This document shows positions 1 to 64,000 of a stretch of 64,000 nt of DNA, in pieces. A program made the translations under genes and the position numbers. The first letter of the stretch is position 1, and every line of letters starts with the position of its first letter. A model generated the notes under the pieces. That model did no database searches. It was not told where the DNA came from and was given only the letters and a program-made list of their open reading frames with translations. Source of the DNA: Prasinococcaceae sp. CCMP 1430 (taxonomy: Eukaryota; Plantae; Prasinodermophyta); contig RQSC01000005.1 in the NCBI GenBank assembly GCA_013416795.1, positions 413,943 to 477,942 on the forward strand. The letters are read 5' to 3'.

Positions 1-1835
1 GCTCGCGCCCGCCAAAGCGTGGACGTCCCCCAGGAGGGCACGCCTTGAGGCACCCGTGACCACCACAGCAAGCGCGAGGCTCGCGCACACAAGCGGCGAG
101 GGCAGCGCGCACGCGAGCGCGCGAGCGCCAGGCGGGCGCCGGGCGATCACGCACACGGCGTACGCCACGCGCGCGCCCATGCTCGCCATGTTCGCCATCA
201 CGATGCCAGTCGCGGAGAGCGCGCCCGTAGAGCGGTACCACGCGACGCACACGCCCGCCTGCAGCGCCGCTGCCATCGCCAGCGCGAGATTGCCCTGCGC
301 GCGTCGTCGTACATAGTCAGCGACAGGGCGCACGTCGGCTGGGCGCCGACAGCGCGTCGCAGTCCCCTGGGCGCCAGCCTCGCGCGCGGCGAGCATCGCA
401 CGACCGCGCGCCCGTGCGCGCCTGTGCGCTCCGCTCGCGCCTCACCTGCATGAGCTGCCGCGTGCCGGCCACGGCGTGCACGAACGCCTCCGTGATGCCG
501 TTGAGCGCCATCACGAGCACGTACGCGCTGTAGGCGGCCAGCGCGCCCGCGGCGCCCGGCGCGGACGCGCGCGCCTCGCCATAGAGCAACCGCAAGGCCG
601 TGTGTGCGTACGCGGGGCCGAAAGCTGCGCAGACGCCGCCGGCGAGCAGCGCCACCTGCACGCGCCACGGCAGGGCGACGGGAGGCGCGAGCGCGCGCAG
701 GTCGCATCGGGTGAGCGCTCACGTGGCGTGGCGTGCGCGCGCGCGCTCACGCGCGCGCATCCTCGAGCGCGCACGTCACGCGCGCCCACGGACCTTGAGC
801 AGCGCTGCGAGCGCATCCCCCTGCGAATCGGCAACGGCCCGGCGCTCTGCGCGCGTCCGCACGAGCGCCTGCTCCCCTAACCCCGCAGCCTCGCCGTCGC
901 CCTTCGCCCCGCCACCCTTGCCGGAGAGCCTCGCCGACCTGCGCTTCGCGGGCGCCGCCTCCGTGCGACCCGCGCGCGCGTGTGAATCCTGCTCGCGGTC
1001 GAGCTCTCGCTCGCGCGCGGCCGCCTTGGCGAACAGCGCAAACGCCGTCTCCTCGAAGGGCAGCAGCAGCACGCGCGCCACGATCGAGCCGAGATTGTCC
1101 GCCAGCGCGAAGGCGCCGAGTGCTGCGTCGTCCGCCGCGGTGTTGGCAAGCACCAGCGCCGCCTGGGGGCGCGAGCGGGCCAGCGGGTGAGCGACGGGCG
1201 ATGGCGAGGGGGACACGGCACGAGCACACGTGGGTCGCCCGGCACGCCAACGCTCGCACGCCAGGTACACGCGATCGTGCGCGCGCGCACGCCCTCGCGC
1301 ACCTTGACGCCCTCCGCAAGGAGCAGCTTGGCGACCGCCTGTGCAGTGAAGCCGCCCGCGAGCCTCACGATGTGCGCGCTGGGCGCGCCGCGCGGCAGCA
1401 GCGCTCGCGCCCCGCCGCGCACGCGCGCGGCGGCCCACGCCGCGTAGGCCAGCGACATGGCAATGCCGTANCGGCGGCGGCCGCCGCGGGCACGCAAAGC
1501 CACGCGGCGGATGCGACGCCCGGCGGCACGTCCAGCTCCAGGGCTCGCGCGCGCGAGGGGGAGAGGCCTGCGGCTCCCACCGCGCCCTGGGTGGCGCGGC
1601 GCAGCCCCTCGCGCGACACCACGAAGATCGCCGTGGACACGACGTGCATCGTCACCTGGGCGTGCCCCCACACGGCGAGAGGCACCGAGCGCGCGAGCGC
1701 GACGTTGAGCGCGAACGTCGCGAGGCGCGCCGCGGCGGACAGGCCGACGAGGCGGCCGAGCACGCGCCCCAGGGAGGCTCGCGGCGGCGCCTGCGGCGCA
1801 TGGGGCGCAGCCTCCTCTCCCGATGCAGCTCCCAT
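1..1835 (-). CDS. RFT1: RFT1-family Man5GlcNAc2-PP-dolichol translocation protein; 3' end runs off the window
   Basis: Manually spliced exons 1835-1303 (frame broken at n1471), 1162-794, 655-446, 294-<1, all with GT-AG introns. Motifs QAVAKLLLAEG, GAFALADNLGSIVARVLLLPFEE, YVLVMALNGITEAF and GIVMANMASMGARVAY match RFT1. The ATG at 1835 is tentative because a gap follows. Confidence 0.85.
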
Positions 1836-1864
1836 CGCACGGCGCGGGCAGAGCGACGGGTGCG

Positions 1865-2510
1865 NNNNNNNNNNNNNNNNNNNNNNNNNNNNNNNNNNNN
1901 NNNNNNNNNNNNNNNNNNNNNNNNNNNNNNNNNNNNNNNNNNNNNNNNNNNNNNNNNNNNNNNNNNNNNNNNNNNNNNNNNNNNNNNNNNNNNNNNNNNN
2001 NNNNNNNNNNNNNNNNNNNNNNNNNNNNNNNNNNNNNNNNNNNNNNNNNNNNNNNNNNNNNNNNNNNNNNNNNNNNNNNNNNNNNNNNNNNNNNNNNNNN
2101 NNNNNNNNNNNNNNNNNNNNNNNNNNNNNNNNNNNNNNNNNNNNNNNNNNNNNNNNNNNNNNNNNNNNNNNNNNNNNNNNNNNNNNNNNNNNNNNNNNNN
2201 NNNNNNNNNNNNNNNNNNNNNNNNNNNNNNNNNNNNNNNNNNNNNNNNNNNNNNNNNNNNNNNNNNNNNNNNNNNNNNNNNNNNNNNNNNNNNNNNNNNN
2301 NNNNNNNNNNNNNNNNNNNNNNNNNNNNNNNNNNNNNNNNNNNNNNNNNNNNNNNNNNNNNNNNNNNNNNNNNNNNNNNNNNNNNNNNNNNNNNNNNNNN
2401 NNNNNNNNNNNNNNNNNNNNNNNNNNNNNNNNNNNNNNNNNNNNNNNNNNNNNNNNNNNNNNNNNNNNNNNNNNNNNNNNNNNNNNNNNNNNNNNNNNNN
2501 NNNNNNNNNN
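1865..2510. other. Assembly gap (N run)
   Basis: 646 consecutive n. Confidence 1.
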
Positions 2511-4231
2511 CGCGCGCGCGCGCTCACTGGCGCGCGCGTTTCGCACGCGCGGCGCGCGCCCGCTTTTCGCGGCGCCCCTCGCCGCCGCCCCTCGTCGGAG
2601 CTCGGATCAAAAATCCGTACAGATCGGGCCATCCCGGCGCCTCCCGCGAAAATCGTTCCGCCCGGCTGCCCAGCCGCGCATCCACCTTTTGCCGCGACGC
2701 GCTGCGGGCCGCGCGGTGGTTCGTTCGGCCGGCGGCGCCGGCCGCGGCCGCGTGCCTACGGCCCTGCGCCGAAAGACCCGGTCTGACCGCTACGATGACC
2801 CGTATCACACGGACCTCGCCGAACTCATATACCGGTTCCACCTTCAAACGTACCCGGGTTCCAACCCTCCGACCTGCATCGGTATCGTCGATATCGCGTG
2901 ATGGTGCGCTCGGTGGGCCCTCCGACGCGTCATCACGCGTTCCGAGGCGCCGCGCGGCTGTTCTCGGAACTCCGCTTTCGATTGCAACTCGGTCGGTTGT
3001 GACGGACTGTGTTACAAGACATTTTCGCGGTGCGCGCGCGCGCATAATTCGCAGCGGATGCGAAACGTTACACGTTTCCGGAATTCCGTTACGGTGGTTT
3101 GAACCCGCGCGCCAGCATATCCCGCGCCGCGCCGTCGCGGCGAATTACGGATTCGGAATCCGGCCTCGAATCGCCGTGACACAAGGTCAAAACACTAATG
3201 TCTGTCTGCGCCCGCGGCCGCGGCGCTGACGCGACCGCCGCGTCGGAACGGATTCGGATTCGGATTCGGAATTGCGGTCTCGAATCGCCACTTGGTTTCA
3301 TGAAGGGGCACGGCGAAGGGGCATCCCGCGACGCAAATCGCGGGCCGAAGATTGCGTCCGATTTCGCCGCGTTCGGCGCGCCATCGGTCGACGGGGTGCG
3401 CGCGCATCCCCCATCAGCGCGCACTCACGCGGCGCGCGCGCCCGGCGCGCCAACCGCCGCGCGCAATCATCGCGCGGCGATTCTGCCGGTCGGGCCGGCC
3501 CCAACCACTCATCGCCGGAGGCCACCGGGGCCCCGCGCACTGAGTGCGACGACTGTGCCCCTCCTCGGAACCCACGTTCGCGTCGTGGCGATCGATCGAG
3601 GATCCGCGCGCGGATTCGAGGGTGGTGACCTCATCCGGCGCGTCGGGTTACGCACGTGCCCGCCACGGGCGCACCTTTGAGTTTTGACCATGTTAAAACG
3701 TCCCCCCAGGATTTCGCATATCAGCGGCCGCCGCTGGTGGGGTTTCTCGTCGCCGCGGGAACGCCCGTACGGTGGCCCGCGTCGCACGAAATATCCTTGC
3801 ACGACGTGGGCCGAGATACGCCCGCGACGCGTCCGAGCATGTGCGAAACACATCCACACACAGCAGCGCGCACTCACTCGCTGCCGACACGCGCCGTTAT
3901 GAGAACGCCATTTTCCCCGCTTTCGTTTCGCGCGCGCCTCCGTGCGGGGTGCGCGTGGGGGGGGGGGTCCCGCGTCGGCGGGCCGCGCGCTTCCGGACGG
4001 CGCGAGCCCACGTTTTGATGGCGTACCGCGGGCCGCGCGCTCCTTCGCCGGCTTCTTTCGGGCGGGGTTTGCGTTTGTTTCGCGCCCTCGGCCGGATTCG
4101 GCGCCCAGGGATTTGACGCGAATCCGTTTTGACTCCTCGCCGGTGCGTTCCGGCTGCCGGAAAACGTGTGGGAAAAAACCGCGCGCGCGCGCGCGCGCGC
4201 GCGCGCGGCGGGGCGGGGCTGCGTCGGCGCG

Positions 4232-4458
4232 NNNNNNNNNNNNNNNNNNNNNNNNNNNNNNNNNNNNNNNNNNNNNNNNNNNNNNNNNNNNNNNNNNNNN
4301 NNNNNNNNNNNNNNNNNNNNNNNNNNNNNNNNNNNNNNNNNNNNNNNNNNNNNNNNNNNNNNNNNNNNNNNNNNNNNNNNNNNNNNNNNNNNNNNNNNNN
4401 NNNNNNNNNNNNNNNNNNNNNNNNNNNNNNNNNNNNNNNNNNNNNNNNNNNNNNNNNN
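4232..4458. other. Assembly gap (N run)
   Basis: Consecutive n, preceded by a long (GC)n tract at about 4180-4207. Confidence 1.
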
Positions 4459-4962
4459 GCGCGCCGGCGCGCGGGGAAGCAGCGGCGCCGCGCCGCCGCA
4501 GCGCGACGGAAGCGCCCGTCGAAATCGCCTCGCGCCCGCGAGACAAACAAACGGAAAAGATGGCATTTCGGAAGGGGAATGTGGAGGCCTCCTCGAGGCG
4601 GCGACGCCGCGGCGAGCGATTTCGCAGGGGGCATCAGCGCATCTCCAAGTCAATCGTCATGTAACATCCGCGTGTTGTATTCCGTGAATATAAGTTTCCC
4701 GTGGGGTCATATGTACTTACATAGTAGTTTTGATCGCGCCCGGGTGGCTGGGCGTGCGGTGGTGGGAGGAAACGCGGAAACGGCGGAAAGGAGATTCGCG
4801 CGGCGTTTGGGGGCGCGGCGCCGTCGGAGTCCGGGGGAAAACACGGCAACTGAAGCGCGGCGACTGAGTGCGCGGTTGCTGCGTGCGGGGCCTGAAATGA
4901 ACGAACGGACATCGGCTGCGAGGGAGGCGCCGCTCGGGGGGGGAGGGGGTGTGATAATCTCG

Positions 4963-5271
4963 NNNNNNNNNNNNNNNNNNNNNNNNNNNNNNNNNNNNNN
5001 NNNNNNNNNNNNNNNNNNNNNNNNNNNNNNNNNNNNNNNNNNNNNNNNNNNNNNNNNNNNNNNNNNNNNNNNNNNNNNNNNNNNNNNNNNNNNNNNNNNN
5101 NNNNNNNNNNNNNNNNNNNNNNNNNNNNNNNNNNNNNNNNNNNNNNNNNNNNNNNNNNNNNNNNNNNNNNNNNNNNNNNNNNNNNNNNNNNNNNNNNNNN
5201 NNNNNNNNNNNNNNNNNNNNNNNNNNNNNNNNNNNNNNNNNNNNNNNNNNNNNNNNNNNNNNNNNNNNNNN
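4963..5271. other. Assembly gap (N run), probably containing the start of the zinc-finger gene
   Basis: Consecutive n. Confidence 1.
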
Positions 5272-6621
5272 NCGCCCGCCGCAACGCCGGTGGCGGCAGC
5301 GGTGCGAAAGGCAGCACCCGCTGCGGGGGCTCGGGCGGCCGCGGCCGCGGCTGCTGCGGTGCCGAGAAAGACCGCGGCGCCCGCCGACGGGGACAAGCCG
5401 AAGCCAAGCTCGCACGCCACCAGCGGCGGCGCCAACGCGGCGCGGGCCGCACCGGTGGTGAACGGCCGCAAGCGGAAGGCCTCCGCCGGCCCCATCGGCG
5501 ACAGGGGACCGACGTGCCACAAGTGCAGCGCGCCGGCGCGCCTGATCGATGAAAGTTCGAGCAAACGCGAGGGCCTGCCCACCGGCCGGCGCTGCCCGAC
5601 CTGTGCAACCGTGTACCACCTGCACGACTGCGGCAAGCGGTACCTGCGCTGTGGCTTGTTGGACATGCTGGAGCAGTGCCCGATCTGCGCCAAGACGTGC
5701 AACTGCGCCGGCGGACCCGTCATGTGCTACGTGACGGCAAGCCGCCTGAGGATGCAGAAGCGGCGCCAGGCGGCCAAGTCCAGGGAGGGCGCCGCAGCGG
5801 CGGTGCTCCAAGCCGCGACGAAGGAGGCCTCGGATGCCGTGGGCGTGGCCGCGGCGACATCAGGTGCCCAGGTGCCGGGGATGCCCGTCGCCTCCGCCGC
5901 AGGCTGGAACCCCATGATGGCCCTGCCCATGTCGAACGGCCTGATGGCCGCGAAAACGGGCGGGCTCGCGCAGGGCAACGCGCCGCCCATGGACCTGCAA
6001 ACTGCGGCGCTCTGCATGGCCGCGAAGGGCCTACCAGTCAACGCAGGCATGTTCGCGAACGCGAACGCTTTGCTCCCGGGCGGCCAGGCGAACCTGCTGA
6101 TGTCGCAAGTGCCGGCGAATCCGAACCTCCAAACGCACGCACTCCTAGCGGCTCTTGCGACCGCGCAGCAGCAGCAGAATGCCCAGGTGCAGCTGCTCAA
6201 TCAGCTTCAAGAGAAGCTCCAGAAGCAGCGCCAACAACAAGCACAACAGGTGGCTTCGCTCCGGCAGAGTGCACAGCAGGCACAGGTCCAGGCGGCGGCC
6301 GCAGCCGCAGCCGCAGCCGCAGCCGCTGACCAATCGGCACCGCCCTCGGCCGAGGTGGTTTTGGCGGCCGCGGCAGCTGCTGGCCTCGGCAGTGGCCTCA
6401 TGGGCGGCAGCATGGGTTACGGCATGGGCGGCAACATGGGAATCGCGAACCTCCTCGGGCGGGCCGGGGGCGCCAACCTGGCGGCCAACCTGGCGCCAGC
6501 GACAAGCCGGCAGGCGCCAGCGCTGATGCAGGCGCTCGTGCGCCCGGCCCCGCGGCGCACCAGCCCCCCGCCGAGCAAGTTGGAGCAGACAAGCGCGCCC
6601 GCGCGCGCCCCTGTACAATAA
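5272..6621 (+). CDS. Nuclear protein with a zf-4CXXC_R1-like Cys/His zinc finger and a Q/A/G-rich low-complexity tail; 5' end in gap
   Basis: Open frame with high GC3. Pattern TCHKC...CPTC..YHLHDC.KRY...CPICAKTCNC....C. Basic NLS-like RKRK. Poly-Q and poly-A tail. TGTAA at 6677-6681. Confidence 0.7.
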   Translation, partial: XPAATPVAAAVRKAAPAAGARAAAAAAAAVPRKTAAPADGDKPKPSSHATSGGANAARAAPVVNGRKRKASAGPIGDRGPTCHKCSAPARLIDESSSKREGLPTGRRCPTCATVYHLHDCGKRYLRCGLLDMLEQCPICAKTCNCAGGPVMCYVTASRLRMQKRRQAAKSREGAAAAVLQAATKEASDAVGVAAATSGAQVPGMPVASAAGWNPMMALPMSNGLMAAKTGGLAQGNAPPMDLQTAALCMAAKGLPVNAGMFANANALLPGGQANLLMSQVPANPNLQTHALLAALATAQQQQNAQVQLLNQLQEKLQKQRQQQAQQVASLRQSAQQAQVQAAAAAAAAAAAADQSAPPSAEVVLAAAAAAGLGSGLMGGSMGYGMGGNMGIANLLGRAGGANLAANLAPATSRQAPALMQALVRPAPRRTSPPPSKLEQTSAPARAPVQ

Positions 6622-6780
6622 CAGCGCATGTGCGCACATTTGACATGACATGGTGAGCAGAGGATCGCAGTCTTTTTGTAAATATGGCCCTGACAAAGGG
6701 CTACATTCGAACCCCAGCCCACCGCCCGCGCGCACCGGTCGCTGCGCGCACGTGACTACGAGGGCGCTGCTGGTGTCGGC

Positions 6781-8139
6781 TCAGCACTCCTCGAGCGCCC
6801 ATAGCCTGAGGACGCCGTCATCGCCCACCGACGCGAGCGCCACATCGCTGCCAGCGCTGCCCGCGCCGGCTGCTGGCCGCCACGCGACACAGTTGACGTC
6901 TGCCGCGTGCGCGCGCTCAGTGCGGTGCACGACCTCGAGGAACGCCGGCCGCTCTCGTTGCCCTCGCGCCTGATGCACCTGACCATCGTGGCTTGGCCGG
7001 TCTTGCGGGCGCTGGCGCTTGCTGCCCTTGCTGCGCCCGAAAGCGGTCCCCAGCCACCCGGCGATGCCCACGCGGCCGCCCGCGGTTCCCACCTCGCCGC
7101 TTCCTTCGCTCCCGTCCGCACCAGCCGCCGTCGGACCTTCGCCCATGGCCTCACCGGACATTGCATCGGCAGCATCGTCGCAGACCCCGCGACTGCACCC
7201 CCCGCCACACCTCAGCAGACAAATGGCGTCGTCACCGCCGCCGGTGGCGACGAGGCCACTCGCCTCGATGTCATCGGCGCGCTGCCAGTCGACCGTGTAT
7301 ACTGGCCCTTGGTGCACGTCGGGCGCGGCCGTCGCGAGCGTCCAGCCGGAGTGCGCGCCGTCGCTGCTGCCAGCCCGCCACCACAGTGCGACGTGCCGAT
7401 CGGCGCCGCAAGTGACCAGACGCGCACCAGCCGTGTCGAAGGCGAGGCCCCACACGGTGGACGAATGCCCCCCAGGCAGCTCGCCCGCGCCGCCGCCATC
7501 GGGGGAAGCCACCACCGAAGCGCCTGGCGTGCCGTCGGACGCCTCCGCGACGCCGAGCGTCTGCGTGCAGTGCCAGTCGTCTTCATTCATCTCATCGGCC
7601 CACACGCGCACGGTATTGTCGTAAGACGCCGACAGGAGCACGGGCTCGGTGGGGTGCCACGCGACGCACTTGACGTCGGCAGCGTGGCCACTGAGCACAG
7701 CGGCGCAGTCGAACTCGTTGTCCTCCTCGGCCGCCCACACCCAAACGGTTCGGTCGCGTCCGCATGTCGCAAGCAGCTCGCCTCCGGCGCCCCAGGCGAC
7801 TGCCTTGACCTCGCTTTCATGGCCCTCCAGCACTGCCCGCTGCACCCACTCGCCGCCCGCGCCCTGCTCCTCGTACACCACCACCGTGCCGTCGAACGCG
7901 GCTGCCGCGAACCGCCGCCCGCACGGCGAGAGCGCCACGCGCCGCACGGTGCGTGCAGCGACCGCATCGACCTCGCCAACGCACTCCCAAACCCCGCCGA
8001 CGAGAGCCCACACGCGCACGCATCGGTCCGCGCCGCACGTGAGCACGCGGCGCCCAGCCGCGTCCCACGCGCAGCACCACGCCGCCGAGCCGTCCGCCGA
8101 CGCCGGCAGCGCCGCCACCTCGCGCAGCCGAGGGGCCAT
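6781..8139 (-). CDS. CIA1: Cytosolic Fe-S cluster assembly WD40 protein CIA1/CIAO1 (452 aa, single exon)
   Basis: WD40 repeats with CIA1-type motifs EGHESEVKAVAW, LATCGRDRTVWVW, EFDCAAVLSGH..DVKCVAWHP, SASYDNTVRVW, DDWHCTQTL. Confidence 0.92.
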   Translation of the reverse strand: MAPRLREVAALPASADGSAAWCCAWDAAGRRVLTCGADRCVRVWALVGGVWECVGEVDAVAARTVRRVALSPCGRRFAAAAFDGTVVVYEEQGAGGEWVQRAVLEGHESEVKAVAWGAGGELLATCGRDRTVWVWAAEEDNEFDCAAVLSGHAADVKCVAWHPTEPVLLSASYDNTVRVWADEMNEDDWHCTQTLGVAEASDGTPGASVVASPDGGGAGELPGGHSSTVWGLAFDTAGARLVTCGADRHVALWWRAGSSDGAHSGWTLATAAPDVHQGPVYTVDWQRADDIEASGLVATGGGDDAICLLRCGGGCSRGVCDDAADAMSGEAMGEGPTAAGADGSEGSGEVGTAGGRVGIAGWLGTAFGRSKGSKRQRPQDRPSHDGQVHQARGQRERPAFLEVVHRTERAHAADVNCVAWRPAAGAGSAGSDVALASVGDDGVLRLWALEEC

Positions 8140-8573
8140 GCCGCCGTGCGGCCGCCCGCCTCCCGCGCCGCTCCGCCAACGTGCGACGGTGGAGCCTCCG
8201 GGACACCAACCCGTCTCGCCCCGACGACGCTACGTCGCCGCCCTTCCCTTCTCTCCCGCCGCCCCCCCTCCCCCACTCTCGCTCGCGGTGTGCCGCCGCC
8301 CCCCACGCTGCGCAGCGCGGCACGGCCGCCGCCGCCTCGCGCGCAGGCATTCGGGCGCCGCCGGGCGCCATTGGCCCCGCCATCGACACTTCACCCCGTC
8401 GTTTACACACACATCACATTCACATGTCATTTCGTCGCACGACGCGCGGATTCCCCCATTGAAATGACGCCATCCGTAATATTATTAGACCCTACCCTAA
8501 CTATAACCTCAACCTTCCGAGACCGGCGCCGGGCCGACGCGCGGCTGCTCCCGGCCATGCGCTGTGACGTAGG

Positions 8574-8581
8574 TAGGGTTT
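8574..8581. promoter_or_regulatory. Telo-box (TAGGGTTT) in the CIA1/RAD51 divergent promoter
   Basis: Exact 8-mer, with degenerate ACCCTA/AACCT copies at 8488-8514. Confidence 0.5.
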
Positions 8582-9023
8582 GCTTCATGGCGCGGGCGAC
8601 CCTTCGGGTTTAGCCCGGCGTTTTGCAGTTCATTCGCATGCGCATCGGCGCGCGCGCGCGCGCGTGGGGTTGGTTTGGGGTTTTTTGGCGGAGGCGGCGC
8701 GCGCGCGCGCGCCTCCGCGCGCGGCGCGCCGACGCAGCCTCGGAAATGTTCGCGAGGCCTCAGACGGATGCGTTTTGATGGCGAGGCGCGCGGAGCCGCG
8801 CCGCGCGGAATGGCCGTCCCGCCGGAAAATCTTTGAACGCGGGGCGAAAGGCGCGCGCGCGGATGCGCGGCGACGCCGCGCCACACGCCGCGCGGCCGTC
8901 GCGCAAGAGGGCGGGCGAGGGGCGCAGGGCGAGGCGGGGGCGGCAGGGAGAGAGAGAGGAAGCTGCTGCGGGGGGCGCTGGGTGGGCGCGTGGCGCTCCA
9001 GGCAGGCGGCCAGGCCGGCAGCC

Positions 9024-10182
9024 ATGGCGGCGGCCGTCGCCGAGCAGGTGATGCAGGAGAACGTGGAGATGCAGGACGAGGAGGAGCAGATGGACACCGG
9101 GCCGGTGCCGCTGCAGGCGCTGGAGGGGCAGATCACGGGCATCACGTCCGGTGACCTCAAGAAGCTCATCGACGCGGGCTTCACGACTATGGAGGCAGTG
9201 GGCCGCTCGACGAAGAAGTCGCTCATCGAAGTCAAGGGCATCAGGTGCGTCCGCGTGGCGCGCTCTGCGCACTGGCCGGCAGGCGCGCGCGCACACGCGC
9301 TGTATCCCTGCCTGCTGGCAGCCGCTGTGTCTGACCCCGACCACACGCGCACGCGAACGTAGCGAGAACAAAGCGGACAAGCTCATGGAGTACATCTCCA
9401 ACCACCTGCAGATGGGGTTCACCAGCGCGGCCGACCACGCGCTGCAGCGTCAGGACATGGTGATGGTGTCGACGGGCGCAAAGGAGCTCGACAAGATTCT
9501 CGAGGGCGGGCTGGAGACGGGGTCCATCACGGAGATCTACGGCGAGTTCCGCACAGGCAAGACGCAGCTCTGTCATACGCTGTGCGTGACGTGCCAGCTG
9601 CCAATGGACCAGGGCGGGGGCGAGGGCAAGGCGTTGTATATCGACACGGAGGGCACATTCCGCCCGCAGCGCCTCGTGCAGATCGCCGAGCGCTTCGGCC
9701 TGAACGCGCAGGACGTGCTGGACAACGTGGCGTACGCGCGCGCGTACAATAGCGACCACCAGAGCCAGCTGCTCCTGCAGGCCGCCAGTATGATGACCGA
9801 GCAGCGCTTCGCGCTGCTGATCGTCGACAGTGCGACTGCGCTCTACCGCACGGACTACAACGGCCGTGGGGAGCTGAGCGCGCGCCAGGTGCACCTCGGC
9901 AGGTTCCTGAGGAGCCTGCAGCGGCTAGCCGACGAATTCGGCATCGCGGTCGTGGTGACCAACCAGGTCGTGGCCAAGGTCGACGGTGGCCCCATGGCAT
10001 TCGGGCCACAGATCGCGCCCATCGGCGGCAACATCATTGCGCATGCCAGCACCACGCGCCTCTGGCTCAAGAAGGGCCGCGGCGAGAACCGCGTGTGCAA
10101 GATCGTTTGCTCGCCGAGTTTGCCCGAGGCAGACGCGGAGTTCGCGATCTCGCCCGAGGGCGTGGTCGACAGCAAGGGCTAA
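9024..10182 (+). CDS. RAD51: RAD51 recombinase
   Basis: Exons 9024-9244 and 9363-10182; intron 9245-9362 (GTGCGT...CTGAC...TAG). Walker [32 protein letters not shown], Walker [33 protein letters not shown]. Loop residues favour RAD51 over DMC1. Confidence 0.96.
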
Positions 10183-10611
10183 ATCCCTCCCCCGGCCCCC
10201 CTCTCCCGACACCCAACCCCTCCACACACACATACGCTTCTCCACACGTGTGCCCGGCGGCGCCGCCGCAAGCTCAGGGCTGGCACTGCGTGCGGCTAAT
10301 TCGCCGCAGGTCGGCTGCCCATGTAACACTATGATCCCCTCCCCATGTTATTGGTGGGAGGCGCCAACGTCCTGTGACACGCGCTGCCCGCCGCGCCGCT
10401 CTACTCGCGGGCGCGCCCTGAGTGAGCAGAGCGCCCGACTCGAGCCTGTGATAGTGATTGAACTGAGGTGTGCCGACTGTGCATGTGTCGCGAGGCAAAC
10501 CCCATTATTAGTCTAGACTAGTCGTCTAGAGTAGCGAGCGCGCGACACGCGACCACAAGGAGACGCGCTCGCCCTCGCACCTCACGGCGCGGCTCCGCGG
10601 CCGCGCTCGCG

Positions 10612-11501
10612 CTATCGCCTGCGCAGGGGGGCGTTGACATCATCGATCGCCACTAGCACGACCTGGTCGCCGCGCAGAAAAATTTGGGCCATGTGCCGCG
10701 TGCGGTGCTGCTGCCGCGACCGCAACTTCCTCCCGCCCGTGCCCTGCTCCTGTGCGCCTATGGCATCGGCAGCGCCGCCGACGGCCGCGAGGTGACGCGG
10801 TGTCGCGAGCACGGTGTAGACCTCGTCAACATCGCGAAGTACCATGTTGAAGTGGCGGTCGAAGGCCACGACGAAGCCCACGGCCACGCCCCGCACGCCG
10901 CGCGCGTGACGCGTCGTCACGCGCACGCGTCGCCGCCCGGCAAAGGCGCTCGCGAGCACGCGCAGCGGGCCCTCCGGCGCCTCCTCCCTGCCCGCGCCAC
11001 TGAGCTCTTGACGCAGCGAGCGCTTCACGGCGGCGGCTACCGGCGTGCGCCCGGGAGCGCGCGGGTCAGCCGAGGGCGCGCATCTCGCCAGCGGCGAGCG
11101 CGCCGGCAAAAGGCACTGCGGCAGCACTCACCGGCTGCCCGCTCGACGAGGGTGGTCGCTCGCGCGCGCCTCTGCGCGGCAGCGTCTGCAGCCATGCGGC
11201 TCGCCTTCATCCTCTCCTGCGTGGCAATCGACTCGGCCGTGCGGCGATGGCGCTCGCCGCGATTGGCTTGAGCTTCGGGCATCTCGGCGGGCAGCAGGCC
11301 CACGCATCGGCTCAGGTTGTCGAGCGGCGGGGCAGTGACGTCCGGAGGCTGAAGCCCGGGAGCGCGCAGCGCCGCGAGCGCATCGAACCCGTCCGACAGG
11401 AAGTCTAGCGCACCGGCCCGGCCTTTGTCTTCCGCAGCGCCGCCCGCGCTGCTCGCACCGCCTGCGCTGCCTGCAGCGCTTGCGGCGCCCGCACCGCCCA
11501 T
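10612..11501 (-). CDS. LSM11: U7 snRNP-specific Sm-like protein LSM11 homologue
   Basis: Exons 11501-11132 and 11036-10612; intron 11037-11131 (GTGAGT...CTGAC...TAG, phase 1). N-terminal LDFLSDGFDALAAL..P....P.APPLDN, Sm1 VRVTTRHARGVRGVAVGFVVAFDRHFNMVLRDVDE, Sm2 RHMAQIFLRGDQVVLV. Start codon tentative. Confidence 0.8.
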
Positions 11502-11933
11502 CCCACCGTATATCCCCTTGCAGTGGGTGCGCAAAGAGCGGGAGCGTGGCTTCAACTCCTCCCTCCCCTCCCTCCCGTGACCCCTCCCCCCTGCCCCCGC
11601 GGTCCCTGCCCTCGCACGCCCTCTCCCCCGAGCGCCGCTAAGGCGGCAGCTGCCGCTGCCGCGCGGCGCATGCGCTGTGTGGCACGCCGCGCGCCAATGG
11701 TCAGACGGCCCAATCTGACGGACCGCGCTCGCCGGCGCGCGCACTAGCGCCTGGGGGTGCCCACATGGCCAACGGGGTACGGGCTACCGCGCAGGGGCAG
11801 TCACGTGCGCGCGTGAGCGCCACACGCTCTCTCGCGCTCTCATGCGCACGCACGGCGCTTCGAGTGACGGGGCCACGCGCGCGCTCGTGCGTGGCCCAGG
11901 GCGCGCTATTAATAAGGCAGGGAGCGCCACGCG

Positions 11934-12825
11934 CTAGTCGCCGCTCTCGCCGCTGAGCTCGAGCGCCCGGAGCGCGCGCGCGGCGGCGGCGGCGGCGCCA
12001 GCGGCGGCCTTCGTCTCTGGTGTATCTCCGCCTGGGGGGGGAATGCGCCGGGAGGCTCTGTTAGCAGATGCGCGTATGGACGGGTGTGGTACAAACGGAC
12101 GCGAACAGCGGAGCTTCTCTTCCCCTCCTGGCACGCACAGACGCATCCATTCGGCGGCGCACGTACCTCCTTCCGCTGCCCTTTTCGCGCTATCCTCCAG
12201 GTCTCTGAGCGCACTCATAGCTCCAGCGTCGCGCGCCGCCTGCAGCCCGCCAGGGGTGCGGACTATGTTGGCCCCGCCGCTCGACGCTGCGCGTTTGGCC
12301 TCCTCGGCAGTGCGCGCGGCGATGCGCCGCTCGGACGGACGCGCCGCAGCGAGCGCCTCGAGTGCGCCGGCCGCTGCGGCGGCGTCAGCGGGATCCTCCG
12401 CACGCGCGAAATCCGCGAGCGGCTCGGTCACGCCTGCCTCGATCGCGGCGGTCGCGCGCCCCGCGCTTCCGAGCGTGCATGCACGAAGCGCAGAGGCGGC
12501 CGCACGCTTGGGGCCGCTCGCGTGCCCCTCGCACAGGATGCGCGCGAGGATGCCAAAGGTGTCGCGCGGAGGCGCAGCTCGACGGACGTGCGCAGCGGCG
12601 CACGCCTCCGCGCCCTCCTCGCCCGTGGTCGCCAATGCAGCCAGTGCGAGACACACGTTGCGCTTGACGGTGGCGACGCGCGCCTCTGCGGCGAGCAGGA
12701 TGAGCGCCTCAGGCACCTTGGCGTCGGCGAGGTCGCGCACCGTCCCTGGGGGGGCGCCCTCGCCGTCCGCGCGTCGGCTCCGCGCAATGGCGGCGGCCGC
12801 CGTCTGCGGGCTGCGGAAGAAGTGA
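11934..12825 (-). CDS. Armadillo/HEAT-repeat protein; 5' exon(s) unresolved (probably up to about 13050)
   Basis: Helical Ala/Leu repeats (VPEALILLA..VKRNVCLALAAL, GVTEPLADF..AAAAAGALEAL). In-frame intron 12032-12166 (GTACGT...CTAAC...CAG). Confidence 0.6.
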
Positions 12826-13311
12826 GGCGCCGGTCTCCCCTGTCCCTCGCGCCCTGCCGCGCGCTCAGCTCGCACCCAGGCCCCCTCCCCCCCCCCTCAC
12901 CCTCGCGCCCCCTTGGCCCTGTGGCACCGCCCGCATGCTCAGCCGCCGCCGGCCCGGCCCCGCATGCCGGCCGCCAGCCAGGACCCCCCCGGCGCTGGAT
13001 CCCGGGCATCGACGAACGAGTCCCCGGTTCCGCCCCACCACATCGACCGTGCGTCCGGCGTCAGACCCGGTCCAATCGACCGTTTGTGGGTGTGCCGACT
13101 TCAGTCATGTTTTGTCTCTGCGGCCTGCGCTCTGCAGTACGTACACGCGCACAGTGCTGTACACTCTGGTTAAGGTTTGGTGTTTGAGGTATAGACCCTA
13201 CCTCCTTGCGCGGAGTTATCCCGCGCGCGCGCGCGCGTGGCGCCCGTCGGCGCGCGCGCGCGCGCCNACTCGACGCGCGCGGCGCGCCTTGCTCCTCTCG
13301 GGCCGCGGGCG

Positions 13312-14187
13312 ATGGCGCGGGCTCTGGCCGCGCAAGGTGGGCCGCGGTGCAGCGGCGCGGGCCGGCGCTGCGCCCGCGCGCCCAGGCGCTCCCGCGCTCT
13401 CGCGCAGCAGGGCGCCTCCGGCGTGCCAGGGAGTGACGGTGAGGACTGGCGCACGTTCCGCGCGCGTCTGGTTGCGAACGAGGCGCACGTCCTGGGCCGC
13501 GGACACGGCACCAAGAGCTCCCCGCAGGACGGCAAGCACGGGGCGGCCGGCGCCGCTGATGCCGGGGCTGAAAAGCCAGAGGGCTTCGACGGCGCGCGGT
13601 GGGCGCACTCACTGTCGCGGCCCGAGGCAGGCGGCCTCCTACTGGCGCGGGAAGACCTCGACGGCGGGTGGTTTGGACGCTCGGTGGTGCTGCTGTTCGA
13701 GCACCGCGACACCGAGGGTACGATGGGCGTTATCCTCAACAGACCGACGCGCGCGACGCTCGGACAGCTCGTGCAAAACCTCCCCGTCGCTTCGAAGCTT
13801 GCGCGATGCAAGGACCTCCCTGTGAATCTCGGTGGGCCTGTGGACACGTCCAGCCTGCTCGCTGTGTCGTCCAAGAATGTGCAGGGCGCGCGGCGAATCG
13901 TCGACGGCATGTACGTCCTCGGCATAAATGACGCCGCGGACGCGCTCTGCACGGGCGACATCGCCCCCCGTGAGCTCCATTTGTTCATGGGGTACTCCGG
14001 TTGGGCGCCACACCAGCTCAAGAGCGAGATCGACCACGGCGGATGGTGGTGCGGTGCCGCCGATGCGAGCTCGGTGCTCGTCCCGTCGCGCTGCCAGGAG
14101 GGTGCCGTGCCCGCCGTGGGTTCCGCTGAGTTGCTTGAGAACGAAAGCTCCATGTGGGAGGACCTGAAAGCGCGCATTGGGCACTGA
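13312..14187 (+). CDS. DUF179 / YqgE-AlgH family protein, probably organelle-targeted
   Basis: DWRTFRARLVA, FGRSVVLL.EH....TMGVILNRP, GGPV, FMGYSGW...QL..EI..G.W. R/A/S-rich N-terminus. Confidence 0.88.
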   Translation: MARALAAQGGPRCSGAGRRCARAPRRSRALAQQGASGVPGSDGEDWRTFRARLVANEAHVLGRGHGTKSSPQDGKHGAAGAADAGAEKPEGFDGARWAHSLSRPEAGGLLLAREDLDGGWFGRSVVLLFEHRDTEGTMGVILNRPTRATLGQLVQNLPVASKLARCKDLPVNLGGPVDTSSLLAVSSKNVQGARRIVDGMYVLGINDAADALCTGDIAPRELHLFMGYSGWAPHQLKSEIDHGGWWCGAADASSVLVPSRCQEGAVPAVGSAELLENESSMWEDLKARIGH

Positions 14188-14418
14188 GCTGCGTGCCGCC
14201 TCTGCCGCCCTCCCACCACTGAAAGACGGAGGCCATATGGCAAGCCACCCTACATTTAGCAGAGAGGCCGACTGCCCGTGCAGTCGACCGACAGCAACGC
14301 ACCGACACAGCATGCGCGCAAGAGGTACTGAGACAAAAACGTGCGGGCGCAGCCACGTCCCCCTGTACTGTAATTCTACTGAGAAGAGATACAAGAGAGA
14401 TTTCGTACAGTAGTGCGG

Positions 14419-16338
14419 TCAAACTACACCCCCGCCATCCATCCCAGCCCCGCTGGCGTCGCCGCCACCGCCGCCGCCGCCGCCGGCACTCTTCGGTGCT
14501 CTGGCTTCGCGCTTGGGCGGCGGCGCCAACACAGGCGCCACGAGCTTTGGAGGGCCCTGCGTCGGCGCGGTCCCCTCGTGCCCCTCGTGCTGCCGCTCCT
14601 GCCGCATCGCAACTCCGCCTTCGTCCGCGTCGCTTGTACTGCCAGCTGCCGCTGCTCCCTTCGGCGCGCCTGAAGCCGCGTCCGCAGTCACTCTCCCCTG
14701 CGGGCGAATCTTGGGACTGGACACGGTGGGCAGCACCAGCGGAGGCGACATCGCTGCCAGCTCGCCGTCGCCCATCTCGAGCGCCGTCGATCCGCCACCG
14801 CCAATCCAGCCGTCGTCTTCGGCGTCGGCGCCGCGTGCTGAGGCATCGAGCGTGCGCGGAGGCGTGCACTCCCCACCACCCAACGTCGACGGCGTTGGCG
14901 TCTGCTGCTCCTGGACGCCCGCGTTGGGCACGAATGTTTTCATGCGGTATCGCCGCGCAGCGCCGCCTCCAACGTCCGCTGAGTAGCACACGTAGTCCTG
15001 GTAGACGGCGGAGAACGCCGTATTGGTGTCTGAACGGATGTCCGCCATGGAAGCTGCATCGCGCAAGGACGCCAGCAGCGAGCCCTGGATGCCTTGCGTG
15101 TGCGCGTACTGCGAGCTGGGAAAGGCAAGTGCCATGAAGCCCGCGGCAAAGCTCATCTCGAGGCAGATGATGAAGTTCTGCAGCGCGCGCCCCTCCTCCG
15201 CCTGCATGCTCGCGTGTGTGTTGCAGGAGGGAGCCGCTCGAGTCAGCACCCCGGACGCGGCTGTGCGCAGGCGCCAGCAATCACAGCGGGGAAGGGCACA
15301 GCGCGGAGGTATTTGGCCGTATGCATGACTCACCTGGCGATCTTCTGACCAGTTGCCGCGGGAGAATGCGCCTGTGGCCACCAGCGCGCTCACGGCGATG
15401 CCTTGCCAAAACGTGAAGAAGATGACCGACTTAATCAGCGTGAATTTGAGGAGAGGCCTGCGGCGCGTGCGGTGTCAGCGCCAGCACGTAACAGATCCGG
15501 CCGAGCGGACCGCTCGCGCGTGAGGAGGGACGGGTGGGGATTCGCGTGCGCGACCGCGCGTGAGTACACACTTGTGGGACACCAGGAGGTCCTTGGAGGC
15601 CACGTAGAACATCACCAGCGCGTACAACGCCGCGGCATACGACGCGTTGTACATAACGACCACGTAAGGGTAAGCGCAGCGTGCGTCTCCCAGCTTCCCC
15701 TCACAGTACGCGCCGTGCGCCTCGGCGCCGACCGTCACACTGGCTAGCACGAGCTTGAGCCACACGAATTGCAGCGTCCCCTGCTTGCACAACCGGATGA
15801 AGCGCGCGTCGACCTCGACGTCGGACAGGCAGGTGCCGTATACCCAAGACCTCTTAATAGCCGTGCCCTGCAACTGCGTGAGCACCGCGCCGGGGCCACC
15901 GATGTACGCTACGAGCAGATTGAAGAAGTTGTACACAACCCATGCCTTCAAGCGCGCGCGCGACCATACGTTGGCGAGGCACGGGGGTGGGGGTCAGTCA
16001 ACGATGGGTGAGCGAGCTGGCGAGCGCGCGGCGCAGACGCTAGGCGTCTTCTGGCGCACCTCGAAAATGTCTCTGAATGCGTCGAAGTACACGCTACTGT
16101 GCGGTGCAACAAGGCTCAAGAAGGAGCAGGTGGCGTACACGGGGACCATGAAGATGATGCGCACAATGAAGCGCTGGTACACAGGTTCGGTGTAGTTCCG
16201 CAGGTGTGCGAGGATGAGGTACAAACTAAACGCGACGGCGCCCGCAGCCGACACGCCCGCCAGGCCGACAAACAGGGGTGTATCGCTGATGCCACGGGGC
16301 GCGGACTCCGGCCCCGTCGTGGGTGTAGAGTCCGCCAT
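14419..16338 (-). CDS. TMEM184/OST-alpha (LAZ1-like) membrane protein
   Basis: Exons 16338-16060, 15945-15572, 15457-15334, 15201-14419. Motifs HLRNYTEPVYQRFIVRIIFMVPVY, YNFFNLLVAYIGG, KQGTLQFV, KPLLKF.LIKSVIFFTFWQG, QNFIICLEM. Confidence 0.9.
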
Positions 16339-16932
16339 GACGCTGTCGCTGACGCGCTGCCGTAGCAGCACAGAGCAGCGCAGCACAGCGAAGTGCGCGT
16401 GCGCCGAGCGCGTGCGCCGAGCGCGTGCGCCCAGCCGCACGCAGGCGCCCCTGCGCAGCCCGCGCCGCACACACTCTGCCCCCTGCTCCGGCCACGCGCG
16501 CGCTGCGAGCGCGCGCGCGGCGACGGGGAACCGCCATCAATATGTTTCTAATCGGATCACAAGTACCCACGGGAGCCCTCCCGAGTCCATCGGAAAGTAA
16601 GTTCAAATCAGGGCCCGCGACTGCGACGGCAGCGCCGAGTGCCCAGGATATTCCGGGCGGCAGCACCGCGCAGTGGTTTTAAGGTTAGAAAGACACAACC
16701 CTAACATGAATTTCGGAATTCTCATATTCTACTGAACATTTTATTAAACCCTCTGCTCCGGGAAGACATTAGGGTATACTTACAACCTCAACTCCATGAC
16801 CGCCTCAATTCGACGTTTACTTCTATTTGGTGCGACTACATTTGTAGACCCTCATGGCGCGGCCGCGCGCGTTCGAAACTTACTGTAGTACGTGTCGCAC
16901 CGTCTCGTGCGTGGATAAGGTGGTATGGTGGT

Positions 16933-18178
16933 ATGGTGGCCGGGGTGGGGCGCGCGCGCGTGTGCGCGCGGCAGAGCCGTGCGGCGTGCAGGGCCGGCGG
17001 ACGGCGCGGGGAGAGGGTGGGTGGTCGCTCGTTCGTCTCAGGTGGCGACGATGGCAACGGCGACCGGAAGCGCGCGCGCGCGCGCCGCGGCGGGCGCGCG
17101 CCGCGCACCACCGCCATCGGCTTGCTCGCCGCCAGCACGTGGGGCGCGCGCGACGCGCGCGCCGCGCCCCCGCCGCGCGGTGACGTGTGCGCGTACGACT
17201 GTGAGGTTGGCGACGTAGAGTGCGAGGAGAGGCGCGCAGCCTGCAGGCGCAAGGTGCGGCCAGGCGACGCGAGACGTGGCGCATGCGCAACGCCTGCACG
17301 TGAGCGCCCTTGCTTGCCCGTGCCGGACTGGCGGTGATGCTCTCTCCTCCCAAAACGTTTGAGCGTGTGCAAGTATGCACGCAATGCTGACGCTTGATGA
17401 TCTGCGACCCTGTGTGCAGGCGCTAGACGGCTCTGGCGCGGGCTCCTTCGAAGAGCGCAGCAGTACCGACCCGAAAAAGACTGGCGAGGTCGACCTCAGG
17501 GGCAAGTCTGCCTCCCAGACGGACGCGTACGTGGCCGACACGCAGGAGCTGATCGATCTCATCACAGCCACACTCAAGCTGGATCCGTTCGACGAACGCC
17601 GGCCCAAGGTACGCGCGTGCGTGCCCCGCCCGCCCTGCTTCCTCCTGTTGCCCCACTCGCAACACCTCGCTTGCGGCGCGCGCACGTCGCTCGCAAGCCT
17701 GCGCTGACATACGCCTGCGCTGGCTTCCCGCACCCACTTTTGCAGGACATCGAGACGATTCGAACGCTGGCCAACATTTGGACGGGGCGATATGCGCCTG
17801 GCGGGTCGTATTCGCTGGCATCCGCTGGGAAGATGTATCAGGTGATCGACACGCTCACTGGCTGGTGGAACTTCAACGGCCTGAGGCCCGTGTCGGCGTC
17901 CATCGTCAAAGACGTCAACACCGTGAGTAGCGGCCGCCGCGCGCGCGCCGACACCCCGCGCGTTTTCTTATACGCCCCCCCCACACACCACACCAACATA
18001 GACAGACACACGCACGCTCCGTGGCGAAGAGCGCGAGCGCTGCCGCACCTGCGCTGACGCCGCACCCTGCCCCTGGCCATCACGCGCCACGGGTCTCCCC
18101 CATTGCGCCCGCATGCGCGCGCCCACCCACGCGCAGCAACTCGCGGACGCCGTCAAGCTGCTCAACCAGCGGAAGTGA
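16933..18178 (+). CDS. Psb27-like thylakoid lumen protein with bipartite targeting peptide
   Basis: Exons 16933-17253, 17420-17608, 17746-17922, 18137-18178, all phase 0 GT-AG. C-terminal four-helix region YVADTQELIDLITATL...IRTLANIWTGRY...KMYQVIDTLTGWW..NG..P...QLADAVKLL aligns by eye with Psb27. RR-hydrophobic-ARA lumen signal. Confidence 0.72.
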
Positions 18179-18717
18179 CGTCCCTCCAACGCGACGGGCG
18201 CGCGCGCAGCGCACGCCGGCGGGCTCGGCGCCTCCAGCGAGGCGGCAGTGTCGCTCGGGCGATCGCGGCGCAGCATATCGCGCGCTTCGGCGCCTGCAGC
18301 CGATGTCCCATCAAAACGCACTGCGATCGAAAATGACTCTCCCGTGTGTAACTTTCCCATCCCGACCGATGCGTTTTCACCTGCGCGCGCACCTCTGCGC
18401 GCCGCGCGCCCGCCTTTGCGCATTTGCCGCCGCCACCCCGGCGCAAACACGGCCGTCGCCACTCTGCGCTAGGCCGGCGCCTAGAGGGGGGCGGGGAGGG
18501 GAAGGGGCTGCGGTGGCGGCAGCGAGGGTGGGCCGATCGACGGCGTTGCGAGGCTGCGAGTCGAAGGTGGCGTGCGCGCGTGTGTCTTGCGGGGGCGGGG
18601 CCGGGAGGCGGCGCGGCGGCGGCGGCGGCGATGGGCAGCGCACTGCGCATTTGACGCATCTGCCCACCCCCCTCTGCGCTCGCCGCCGGCGAGCTCCCGA
18701 CGCCAGGCCCGGCCGCG

Positions 18718-21700
18718 ATGTCTGGCTCCGGCACTAGCAGCCTCTCGAGGCATGCGTACAAGGTGTGCGACCTACTCAAATGCTCGCGGCTGATCCGCGA
18801 GAAGACGGAAGGGCGCAAGCAGCTGAAGGAGGCCGTGCAGTCGCACCCGTTCGTCGACATACTGCTTCGCAACACAGACGGCATGGACCCCCAGCTCTCG
18901 AATGAGGAGATCGATCAGAAGGAGTGGCTGTGCTCCTGTCCGGGCGTCGCTGAAATCGCGTGTGAACACATCGACCAGGAGGTGGACGCGGTGCTTGACA
19001 AGATCGAGCGCGAGCGTCGCAGCGTGGCAGGGCACGGCGCCGGCGGGCCAAGGAAGAGGACGGAAGTCGACAGTGCCCTCGCAAAGGTGCTGCGTGGTCT
19101 TGTGGTCGCTGTGCACGCACGCGTCGTCGAGTTGAGAAGGTCGCATGATAGCGAGGGCGGCGTCGGAGCGCCACCAGACGATGCCGCGCCACCCTTCACG
19201 AGAGTAGCGAAGGCAATCCTCAACCACATCGCAGGCATCCTCGATCGTGACGACACATTCGTGGCGTTCGAGGGCGACTACATTCAGCTGCTGCTCAACT
19301 ACCTTTTGCCAACCCCTGCTTACGCCTCGAGGCTCACGCCAAAGATCTTCAAGAGCCTGATGAAGACGTTCACGTCAAAGCTGCAACTGTTCGCGACCGG
19401 TCGGGGGCGCGTCACCGAGTCGCAGGCGCACGACTGCGCGCGCGCGCTGCAGGCACTCCTGCGGTACTACCAGCGAGATCTGTCATCCGGCGAGAAGCCT
19501 GCGTGCGTCGAGGTCGCCGAGGCGCTCGCCACGGTGTTCGAAAATATGCACGACGAGGGCCGGACGGCAATGGCGACTGTTGGGGCCCTGAACGAGCTCA
19601 TCGCGCGCGATGGCGTCAACATGAGCAGCAAGTTGCTCACGCTGCACGAGTCCAGCATTGCCTCATTTGTGTCGGCAGGCCTAGCGTCCTCGACGAAGCT
19701 GGCCGGGCTGAAGGAGGCGCTCGTCCTCCACTCTCGCATGATGCTGGCTCTGGGTGCTGGTTCGAATTTGCGCTCGATGGCCATCCTGTTCTCGCTCTTG
19801 GAGAAGGAGCTCAGCGCGCCCATGAAGGTGCTCGGGTCCGACCAGCGCCACGCACACGGACTTCCTCTGCCGCGCCGGCACGTTGGTGCGTTGCTACTGG
19901 CAGCCGACGTTTGTCTCATACTTGTGCGCGCGCCTGCTGAAGCGCAAAGCGCCGCCGAGCCAACGCAAGATGATCGCGAGCACGATGCGGTGGGTACGCT
20001 TGGGACGCTCAGGAGCACTCGCGGTCACAGTCGCAGCGTGCGCATGCGTCGAGCACCACCTGCTGAGCGACTTGCGGATGCATTGATGAGTGGACGAGGC
20101 CTATGGCCCATGCTAGCGGCAGTGATTGCGAGGCGACACGGCCAAAGTCTGCCCCCACGTTGTCGATCCATGTGGCTGGCAGCTGCCGTGACAGCCCTGC
20201 CGGAGGTCATCACTACGGCCGCGGGCAACTCTGCCTCTGCGGCAGGAGCGAGCAGCGGGGGCAGTGGCGCGCAGGGCGACTGCGAAGATAGCGCAGTGCA
20301 CGCTACGTGGCTTACTCGCTTCGTAGCGGCGTTGGCCGTTTCATGGCTTGATGACGAGAGCTCGACGACCTCGATGGTGGACGGGGCCCAGGTGGGGCTA
20401 GCCATCGCAAAGTTTGGCGTGCGCGCCGAGTCATGGCCGGCTGATGCCGCTCTGTTGCCTGCACTTTGGTGTCGAGCTCGCGACTGCCTGGTTCGGTGGC
20501 TGCCCTCGCTTGGCGATTCGGAGCTCGCACACGAGGTGTGCCGCGCCCTAGCAGCGATCGGGCGGCGGGCGCTTGTACCAGGAGAGCTGCTGCCGGTTGA
20601 CGCATGGCGGGCGCCTGCGATGGCCGCGTTCAACCTCGAGCCTTCGTCATCCTCCTCTGCCGGCGCGGGCGATCTGAAGCGAGGCACTGCGAAGCCCGCG
20701 GCACCCGCGATCGAATTGATTTCAGCTATCGCCTCCTCCCCCGTCCAGTCCCAGTGGTCAAGTGCCTCATTCGACACCAAGAGGAGCACACTGCGCACTT
20801 CTCTTGCTGCGTGCCTGTGCTTGGTCATCCGCCATGCTACACCGAGCTCTGCTGGGTCCGACCAGAGTCAGAGTCAGGCAGAGGTAGGTGGTCGAGTGTC
20901 ATTCAGCCACACGACTCTCACTCGAGCCGGTGTCACGCGTGCTGTCGACACATTAGCCGCACTGTGCTTCAACGCGAGCAACGCCACGGCCGACTGCTTT
21001 GGGCCACCCGAAGAGGTCAGCGAGTCGCGCAACTCGTTGTTCGACTCGACGGCGCTGACGGAGGATCGCTACCATGACTCGGAGGGCGTCCTTACGGAAG
21101 ACATCATCCCCTGGCTCGAAAGACACCATGATAAGCTCGCCGAGGGCACAGTGGTAGCGCCGGAACGGCTGGATGCACTCATGGGTCTAGATGTGGCTGG
21201 CGTGCAGGCTCAGGCGAGATACATGGTGTCTAGCAGCGTGGGCTCTGCCCTCAGCTGCCGAAATCTATCGAGGGAAGCGGCGTCGCTCATCTCCGACGCT
21301 CTCAGGCAAAGCGCGGGCGATCTTGAGACGTCAACTGCATTTCCAGCCCGCGATCGCATTGCCACGCCACATTCCGTGGGCAGTGTCGGCGCGATGGCAG
21401 GGATTTTGACCCAGCGGGCCAGGAGCGCACAGCCTGCTGGTGAACGAGCTGGCAGACGAGTCCAAAACGTGCTTGCGCTGTGCTGTGCAGCGGGGGTTTT
21501 GCGAGGCGGGTGCCAGAATGCAGCAGCAGCCGCAGGCACGTCCGCTCCGAGATCGAGCTGGGGCGATGACGGCGACGTTGCGAATGCTGCAGATCTGGCG
21601 GCAAGCGTCGTCACCGCAGCTGTCCGCCACGCAGCCAATCTCACGAAGGATGTTGATGCGCTCAAGGATGCACCCACGCGCTTGGCCTCAGTCGCCGCGA

Positions 21701-24700
21701 TTGCCCGCGGCGTTCGGGACGCGCTTCGGGGGGCCGGGAAGGCAGCGATTCCGGGCGGCGGTGACACCAGCACCCGTGGGCTGTCGGCAGGGGCAGCAGT
21801 GGACCTGGCGCAAGCGCTATTGATCGCCTTCGACACATGCATCGAAGTGTGGAGGAGGGCCCGCGAAGACGATGCGGATGACCAGAGCCGTGGTCGTGCA
21901 GTCCGCAATGCCTCTTCCGCTGTATTTGACGATGATCTCGATGGTGGCGACGCATTGGCGCCAACGAGGCCAGGCAACAGCTCAACTTCGGGCTGTCTGG
22001 CCGCAGCGAGCCCTGAAGCGGCCGCAGAAGCCACCAGCTTGATTGTGATGGAAGCACTGGCTGAGCTTCGAGGGCCCGCACCAGAGCACGTCTCAGATGC
22101 AGTAGTGAAGGCGCTCACAGGCGACTCGCAGGATCTGCCTCCACGTCGCGTGCGCGAGCTGGCCACGGGCGTAGCCTCGCGCCTCGGCATGATCTGCTCG
22201 ACTAGCAACGCCCATGATGCCATGTTTGAGGAGATAGACGCTCAGATGACGATGCACTTGAGCCAGGGCTGCGGAGATGTCATGGATTTCGGCGCGGCTG
22301 CGCCAATTGTGCAGTGCTTCACACGAAGTCTTCGGAGCCTCGAAGGAAGCGATGGCGTCACTGAAACCGAGAGTACTGCTCTGCTAGAGCGTGCAAATGC
22401 TGTGCGAGATGCTCTTCGCGGCTTTGACGCCAGCCAGAGGACGTGGAGGGCGCGGTGCGCTTTGGCAGGCTTGGCGGCGCAGCTCACTCGTCTCGATGCA
22501 GGAGAGTTCTTGCCGATGGCGCAGGCCTTGCTCCCCAGCATGTGCAAAGATGACGACTGGAGGGTGCGCGCGTGCGCTGGCGCTGCCATCGCCACGATAT
22601 TCGCTGTCGCCCCGTTGAGCACTCATGGGAAACTTGCAAATGCATGCACGCAGTCTCTGTCGTTGGCATCTCCGGCGTGCGTATCCACTGCGGGCCGCCC
22701 GCCCACTGAAGACGCTCGTGCAGGCGTCGCTGTAGAACACGCAGAGACTGCTGCGCTGACGCTGGCGTCGCTGGCTGTCACCAGCCCCGTGGCCGAGTCG
22801 CAATGCGTGATTGCCCTGTGTGTCCACGCTGCTGGTTCTCAGCATACTCGGAGCCTCGTTTTCGCATGCCTCGGCATCGTTGCTGAGGTGCTTGGGTACT
22901 CATCCGTTGTCTCGCTCGCATCCCGGCACAAAGCAGCGCTACTTGGGCGATGGGTTGCGAAGCGATACAGCTTGCCTGACCTCAAGTATCTGCAGGTGCT
23001 CTTCGACGTCATGCCAGACGAGGACGACGAAGGTATGGACGCGGAGGCTGAAGCCGACCACGACCTCGACGAGGTGCTAAGTCGGCTACAGGGTCCTCTC
23101 GTCGCTGCGCTGGTGTGCCACGAGAGACGCACCGAACTGGACTGGCTCGCCTCGCGCCTGGGTGTGCAGCCAAAGATGCTAGTCCGAGGGAGCTTCGGTC
23201 AGGTCATGGCTTGGACGCTCACAATGATGGTGAACTTCCGCGGTGCAGGCCGCGAGTCTCAGGCGGCGAATGTGCTTTCTTTCAAGTGCGTTTCGGGCCT
23301 CAACAAAGAGGAGGCCGCGGAATGGATCGGACAACCAAGGTTGTTGCTGTGGATGGTTGACGAGACCCTCAACCTCGTGAGGGACGAGCCATGCGGCGGG
23401 CCTGAGGACGCCACGCTGGCCCAGAGTGGAGCCATGGCGGCAACGGTGGCTTCTGGAGCCGCGACAGGGACGGAAGATAGCGGCGGGGCATCATCCGTCG
23501 CGTGGCCGAATTGCGTCGGCGCGACCGCAACGGCGGCGATGAACACGCTGGCCTCGTTCATGGGTGGGAAGGGGGCCTTGGCAATGCACATCGTCCCAGA
23601 CGGTAGAGTCAAGCAGCACTTGGTCCAGGTTCAGTACATTGAGGACTCTGCGCAGGGCTCCCAACGGCACCGGGCTGACGCGCTGGCTGCGCTCAATGTT
23701 GTGGTGGCTCTTCTTGGTGAGAGGGCGACGGCCCCCTTAGTCGTCCGACACGCGACTGCCATCGCCCTGCGCATGTCCAAGTCGCCCGGCCTCGCCGAGC
23801 GTGCGCTGATGCTCGTGCGGACGCTCATTGCTAAGTCGACCCGATTGGGCGCATGGCAGGGCGAAACCAACTCTCCCGACAAGGAGCTGGCGTTCGATGT
23901 CGTCGCAGATGTCATGCCCTCGCTCGTCGCGACAACATCAACGCTGATCGACGAAGGATACACGCCGGGTGGGCCTCAGACGTCTACAACGCAAGCGTCT
24001 CTGAAGCTTGTACAGGAGATCTTCATTGACTCAGCACCGGCGAGCGTCAGCTCGGTGGCTGCTGAGATGGAGCCGCTGCCCGATGTGCCCGAGCTCGCCA
24101 ATGCCTGTCTCTGGCAGAGAACTGTTGCTGGGGAGACACCCCTTGCGACAGCTGTGAGAGCATTGTCGCGGCGTGCACCCGCGATGTCTTTGCGGGGGCG
24201 AGAGCGGGCGTGCACCATGTTGCAGGCGCGCATGCGAGGCGGCGGCGAAGGAGGGGGTGGTGCTGTGATGGCAGCCGCGCGTGAGCTGGCGGGTGTGGCT
24301 GTGTCTCTGGGGGATGACGGCCTGGTCAATGTGGCTGCGTCCGTGCTGTCACGCGCTGCACTTGAGCCACCCAAGACCGGCGTCGCTGCTGTCGATCCAT
24401 GTGCCTTGGTGACACCTGTGCGCCATCCGGGACAGCACGCACCGAAGGGTGCCGAGAGCAGCAAGTGGCCGGTGTGGCGTGTGGCGATGGGCGCGCACGT
24501 GCTCAAGGCCCTTTGCGACCTCAGTATCTGCCCAGTGCACAAAAATGCCGCCATGGCCGAGCGCGCGTTGCGACACGCACTCATGTTCATCAAGAGAGAC
24601 ACTGACCCTGCCGTACGTGACCGCTACAACTTGGTATTCAGCCTCCTGAGTGACGCAGCCGCTGGCGGGCAGCGTGAGAGGTTTGTTGCTCCACTCACGC

Positions 24701-27700
24701 ATCTTCACGCGGCATATCTGAAGCCACTGTTCAAGCAAGCAAACCCCAGCCCAAAGCGCTTGCAATATGCAAAATTGGATGCGCGCCAGTTGTGGTCGTC
24801 CGATGAATCAGCCGGCGGCTTCGACCGCTGGGTGTGCCAGCTTACCCCCGCGTTGATATCATACGCGGATGGCGAGATGCTGCTGCAGGAGTGCTTCCAG
24901 CTGGCGTCGAATGTCCCCTCGTTTGCTCAGGACCTGCTTCCGCACGCCGCCCTTGCAGCTGCGCTTACGCCCCGGCCTATCGAAGACGGGCATTTGATTG
25001 CCGAGGCTGTGGCCGACGGTATCGTGACACACACTCTCCCCGCTGGCGGACGCGCGGCGGCGGCGATCCTATCGATGCTTGAAACGCTGCGGCAGGCACA
25101 CAGACAAGATATGCGCGTAGCGAGATCGCGGCAGAGCCTCGAGGGCACGCCCAGGGCATGGCTGTGCCCTTGCTGGGCGCCTGTCGACAATGTGTCCGTG
25201 GCATACGCGGCGCTGCGTGCGAACAAACCCGTGACCGCCTTGCTCTGGGCGGAGATGGCGTACGAGGAGCAGCGCAATGGCCCTGTTACAGCGGCACCTG
25301 GAAGAAGGAGCGCGAGGAAGGCGCCACGCCCTTCGGGTGGATGGGATGCACTTAAGGGCTTGGCCAAGGTGGAGCTACCAAAGCCAGATGGATCGCTTGC
25401 GCGACCGGTGCAAGCGCTGCTCGACTGCGCCGCTGCCGTCGGCGAAACTGACTCAGTGATCGCCGCCGCGCGCGGCGCCGGGGCAGATGCGCGCGTCGCC
25501 CGCGCGTGCGCGAGTGGGAACTGGTTAGGTGCCCTACAAGCGTCTGACTCGATGCTGTCGGGCGGAGACCGTGGTGGCATGCCCATTCGACGTCGACTGG
25601 AGCTTGTGGAGTCGGCGTCTGCCGCGCTGCGCGCGCTCGGCTGTGAACACGTGCGCGCGAACCTCGTGGGCGCGACTGCATCTCATCTCGGTGGCTCCTG
25701 TGCCACGCGATTGGATCCAATGCAGTGCGAGGTGGCCTGGCGCCTCGGCCAGTGGCAGTCTATCCAGGACGACGCCTCGATGGCTGGTGATCGAGGAGTG
25801 CAAAGAAGGGTGGGGAGCGCAACCACGGACGGATCGTTCGATGGGCTCATGCTCCGCGCTCTCAGTTCCACCTCTGCCGGTGATAGCACAGGGGCACAGA
25901 AGGCGCTGCGCTCGATGCGTTGCGGCGAGGCACGGCAGATGGTATCCATTGGGACCGAGCGTGATTTAGTCTCGAGCGGCATCCTTGGGAGGCTGCTGAT
26001 CGTCGATCAAGTCGAGGCGGCAGGGGCGCTCAGGGCAATCCGCGTGAGCTGTGCGGACGGTGGGTCTGACACGCAAGACATGGACTTAGACTGGGCCGCC
26101 GCCAGCGGGCAGAGCGCTGGTGACGGAGCTGAGAACGCGTGGGTGGAGAGGTGGTGCGCTATCCGTGCGCGCCTCAGCCAAGCGGGCGGCGGTGGATTCG
26201 AGCACACGGAGGTGCTGTTCGCAGCCGAGCGCGCGACTTTGCTGCTGCTGCCTGCCGACGAGCAAGCGTCGCAGATAGCGCGCTGCGACCTCGAGATGGC
26301 GCGCAGGGCACGCAAGGCGGGCTGGCGCGGCGCAGCCGCTGCAGCACTCGAGCGCATGTCTGGCAGCGCAGCACAGCACGTGGCAGGCCGTGCACAGATT
26401 GAGCATGCCAAGCTCCTCCATGCCGATGGTGAGAGTGGAGAGGCAATTGCCTGCCTTCAGCACGTGACCAATGGCACTTTGGAGGGCGGCGATGCAATGT
26501 CGTCCGATGATGGCGCATCTCTCAAAGCGTATGCTATGTACCTTCAGGGCAAGTGGCTCGCGTCTGGAATGTCCGACAGTGCCCGCAACGTGCTCGAGCA
26601 CTATCTTCGCCCGGCCGCGGAGGCGATGGCCGCGGAGGCGATGGCCGCGCTTGCGGAAGGTGATGTGAGCGACGACGTGAGAGCCGCCGGCCACAAGGCG
26701 AAGCTGGCTTGCCGCGCCAACTTTCACCTCGCCGCGCTTGCCTCGCGCGCGTATCGGAACGCAGCTGAGCGCGAGACCACGGGCGAAGGGCGTGCCGTGA
26801 TCGAGGCTCGGCAGATGAGGCGACGCGCGCTCGACTCTGCGAAGCAGCGGCTGAGTGAGCGTGGTGCGAAGATGGAGCAAGCGACGAAGGTCATGCTCAA
26901 CAGGAAGATTCGCAACCTTGAAAACACTGTCAAGCTTGACGCTGAGGAGGAAACCACTGAGATCTCGGTCAAGCGCGACCTTCTACACGCGGCCGCAGCA
27001 GGCTACGCGCGCGCCATGAAGCTCGGTGATGCGTACGATCTGTCTGCTGCGTTCAGTCTGCTCAGAATATGGTTCAACCACTCGGACGACAAGCATGTCA
27101 TGCGAGAGGCATGCGAGGCCGCCCAAACGCTGCCTAGCCACAAGTGGCTCTGCGTCGTGTACCAGGTGGCCGCGAGGCTCGATGAGACGACAGCGCACAA
27201 CGAGGAGTTTCAAAAAGCCATCTGCGCGCTGCTCGTCCGCCTCGCGAGCGATCACCCCCACCACGCGTTGCCACACATCATTGCGCTCAAGAACGGCGAC
27301 AGGCTAACTGCGGACAAGAAGTGCGCCAAGGAGGCATCAGGGACGGGCCTGCATGGTGTGGGCAAGCGCGCGGCAGCCGAGGCCGTCTTGACCACCGTGA
27401 AGGATTCCAAGACATATGCGTCGAAAGTCGCACACGCGACTGATCGGCTCGTTGATGTGTATTTGGACATCGCATTCAAGACCACCCAGACGCATCACCA
27501 CCCCAATGGTCAGCGTGTGAAGACTCACGGCCCTCTGCCGGACAGCGCGCGGGCGGTGCGCGGCCTTGGGGAGGCCGCCATTTGCACTGCGCTCCCCCCT
27601 CCTCGCCCGGATGCCTGCTATGACAGCCACGACGCGCTGGGTTCGTTCCCCCGTTTCAATGGCTTCGTAAACCCGCACCTCCCACCGGACAACCCCGGCG

Positions 27701-28791
27701 GCATCAATGCGCCCATCCTACTCAAGGTATCGGGCACGGACGGTGTGGCTTACCGCCAGCTCGTGAAGAGCGGCAGCGACGACCTACGCCAGGACGCCGT
27801 GATGGAGCAACTTTTCGAGCTGGTCAACCAGCTGCTCGCGCGGTCGCCGGAGGCCGCGCGCCGCAGGCTTCGCGTTGGCACATACCCCGTCGTGCCTTTC
27901 TCCCCAGCGGCCGGCTGCGTTGGGTTTGTGTCTGGTGCCATCGAGCTCGGCGACTGGCTCTACAAATCTGCTGGTGGCGGCGCGCACGGGCGCTACCGTC
28001 CGCAGGATTGGGGCTTCGCGACATGCAGAAGGGCGATGGTCGACGCGCGCGGCGGTGGAGGCGGTGGCGGCGCGCTCGTGCAGCGGCTTGTGGATGAGTA
28101 TGGCCGGGTGTGCGAAAACTTTCGACCGGTGCTCCGCCACTTCTTCACCGAGCACTTCGACACTCCCAGCGAGTGGCTCGAGCGTAGACTCACGTACACG
28201 CGCTCGGCCGCCGCCAGCTCCGTCGTGGGCTACGTGATGGGCCTCGGAGACAGGCACGCCAGCAACATCCTCATTTCGACAAGCACTGCCGAGGTTACGC
28301 ACATCGACCTCGGCGTGGCCTTCGAGCAAGGTCGCATGCTGCGCATACCCGAGACGGTGCCCTTCCGGCTCACGCGCGATATGGTGGACGGGATGGGCGT
28401 GCACGGCGTGGAGGGTGCTTTCCGCGCGTGCGCGGGCGTAGCCATGGGGGTCATGCGGGCGTCCAAGGAGGCGCTGCTCACCATCGTCGAGGTCTTCATT
28501 CATGACCCACTCTACACGTGGGCGATCAACGACATTGCGCGCGACCAGCGCCAGCGGGACATGGATGATGAGGGCACCGACGAGACGGGCACCGTCGCGG
28601 ATGTGGCAGAGGAGGGGCCCTCGCGCAATTCGGAGGCGGAACGCGCGCTTGGGCGCGTGCGCAGCAAGCTCGATGGTATTGAAGGGGGTGAGTTTTACGC
28701 GCCCGACGGGCAGGTCGCCAAGCTCATCAACGAGGCGCGTGACCCGCGCAACCTTGCCGTGCTCTTCGCCGGCTGGGCGCCGTTCTTGTGA
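18718..28791 (+). CDS. ATM: ATM/Tel1 PIKK serine/threonine kinase (3357 aa, apparently intronless)
   Basis: N-terminal TAN-like L.CSRLIREKTEGRKQL, FAT region, GGINAP, LVKSGSDDLRQDAVMEQ, catalytic GLGDRHASNIL and HIDLG, PETVPFRLTRD, FATC GQVAKLINEARDPRNLAVLFAGWAPFL. Confidence 0.93.
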   Translation: MSGSGTSSLSRHAYKVCDLLKCSRLIREKTEGRKQLKEAVQSHPFVDILLRNTDGMDPQLSNEEIDQKEWLCSCPGVAEIACEHIDQEVDAVLDKIERERRSVAGHGAGGPRKRTEVDSALAKVLRGLVVAVHARVVELRRSHDSEGGVGAPPDDAAPPFTRVAKAILNHIAGILDRDDTFVAFEGDYIQLLLNYLLPTPAYASRLTPKIFKSLMKTFTSKLQLFATGRGRVTESQAHDCARALQALLRYYQRDLSSGEKPACVEVAEALATVFENMHDEGRTAMATVGALNELIARDGVNMSSKLLTLHESSIASFVSAGLASSTKLAGLKEALVLHSRMMLALGAGSNLRSMAILFSLLEKELSAPMKVLGSDQRHAHGLPLPRRHVGALLLAADVCLILVRAPAEAQSAAEPTQDDREHDAVGTLGTLRSTRGHSRSVRMRRAPPAERLADALMSGRGLWPMLAAVIARRHGQSLPPRCRSMWLAAAVTALPEVITTAAGNSASAAGASSGGSGAQGDCEDSAVHATWLTRFVAALAVSWLDDESSTTSMVDGAQVGLAIAKFGVRAESWPADAALLPALWCRARDCLVRWLPSLGDSELAHEVCRALAAIGRRALVPGELLPVDAWRAPAMAAFNLEPSSSSSAGAGDLKRGTAKPAAPAIELISAIASSPVQSQWSSASFDTKRSTLRTSLAACLCLVIRHATPSSAGSDQSQSQAEVGGRVSFSHTTLTRAGVTRAVDTLAALCFNASNATADCFGPPEEVSESRNSLFDSTALTEDRYHDSEGVLTEDIIPWLERHHDKLAEGTVVAPERLDALMGLDVAGVQAQARYMVSSSVGSALSCRNLSREAASLISDALRQSAGDLETSTAFPARDRIATPHSVGSVGAMAGILTQRARSAQPAGERAGRRVQNVLALCCAAGVLRGGCQNAAAAAGTSAPRSSWGDDGDVANAADLAASVVTAAVRHAANLTKDVDALKDAPTRLASVAAIARGVRDALRGAGKAAIPGGGDTSTRGLSAGAAVDLAQALLIAFDTCIEVWRRAREDDADDQSRGRAVRNASSAVFDDDLDGGDALAPTRPGNSSTSGCLAAASPEAAAEATSLIVMEALAELRGPAPEHVSDAVVKALTGDSQDLPPRRVRELATGVASRLGMICSTSNAHDAMFEEIDAQMTMHLSQGCGDVMDFGAAAPIVQCFTRSLRSLEGSDGVTETESTALLERANAVRDALRGFDASQRTWRARCALAGLAAQLTRLDAGEFLPMAQALLPSMCKDDDWRVRACAGAAIATIFAVAPLSTHGKLANACTQSLSLASPACVSTAGRPPTEDARAGVAVEHAETAALTLASLAVTSPVAESQCVIALCVHAAGSQHTRSLVFACLGIVAEVLGYSSVVSLASRHKAALLGRWVAKRYSLPDLKYLQVLFDVMPDEDDEGMDAEAEADHDLDEVLSRLQGPLVAALVCHERRTELDWLASRLGVQPKMLVRGSFGQVMAWTLTMMVNFRGAGRESQAANVLSFKCVSGLNKEEAAEWIGQPRLLLWMVDETLNLVRDEPCGGPEDATLAQSGAMAATVASGAATGTEDSGGASSVAWPNCVGATATAAMNTLASFMGGKGALAMHIVPDGRVKQHLVQVQYIEDSAQGSQRHRADALAALNVVVALLGERATAPLVVRHATAIALRMSKSPGLAERALMLVRTLIAKSTRLGAWQGETNSPDKELAFDVVADVMPSLVATTSTLIDEGYTPGGPQTSTTQASLKLVQEIFIDSAPASVSSVAAEMEPLPDVPELANACLWQRTVAGETPLATAVRALSRRAPAMSLRGRERACTMLQARMRGGGEGGGGAVMAAARELAGVAVSLGDDGLVNVAASVLSRAALEPPKTGVAAVDPCALVTPVRHPGQHAPKGAESSKWPVWRVAMGAHVLKALCDLSICPVHKNAAMAERALRHALMFIKRDTDPAVRDRYNLVFSLLSDAAAGGQRERFVAPLTHLHAAYLKPLFKQANPSPKRLQYAKLDARQLWSSDESAGGFDRWVCQLTPALISYADGEMLLQECFQLASNVPSFAQDLLPHAALAAALTPRPIEDGHLIAEAVADGIVTHTLPAGGRAAAAILSMLETLRQAHRQDMRVARSRQSLEGTPRAWLCPCWAPVDNVSVAYAALRANKPVTALLWAEMAYEEQRNGPVTAAPGRRSARKAPRPSGGWDALKGLAKVELPKPDGSLARPVQALLDCAAAVGETDSVIAAARGAGADARVARACASGNWLGALQASDSMLSGGDRGGMPIRRRLELVESASAALRALGCEHVRANLVGATASHLGGSCATRLDPMQCEVAWRLGQWQSIQDDASMAGDRGVQRRVGSATTDGSFDGLMLRALSSTSAGDSTGAQKALRSMRCGEARQMVSIGTERDLVSSGILGRLLIVDQVEAAGALRAIRVSCADGGSDTQDMDLDWAAASGQSAGDGAENAWVERWCAIRARLSQAGGGGFEHTEVLFAAERATLLLLPADEQASQIARCDLEMARRARKAGWRGAAAAALERMSGSAAQHVAGRAQIEHAKLLHADGESGEAIACLQHVTNGTLEGGDAMSSDDGASLKAYAMYLQGKWLASGMSDSARNVLEHYLRPAAEAMAAEAMAALAEGDVSDDVRAAGHKAKLACRANFHLAALASRAYRNAAERETTGEGRAVIEARQMRRRALDSAKQRLSERGAKMEQATKVMLNRKIRNLENTVKLDAEEETTEISVKRDLLHAAAAGYARAMKLGDAYDLSAAFSLLRIWFNHSDDKHVMREACEAAQTLPSHKWLCVVYQVAARLDETTAHNEEFQKAICALLVRLASDHPHHALPHIIALKNGDRLTADKKCAKEASGTGLHGVGKRAAAEAVLTTVKDSKTYASKVAHATDRLVDVYLDIAFKTTQTHHHPNGQRVKTHGPLPDSARAVRGLGEAAICTALPPPRPDACYDSHDALGSFPRFNGFVNPHLPPDNPGGINAPILLKVSGTDGVAYRQLVKSGSDDLRQDAVMEQLFELVNQLLARSPEAARRRLRVGTYPVVPFSPAAGCVGFVSGAIELGDWLYKSAGGGAHGRYRPQDWGFATCRRAMVDARGGGGGGGALVQRLVDEYGRVCENFRPVLRHFFTEHFDTPSEWLERRLTYTRSAAASSVVGYVMGLGDRHASNILISTSTAEVTHIDLGVAFEQGRMLRIPETVPFRLTRDMVDGMGVHGVEGAFRACAGVAMGVMRASKEALLTIVEVFIHDPLYTWAINDIARDQRQRDMDDEGTDETGTVADVAEEGPSRNSEAERALGRVRSKLDGIEGGEFYAPDGQVAKLINEARDPRNLAVLFAGWAPFL

Positions 28792-28854
28792 GGCTGAGAG
28801 AAGATGACGGGGCCGGGTGTTATGTTACATACTGTATCTTGAGTGTACACTGCT

Positions 28855-29700
28855 TCACGCGAAGTAGCATTTGACGACAGGGCGCACCGAGTGTATCCGT
28901 AGCACGGGCGCCTCTTCCTCTCCGGCAAAGAAGGCCCTCGCTTCGCCGACCACCGACGCGTGGCCGGCACCGCCCCTACGCTTGGCTCGGATCTGAAGCG
29001 GCGCGCCCGCGCGCGCAGCGGCTGCGGAGCGCAATTGCGCGCGATGGCCGCTGTCAGCACGGGGGAAAAGGACCGTCGCACACCCGCACGCGCGCGCGAT
29101 TGATCGCACCTGCGAGCTGTGCTCTTGCTGCTTTTTGGGTCTGTGGGTACTGAGAGCACTCGCCTGCCAGCCGCACAGACAGCTACGTGCGCCCGCGCCC
29201 GCGATGTCAGCGCACACGCGCAGGAATTCTGTGTGCAAACAGCATGTGCGCGCGCGCGTACCGCTCCAGTCGCCGGCGCGCGGTAGAGCTCGAGCCGTGG
29301 CACGATGCGACCAGCCGGCCCCGCCCGCGAGTCCTCGACGGCACCCTCGGTGGCTCCGATGTCCTCGAACACGGAGGAGAGCGAGAGCGCCTGCGCATTG
29401 TCGCGCACGCAGGCAGCGCACACGAACTCGCCCCCCCGGCTGGTCCCGGGCGCAGTGGTGGCGCCATGGCCATCAGGCCCGGTGTGTGGCCTGGTGGCAG
29501 CGTTTTGGACCGTACTGCGCGCCGCGATGCCCGCGTATACGCCGCTCTTCTGCCTCACGGCTGCCGGCAGCGGCGCCCGCGCGAGCTGCAGCGGCGGAGC
29601 GACGGCGGTCGCCGGCACGCGTGCCGCACACGCAGCAGCGCGCGCCGCCGCCCCCGCCGCCGCCCGGCGCGCGCGCCGATCCGCCACTCGCATATGCCGC
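28855..29700 (-). CDS. Hypothetical spliced protein; boundaries approximate
   Basis: Coding-like stretch GEFVCAACVRDNAQ...PRLELYRAP. Candidate introns 29164-29261 and 28993-29109. Last exon ...EAPVLRIHSVRPVVKCYFA*. Minus-strand TGTAA at 28825-28829. Confidence 0.35.
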
Positions 29701-30089
29701 CGCGCGGCTCGGCACACACCCCATCGCAGGCACGCGCAGTGGCAACCCCCCCACCCCACCCCACCCACCCCACCCCCTCCATCGCCCCACCCCGCCTGCA
29801 GGTGGGGGAACCTGACGAAGGAGGAAACGGTCAGGTGGAGGTTAAGGTTACGATCGCGAGGTAAAAGGGTTCTTTGGTTTGTAGGGTTTGCGGCCGCGTT
29901 TCGAACGCGCCCCGGCCCGGGCGCCGGGCGAGGGGGCCCGCCGCGCGGACGACGGCCCGAATTCCCTGAAGCACATGCATTGGTGAGGGAATTTCGTGCA
30001 ATTATGGGTGAAAGGACACGCACTATTTTTCTGATTGCGAGATTTCGTGCGTGCGCGCGGCGGCGGCGTAGTGGCGCGCTGTGCTTTGG

Positions 30090-33064
30090 ATGCGCGCCTT
30101 GCCACCGCGTGCGCGCTTCTTGGAGCGCGTGTCATCGTCGNGGACGGCGGTATCGACGCCCCCGCCGCGCGTGGGGCGCCCGCTGGCGCCGGCGTGCCGC
30201 TCGGCTCGGCGCCGCCGCTGCCGTGGCTGCCCGGCGGCCCCGCGGCTTGCCTGCAGTCCATTGCGTCCGGCGCCACGCTGTGGGTGGGCTCGGCGGTGTT
30301 CGCGGTGTCGTTCGCGACGCTCATTTTCAGCGGGCCGGGCGCGCCCGACGACGCGCTCGCTGAGGGCATCGGCGTGGTACTCTTCAGCAGCGCGGTGAGC
30401 GCGGTGGTCGTGGCGTCGGCCAGCTCCATGCCGGTGGTCGCCGAGGTGCAGGACGGCCCGAGCGCGCTCTTCGGCCTCATCGCCGCGGACATTTTCTCGG
30501 GAGGTCTTCCGCAGGAGCTCATGCTGCCAACCCTGGAGGTAGCACTGGCGCTGACGTCCATAGTGTCCGGCGCGGCGTCAGTTGCCGTTGGCCGGCTCCA
30601 ACTTGGCACCGCCGTGCGCTTCCTACCGCAGCCGGTCGTCGGCGGCTTCCTGGCGGGCACCGGCTACGTGCTCGCGTGCGGCGGCTGGAAGGTGCTCACC
30701 GGTGAGCCTGTGTCCCTCGCCGGCGTGGAGGACGCGCTCGCCAACCCCACCGACGTGTACGCCACGCTGCTGCCGGGCGTGGCCTTCGGTGCGCTGTTGA
30801 CGTACGCCACGAAGCGCTCGCAGGAGTTCTATATCATCCCCGCGTGCATTGCTAGCAGCACCGCCGCGTACTTCGGCGGCATGTTCCTGTTCGGCCTCGA
30901 GCCGCAGGCGGTGATGGACCACGGATGGCTTTTGGGACCGTTCGAGGGCGTGGGCGATGGGCCCTTCCCGTTCAAGCCGCTCGCCCTTGACCCGCTGCGC
31001 CTGCTGCGCGTCGACTACGACTACGTGCTCGACCAGCTCCCGCGAGTGGCGACCATCGCGTCGCTGTCGGTCCTCGGAGTGCTGCTGAATGTCTCAGCGA
31101 TCGAGGTCGCGCTCGACCGCGACTCGAACGTGCGCTCCGAGCTCCAAGCGGCAGGGTTCGCGTCCATCCTGAGCGGGCTTGGTGGCGGCGTTGTCAACTT
31201 CCACTCGCTGAGCTCGACGTCGCTCGCAAAAAGCATGGGATCACGGAGCAGGCTGGAGGGGCTCACGGTGGGCGCCTGCTACCTCATCGCGCTCACTGTG
31301 GGCATGCCCTGGCTGGCCTTTGCGCCGCGCGCGCTCACCGGGGGGCTGTTGCTGTTCTTGGCCTTCGCCTTCCTGTACGACTGGGTGCTGACCGGGTGGC
31401 TCCGCATGCCGCGCGACGAGTACGCGGTGGTGGTGACCATCCTGTTTGCCATCGCGGCCTTCGGGTACTTGGCGGGGGTGGCGATCGGCCTGCTGGCAGC
31501 GGCGGCTATCTTCGTGGCGGATTACTCGAAGGTGCCCATCGTGCGCGCCTCCTTCAACCTTTCCGAGGAGGAGGGCGTGCGCTCGAGTGCCAGCTACTCC
31601 TTCGCGCAGCGGCGTGCAATCGGCGCGCGCGGGCGGCAGGCGTACGTGGTGGTGCTGCAGGGCTTCATTTTCTTCGGGACGGCCTTCAACCTTCTCTCCG
31701 AGCTGCGCGAGGTCGCGCAGAGTGCGGCCAACGCCGCCGCCGAAGGGATGGCCGACGCCGCGACCCCGTCCGCGGTGGATGACACTGGGGCACCGGCGTC
31801 CGAGGGACGCAGGGACGCCGAGGATGGTTCCGCGCGCAGTGCGCCGCAGCCACTGCGGTTCGTGATCCTTGATTTCTCATACGTCGTCGGAGTCGATGGT
31901 TCGGCCGTGAGTGTCTTTAATAAGCTGCGTTCCTTCGCCGAGGCGAGCGGCATTACGCTGGTGCTGTCTGGTATCGACTCGGCACGCGATGACCTCCGCG
32001 AGCTAAGCGCTGTCACTACGCGCGGAGAGATGGTCTCGCAGGGCCTCGTCGAACGTGCCAAGGGCGCCTCCCTCGACGAGACTGAGGGCGAGTCTGGCAT
32101 CGGCGCGGCAGACTTTGCTGTGCGAGTGGATTCGTTCGATGACGCGCTGCGCGAGGTGGAGGCGGCACTGCTGAACCAGGTGCCGGCTGAGGAATGGGCC
32201 GAGGTCGATGCTGCCAACGCGAACACCAGGGGCGGTGGCGCTGACGAGGGCGCCGGCACAGGCGCGGCGGTAGACTCTGCCGACGCGAGCGTGGGCGCGG
32301 GCGCGGGCGCGAGTAGCACCGCGTCCAGGGATGGCTCGGCGTCGGCGGGTGCAGCCATCCAGGGCAAGCTTTTCCAAGGCCGTACTGGGCGTGTCGAGTC
32401 GTTCGAGGATGTGGTGACCCTCGTGTGTCGCGACCGCGGCCGCTCCGGCGAGCTCTTCCCTGAGGACGACTCGATCCTGGTCCCGGGCGCTGGCCAGCCT
32501 CCGCACGAGGCCGAGAGCGCGCACGCGCTGGACGAGGACTTCTTCCGCGCTTGCTGGAAGCCGTTCGTCTTCGAAGAGGGCGACGTCGTGTGCCGTCGCG
32601 GCGACGTGGCCGACCGGCTGTACTATATCGAAAGCGGTGCGTGGACTGCCAGCGCGCCGGGCGGGCTGCTCTATCCCATCGAAAACGACTTCGTGGGCGC
32701 AGTGGGCTTCTACAGGAGCGCGTACTCGGGCACTGTGAGGTTTGCCGACTTGAGCGTGTCGCGTCGTGGAGTGGCGTGGGTTCTGGATGCCGATGCTGTG
32801 GAGGCGCTCGAGCTGCAGGCGCCCGAGCTGGCGGCCGCCTTTCACCGCGTGATGGCGTCACATCTGGCCGACACACTCGTGTCGAGGTCGCGCCTTGTGG
32901 CGCAATACTACCGCCGCAGCATGCCCCGCATCGCCGGCAGCGAGGACTCTGACGGCGACAACGCCGGCAGTGACAGCGACGACGGCGCGCGTGTTGGCTC
33001 GGACACGCCGGCTGTGGATGGGCGCGAGTACGACGGCTATAACACGGCATCGGAGTCTGGCTGA
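30090..33064 (+). CDS. SulP/SLC26-family anion transporter with STAS and C-terminal cyclic-nucleotide-binding domain
   Basis: AEVQDGPSA, VRFLPQPVVGGFLAGTG, ELQAAGFASILSGL.GG, STAS VLQGFIFFGTA...VILDFS.V.GVDGSA, cNMP FEEGDVVCRRGDVADRLYYIESG. Start tentative: the ATG at 30090 is out of frame across n30141. Confidence 0.85.
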
Positions 33065-33255
33065 CCGTTGCCGATGGCGAGTGCCGCGCGCGCACCCGCC
33101 ACCCCCCATCTATACCATTAACCGCGATCTGTACACACTCAGCGATGCTCACGCTTCCGTCTGCGCTGCTGTCGCCGCCACTGGAGCGACCCTCGCTGGC
33201 GCGGGTTGCTGGGTGAGGTGCGGCGCCCACGCACGAATTTTACAAGGTTCCGCGC

Positions 33256-34136
33256 TCACAGGCCCTGAACGACCTTGTCGTACCCCGTGAGCTTGCACCA
33301 CGACTCGAGCGCACTGACGGACTTGACGTACGCCGCCTTGGCCTCGCCAATCGAACCCGCCCCCGCCAGCACCGGCGCGCTCGTGACCCATGTGTCCGCC
33401 GCGGTCTTCTGCGCGGCGCTCACGCTCAGCCGCGAGATGGTGTCGGCGGCCGCCCAGTCGCCCTTGAGCGAGGCCTGCGCGGCAGAAAGGTCACCAGCCT
33501 CCAGCGCGCTGCCCGCCTGCGAGCGCGCGATAGCGGCAGGGACGAGCGGGCGGCGAGCGCCCCTTGTCAACGCCCATTCGCAAGCCCCGCATGCGCCGCG
33601 CGAGCTGCGCGGAATGTGCGGGCGAGCGCGGCGAGCGCGCCCGCGGCGCGCAGCGCGAGCCCGGCGCGAGGCGCAGGCGCGTGGCCGCGCGCGAGGGAGA
33701 GGAAGTTCCGCGCCTCGTACCTTGTAGAGCGACGTCACCGCCGTCTGCACGGCGTTCTCGTCCATCAGGTCGGCGTTGTCCGTCGCGTTGTTGACGCCCT
33801 CCGAGCGGGCAAAGTTGGCCATGACCTGCCTCTCGCGCTCGATCTTGGCCTTGCGGTTGGCGATGGCCTTCGCGACAAGCTCCTCGTCCTCGTCGTCCGG
33901 CAGCAGCGCGCGCGCGGGGCGGGCGCCGCCCGCGAGCAGCGCGACGCCCGCCGCGAGGCGGAAGCGTCGGAAAAGAAAACAAAGCGGCCGAACCAAAACA
34001 TCGCGACAGGCGGAGAAAATAAAAAAAAAAAAGGCGGGTCCGATCGANCCCGCGCGCGCGCGCTTTCGCGCACCGCCGCGACGCAGCCGCCAGGCGCGCC
34101 CACGCGCGCGCGATCCGCTCCGGCAGCGGCACATAG
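33256..34136 (-). CDS. MPH2: Thylakoid lumen 16.5 kDa protein (MPH2/TL16.5 family)
   Basis: ARA|LLPDDEDEELVAKAIANRKAKIER...LYK/AGSALEAGDL..A...AKAAYVKSVSALESW..LTG....QGL*. Intron 33517-33720. 5' end unresolved near n34048. Confidence 0.8.
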
Positions 34137-34837
34137 CACTCACTCCTCCCTCCCTCCTTTTTTCATCTCTTTTTTCTTTTTTTTTTCATTCGTCGCGTTT
34201 CTTTGTGCGCCTTTTTTCCGGGGGGCGCATTTGCATTTGCATGTCGCGTGGAGCGCGCGCACGCGGGGAAATGGCCCGGATTATCCTTTGGATTTTTTTA
34301 AAAAAAAGTAGGCATGTGTACAGTAGAAGTGCGAACGAAGCCTCGCGTCGTGGTACCGCATGCATTTGAAACGCGGATTTAAAAATAAAAATAATAAAAA
34401 TAAAAATAAAAACGGGTGGCGCGGGAGGTGGCGAGAGGGTTTGCACGTGCGCCGTTTTGACGGCATATGCAAGGCATTTCCAGTCGGGGCGGCCTCGCGC
34501 GCGCGGGTCCCGGTTTGGGTGTGGGCGTCCGGAGCCTCCCGACGGCGACGGTCTCCCCGTCAAAATGGTCGCGTTTTTTTCTTCTCCTTTTCGGCCGCGG
34601 CGTGCCGACGCGCGCGAGCGGCGCTTTTTGAGGTTTCCTGGCCCACCGCCCGGCGGCGGCAGCCCCTAGCGGCGGCGCGTTCCCCGACGGGTGAGAGATC
34701 GTGGCCACAGCTCGCGCTGTGCCGAGCGCGCCCGGCGCCGCGCCGCCGCGCCCCGGGCGGGGGGCGAGCGAGGGGATCCGGGTGGAATAGGGTTTGGGCG
34801 GGGACCCCTGCCTCGCTCCGCTGCGGCGAGGGCGGCG

Positions 34838-36131
34838 ATGGTGCTCCACCCGGCGGTGGTCGTGCGCGACCACCCCAAGGGCAGCAAGTACGGGCGCGGG
34901 CTGTTCGCGGCCGCGCCGATCGCAAAGGGCGAGGTCGTGTGGCTCGAGGACCACGAGGCCGAGCCGCAGCACGTCGTGGTGGCGCGCGACCGGCGATGGA
35001 TCGAGGCACTGCCGCCGGGCCCAAAGGCGGCGTACAAGCACTTCGTGTATCAGACCGGCGAGGACGAGTTCGAGTCGCTGCCTGAGTTCGACGTGCTGCC
35101 ACAAGAGGCGTGGGTGCGTCGGGAGGCGAGGGGTAGCACGCCCGCGCGGCGTAGAGCGCCGAATGCGGAAGCGGCGCCACTGACCGCGACGCCGCTCTGC
35201 CTCCCTGGCCGCGCGCAACGATCCCTCCACCGCCATCGCGCGCGCGCAGGCCCAGGCGGAGCCCGCGGATGTGTCCATGTACATGAACCACAGCTGCGAC
35301 CCGACGACGTGGTTCGAGTTCGACCACGAGGCGTACGTGGATGGGCCGGGCGTGATGACCGCGCGCCGCGACATCGCGGCGGGCGAGGAGCTCACCTTTG
35401 ACTACGCCACGAGCGAGGGCGCATTCGACCAGCCGTGGGTGTGCTGTTGCGGCTCGACCACTTGCCGCGGCACCGTGCGTGGTTGCGATTGGAAGCGCGC
35501 GGACCTGCAGGAGCGCTACGAGGGCCACTTCATGCCGTACCTCGCCGCGCGCATCTCCACGCTGCGTGAGCAGCGGCGTGCCGAGGCGGAGTGCGTGGAG
35601 CGCTGGGGGGTCACGCTCATGCGTAGCGACGAAAAGCAGCTGGGAAGGTACCTCGTGGTCAAGCGGCGCGTACCCAAGGGCGCCGACGTGATGGTTCTGC
35701 CGCCGAATCGCATCCTCAGGCACCACGAAGTCGACGACTTTGAGCGCATTCTGACTGTGCGCACGTCGGAGGACCCGGCTGACACCACAGGCGCACTGTA
35801 CAGCTACAGCCAGACGCCGGAGGACCTGGACAACTTCATGGCGCACTCGTGTGACCCCACCTGTGAGGCGGTGATCGACCCCGACACGCTGTGCGTCACG
35901 ATGCGCGCGCTGCGCGACATACCCGAGGGCGGGCTCGTGTCTTTCGACTACGAGACCACAGAGACGGACATGGTCGTGCAGGGGTGCTCCTTCACGTGCA
36001 ACTGCGGCGCTCGCAACTGCAAGGGCCATATCGTCGGCTTCCACGCGCGGCAGCGCATGGAGCAGGCCCGAGCGGGGCCGACGGCGGCCGCGGCACTCAA
36101 GCCGCCCGCGTGCAGCCCGGTGCCGGTCTGA
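34838..36131 (+). CDS. Protein with two tandem SET + post-SET domains
   Basis: Exons 34838-35113 and 35250-36131. SET1: GRGLFA, YMNHSCDP, RDIAAGEELTFDY, CCCGSTTCRG. SET2: GRYLV, FMAHSCDP, RDIPEGGLVSFDY, CNCGARNCKG. Confidence 0.88.
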
Positions 36132-36301
36132 CGCACGCGTGCTCCAGACTGGCTGCCCGGTGCGGCAGCGCAGAAATCGCGTATCCCGGGTCTGACGCCG
36201 CGTGCACTGCCACGTCGCGCAAGCTGCGACAGGGGTTTCTCAAAACCACACAAACATGTATAATGGAGAAATTTGTACAAACACATATACTGTACCAAGA
36301 C

Positions 36302-37460
36302 CTACGCAGTGGCGCCCTGACATGAGCTTCCCGCGCCTGCGGTGCAGCCATAGCAGTGCGAGTCGACCGTGACCTGCCTCCCCTCAAGCTGCTCGAGGCT
36401 CTCGAGCTCGAAAATGGAGCGCGGCGCACCGCCGCCCGCGCGCATGCCAAGTTGCTGATTGAAGTCGCAGTCATACAACGACCCGTCCCACGACACGGAG
36501 ACGGTGTTGGTGCACATGACATTCTCCGCAGCCGCAAGGTTGAAATTGTTGACGAGCAGCTCCATGTACTCACGCATCTTGCCCTCGCGTGCGAGCTGGT
36601 CGGCGAAGCGCTTGATGGGCATGTTGGTGAGAGCCAGGAGCGAGTCGAAGCTCACGCCGTAGCAGTCACGCAACTCGGCCTTGTACGCTTCCTGTAGCGA
36701 CGCCTGCGGGGGCGGGAGGAACGCCCTGCACGTCCATGCGCGAGCGCGTGTCGGCCGTGTCAGCAGGTGGCGGCGCGGGGGCGGCCTCAGCGGCGCACGC
36801 ACGGCCGCAGGCGCGCACTCACCCGCCGGGATTGTAGACGAGGTCCAGCAGGCGCTCCCCGCTGCCGTCGCCGTAGCCGCGTTCGTTGAGCTCCCGGAGC
36901 GCGCGAATGGAGCGGTCGAACACGCCGCGTCCGCGCTGCGCGTCCACGTTGGCCTCCGAGTAGCACGGAAGCGACGCGACGATGCGCACTTTCTGTTCTG
37001 CGAGGAAGTCTGCAAGGTCCTCCATGCCGTCCTCGCAAAGCACGGTGAGGTTGCAGCGGTCGATCACCTCGAGTCCCATCGAGCGCGCCTCTCGCACTAG
37101 ATAGCGGAAGTTTTGGTTGTACTCGGGCGCGCCGCCGGTGAGGTCGAGCGTGCGCACGCCGGGCGATGCACGCAGCAGCGCGATTATCTTCTCGGCGCCC
37201 TCGCGGCTGAGCGCCTCGGTGCGCAGCGGCGAGCTCTCCACGTGGCAGTGCGCGCACGCCTGGTTGCAATACAGCCCGACGTTGATCTGGAAGATTTCCA
37301 CCGTGCGTCGCACGAGCGTGTGTGCGGGGGCGCCCGCCTCCCCGCTAGCGCTCGCCGCCGCCGCTGCGCTCTGCAGCTGTTCGCCGAAGGGCTTGAGGCC
37401 CGAGACGTCGAGAGCGCGCCGCCGCGCGAGCCGCTCGGCGCGCGCCCGCTCGCGCGCCGC
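36302..37460 (-). CDS. arsS: Radical SAM/Cys-rich protein of the ArsS (arsenosugar biosynthesis; DUF3641) family; 5' end in gap
   Basis: QINVGLYCNQACAHCHVESSP (CxxxCxxC), LDLTGGAPE, IDRCNLTVL, VASLPCY...NVDAQRGRGVF, LDLVYNPGG/AFLPP, TNMPIKRF, MC...SVSWDG.LYDCDFNQQL, HCYGCTAGAGSSCQG. Intron 36726-36822 (phase 2). Confidence 0.88.
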
Positions 37461-37966
37461 NNNNNNNNNNNNNNNNNNNNNNNNNNNNNNNNNNNNNNNN
37501 NNNNNNNNNNNNNNNNNNNNNNNNNNNNNNNNNNNNNNNNNNNNNNNNNNNNNNNNNNNNNNNNNNNNNNNNNNNNNNNNNNNNNNNNNNNNNNNNNNNN
37601 NNNNNNNNNNNNNNNNNNNNNNNNNNNNNNNNNNNNNNNNNNNNNNNNNNNNNNNNNNNNNNNNNNNNNNNNNNNNNNNNNNNNNNNNNNNNNNNNNNNN
37701 NNNNNNNNNNNNNNNNNNNNNNNNNNNNNNNNNNNNNNNNNNNNNNNNNNNNNNNNNNNNNNNNNNNNNNNNNNNNNNNNNNNNNNNNNNNNNNNNNNNN
37801 NNNNNNNNNNNNNNNNNNNNNNNNNNNNNNNNNNNNNNNNNNNNNNNNNNNNNNNNNNNNNNNNNNNNNNNNNNNNNNNNNNNNNNNNNNNNNNNNNNNN
37901 NNNNNNNNNNNNNNNNNNNNNNNNNNNNNNNNNNNNNNNNNNNNNNNNNNNNNNNNNNNNNNNNNN
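37461..37966. other. Assembly gap containing the divergent 5' ends of arsS-like and the next gene
   Basis: 506 consecutive n. Confidence 1.
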
Positions 37967-39014
37967 CGGGCGGGGGGCGCGGCGCGTGCGCGCGTGCCGG
38001 GCGCAGGCGCGGCGTGCGACGGAGGAGCGGGTTGGGGAGGCTGGCTTCGACCCGCTGCGGATACTGGAGGGAGACAGCAGCGGCGGCAGCAGCGGCAACG
38101 ACGGCGATGCGCGCCTGTCGGCGCTCCCAGTGGTTGCGGCCGCGGCTGCGGCGGCGCTCGTCCCGGAGGTCCTGTCGCCGGCGAGCGCGGCGGCGGCCTC
38201 TGCGAAAGCGGCGGCGAACATCGACCCGTTCTTCACGTTCACCCCCGTGTGCCCGTACTCGGATGGCGTGTTTCGCGGCGGCCAGAAGCTGGCCCTCTTC
38301 GTCGCCGGCAATGACAACATCGAGGACTACCGCCCGCTCATCAATGACGTGCTCATCCGCGTGCGGACGGAGCTCTGCGTGCTTGAGAGCTTCACCCGCG
38401 AAACAGCGGTGCCCTTCGTGCAGGAGAAGGGCGTCGGGTGGGTGCTGCCGCTCCACGAGACCTCGGAGACATACCTCGCGGGCGTCGTTTTCATGGTAGG
38501 CGCGAACTTCATCCTTCTCGGCAGCACGAAGGTCGTGGCCATCCTGGCCATCTACCACGACCTTGTGCTCGGACTGCCGACGCGCACACTCTCAGGGCTG
38601 CTGGGACTCGCGGGCGTCGACGAGGCGGCCAGGGCGGACAAGGAGATAGAGGCACTGCTGGACAAGCAGGGGGAGGAGATGAAGGCGCTCATGTCCGACC
38701 GCGCGCTGGACCGCGACGAGCGCGAGCGCAGAACCGCAGAGATCACGGCGAGCTACTCCGATCGGATGGAGAGCCTGCGCTCTGGCGCTGACGAGGCCAT
38801 GGAGAAACGCAGCAAGAGCGCAGTGGGCAAGGCGATGAGCGCTGCGACAGCACTGTCTGTGCCGCTCGGGGTCTACGGCAAGCTGAGCTCCAAGCTGCGC
38901 GAGGTGCTCGAGCTCTTCGACACGTTCTGCTCGCGCTACTTCGTGGCGGTCACGGTGTTCTACGTCATCATCAAGTCTGTCCACTTCGTCCTTTTCCCGG
39001 ACATCTTTGGCTGA
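37967..39014 (+). CDS. Hypothetical membrane protein, probably plastid; 5' end in gap
   Basis: High-GC3 ORF. Transit-like linker, ordered domain FTPVCPYSDGVFR...YRPLINDVLIRVRTELCVLESF, two or three hydrophobic segments and a coiled-coil stretch. Confidence 0.7.
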
Positions 39015-39100
39015 GCGCTAGACACACACTCTCTATCTAGAGTAGACGCAGACCACCACGTACACAGATACACATGAATAAACTCGCGCAGGCCGCGGCC

Positions 39101-39907
39101 TCACTGCGCCTCATCGCCGGCCGCAGCGGCGTTGCTGCCAGCGACCGCGCCCGCTGCCGCAGCGGCCTGTTCGCCCCGCTGCCGCCGGCGCTCGAGCACG
39201 AGCGTGACCTCGCCGTCCGCCACCAGGCCTCTCCGCAGCGCATTGATGCAGTTGGCAAACTCCTCGCCGTCTGCGCCGTACATCGTGAGCGTGCGCCGCG
39301 GGGCCTCGCCAAAGCCCTGCGCATACGCGTTCTTGTATACGAAGGTGGTCGCGGTGCAACCACGCAGCACGTCGCCAACTTGTACCACCTCCGCCTCGGG
39401 CCCCCCCTGGAGGCGAGCGACTTTCGCCGCCTGCTCAGCGGCGCCGCCGGGCGTCAGCTCGACCACCTCGCAACGCCCTCGCCGGTCCTCGAAGCTGATT
39501 CCCAGCGGCCTGGGAAGGCTCACCGCGAACACCTGCGAGCGCTCGCCCAGCGTGTGGGGGAAGGCGAACGGCTGCGCCCGCGGGTTGCGCACGTCGCCCA
39601 CGGGCACGCGCAGCGTGACGTAGCTGTCCATGTCGGCGTCCTTGGCGATCGGCCATGGCGTGTACGACATGGGCGTGTATATGATATCCCCACGCCGGTC
39701 CTCGGCGAGCTTGTCCTCAGCGACGAGCTCGTCGATGATCTCCTCTGGCTCGCGCTTGCCCGCCCACACGCGCGACAACGCGTAGAAGGCGGCGGCGCCG
39801 GGGAGCAGCACCGACCAAGCCGAGGCCGCATCCGCGCGCTGCTGGCACTCGGCATCGAAGCACACCGCGGGCATGCCCAGCTCGGCCAGGTCCACGAGGA
39901 GCGGCAA
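39101..39907 (-). CDS. PDZ-like domain protein with one TM segment; start unresolved
   Basis: VSLPRPLGISFED...VVELTPGGAA...VQVGDVLR...ADGEEF..CINALR....GEVTLVLER, typical of plastid PDZ-like (MET1-type) modules. Confidence 0.65.
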   Translation of the reverse strand: MPLLVDLAELGMPAVCFDAECQQRADAASAWSVLLPGAAAFYALSRVWAGKREPEEIIDELVAEDKLAEDRRGDIIYTPMSYTPWPIAKDADMDSYVTLRVPVGDVRNPRAQPFAFPHTLGERSQVFAVSLPRPLGISFEDRRGRCEVVELTPGGAAEQAAKVARLQGGPEAEVVQVGDVLRGCTATTFVYKNAYAQGFGEAPRRTLTMYGADGEEFANCINALRRGLVADGEVTLVLERRRQRGEQAAAAAGAVAGSNAAAAGDEAQ

Positions 39908-40271
39908 CGACCCCAGCGCGTGCGGGAGCGCGCCGAGCGCCGCCCGCGCGGGGGCGCCCGCCGCGCGCGCTCGCTCGGGGAACCGCTACATCACGAACCC
40001 TCTAAATCAAACCCTAAAACGACTCAACCCAAACCTCACACTACGGCGGCGCGCGCACGCGCACACGTCAAACCGCACGGGATCAAAACCGATATTACTA
40101 AACCCTATATTGAAAATTGAAAACCGCAACCATAACCTCGACCCCTCAAATGCACGACACGCTGTGCTGTACAGTCGTACAGTACTACTGTCCATGCAGT
40201 GCCACATGCAGTGCGTAGCACTACGTACGTCCAGCGTGGCTCGGAAGTCGACAGGGGGTGCGGTGTGCCCG

Positions 40272-40382
40272 TCAGGGCCGAGGGGCGGGGGCGACCCCGT
40301 GCTCCGCCGCCACGCGCGCGTGCAGCAGGCTGTCCTCGGAGAGGACCCCGGCCCACGCGGAGAGGTCGCAGCCCGAGCGGAT
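40272..40382 (-). CDS. Probable last exon of a small unannotated gene (IRSGCDLSAWAGVLSEDSLLHARVAAEHGVAPAPRP*)
   Basis: TAG acceptor at 40383-40385, 37 codons with high GC3, TGA at 40272. Strong in-phase donor CAG|GTGCGA at 40547. TGTACA at 40168-40173 downstream. Confidence 0.35.
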   Translation of the reverse strand: MRSGCDLSAWAGVLSEDSLLHARVAAEHGVAPAPRP

Positions 40383-41433
40383 CTACGCGCGGGGGGTGCG
40401 CGCGCTGCGGCGCGCCCGCTGTGGCGCACTCGCTTGCAGGCGCGAGCGCGCGTGGCGCGCGCACGCCGCCGCACGGGGCCAAACCGCAGAAGCGCCTTTT
40501 CGCGCCCGCTCCCGTGCCCTTCCGCGGAACAGAGCGTTCGATCGCACCTGCCCCACTTTCCCGCTCCCCGCTTTCGGTCCGCGCAGGCGCGGCGCGTTCG
40601 GTCGGGAGGCCGGAGCGCCGCCGCAAGAGGTCAAAACGAAAGGCACCGCGACGCCTGACGTCATCCGCCTCACCCATCGTTGGAGGTCAAAATACATACA
40701 CAAGACCCCCACGAATGCCGTCTGACTGCTTCTTAGACAAGGTCAAATTATGCCATTCTGAGCCGTGCGATGCAGCAGTCAAATATGGTCTAATATCCCC
40801 ACGGGCGACTAGATATACACGAACGAAGTTCGAAGTTTTTCATTTGCCATTTGGTTTGATTTGCAGGTTTGCCGCGCGTGCGAAGAGGAGCTTTGGAGGC
40901 TTTCCCGGCGCGGTGTGTTGCCGTTCCCATGGTTCGCCGCGGTGCGTTTTGATGGCGGCGTGTGCCCGGCGGCGCGGCAGCTCGGCGGGTGTGTTGAGCT
41001 GGCGCTCCAGCGGCGCGCGCGCTAGGCTAGGGCGCGCACGGGGGTGGGGCGCGCCGCCCGCGCCTGGCCGCTCCGCGCTCGCGCCCGCCATCGCCACGCT
41101 CCGCGCGCCGCCTCCCCGCGCCCCTTTTTTTTTTTTTAGGGGCCGCTCGGCCGCCCGCGCGCCCTCGCCAACAGACAGAACACAACGCCGCCGCAGAAAA
41201 GCGACCCCCGCCCAATGCCCCTCCCCGCTCCCTTCCGACACCAGCACCTCCCCAGCCCCCCTCCTCCCCGCGCACCCTCCCCCTCGACGACGCTCCTCGG
41301 CGCCGCGCACTCCGCCTCCTCCGCCCGGCGCTACGCCGGGGAAGGCGGTGGTGGGGGGAGGGGGGCGCGCCGGCGGGGCGGCGAGCGTGCGAGCTGGGCG
41401 GGCGGGTGCCGCGGAGCGCCTGCTGCGGCGGCA

Positions 41434-41625
41434 ATGCTGACGAGCGCGCGCATCTCGCAGACCGCGTTCGACGGCATGCGCTACGCCGTCGGCGCGACCG
41501 ACAAGTTCCAGGGCACTGGCGTCTGGAGCATGATCAAGGCCTCGCGCCAGACACAGCGGCCGGCGCCCAAGAGCTCCAAGCCGCCGCGCCCGGCAGGCGC
41601 CCGCAAGGGTCCCGGGGGTCGCTAG
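41434..41625 (+). CDS. Small basic protein of unknown function (63 aa; 136 aa if the ATG at 41215 is used)
   Basis: Almost every codon ends in G/C from 41434 on. TGTAA at 41857-41861. Confidence 0.55.
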   Translation: MLTSARISQTAFDGMRYAVGATDKFQGTGVWSMIKASRQTQRPAPKSSKPPRPAGARKGPGGR

Positions 41626-42190
41626 CACGGCGCGCACGCACGCGCATGCGTGCCCGCGCACGCACACACGCGCATTCCAGCCGCGCACCGCGCGCGCGCC
41701 GGCGAGCATGACGGCAGCCGCACAGAGGCGAGAGCATCGCGAGCGAGCCCGACTTCCCGAACGCAGGCGCCGCAGGTCGCGCTGGATACGCGTGTGCGCG
41801 CGCATGCAAGCACACTCGTGTTGTATGGGCCATGATGTGGTGCACGAGTGTGGTGTTGTAAAGTCGCACGGACCGTGCACGCAGACCCCTCGCTGCGGCG
41901 CGCCCGCACCGCCTGCAGCCCACGGGCTCGTGCGCTTCAGTAGTATCATGATGAATCCGTTTACGGAGGAGCCGATTGCTCGATTGCATCGTCGGCGTGT
42001 TTGCGACGGCAGGGCGCCAGTCTGTATGTTGCATGTTTGTCTGTGCGCGCGCATATGCGCGCGCGCGTCTGCGCCACGCCCCATCGCGAGCGTGCGCGGT
42101 CAGACGACCTTGACTTGCTCCGCCGCCAGCGCGGGGGCGGGCGCGGGCGCTGGCGCTGGCGCAGGCGCAGGCGGGCTGCCCGAGGTCGCC

Positions 42191-45100
42191 ATGCGTGCGG
42201 GTGTGCGCATGGCGAGACGCATGGCGGGCAAGGGCGGCGCCAAGGACGGCGGCGCTGGCAAGGGCGGCTGCGATAAGGGCGCTCCCGCACAGCCTGTCGA
42301 AAAGAGGCCCAAACCGGCGCGCGAGCGAGCGCCGCCTCCGGACGGCGGTGCGAACGCGGCCAAGGGCGAGACGGCGAGCACCATCAGCGCGGCCGGCGGT
42401 TCCTCGTCGTCGGCGGCGGCGGGCGAAGGAGACCGCGCGCTGCTGTCGCGCACGGTGCTCGCGCTGCCGACAGTGCGCCCGCTCATGCCTGGCTTTGAGC
42501 GCACGCTCGAGGTGACCGACCCGCGGCTGGCCACGCCGCTATACCGCATGGCGAAGAAAGCCCAGGAGGAGGGCAGGGACGACGTAGAGGTGGGCCTGTT
42601 CGCTGAGCACCCGCGACACTGGGATGCGCTCGAGAGCTGGGCACACAGCCTCAACGCCAGCGTGGGCGCGGGCGGCGGCGCTGGCGGCAGCGTGCTCGCG
42701 CGACACGTCACCTCAGGAATGGCCGACGTCAAGGCGGCCTACCACCTGGGTGCCGATGGCGCGTCGGCCGTGGATGGCGGGAGTGCGAGCGAGCTGGCGA
42801 CGGCCGCGGCCTTCTCGAGGCTGCGCGACGGGCCGAGCCCCGGTGGCTTCCTGCCCGTGGGCACCGTCGCGAAGGTCATCAACCTGACCCGCGAGGGTGA
42901 TGGCGCTGAACTGCGCGTGACGCTGCGCGGCTTGCGCCGGGTGCAGATCGCGCGCGACATCGTCGACACCCCCGAAGACAAAGCTCGCCTTCACTTGGCA
43001 GCGCGCAAGCACGCGCAGTCCATCGAGTTCAAGAGCGCCAACCTGATGGACAAGCGGCGCTCGCGCGGCGGCGCGGCTGCAATGCTGCTGACCGACCTGC
43101 GCAGCAAGCTCGACATGGATGAGTCGACCGAGGACGGCGGCGACGCGCTAGGCGCCGCGCCCGACCTCGACTTTGTCAAGGACGCCGAGGCCATTGGCGC
43201 CGGCGAGGGCGACGACGCGCAGAACAACGAGCAGCAGCACGCTGGCGGCGACGACTCGCACGGAGACGGCTACAACTCTGAATCGGATGGTGAGGAGGGT
43301 GAGGAACCCTTCAACGGCGTCATGCAGGAGGTGCTAGACTTCATGCACGGCGCGGCCATCATGCCCTTCCCCGGGGGCATCGCCGTGTATCCGGGGCCGA
43401 AGGCGCAGCAGGGCGGCGGGTTCCCGGGCCTGCCGTTCCCTCCCGGCGGTCCTGGCGGCAAGGCAGCGGCTGGGCAGCCGTCGCCACCGCGCGCTGGGCA
43501 GGCCATCAAGCTCGCGGCGGCGGCGCTCACTGTGGGCCCCACCAGCGTGGAGCCCAGCTTCCACCCTGCGCGCGTGGAGGTTGTCGAGTACAGCTGCGCT
43601 GACGACTGCAATCCGGACGACGAGTACACGAAGACGCTCATGCGGGAGGCGGTGCGCAAGCTCGAGGAGCTGCAAAACATCTCTGACCGGCACGCGCGTG
43701 TGATGAATGAGGGTGCGGAGGGCATAGACGCGAGCAAGGTGCTGTCCCATCCCGGCCTGCTGGCGGACCTGGCTGCTCACGTGTGCGCCGAGACTGACCG
43801 TCGGGTGACGGCCAACGCGCTGCACGAGGTGAGCGTGCGCTCGCGGCTTGCTGGCGTCATCCAGGCGCTGGAGACCGAGATCGCGTACGCCAAGAAGCGC
43901 GCGGCGGACGAGCCGGGCCACCCACCGGACGGCCAGCTCACCCGCGGTCGAAGCCCCAGCGACTTCTTCAGGGAGCTGAGCAAGGTCAGCATGGGGAACA
44001 TGCGCATGCGCGGCGGGCGTGGGGGCCAGGGCGGCAAGGAGCAGGGCGGCCAGGAGGAGACGCCGGCAGACAAATACCGCAAGCGCTTCGAGGGCTTCCG
44101 CGAGGCGGTGAAGGGCACCCCCGTGGAGGAGCGCATCGAGGAGGAGCTGGCGCGCCTCGAGCAGCTCGATCCGCAGGGCTCAGAGTACAGCGTGGTGCGC
44201 ACGTATCTTGACTGGCTGACCAAGGTGCCGTGGGGCACGCTTCCCGACGACAACCTTGACATCGTCCACGCGCACGAGGTGCTCGAGGAGGATCACTACG
44301 GCCTCAAGGACGTCAAGGACCGCATCCTCGAGCTCATCGCCGTGGGGCGCCTGCGTGGGTCGGTGCAGGGCAAGATCATACTGCTCGTGGGGCCGCCGGG
44401 CGTCGGCAAGACCTCCATTGGGCGCTCGATTGCGCGCGCGGTCGGGCGGCCCTACGCACGCGTGGCCATCGGTGGGCTTGACGACACGCACGAGCTGAAG
44501 GGCCACCGGCGTACCTACGTCGGTGCGATGCCCGGCAAGATGGTACACAGCCTCGCGCACGCCAAGGCGATGAACCCGCTCATCCTGTTGGACGAGGTCG
44601 ACAAGATCGGCGCGGGCAGCTTCCGCGGCAATCCGTCGGCGACGCTCATGGAGATCCTCGATCCCTCCCAGAACTCGGAATTTGCCGACACCTATATGGA
44701 CGTGCCGATCGATCTCAGCAAGGTGCTCTTCGTGGCCACGGCCAACACCACCGACACCATCCCCAAGCCCCTCCTCGACCGCATGGAGGTCATCGAGGTG
44801 GGCGCCTACCTCAAAGAGGAGAAAATTGAGATCGCCAAGGCGTACCTCGAACCTCGAGCGAGGGAGTCCTCCGGCCTCAGCGAGAGCGATGTGCGCATCG
44901 AGGCCGACGCGCTCGACGGACTCGTGGAGGACTACTGCCGCGATGCCGGCGTGCGCTCGCTGGAGAAGGCAATTGAGAAGATTTACCGAAAGGTCGCGCT
45001 CAAGCGCGTGCGCGACACGGCGGAGGCTGTGCCCGGGCTGCCGGCGGAGCAGCAGCAGCACGCGCAGCAGGATGGCGCGGGGGCGGTTGAGGAAGTACAG

Positions 45101-45958
45101 GAGCGCACGCCCGTGGTGGGAAAGGCTGTGGCCGAGGGTGGGGGCGCGCATGAGGCTGCTGTGCAGCTGCCCCCGGTGGTGGTGCGGCGCGCAGACTTGG
45201 GCGAGTACCTCGGCGTGCCGGTCTTTCGAAGCGACAAGATGTACGAGAGGCTCCCCGTCGGTGTGGCGAACGGCCTGGCGTACACATCATTCGGCGGCGA
45301 GGTGCTGCTGATCGAGACGGCCTCAAGCGACGCCGTGGGCGGTGACGGCAAGGGCTCGATGAACATCACTGGGCAGCTGGGCGACGTGATGAAGGAGAGC
45401 TCGGCAATCGCCAAGCGCCTCGCGCGCCAAGCGCTGTCGGTGCTGTGTGACATGGGTGACCAGCGCGTGGGCGAGGCCGAAGTCGGGGAGTGGCGACCCA
45501 GCGCGAGCTTCTTCGCGGACAGCGACGTGCACCTGCACTTTCCGGCAGGCGCGGTGCCGAAGGACGGCCCGAGCGCGGGCATTGCGATCACGACGGCGCT
45601 TCTGTCGTCCGCGCTGCGCCTGCAGTGCGCGTCGGACGTGGCGATGACGGGTGAGGTGTCACTGACGGGGCGTGTGCTGCCCGTTGGCGGCATCCGCGAG
45701 AAGATCGTGGCGGCGAAGCGCTCGGGCATGACGACGGTGATCCTACCGAAGGCCAACGAGCGCGACGTCAGCGAGCTGCCCGAGCAGGTCACCGCGGGCA
45801 TCAAAATTTTCTACGCGTCGTGGTACCCTGAAGTGTTGCCGGTGGTCTTCCCGGGGTTCGAGGATATGCAGCACATGGCAGAGCGCGGCGCGGGCGCGTT
45901 CGTCAAGCCTTCGGTCCCGCGGAGGGCGCGCCGAGACCCGCCTGCGCAGCAGGCCTGA
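42191..45958 (+). CDS. LON: Lon ATP-dependent protease, organellar (mitochondrial-type N-domain)
   Basis: Lon-N LALPTVRPLMPG, Walker A GPPGVGKTS, GHRRTYVGAMPGK, Walker B LLDEVDK, catalytic PKDGPSAG and GGIREK..AAKR. Start tentative. Confidence 0.92.
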   Translation: MRAGVRMARRMAGKGGAKDGGAGKGGCDKGAPAQPVEKRPKPARERAPPPDGGANAAKGETASTISAAGGSSSSAAAGEGDRALLSRTVLALPTVRPLMPGFERTLEVTDPRLATPLYRMAKKAQEEGRDDVEVGLFAEHPRHWDALESWAHSLNASVGAGGGAGGSVLARHVTSGMADVKAAYHLGADGASAVDGGSASELATAAAFSRLRDGPSPGGFLPVGTVAKVINLTREGDGAELRVTLRGLRRVQIARDIVDTPEDKARLHLAARKHAQSIEFKSANLMDKRRSRGGAAAMLLTDLRSKLDMDESTEDGGDALGAAPDLDFVKDAEAIGAGEGDDAQNNEQQHAGGDDSHGDGYNSESDGEEGEEPFNGVMQEVLDFMHGAAIMPFPGGIAVYPGPKAQQGGGFPGLPFPPGGPGGKAAAGQPSPPRAGQAIKLAAAALTVGPTSVEPSFHPARVEVVEYSCADDCNPDDEYTKTLMREAVRKLEELQNISDRHARVMNEGAEGIDASKVLSHPGLLADLAAHVCAETDRRVTANALHEVSVRSRLAGVIQALETEIAYAKKRAADEPGHPPDGQLTRGRSPSDFFRELSKVSMGNMRMRGGRGGQGGKEQGGQEETPADKYRKRFEGFREAVKGTPVEERIEEELARLEQLDPQGSEYSVVRTYLDWLTKVPWGTLPDDNLDIVHAHEVLEEDHYGLKDVKDRILELIAVGRLRGSVQGKIILLVGPPGVGKTSIGRSIARAVGRPYARVAIGGLDDTHELKGHRRTYVGAMPGKMVHSLAHAKAMNPLILLDEVDKIGAGSFRGNPSATLMEILDPSQNSEFADTYMDVPIDLSKVLFVATANTTDTIPKPLLDRMEVIEVGAYLKEEKIEIAKAYLEPRARESSGLSESDVRIEADALDGLVEDYCRDAGVRSLEKAIEKIYRKVALKRVRDTAEAVPGLPAEQQQHAQQDGAGAVEEVQERTPVVGKAVAEGGGAHEAAVQLPPVVVRRADLGEYLGVPVFRSDKMYERLPVGVANGLAYTSFGGEVLLIETASSDAVGGDGKGSMNITGQLGDVMKESSAIAKRLARQALSVLCDMGDQRVGEAEVGEWRPSASFFADSDVHLHFPAGAVPKDGPSAGIAITTALLSSALRLQCASDVAMTGEVSLTGRVLPVGGIREKIVAAKRSGMTTVILPKANERDVSELPEQVTAGIKIFYASWYPEVLPVVFPGFEDMQHMAERGAGAFVKPSVPRRARRDPPAQQA

Positions 45959-46109
45959 GACCTGTCGGGCGCGAGCTGCCTGCAGCGCGCGCCGGAGCGC
46001 TGAGCGTGGCGGGCGCTGTCGGCGCGGACCGAGTCGTCGGGTGCACACGGCCTCGAGGCCCTTTGTTAAAGAAGCTACTGTACAGGTACCTGATAGAGCA
46101 CAACGCTTT

Positions 46110-46922
46110 TCACAGCGACGATGGCCGCACCAACGTCGCGCGGCCGGCCTCAACAACATCAAAGACGACCACACCGCGCGGCGAGTCGGTGCACACGTCC
46201 ACGTCGTAGTTGAGGTTCACAGAAGAGGCGTTGACAAAGAGCGTGTCGTCCTGGGTATGCACACCCGCTGCCTCGTGTATGTGTCCGAACACCATGGCCG
46301 CGGGCCGCAGCGCGTCGACGCGCTTTCGAAGCTCCTCGCACCCGGCGCGCGCGCCATTCCAGCAGAGGTCGAGGATGCCGCGAGGTGGGCCGTGCGTGAT
46401 GAGCACGTCGGTGCCCTCCGGGATGCGTGCCCACTCCGCGCGCGCCTGCGCGGCATCCTCGTGCGCGAACGCCCACGGCCCGAAGCGTGGCGTCATCGGC
46501 GAAGCCCAGAACGACACGCCATCGATGGTGATCCCCGCATTCTTCAGGTAGGTGACGCCTGCCGCGCGCGCGGCATCGCTTTTCAGCTCGCGCTCGCAGC
46601 GCAAAGCAGCCAAGCCGCTGCCGCTGTACGAGGCGTCAAGGCAGAGCTCGTGGTTTCCAGCGCACACGAGCTTGTGCTTGTATTGCTCGAGCGACGCAAG
46701 CCAACGTGCGAACGGTGCCACCTCCTCTGCAGCGCCGCGTGCAGTGAAGTCGCCCGCGTGGATGAGCACGTCGCCGCCGGGAAGGGGCGGGAGTTTTCCG
46801 TGCCTGCCGTGCGTGTCGGAGACGACGACTACCCGCATCGCCCGCGGGCGCTCGCGCCGCGGCGCACGCGCTGCGGCTGCTGCCACCCCCGGGGGTGCGC
46901 CCGCGCGCATCGCGGCGAACAT
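46110..46922 (-). CDS. Calcineurin-like metallophosphoesterase (MPPED1/2-like)
   Basis: VVSDTH, DVLIHAGDFT, AGNHE, DVLITHGPP, VFGHIHE. Confidence 0.9.
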   Translation of the reverse strand: MFAAMRAGAPPGVAAAAARAPRRERPRAMRVVVVSDTHGRHGKLPPLPGGDVLIHAGDFTARGAAEEVAPFARWLASLEQYKHKLVCAGNHELCLDASYSGSGLAALRCERELKSDAARAAGVTYLKNAGITIDGVSFWASPMTPRFGPWAFAHEDAAQARAEWARIPEGTDVLITHGPPRGILDLCWNGARAGCEELRKRVDALRPAAMVFGHIHEAAGVHTQDDTLFVNASSVNLNYDVDVCTDSPRGVVVFDVVEAGRATLVRPSSL

Positions 46923-47254
46923 GCACGGCCTTTCACGGCCTGGGGGGCGGCGGTGACGGCCGTCGTCGTCGCGGTCGCGGCGGCGGCAGCTCGTGGCGGA
47001 TGGCGGCGGCGGCGGCGGCGATGGCGGACGCCCGCGGACGCGGGCGCACCGTGGGTGGGGCCCCTCCCCCGGCGCGGGCGTGGGCGAGCGCACGAGTGAC
47101 GGGCAGGCTGGGCGCGAGCAAGCGGGCGCGAGCGTGACAGTTGGTGGGAACGCCCACCACCCGTTGTGGTGTGGCGCTGCAGCGTGCGCACAATTTTTTT
47201 TTTCCCAAGACGGCCCCGTCTGTGCACCATAGTCTGGGGAAAAAAGTTAAACGC

Positions 47255-49364
47255 TCATGAACTTTGCCTGGGGCTGCTGTCGCTCTCGGTGTCGCTGCTA
47301 AGCGACGAATCCCCCGTGGCGTAGCCGTCGTCAGTGTCGCCGACTGCCAATGAAGCGGCCTGCCGCCGCACCACCCTTCGTGCCAGGTGCTCGTTCCGCC
47401 AGTCGATGAACGGCGGGAGCGCGAAGAGGAGGCCGACACGCGCTATCGTTCCGGGAAGTAGCAAGGTCTGCACGACGTAGAGCAGCGTGTACCCGCCGAA
47501 GAAGAGAACGTACGCCAGCGGCTGCGGCACTTTGCCATCCGGGGGCTCGACATAAAATGGGTCGCCGGCCAGCACCCTGGCCAAGGCAAATGCTGCGAAG
47601 TACTCGAGCGCCAACACGCAAGACAGCACGTAGCGTTCGACATTGTACTTCTCCCCCCACCATCGTGTGTGCTGCGAGATCGCCGACTCCACCGTATGCT
47701 CGACTGTCAGCGCCGCCTGCCGCACCGCTGCGATGGGAGACTCGGCGAAGCGGGTTGCTGCTTGCGGCGGCGAGACCTCCAGCGGCGTGCTATCTGCAGC
47801 AGGGACTGGGTTCCAGGTGACGCGAGGCGAAGTCTTGGCCACGCCGAGACAGTCATCATTGGCCGCGACGACGCTGTCGCCACTGCGCGTTGCAGCGTCG
47901 GCTGGCGCAGCCAGATGGGCTGGATTCGAAGTGACACATGGCGAATTGTTGACCACGTCTAAATCGTCGCCACCGGCCGCGGCGGTAGTGTCGCCGTTGC
48001 GGGTCGCGACGCTAGGCATTGCAGTCAGTGCGGTAGTAGCAGCAAGCGTCACCGAGGTTGATGGAGCGTCGTTCCAATCGGGATGACTCACTCGATGCAC
48101 GCGTGTCTGCGTCGCCGCCAAAAGGAGCAGCATCAGCAGGACGCTGGCTGTGCTCACGGACGCCAAAAGAATTTCAACCCCGTCGCCAATATTCTCAGCC
48201 ACCCCCGAGACGATGGCGATGATTCCCCAAAGCAGTAGAACCAGCCCCCATGCCGCGAGAGGGAAGGTGCTCAGGTCATGCAGGAGATCGTTGATCACCA
48301 GCTCGAGGTAGGTTGCAAAGTTGAACTTGTCCTCGTCCACGCCCTCCACCTCTGTCGACGTGGCCATGTGCTGCACAAAGATCGTGCGCAGCGCGTTGTA
48401 CTGCTCTTGCCTGATCAACATCATACGTAGGCGGCGAGGTGCGTTGATGGCCATCGACATCGTGTCGAATCGCCCCTTCGAACCTCGGGTGGGCCCGACC
48501 TCGCTCACGTGCGTGAATGCGCGCTCGCGGGCGGCGGCAGATTGCGGAGGCACAGTGTCGGCGACTTCGTATTCGCCACCGTCCTGTGGCATTGCACCTG
48601 AATCCTCTGCGGTGCTGGAGCCCGCTGTACTGCGTACGGCCTCGTCGGACCTGAAGCGGTGGCCGAGCGTGCGCTGCGGGCGCCGTTCGTCCCGCCGAGC
48701 GGCGGCGCGCTGGCGCCTATGAATGGCCTCATAGGTCTGCAGGCCATCCAGGCTGCCCGAAATACGCATGATGGCAAACGCCACCGACGAGAGGTGCAGG
48801 AATAGGGCGATGAAGAGGTGAAAATGCACGTCCTCAACGGCCTCCAGGAGCTGGTGGCCGTCCTGCGGTCTGCCCGGTTTACCTTGGCCGTATTTGCACG
48901 CGATGTATTGCCAGAAGCCTGCTAGGCGTAGGATCCACAAGACTAATGCCTGGAAGCCCAGCACGGTGAATTCCAGCACGCCCCGACGGAAGAGCCTTAG
49001 AAAGTGTCGGCCCGCATGAATCGCAGTGTCGCGGCAGGCCCGTGCGGCTTGCTTCAGGCGATCTTGCACAAAATATAGGATCTCCTCGAAGATGAGCGAC
49101 AGCGTCACTAGAGCTAAAATGCTCGTCGCTTCCACAAAGACTAATTCGCTCGAAATGTAAACACGGTGGGTCGGGAGGGGCAGTGGCGTAAGCACGCGCG
49201 CGGCGAGACTGCAGGCTTGGTGCGCATGCTGACATGCTCGCGTCGCGCACTCGCGTGCGCGACGTGCACGCACCGTAGCCGTCCCAGTCGTCTTCCCACC
49301 ATTGCACGGTGCCGGTCGCGCACGAGTCGCCTGCTCCGGCGAGCAGCGCGCGGCCTGACGGCAT
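47255..49364 (-). CDS. MLO: MLO-like seven-TM protein
   Basis: LVTLSLIFEEIL, LEFTVLGFQALVL, VHFHLFIALFLH, QTYE, FNFATYLE..INDLL...FPLAAW correspond to MLO conserved blocks. Candidate first exon 49364-49274 then a phase-1 intron to about 49143. Confidence 0.7.
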
Positions 49365-50129
49365 GCTATTCGCTCGCCTCTGTAGGCGCGGCAGCCTGCC
49401 GTGCGCTGCACCGCGAGCAGCGTCTCTGTATGTGGCACCTCTTCTGTCTTGGCGGCCTGTCAATGCGAGCTCGTGAATAGCGGGCCAGCGGCCCTGTGCG
49501 CGGCGCCGGCGCGCGGCGAAACGTCCTCACCCAACGCCGGCGCCGGCGCGCCGCAGCGCGCAGCCTCTCGCCGCAGTCTCGCGCCTCCGCTGCGCCGCGC
49601 GCGCCTGGCGCGCCCCGCACGCCCGGCGCCCAACGCGTAGCACCCGCGCGGTCTGGCGAGGCGATCAGAATCTGGTGGTCAAAAATTCTTTCGCCAACCA
49701 AATCGACGCCTGCGAAAACACAACGCAATTTGATGCGCTACGTTCGTCGGAATGAAAGCTGGCTTCGGAACGGCCCGAACGGGGTGTTGACGCGAGAGCA
49801 TCGTGTGCGGCGGCGCGCGCGAAAGCATGCCACATCTCGGGCTGGGTGCGCATGCGCGGCACATGGGGGCGCCCGCCGGCCCTGGGCGGCCCCGCCTGCG
49901 ACGGCCGCATTCCAAACGCACCCCCGCGGCGGGGGCATCGACAGCGCTCACAGCGAGCTCGGCGCCCGATGGGCCACCACACGAGTCCTCGCAAGGATCG
50001 TCGGCCCATCCACGCACTGGCAGCGAGGGCGCCCCAGAGCGCGAGGATGATGCCTCATGCACGCCGCACCTGCTTCGCCCACCACGCCCGCCGCGGCGCA
50101 GGCGGCTGGCGTCGGCGGAGAGTGTCACG

Positions 50130-51413
50130 ATGGAGGCGCCCGATGGCGCCGCAGGTGCCTCTTCCCTGCTTCAATCTGCCAAGCCTTCCGCCCGTTGGTG
50201 CCTTTGCTGCTTTGCGCTCGGCGGCTGGTCGGCAGAGGCACCGCCGCCTGGACGCGATGATTTGGTCAGCATAGACGCAGCACAGCCTCACACCCGACGG
50301 GCATATATACTCGGCGGCTACAGACGACGTCTGAACTGGGCGCAAGCGTGGCACTCGCTGTCATACGTGCACAACGAGACGGGCAACGTGCTCACGCACG
50401 CCGTCGGCCTCGTCGCCTTCCTACTCATGGCTTTGCATTTTACCTGGACCCGTCCCGCCGCCTGGGAGGTCGCCGAGGCGGTGGTCTTCGCCACCTTTGT
50501 GGTGGGCTGCTCGCTGTGCTTCATTCTGAGTTCCGCGTATCACCTCTTCTCGTGTGTCGGCTTCGAGGCAACTCATGACAAGATGCTCGCGTGTGATCTA
50601 GGTGGCATCGTGGCGTCCATCCTCACGTCGTTCTACATCGCGCTCTGGACAGCATTCCACTGCGATACGCAGCTGCGCATCACTTATTGCGGTGCGTTTG
50701 AGTCGGAGGCGGCGCGCTGCGGCGCTCACGACGCGCGCATGTGCGTCGCCATTCCCAAGCGCTCAACGCTGACCAAATCACGCATTCGCGCGACACCCCG
50801 ACCCCCGCTGCACTCCCCAACGGGCACAGCGATGATCACGGCAATGTGCGCGTGGCTGTGCGTGGTGGTAGGCACCCGCAAGCTGCGCGCCGATTTGCGG
50901 ATCGTGCTGGCGAGCTTCATCGTGGCAGTCGGCTCCGCTCTTTTCCCACTCGTGCACTATGCCGTGCGCAACTGGGGCCGAGGACTAGAAGACGAGACAG
51001 GCGCGCAGATTCTGAGCGGCGCCGTGGCCAACGTTGCATGCTACGCGATCGGAATCGTGTTCTATGCATCAAAAGTGCCCGAGCGCTGGTGTCCGGGTGC
51101 CTTCGACAATTGGCTGCACTCGCATCAGCTCTGGCACATTTGCTGCTTCCTCGGTGCGTTTCAGTAGGGAAGCGCATGCGGCGTGCCGCCGTGCCCAGGA
51201 CGTGTCCTGCTAACGCTGACCACGCTGCACAACCACACGACACCACCAGGCCCAGTGTGCCTGCTCTACACCTCTGAGCGCACGGTCGGCAACTCCGTCT
51301 GCTGCTCGGCGCACGAAGATGGGTTTACCTTTCCCACGGCAGCGCAGTGCGCCACGCTGGACGTCACTGAGGACGCCATGGTGTGCTCGGCTCTCACGTG
51401 CATGGGTTCGTAA
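50130..51413 (+). CDS. PAQR/AdipoR-like (HlyIII) heptahelical membrane protein
   Basis: YILGGYR, HNETGNVLTH, SSAYHLFSC, CDLGGI, PERWCPGAFD.WLHSHQLWH. Introns 50692-50829 and 51154-51249. Confidence 0.9.
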
Positions 51414-51699
51414 CGGCAACGATTACTCTAGCTAGAGCGCCGTCACTGGCCTCACGCACGTGCCCCAACGGCGCCCGGTCGAGCCCGCCCCTCACGCGCC
51501 CTCGGCGCCGCGCACTCGATCTTACCCCCTCCCCCCTCCCAGCTGCTCTTGCCTTGCGCATTGAGTCGCGCGCGCATCGCTGGCCGTCTCCGCATAAACA
51601 GAGACCTCGCGCCTCCGCGCGCGCTGAAGTGGCGGCTGCCAGCCAGAGGCATGCGCCACAGCGTACCACCCTGACCCCACTCCGTCCCGCCGCCGCGGG

Positions 51700-54049
51700 A
51701 TGGAGGCGCATCTGGCGAAGCGCCCGCGCGTGGCGCTCAGCGCCGGTGGGTATGGCGACGGCGACTGCGGTGTGGAACGGCTCGCGTACACCGCAGCGGA
51801 GCTGTGCGCCGCGCGTGCTGCCGCGGCGGCGCGCGCGGGAGCGGCGTTGAGCGCGGCGCGAGCGGTGCCGCGCGCAGCGCGCGGGGGGATTGGCGTGGCA
51901 AACATCGAGGTGGAGGTCCGGGAGACCGCCTACGCGGGCAATGGGCTCTTTCTGAACAAGGTGTGTGCATAAGTGCTCGCGGCTGCACGGCCTGCCTCGA
52001 GGCGCGCGGGGCGCGCTCACGCGCGCTCGCTCATGCCACGCCTGACCTCTTCCAATGCGCTCGACTGTGCCGCGTGCCGTGCGTCGTGCGCTCTGAAAGC
52101 CGGCGCGCGCGGGTGAGCTCGTGGTCGTCGATGGCCCTCCGCTCGCAGCGCTCGTCTTCTTGCCCGACCAAGGTGGTGCTGCTAGCGAGAACGAGGAAGA
52201 GGAGCACGATGCCGGCGGTGCAGGAGGCAGCGGCATCGGCGGCGGCGGTGGTAGCAGCATCAGCGCGCAGGGCATGAGCGCGCCCGCCGGTGGCAGCTAC
52301 GAGGGCCTGGATTCTCACCCGGGCGTGGACTCGGGCAGTGGCTGCGAGTCCGAGGAGGGCGCGTACGAGGATGGCGCGCAGGCACACCCACGCGAGGTCT
52401 GCGCGCATTGCTTCAACTTCGTTGGCGGCGCCGCAGCGGCGGCCGCACGCAGGCTGACCGAGCTGCGCGAAGGAGCCGTCGAAGGCGCGGAACGTGTGAT
52501 CTCTGACTGCTCCGAGCCCTCTCTCCTCGAGTCCCTCTCAACCCTCGAGGCTCATCTGGTGGATGGCGCGTGCGCCCGGACAGGGGTCCGGTGCGCGTGC
52601 GGCGTTGTATACCGCGGCGCTTCGTGCGCCGAGGCCGCCGCTGCGCAGCATCACGCGCTGCTGTGTACGAGCGATGGCGTTGAAGGCACGAACGGCGGCG
52701 GCGGCGGCGGCGGCGCTGCTGAAGGTGCCTCGAATGCGCTCGCACTCGCCGACTCGATCGCGGTGGCCACCAATGAGTCGCTTGCACTTGCGGGGCAAGC
52801 GCTCGCGCGCGTTGCGATGCGCGCTGCTTGGGAGCTGCGTCAGGCTCGAGAGAACAGGTGCGGGCGTTGTTTGCACGCACCACTGCTCCTGGACGCAGCC
52901 CCTGCGTGAGTACGTGCTTGCCTGCGCTCGCGAACGCCCCCGCTGACCCCCTAATAGCGCCACCCACACCCCAATGGTTGAGGAGCACGAGCGTGCGCTG
53001 CGTGCCGCGTGGCTGCCCTACGCGGCCGTGTATTCGCTACCATGGTGGGAGGTGCTGCCGCTTTCCGATGCTGAGTGCATCCGCGCCAGGGAGTGCGCGC
53101 AGGACTACGTGAGCGTGCTGCGCGCGGGCGTGCGGCGGCGCGTGGAGCAGGGCTGGACGCTGCGCGTCACGCGGCGGAGCGTTTCGGAGGCCACCGGACG
53201 CGATGGCGGTACGTATTGGCGCTTGCCTTGAGGCGACGCAGTGGCGCCTGTCGCGCCTGTCGCCTGTCACCAGAGTTCAACGAGTGCGCCAGATCGACCT
53301 CACTGACGTGCGTCGCTCGCTGGCGTATAGGCGGCGCAAACACGCCCGCTGAGCCCATCGCGAGCAACACCTTACGCTTGCCGTGGGCAGAGCTGCGTGA
53401 GCTCTGGCCCACGCTCGAGACTCGAGTGTTCACCACGGAGGCGATCGGTTACCTGATGGGCGCTTTTGAGCTCAACAACCTCAGGCTCACGGTGGCGGAC
53501 CCGCTGGGAGCGCATATTGATGCGCTCGATGCTGTTGAGGAGGGAGAGACGGCAGCTCGAGAGGCCAGCGCGCACGAGCAGCCTGTGGAAGCCGCGATGC
53601 GCGTGCTGGCGCGCGAGCGCGCCCCGGAGCGTCGACCGGCGCTGGGCAGCGCGCTGTACGCCCTGCATTCGCAGGTGAACCACAGCTGCGAGCCAAACGT
53701 TGAGGCCGTGCCCGAGCGGAGGCGCGGCGAGCCGACGGGAGCCGCGGTTCTGTACGCGCTGCGCGACATTGAGGTGCGCCCACGTGTTTGCGCGCATGCG
53801 CTGGCTCAAGCAGAATGCTATGTGCGCTGACGCACACACATGCGTGGCATGCGCGCTGGCGGCATACTCTCGCACCAGGCCGGCGAGGAGCTGCTGGTGA
53901 GCTACATCGACGAAGACGCGCCACTGCAGGAGCGTCGCGCCGCACTCAGCGAGTACGGATTCCAGTGCGCTTGCCCGAAGTGCCGGCGCGAGGACGCCGC
54001 CGCTGCGACCGCTGCCGGCGGTGTCAAGGGCAAGCGCAAGGCCGCTTGA
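51700..54049 (+). CDS. SET-MYND lysine methyltransferase, ATXR2/SMYD5-like
   Basis: Exons 51700-51960, 52100-52857, 52958-53208, 53331-53773, 53879-54049. Motifs GNGLF, CAHCFNFVG, CGVVY...CAEAA...HHALLC, ALYALHSQVNHSCEPN, GEELLVSYID...ERRAALSEYGFQCACPKC. Confidence 0.85.
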
Positions 54050-54530
54050 ACATCGAAACCATCGCGCAAGCGGCTCTCCCAGCAGCCGTCTGGCCGCCGC
54101 CGTGTGCCCGATGGTACCAAACCAAGCTGCAGGGGGCACTCACCATGGCCGACGCGGGCGCGCCGACCGCCCCATCGACCTCCGCGCTCCCTGCGCGGAG
54201 GACGGAGGGGGGACCAGGAGCACCTTCCCGGTGTTGTGAAAGCGCCACCTTTGCTCAATTGAAAACAAATGTATTGTGCACGCCGCCTAAAAGTCTGCCG
54301 CGGCGTTTTTACATGCTTTTTGACCTGCGCGGTTGCCCCAGCAAGTGCCGCGGGGCGAACGTTGGGGAACGTAGGATGAGTGAGACCGCGGCCTGCGCTC
54401 GCGCGCGCGGCACACGCGGTGCCCTGCGCACTTGCCCCTCCCCCCCCTCCCCCCGCCCCTCTGCCACGCACACACACTTTTAACGAGTCGGTAGGGTCGA
54501 GGCGTAAGGGCGGAGGGCGGGGTTGGGGGG

Positions 54531-56577
54531 GTGATGACGAACGCGGAGGCGCACGCGCGGGCGTCGCGCAGAGCGAGGCCACGCGCCGGCAGCGCGGCGC
54601 CCAACGGGCGCTCGCCAACGTGGGGGAATGCGTGGTACGGGGACGAGACTGCGCGCGGCGCGGGTGTACCGCAGCGGCAGCGAGGCGCCTCACCCGCCGC
54701 CGACGGTGTGAAGCGATCCATCTTCGAGCCAGGCGAGATCCCAGGGCTTGAAGGCGACACAGGGGGCGGCGCTGACGACGACACGCACCACGACGAGCAA
54801 GAGCACGCTGGCGAATACGAGCTGCGCGCCAACTACCGACCACCATCGCAGCCGCGGCCGCCGCCGTCGCCGCAGCAGCATCAGCGCGCAGACTACAATG
54901 ACATCTACCAGCAGGAGTGGCCCCACCAGCAGAACGGCTACCAGCAGTATGAAGCGCCAACGCAGCAAGCAAAGCCAAAGATGCGCTTCGACGACTGGCT
55001 CGCCGAGGCTGAGGGCACGCCAGCCCAAGGGAACGCTGCACGTCGTCGGCAGCAGGCCGCCGCACGTCGCAGCGGCCGCCTGCCGCAGCTCGTAGGAGCA
55101 CGTGGCGCTGGCTCCCCGTCGGTAGCGGGAAGCGTGGCCTCCCGCATGTCGCTCGGTGTGCCGCGCCTGCAGCACAATCGCCCGAAGGGAATGCGTGGCC
55201 CCTCGCCACCGCCCAAGCCGGGCTCCGTCGTGGGCTCGGTGGACATGTACGGCTCGCCCCAGGCAGACCCACGCTGGCGGCCGGCCGTGCAGCGCGCAGA
55301 CCGCGAAGGCCGCGAGAAAAACAGAGCGGGCAGCCTGGGCTTGGGGATGCTACCCGAGAAGGGCACTGAGCTCTCGCACACGCCCTCCAAGGGACGGCGG
55401 CATAGTCCGCTCGCCTCTCGCTCACCAATGGGCAGCTATGCGAGCGAGCGAGCGACATCAGCGCCAAGTGAGGTGCCCTCAGGCCACGGCTCGCCTTGGT
55501 CACCCTACTCAGCCCCACGCGCGCTTGTAGATCGCACCCCTTCGCCTCAGGCGAGGTGCGTGCGCGCGCGACCGCAATGCCCCCATGGTGCCCGCACCCG
55601 AGAACCCCGCCAAGGCGCTGACACGCGCGCGCGTGCGCAGGCGCTTTTCGCGCCGTGGCCCCGTGTCTGAGGCTGGCTCGCGCCAAACCAATATGAGCCG
55701 CATGTCGTGGATGTCGCGCGCGAGCGGCAAGTCGCTCGCGCACCAGTCCAGTGAGCAGGTAGGCAACATCTTCAATCCTGTGCGTGGCATTCGCGACGAG
55801 ATGCGCCGCGCTGGATACAAGCCGGTAGACCACCACCGCCACAACATGCGCGCGCTGCGCCAGATGCAGCGCCAGAACCAGGCCCGACGGCTGCCGCCGC
55901 TCGCAGACGGCGGCGGGCACGGCGGCGCACGACCTGGCATCGGGCAGCAGCAGAGAGCGTTCCGCGCGAGGCGCCCCCCCAGGGACAAGTACGCCGCCAT
56001 CCGCGAGCAGCACAAGGCGCAGCGCGCCCAGCGCCAGGAGGATGAGCAGCTGCAGCACCAGCCCGGTCCGCCTGGACGCGCCGGGAGCGGGCGTCGCCGG
56101 CTAGCGCCGCTAGCCCCCGAGCGCGACGAGGCTGCCGCTCTCGCGCGGCAGCAGGAAGAGCGCCGCGCAGCGGCGCGCGAGCTGCGTCAGATGCGCGAAG
56201 AGGAGGCTCGCGTCGCCGCTGAAATTGAGACAGCGCATCGCGACGCCCCACCGGGCACCACGCTCATGCCCGATGAGGAGAGGCTGGCCACCCTCGAGGT
56301 GGTGCGTGAGCGCGCCCGCCCGCTCGTGCGGATACACGTGCAAAGCTGCGCGCAAGCGCGCATGCGCGGCTCGCGTGGGCACGCTAACGCACGCGCACCC
56401 GCCCGCCCGCAGGTCATGCGCAAAGCAGCCATCGCCCGCTGCCAGCTCCGCGAGGCGCGCTCTGAGACCGAGCGTGCCGAGGCGTCCGCGATGCTCGACG
56501 AGATGGAAGAGGCGATAGGAATCTTCTCCAAGCGGCACGTCTGGATCAAGGACAATGACGATGGCGACGACCCCTGA
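54531..56577 (+). CDS. ENKD1: Enkurin-domain protein, ENKD1-like, with a long disordered N-terminus
   Basis: KPVDHHRHNMRALRQMQ and PPGTTLMPDEERLATL...LDEMEEAIGIFSKRHVWIKD match the enkurin/ENKD1 pattern. Introns 55556-55640 and 56302-56412. A possible extra 5' exon at about 54144. Confidence 0.7.
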
Positions 56578-56679
56578 GAGTCCCACGCGCGCATCCCGGC
56601 GGAAAGTACAACAGTATTACTGTACACAAAGGTGGGGAATGGGGGTGGCCCAGCTCATGCGCGCGAGCGCCCCGCACCT

Positions 56680-57560
56680 TCAGCGCGTATCGCACCGTGC
56701 CCACACGTGGTACACGCCCATGTCCGCGCCGCCGCCTGATGACGAGCCCCCCGGCAGCCTGGCCTCGCGCGCGGTCTTGCCTTCGATGCGTGAGATCCTG
56801 AGGTCCATATCGCAAAAGGAAGTCGTCATCGTGACCGAGGGCGCGGCGGCGGTGTTGCCTGCACCAGCGGCGAGCATCTGCTCCAGCGGGGCGCTCAAGC
56901 CGTCCAGCGGCGTGCCCGTGTCGTCAACGCGCGTGCTCGTAAGGCTCACGTCGAGCTCCGCTCCCAGTAAATTGCTTGTACTGCTGGCGAGCACGGTGAG
57001 CCTGCACTCCGTGATAAACGTGATGGATGGCGCGAGGGGACCGAGCGTTTTGAGCAGCGTGAGCCCCACGCGGCTCTCGAGTGTCGCCGTGCCACTGTAC
57101 GCGCCAGACAGGTCGATGATCTGATCCGCGTCTCCAAAATCGGCGGCGAGCGGCGCTCGGAGCGCATCGATTGCCGCTGCGACCGTCGGCGCCACTGCCG
57201 GGTTGGACGCGGTGGCGGCGCGCAGAGCGTCCTCCGCGAGCCAGTAGAATGGCGACGCTCGCCACACCTCTGGCACACTGGAGTAGATGAGCCGCCAGCG
57301 TCCCTGGAGAGGGCCCGTCGACGTCGCAGTGGCCGCGCCGGCATCGGCGAGCGTGCGCACGGCGTCGTCGATGGCCTCGCGCTGCGCCGCGGATTGCACG
57401 AGCCCGCCACGCTGTGTGGGTGCCACGAGCCGCAGCAGCCTCTCCTTGGCGACGAGCACGCGCACGGGCTCGCCGTAGGCCGGGTCGGTGTAGTCGGCCG
57501 CGGCCGCGGCCACGGCGTGCGCCGCCAAGGCGCTGTGAGCACACCAAGCGGCAGGGGCAT
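56680..57560 (-). CDS. PAP/fibrillin plastid lipid-associated protein; 5' end unresolved
   Basis: KERLLRLVAPTQRG...QREAIDDAVRTL, LQGRWRLIYSS, QIID, DMDLRISR. Confidence 0.8.
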
Positions 57561-57782
57561 GGCGCGAGACGCGCCATATGCAACCTGCAAACTGGATTTC
57601 TAAAAAAGCGCGTGTACACTGTACATAGTGTACGTAATAAGCTCTTCCTCTTTTTCCCTCCTCGACCACGGGTTGCGTGGTCCTCGGAAGGCCCATGGCG
57701 ATGCGCTGGGTGCCCGACGCCGGCGCCGCCTCGCGGCATCGCAGCGCGTGCGTCAACGCAGACCGTATATCAGCGTGTGCCC

Positions 57783-58408
57783 TCACTTCTTCATAGAGGC
57801 GTACATGGCGTCCACCTCCGCCTGGTACTTCTTCAGCAGCTGGGGCCTCTTCTTCTTGAAGGTGGGCGTCAGCAGCTCGCTCTCCGGGGTCCACGCCTCG
57901 GGCTCGAGGTGCACCGCCTTTACCATCTCGAAGCCCTTGAGCCTGCCCTCCTTGCCCGTGGTCGTCAGCAGAGAGAGGATGTGCGCCTTGGCCTTGTCGC
58001 TGGCGCAGATGGCCGCAAAGTCGCCCGACACGCCGTTGTCCCCGGCCCACTTCTTGAGCTTGTCCTCGTTGGGGCACACCACCGCAACCAGCGTGCTCTC
58101 AAACGAGTTGCCGTACACCCACACCGCGTCGAAGTCGCCGCACTTGCCGAAGATGTTCTCGAGCTTCTCCACGGCGACGTACTCGCCCTGCGAGAGCTTG
58201 AAGATGTTCTTCTTGCGGTCGACGATCTTGATGGCGCCTTCGGGAGTGATGATGCCGATGTCACCCGTGTGGAACCAGCCGCTCTCCTCGAGCACCTCCG
58301 CGGTGAGCTCGGGCTGCTTGTAGTAGCCCTTGAAGACCGCGGGGCCCTTGAAGCAGATCTCGCCCGCGGGCGGGTCGTTGGTGGGCAGGTAGTTCATCTC
58401 CGGGACGG
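57783..58408 (-). CDS. LACS: Long-chain acyl-CoA synthetase, C-terminal about 208 aa only (rest missing at n58409)
   Basis: GEICFKGPAVFKGYYK, GWFHTGDIG, KIVDRKKNIFKLSQGEYVAVEKLE, LLTPTFKKKR. Very high GC3. Confidence 0.92.
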
Positions 58409-58409
58409 N

Positions 58410-61395
58410 CGCCCCCGCGCCTGGCGCGCTGCGTCGAGCCCCGCCGCGCGCGCTCGTGCTTCCGCCGCCGGCCGCGCTCACGCCCGAGGCCTCGGTGCTT
58501 GCGTCAGTGGCGAAGGACTTCGCCGCGATGGGGCTCGGCGCGGCAGTTTTGCTCGCGGGCATTGCCTCCACCGACCAGGGGCGCGCCATCCTCACGAGTG
58601 GCGGCGCAGGCACGTACCCCGCAGATGACGGGGAGGCCGGCGGAGGCGGCGCCCGCGAGATGCTCTGCGGCGTCGACGTGACCGGGTTCGAGGTGATGAG
58701 CCACCCGGACGTGCGCCGCGCCGCCGAGTTCGCGCGCGTCGCTCACCGTGGGCAGCAACGCAAGACTGGGGAGCCGTACGTGAACCACTGCATCGAGGCA
58801 GCGCGCATTCTAGCGGCGACGGTTCCCGCAGACGAGGTTCTGTCCGCGCGCGCGGTGGAGACCGTCGTCGCGACCATCGTGCACGACTGCGTGGATGACA
58901 CGCCCGTCACGCTCGACGAGCTGCGCAGCGAGTTCGGGCCGGCTGTCGCGTCGCTCGTGAGCAGTGTGAGCCGCGTAGGAGACGTCACGCAAGTGCTACG
59001 CCGCAAGCGCTTCATGAAGGAGCTCGCCGGCCGTGCGGGGACCACGTCGGATGGACGCGGCAACCTGCCCACTCGCCTGTCGCAGCTGGAGGAGGGCGCG
59101 CTGCTGGGCATGTTGCTCGACATGGTGGACGACCCGCGTGTGATACTAATCAAGCTCGCTGACAGGCTACACAACTGCCGCACGCTGTGGGCGCTGAAGC
59201 CGTCCAAGCGCGAGGCCGTCGCCGACGAGACGCTCGTCATCTGGTGCAGTCTGGCGGGCCGCCTGGGACTGTTCGCTGTCAAGGCCGAGCTTGAGGACCT
59301 GTGCTTCGCCGTGCTCGACCCCGTGGCCTTCGCGTCTGTGCGCCACGGCCTTGATGTGATGTGGACGCCCGCTGGCGCGGAACCGCCCGCCGCGCCAGAG
59401 GTGCCGGGCGCCGACGCGCCAGCCGAGGACGTGCGCGCGTTCATGGGCTTGGTCATGCCCTTCGAGGTGCTCAACGGGCGCGCGGGCGGGAGCGCCCTCG
59501 AAGCTGCGGGCGCCCGCGCAGAGGGCGTGGACGTGCACCTGCCTTCCGCCGCCGCGACGGAGTCGCTGCACGCCATCGAGGGAACGTTGCTGCGCGAGCT
59601 ATACCTTCGCGTAGGGTACGTGCCGGGGACGGAGGTGCGCCTATACGGGCGCCTCAAGTCCATGTACTCAACGTACTGCAAGATGCTGCGCAAAGGCGTG
59701 GCGCTCGCACAGGTCTATGATACGCGAGCGCTGCGCGTGGTCGTCGGTGTGACCGCCGACACGGCGAAGGCGGCGCAGGTGACGTGCTACCGCATGCTCG
59801 CCACAGTGCACAGGCTGTGGGCACCCGTTGCCGGTGAGATGGACGATTACGTGGCCAACCCTAAGCGCAGCGGCTACCAGAGTCTGCACACAGCCGTGAT
59901 AGCGCCGGACGGGGCGCCGCTCGAGGTGCAGATTCGCACTCAGGAGATGCACGAGATGGCGGAGTACGGCGACGCAGCGCACTTTCTTTACAAGGAGTCG
60001 TACACACCCGAGGACAACGCGGCCATCCTCGACCTCGACGGGACCGAGTCAGCGGAGGAGGAGGACGGGGAGGGCGCTTCGGTGAGCGACGCCATCGACT
60101 GGCTCACAGATTTAGACAAGCTCATCGGTGAGGTACCCTCGGACCGCCGCGGGCGCCGCGCGGAGAAGCTGCGCAAATCGCTCGCGAGGCGCGCGGCCTC
60201 GAAGGACGGCGCGGCCGCAAGCGGTGGCGCAGTTGAGCACGCTGTTGACGTCGAGAGCGGCGTGGCCGCGCAGAGCCGCGACGCTGCGATGGCGCAGCTC
60301 GCCGAGGGCGCGGGGAGCAAGCCTGCATCTGCTCAGGAACACGCGCTCTCTGCTGTCGCAGCCGAGTCGTGGAGCGGACGCCCCATGCTGCGAGTCGACA
60401 GGGACGTACTTCTCGATTCTGTGACTATGGACGTGCTCGACGGTGGGAATGAGCTCGTGGTGGCGACCTACACCGCCGGGCGTCTGCTTGAGCCCGAAGC
60501 GGCAGCGCGCGATCGCTGGGAGCCATATGCTCGGGCCGCGCGCCACGCTGCGTCGCGCGGGCTCCGCCTGCCGGGGCAGAGCGACTCGGACGTCGTGCTG
60601 GAACGCTTCGTGCTCTGCCAGGATGGGCTGTACCACAGGACGGATGTGTACGACCACAAGAGCCACATCTTCCTTACTCCGATGCAGGTGGATTCCGAGT
60701 TTAGGCCTATGCTCGAGAACGCACGTGCGATGGCTGCAGGGGCAGGGCGGTCGCCTGAGCCCGTCGGCGACGGGGTGGCCGCCTTGGATGGCCGGTCGCC
60801 GGATGGCTTCGAAGGCGAGGACGCCGCGCCGCCTCCGGAGAGCGTCAGCACGGAGGACACGTCGCGGCCGGCTGCCGCGGAGAGTGACAGTGCGGTTGTG
60901 CTTGCCAACAAGGCGCGCAAGCTGCGCTCAATGTTGCAGTGGGACATCGAGGCCGAGATGGCTCAACTGAGCGAGGACACCAACGCCGTCGAGGCGTTCG
61001 AGGCCGCGATGGCAGTCGAGGCCGCTACCGACGCGGCCAACGCAGAGGACGGCGATACCTCTCTCAGCACGACCAGTGTGCTGATGCTTCCAAGCGGCAA
61101 GATTTTGCAGGTGCCACGCGGCGCCGACGCCACTGACGCGGCCGTCCAGGATCTGAAGGCGCGCGACGAGCTCGAGGTCCTTCCAGGCCTGCTCGCCGAG
61201 GCGCGCGCGAAGGTTGCAAAGACTTGGACGCTGGTCGTCAACGGCACGGAGATTAAGGCCGACTTGCCAGGGCCCCAGCTCAATCCTGGCGACGTGGTCG
61301 AGATGATTCCGAAGGCCACCGGCCCCGATTTGTCGGTGCCCCTCAGCTCGCACGGGGAGTACGAAACCGCAAGCAATCGAACGCGCCAGCAGTGA
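58410..61395 (+). CDS. RSH: RelA/SpoT homologue (plastid ppGpp synthetase/hydrolase); N-terminus probably truncated at n58409
   Basis: HD domain (AHRGQ.RKTGEPYVNH, HDCVDD, IKLADRLHN), synthetase (GRLKS.YS, D.RALR, EMDDYVANPKRSGYQSLHT, EVQIRT, AEYG.AAH), TGS-like C-terminus. Confidence 0.92.
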
Positions 61396-61520
61396 CGCGC
61401 TCCTAGGCGAAGGCTCGCCCGCGTGCGCCACGCAGTAATAAGAGCTGGTCGCCACACCGCGCAATGCGCGCCTCTGGGCACGCGCTAGGTCGGCCGCGCA
61501 GAGTTCGAGGACATGCACTA

Positions 61521-62963
61521 TTACTCCTCCATTTCAGAGTCGACACACCCGACTGCGAACACCTCTGGTGCGGATATGGTGGCGTCAAACATGACGTCGT
61601 AAACGTTGCTACCGAAGACTTCGCCGCTGTGTGCGCTGCTGCCCTTGATGACGCCCGATGTGCCGCTGCCGACCGTAATGCTGCTGCGGCTGTACTTTGG
61701 TGCTGCTGAGGATGGGCGCACCCGTTGGCGCGACCTCGTCGGACGGCTGCCGGGATCGTAGGTGGCTCGCGCGCCCTCGGTCACCCCCGTGCGAGCCCGC
61801 TCGTGCTCCGCCACATGCCGCGCCCCTGCGCGCTCCACGTCTTGACGCTGCTGTCGCTCTAGCTCAGATGCACTGACGGACAAGTCGGCGTCGCTCTCTT
61901 CTTCGCCGCCGACGGCCTTTCGCCTCGCGCGCCGCCGACGTAAGCGCAGGCGTTCGAGCGGCGCCACGCGATTGGTGTTGTGGTGGCCCAGCGTAGTCGA
62001 GTTGGCCACCGCCACCTGGTGGCGCCACCAACGTTCACGCTGTTCAGCGTCACTCAACGGCGTCGACGTGGTCGACATGCGGCCTGCGAGCGAAGCGGTG
62101 TGTGGTCGCATGCCGAAGCCACCGCGGTGGCGGTGACTGGGAGGCTTCGCGCCCGGCGGCGGGCTGGGCGTCGTCGCAGCGAGCTGCACGTCGCCGCTGC
62201 TGCCGCGCGGCGAGTGCACGAAGAACCCTGCGCTAGGCCGCTGTTGGCGCTCGCGCGAGGTCCCACCCACCGCTGCCGTGTGCGGCCGCGACGGCAGCTC
62301 ATGCCGCATCTGATGCCACTCAAAGCCACCCACGCCTGCACAGAGGTCGAAGTCCTTGGACGTGCCGCCTAGCCCGCCACCGTCGTCCTCCTCGTCTGAC
62401 CAACCTCCAAACCCACCACCGGCGGTTGAGCGCGCGCTGGCGCCACGTGGAACTCCCCCGGCCACGCTGTCGTTGAAGCCATGCCTTGACTCCGAGCCCC
62501 GGCCGTGCTCGCTGCCGCTGTCGCTCTCTGCGCCGCAGTGATACCTGTCTGCGCCAGCCTTCGCGCTGCCTCCCTCATCGCTCGCGTCTCTTTCTGTGTC
62601 AGACCTCTCGCTATCCGAGTCGGTCAGCCTGCCTCTACCGCGCGCGGTGGGGCGTGTGTGCATGAACTCGCCACGCTCGTCGTCCCACCCACTCATGCCG
62701 AGCAGAGCGTCAACCGCGCTGGCACCACCGTCGCCGCGTTGTCCACCGCAGTCGCTGCTGCCGCCGCTGCCGCTGTGCGTCTCGCCGCTGTCGTTGCTCT
62801 CCCGATAGACGTGACCTCCAGCGTTGGGACTGCTCACCAGGTTGCCGCCCCCGTACGGCGCCCCGCCCGCGTCCCCGCCCGCCCCTGCGCGCGCTCCGAT
62901 GGTCGCGTACTCCTCGAGGTACGTCGAGCGCTGCGACGCCGTGCCTCCGCCGCCTGCTTCCAT
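61521..62963 (-). CDS. Hypothetical low-complexity protein (G/S/D/E/R-rich)
   Basis: Long open frame with coding-like GC3, two RPHTA motifs and a short charged helix; no recognisable domain. Confidence 0.5.
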   Translation of the reverse strand: MEAGGGGTASQRSTYLEEYATIGARAGAGGDAGGAPYGGGNLVSSPNAGGHVYRESNDSGETHSGSGGSSDCGGQRGDGGASAVDALLGMSGWDDERGEFMHTRPTARGRGRLTDSDSERSDTERDASDEGGSAKAGADRYHCGAESDSGSEHGRGSESRHGFNDSVAGGVPRGASARSTAGGGFGGWSDEEDDGGGLGGTSKDFDLCAGVGGFEWHQMRHELPSRPHTAAVGGTSRERQQRPSAGFFVHSPRGSSGDVQLAATTPSPPPGAKPPSHRHRGGFGMRPHTASLAGRMSTTSTPLSDAEQRERWWRHQVAVANSTTLGHHNTNRVAPLERLRLRRRRARRKAVGGEEESDADLSVSASELERQQRQDVERAGARHVAEHERARTGVTEGARATYDPGSRPTRSRQRVRPSSAAPKYSRSSITVGSGTSGVIKGSSAHSGEVFGSNVYDVMFDATISAPEVFAVGCVDSEMEE

Positions 62964-63525
62964 CGTGCCCAGTCGCGCCGTGGCCGTCCTGCGTTGCGCC
63001 AACAAAAGAGAGCGCGGGGGATGGCCCCGCGCGCCCGGTCGAGAGCCCGCCTGCCTCGCAGGCCCGCGCGCAGCACAGGCGCGAAGGCAGAGGTGTGTGT
63101 GTGGGGGGGGAGGGGGGGGGCGACGCGCGCGCACGGTGACACTGCCGCTGCCCTCTTCCCGGCAACCCCTGGTCCAGGCTTAACCCTCTGCCGGCGCACG
63201 CCGGGGAAATGCTTGCTGCCCTGTCTCCACTGACAGACAGGCAAGAGGCGCCGCGGTGTCCCGGCCAGCCGGCCCGCTGCACGCGGCACATCCAGCCAAC
63301 TGCGGGTCCGTTTCTCGGCAAAAATAAGTTGACTGGGCGACGCCGCGCCGGGCAAATAATAAATGCAGGACGCGTTCCCCGACCGACCGACGGACGGTAC
63401 CGTACAAGACCGGCACGAGGCGAAGGCCGGCGCGCCCATCCGCGCCAGCATGGTGCTGCCCCCATCCAGCCCGCTGCAAGCCTGCAGGCCTGCCGGACAC
63501 CGGCCGGCCGGGGCGCCCCTCGTAA

Positions 63526-63557
63526 CCCAGCCACCCAGCCACCCAGCCACCCAGCCA
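63526..63557 (+). repeat. Tandem octamer (CCCAGCCA)x4 with degenerate continuation to about 63600
   Basis: Read directly from the sequence. Confidence 0.9.
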
Positions 63558-64000
63558 GAGAGGTCCTGCCAGCAAGCCATCCAGCCAGCCGCCCCATCCG
63601 ACCGTTGGAACCCATCCCGACGGATTCGTATTGAATTCAATGCAGAAACGGAACCCTATGTGAACGAAATACGAATGAAGAATGGAATCCACGACACGGT
63701 GGTTCCCCAGCCAAGCCAGGCCCAGCCAGAGGGAGGAAACGCCGCTCGGTGCGGCGCGATGGATCGAGGCCCATCGCCGAGCCGTTCGCTGCACGCAGCT
63801 GGCTGCACGCGCGCCATGCATGCATGTGCCGGAGGGACGAGCCGGATGTGCGTGCAGGGTGTGCAGAAGCGCCGGCAGGGCACGCGTGCGTGGGTGAAAG
63901 GTTGGGTACGCGCGCGCGCGCGCCTGCGCGCGCCCGCGCGCGCCCGCGCGCGCGATTTCGTGCGAGCGCGTTGGTTGGACCAGCCGCGCGCTCGGGGAAC

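Follow-up and report, generated by a model that had tools for sequence, protein, structure and literature searches.

A transcribed and spliced algal gene for an ArsS-family radical SAM enzyme, probably of the arsenosugar pathway

Among the arsenic compounds of marine algae, arsenosugars and arsenosugar lipids are the chief ones, and they are one way in which arsenic enters seafood. To our knowledge, the only arsenosugar biosynthetic genes shown as such by experiment are cyanobacterial. The ArsS enzyme of Synechocystis sp. PCC 6803 is reportedly the subject of Xue et al. 2019 (Environ Sci Technol, doi 10.1021/acs.est.8b04389), as cited in PMC11009773. In the reaction of bacterial ArsS, which is redox-neutral, the 5'-deoxyadenosyl radical adds to DMAs(III) and 5'-deoxy-5'-dimethylarsinoyl-adenosine (DDMAA) is formed (PMC13598754). 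The family is known and curated, along with the reaction that it catalyses and the gene clusters in which bacteria carry it, and the algal gene reported here is an expected member of that family. A search of the open literature, a scope outside which the primary ArsS paper falls, returned no description or test of any eukaryotic ArsS.

The flanking open reading frames of 80 bacterial ArsS loci (L001-L080) were clustered. The paired "arsenosugar biosynthesis glycosyltransferases" TIGR04283 and TIGR04282 were found in 35 of the 80 loci, an ArsM-type methyltransferase in 17 (that of L010 scoring 549 bits with NF038099, "arsenosugar biosynthesis ArsM") and an MTA phosphorylase in 12 (NF005657, 482 bits in L005), with 45 loci having at least one of the transferase pair, ArsM or MTA phosphorylase. 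The MTA phosphorylase recurs together with ArsM and TIGR04283/TIGR04282 (for example in L016, L030 and L062), and on this gene context it is a candidate for the removal of adenine after the ArsS step. Proteins of the DUF547 family were also present in eight of the 80 loci. On a Pseudanabaena plasmid (L091) the annotated gene order is arsM-TVP38-arsS.

The window, by which we mean the whole 64-kb stretch of DNA that was analysed, has a GC content of 68% and contains several N gaps. At positions 36302-37460 of its minus strand lies a two-exon gene whose 5' end is cut off by one of these gaps. The features of the gene are:

37461..37966, no strand: assembly gap of 506 N, which covers the promoter, the start codon and some 20-33 codons of the N-terminus
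37460..36823, minus strand: exon 1, 5'-incomplete, defined by its translation and by RNA contigs over 36822-37457
36822..36726, minus strand: spliceosomal intron of 97 nt, GTGAGT...GTGCAG, 78% GC, phase 2, defined by RNA contigs and by the continuity of the profile match
36725..36302, minus strand: exon 2, the DUF3641 Cys-rich C-terminal domain and a TAG stop (36304-36302), defined by profiles
36268..36301, minus strand: short 3' UTR of about 20-35 nt, defined by the transcript contig ends at 36268-36281

Exon 1 encodes a peptide of 213 residues (window:36822-37460, minus strand; it contains CNQACAHCHVESS) that comprises an N-terminal helix region, a 12-residue Ala/Ser-rich insert and the radical SAM core, in which the motifs CNQACAHC, IDRCNLT and SLPCY can be recognized. 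The peptide from exon 2 has 140 residues (window:36305-36724, minus strand) and carries a Cys-rich tail with MC, DCDFNQQ and HCYGCTAGAGSSCQGATA, directly followed by the TAG codon. The intron splits the second Gly of a YNPGG motif, and the reading frame is open throughout both exons. The complete CxxxCxxC motif and Cys-rich C-terminus that the sequence-only reading had described are therefore both in place, the former as Cys65, Cys69 and Cys72 of the exon 1 peptide and the latter in exon 2.

That reading had also assigned the protein to the ArsS-type radical SAM enzymes, and the profile searches bear this out. TIGR04167 ("arsenosugar biosynthesis radical SAM (seleno)protein ArsS", NCBIfam) is a full-length equivalog profile with a curated cutoff of 300 bits. 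It matched exon 1 over profile positions 2-165 (225.9 bits, E 6e-67) and exon 2 over positions 166-302 (182.5 bits, E 1e-53), so that the match runs on without a break across the splice junction. The two scores add up to about 408 bits, a figure to be read as approximate since the exons were scored separately and each alone falls below 300. The next best NCBIfam family reached only 37 bits. From Pfam, Radical_SAM (PF04055) matched exon 1 with 49.6 bits, while DUF3641 (PF12345) matched exon 2 with 180 bits over all 134 of its positions (1-134). In an alignment with 95 family members, the window protein kept 93 of the 94 columns that are at least 90% conserved, the exception being a Met-to-Leu change, and every family-conserved cysteine was present. 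The columns of the CxxxCxxC motif are invariant in these members, and CNQACAHC fits them. The C-terminal DUF3641 cysteine motifs MC, DCDFNQ and HCxGCTAGxGSSC were likewise found, with Cys71, Cys86, Cys124 and Cys127 of the exon 2 peptide in columns conserved to at least 93% and Cys135 in the SSC motif. Identity to bacterial ArsS was 55-64% over the core. The profiles of peptide-modifying SPASM/twitch radical SAM maturases (e.g. TIGR03962 and NF045574) stayed far from their thresholds, the best giving 37 bits (cutoff 265) and 34.9 bits (cutoff 625).

Compared with the cyanobacterial enzymes, the algal protein follows the same plan of a radical SAM core and a DUF3641 Cys-rich domain, with the CxxxCxxC motif and all of the family-conserved cysteines. 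Its identity to the two cyanobacterial ArsS sequences sampled (L056 and L091) was 47-52%. It differs from them in having a longer N-terminal helical region and the 12-residue Ala/Ser insert and in belonging to a separate clade, and its gene differs from theirs in being nuclear, in containing an intron and in not adjoining arsM.

The ArsS family is overwhelmingly bacterial and the gene adjoins an assembly gap, two circumstances that would be expected if bacterial DNA had contaminated the assembly, or if a bacterial gene had recently been inserted and were not expressed. Transcript evidence speaks directly against both. A search of sequencing runs for the window DNA found the whole stretch in eleven DNA runs of the organism, which are marked as possible sources of the DNA, and in three runs of unguessed kind. 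RNA evidence came from two marine metatranscriptomes and from two RNA-like runs of the organism, which held 60-81% of the words. Contigs from these four RNA or RNA-like runs, which belong to three studies, were compared over positions 35900-38600. Each of the four runs (X15, X16, X17 and X18) had a contig from which exactly 97 nt are missing, between 36724 and 36822. The missing segment has CT..AC ends on the plus strand, hence GT..AG when read on the minus strand, and is the modelled intron in all four. The gene is thus transcribed and correctly spliced, both in cultures and in the sea. Furthermore, the GC3 of the exons (0.87 and 0.84) resembles that of the neighbouring genes (0.82-0.89), these neighbours are eukaryotic (a PIKK, a SulP-STAS-cNMP transporter, a SET-domain gene, a Lon protease, a RelA/SpoT homologue (RSH) and a WD40 gene), and the gene sits in a clade made up of eukaryotes only (see below). 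We regard contamination or a silent bacterial insertion as refuted by the splicing, with practically no probability left to it. The proposal from sequence that the gene is eukaryotic and intron-containing, and not simple bacterial contamination, thus agrees with the spliced intron, the GC3 and the neighbouring genes.

With its 5' end missing, the gene might be taken for a pseudogene, truncated or in decay. There is no start codon to be seen, and the longest transcript contig (X15) reaches only to 37457, which is 3 nt short of the gap; the 5' end was thus not recovered from RNA. The truncation coincides with a run of N, however, and is therefore to be put down to the assembly gap rather than to a biological break. 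The open frame, the retention of the conserved residues and the correctly spliced transcripts also argue against decay, and we hold the pseudogene explanation to be very improbable. Since the start of the homologues precedes the first window residue by about 33 alignment columns, some 20-33 codons are probably missing in the gap. The conserved N-terminal motif was not found on the minus strand beyond the gap at 37461-37966. An exact 30-nt pattern from exon 1 had no match in JGI metagenome contigs, and a scan of the same contigs for related loci gave a single distant fragment (54%). In a protein collection of 5.8 billion clusters, over the length range searched, there was no copy of the window's own ArsS among the matches, the best being 70% identical. 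It is therefore likely that the public annotation is missing or mis-modelled, the gene model at 36302-37460 probably being absent or wrong owing to the gap.

A word-based protein search with exon 1 returned thousands of relatives. The best match (P0001, 70% identical) comes from contigs that are intron-poor, gene-dense and eukaryotic, with Ist1, Mpv17, a CDC48-like AAA ATPase and TCP1 as neighbours. The homologues from named eukaryotes were found in Asterochloris, Apatococcus, Chlamydomonas incerta (HXX76_009932, annotated as "Fe-S oxidoreductase"), Chlorokybus, Spirogloea, Ectocarpus, Sphacelaria and the transcriptome MMETSP1389, and were 55-65% identical over 93-100% of exon 1. Eukaryotic homologues are already present in many published algal genomes under generic names. 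The N-terminal region that the eukaryotic homologues share with the window's protein has the motif GQxALTxEERxxRRRALDxxGxPxF, which is absent from most bacterial members, and the homologues open with an acidic M-[ED]-x-D-x-E start. The 12-residue Ala/Ser-rich insert is peculiar to the protein of the window. The homologues have no transit-peptide-like extension, and the enzyme is therefore probably cytosolic.

The introns of the relatives were also compared. In Chlamydomonas incerta (L085:9500-9770) an intron lies 4 nt upstream of the position of the window's intron, in phase 1, at the first Gly of YNPGG. Strict homology of the two positions was rejected on account of the 4-nt offset and of the difference between phase 1 and phase 2; the near-coincidence may represent either independent gain or intron sliding. 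The Ectocarpus homologue has its introns elsewhere, and P0001 differs from the window gene in having none.

Two trees were built, a quick one of 127 rows and a careful one of 67 rows, and their placements agreed. The gene groups inside the ArsS family, in agreement with the sequence-only reading. In the careful tree both exon rows fell in a clade supported 100/99, which holds every named eukaryote, whether a green, streptophyte or brown alga. The same clade also holds metagenomic proteins, and all of those that were checked, P0001 with the neighbours given above among them, have eukaryotic gene contexts:

P0017, on L088: TPT translocator and HHL1-like gene adjacent
P0023: LHC gene adjacent
P0027: NOX-type ferric reductase adjacent

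No bacterium from the 80 best genome loci fell inside this eukaryotic clade, which is nested among bacterial ArsS. The bacteria nearest to it are L016, L003, L002 and L038, which lie in arsenosugar-type clusters. Within this nearest group, L016 has the transferases, ArsM and MTA phosphorylase together, and therefore the closest bacterial relatives sit in clusters of the arsenosugar type.

The two cyanobacterial ArsS sequences, from Prochlorococcus (L056) and from the Pseudanabaena plasmid (L091), fell outside the eukaryotic clade. The cyanobacterial sample of the trees consists of these two and leaves out the characterised Synechocystis enzyme, and it is at this sampling that the trees suggest a non-cyanobacterial origin of the eukaryotic clade. 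A wider scenario is put forward tentatively, as possible rather than probable: algal ArsS may not have come from cyanobacteria with the plastid but may form one ancient, eukaryote-only clade of probably cytosolic enzymes with their own N-terminal helix, common to prasinodermophyte, chlorophyte and streptophyte algae and to brown algae and other stramenopiles. A bacterium other than a cyanobacterium would have been the source of a single acquisition, after which the gene would have moved from one algal lineage to another, and algal ArsS would be the long-sought enzyme behind the arsenosugars that dominate the arsenic of seaweed and phytoplankton.

The context of the gene was also searched for other arsenic genes. 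The sequence-only reading had observed that arsM is absent from the window, and tblastn searches of the 64 kb with ArsM-like queries, 17 of them taken from the bacterial loci plus the ArsM of Pseudanabaena and that of L010, likewise found none. Nor was an ACR3, MTAP or TIGR04282/TIGR04283 gene found in the 64-kb window. Among six eukaryotic contexts, linkage to an arsenic gene was seen in one (L088) and in none of the other five. In this eukaryote-like contig the ArsS homologue P0017 lies 2.9 kb from a gene for the arsenite efflux transporter ACR3:

L088:5941-7515, minus strand: ArsS homologue P0017
L088:1916-3028, plus strand: ACR3

The ACR3 protein scored 315.7 bits with TIGR00832 (cutoff 282.8) and has an N-terminal extension of about 185 residues.

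Taken together, the results show a native and transcribed nuclear gene of a GC-rich marine alga, encoding a radical SAM enzyme of the ArsS family, and we consider it probable that this enzyme belongs to the arsenosugar pathway. We infer the arsenosugar role from family membership and from the arsenosugar clusters of the bacterial relatives. The function would be transferred over some distance, the eukaryotic clade standing apart from the two cyanobacterial ArsS sampled. That separation, at 100/99, would also be expected if the eukaryotic clade had kept the family's chemistry but acted on another substrate, such as methylated selenium or antimony or a thiol, or in another pathway, with arsenosugars coming from elsewhere. 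The N-terminal helix that most bacterial members lack would fit such a specialization, as would the lack of a linked arsenic gene in the window and in five of the six eukaryotic contexts, and the family was first noted for selenocysteine-containing members, as its name rSAM_SeCys recalls. We nevertheless judge another substrate to be unlikely, given the 55-64% core identity to bacterial ArsS with 93 of 94 conserved columns and all cysteines kept, the arsenosugar-type clusters of the nearest bacterial relatives, the linkage of one homologue with ACR3 in a eukaryote-like contig, and the fact that the algal groups with the gene are known arsenosugar producers (PMC11009773). As a prediction, the earlier proposal that the gene performs the adenosylation step in the alga is well founded.

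As an arsenosugar enzyme, the protein would work as follows. The CxxxCxxC cysteines would bind a [4Fe-4S] cluster, and reductive cleavage of S-adenosylmethionine by this cluster would yield a 5'-deoxyadenosyl radical. This radical would add to the arsenic of dimethylarsenite, and the resulting arsenic-centred radical would give an electron back to the cluster. The product would be DDMAA, the committed intermediate on the way to arsenosugars and, probably, to arsenosugar lipids as well. Dimethylarsenite would be supplied by an AS3MT/ArsM encoded elsewhere in the genome, as would be the enzymes of the later steps (adenine loss and glycosidation). AS3MT is reported from green algae, among them Micromonas, Ostreococcus, Bathycoccus and Chlamydomonas (PMC5398495), and both arsenosugars and arsenosugar lipids are made by green algae (PMC11009773).

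If confirmed, an algal ArsS would put a name to the eukaryotic enzyme, would allow arsenosugar output to be predicted from genomes and metatranscriptomes, and would give knockouts in model algae a target. The window itself brings a limited gain, because the same gene is available from many algal genomes already published. Its contribution is an RNA-supported, corrected model of a gap-truncated gene, one which the protein collections searched seem to lack.

The fold of the family was viewed through an AlphaFold model of P0001 (95 sequences; pLDDT 90.6), which has a long N-terminal helix, a radical SAM core and a compact C-terminal domain. The nearest solved folds were the SPASM/twitch enzymes SuiB (5v1t), SkfB (6efn), BlsE (7vob) and anSME (4k39) and MoaA (1tv7), with TM-scores of 0.44-0.52 and identities of 13-18%, the likeness lying in a common partial TIM-barrel radical SAM core. 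With the nearest folds being SPASM/twitch enzymes at a TM-score of about 0.5, the model points to a core chemistry shared with them. The window exons score only 20-37 bits with the SPASM/twitch families of NCBIfam, far under the cutoffs. The ArsS family has no solved structure: the searches matched none by sequence except for a weak hit of exon 1 to 8wm2 (26.5 bits, E 4.4e-05), and found no solved relative of the DUF3641 domain.

Some features of the neighbouring genes may also be recorded. The transcript of the convergent SET-domain gene on the plus strand ends at 36268 and that of the adjoining ArsS gene on the minus strand at 36268-36281, within about 13 nt of one another. The tract between the two genes is AT-richer (56% GC) and forms a tight convergent terminator region common to both. 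On the other side, a divergent plus-strand neighbour at 37978-39014 is transcribed, as seen in RNA contigs; its 5' end is lost in the gap, its product belongs to no Pfam family, and membrane-like segments are predicted in it. Three further plus-strand genes are long single reading frames: an intronless frame of 3357 residues at 18718-28791 encodes an ATM-like PIKK with PI3_PI4_kinase, FAT and FATC domains, the one at 30035-33064 encodes a SulP sulfate permease fused to STAS and cyclic-nucleotide-binding domains, and that at 58456-61395 encodes a RelA/SpoT homologue with HD_4, RelA_SpoT and DUF7589.
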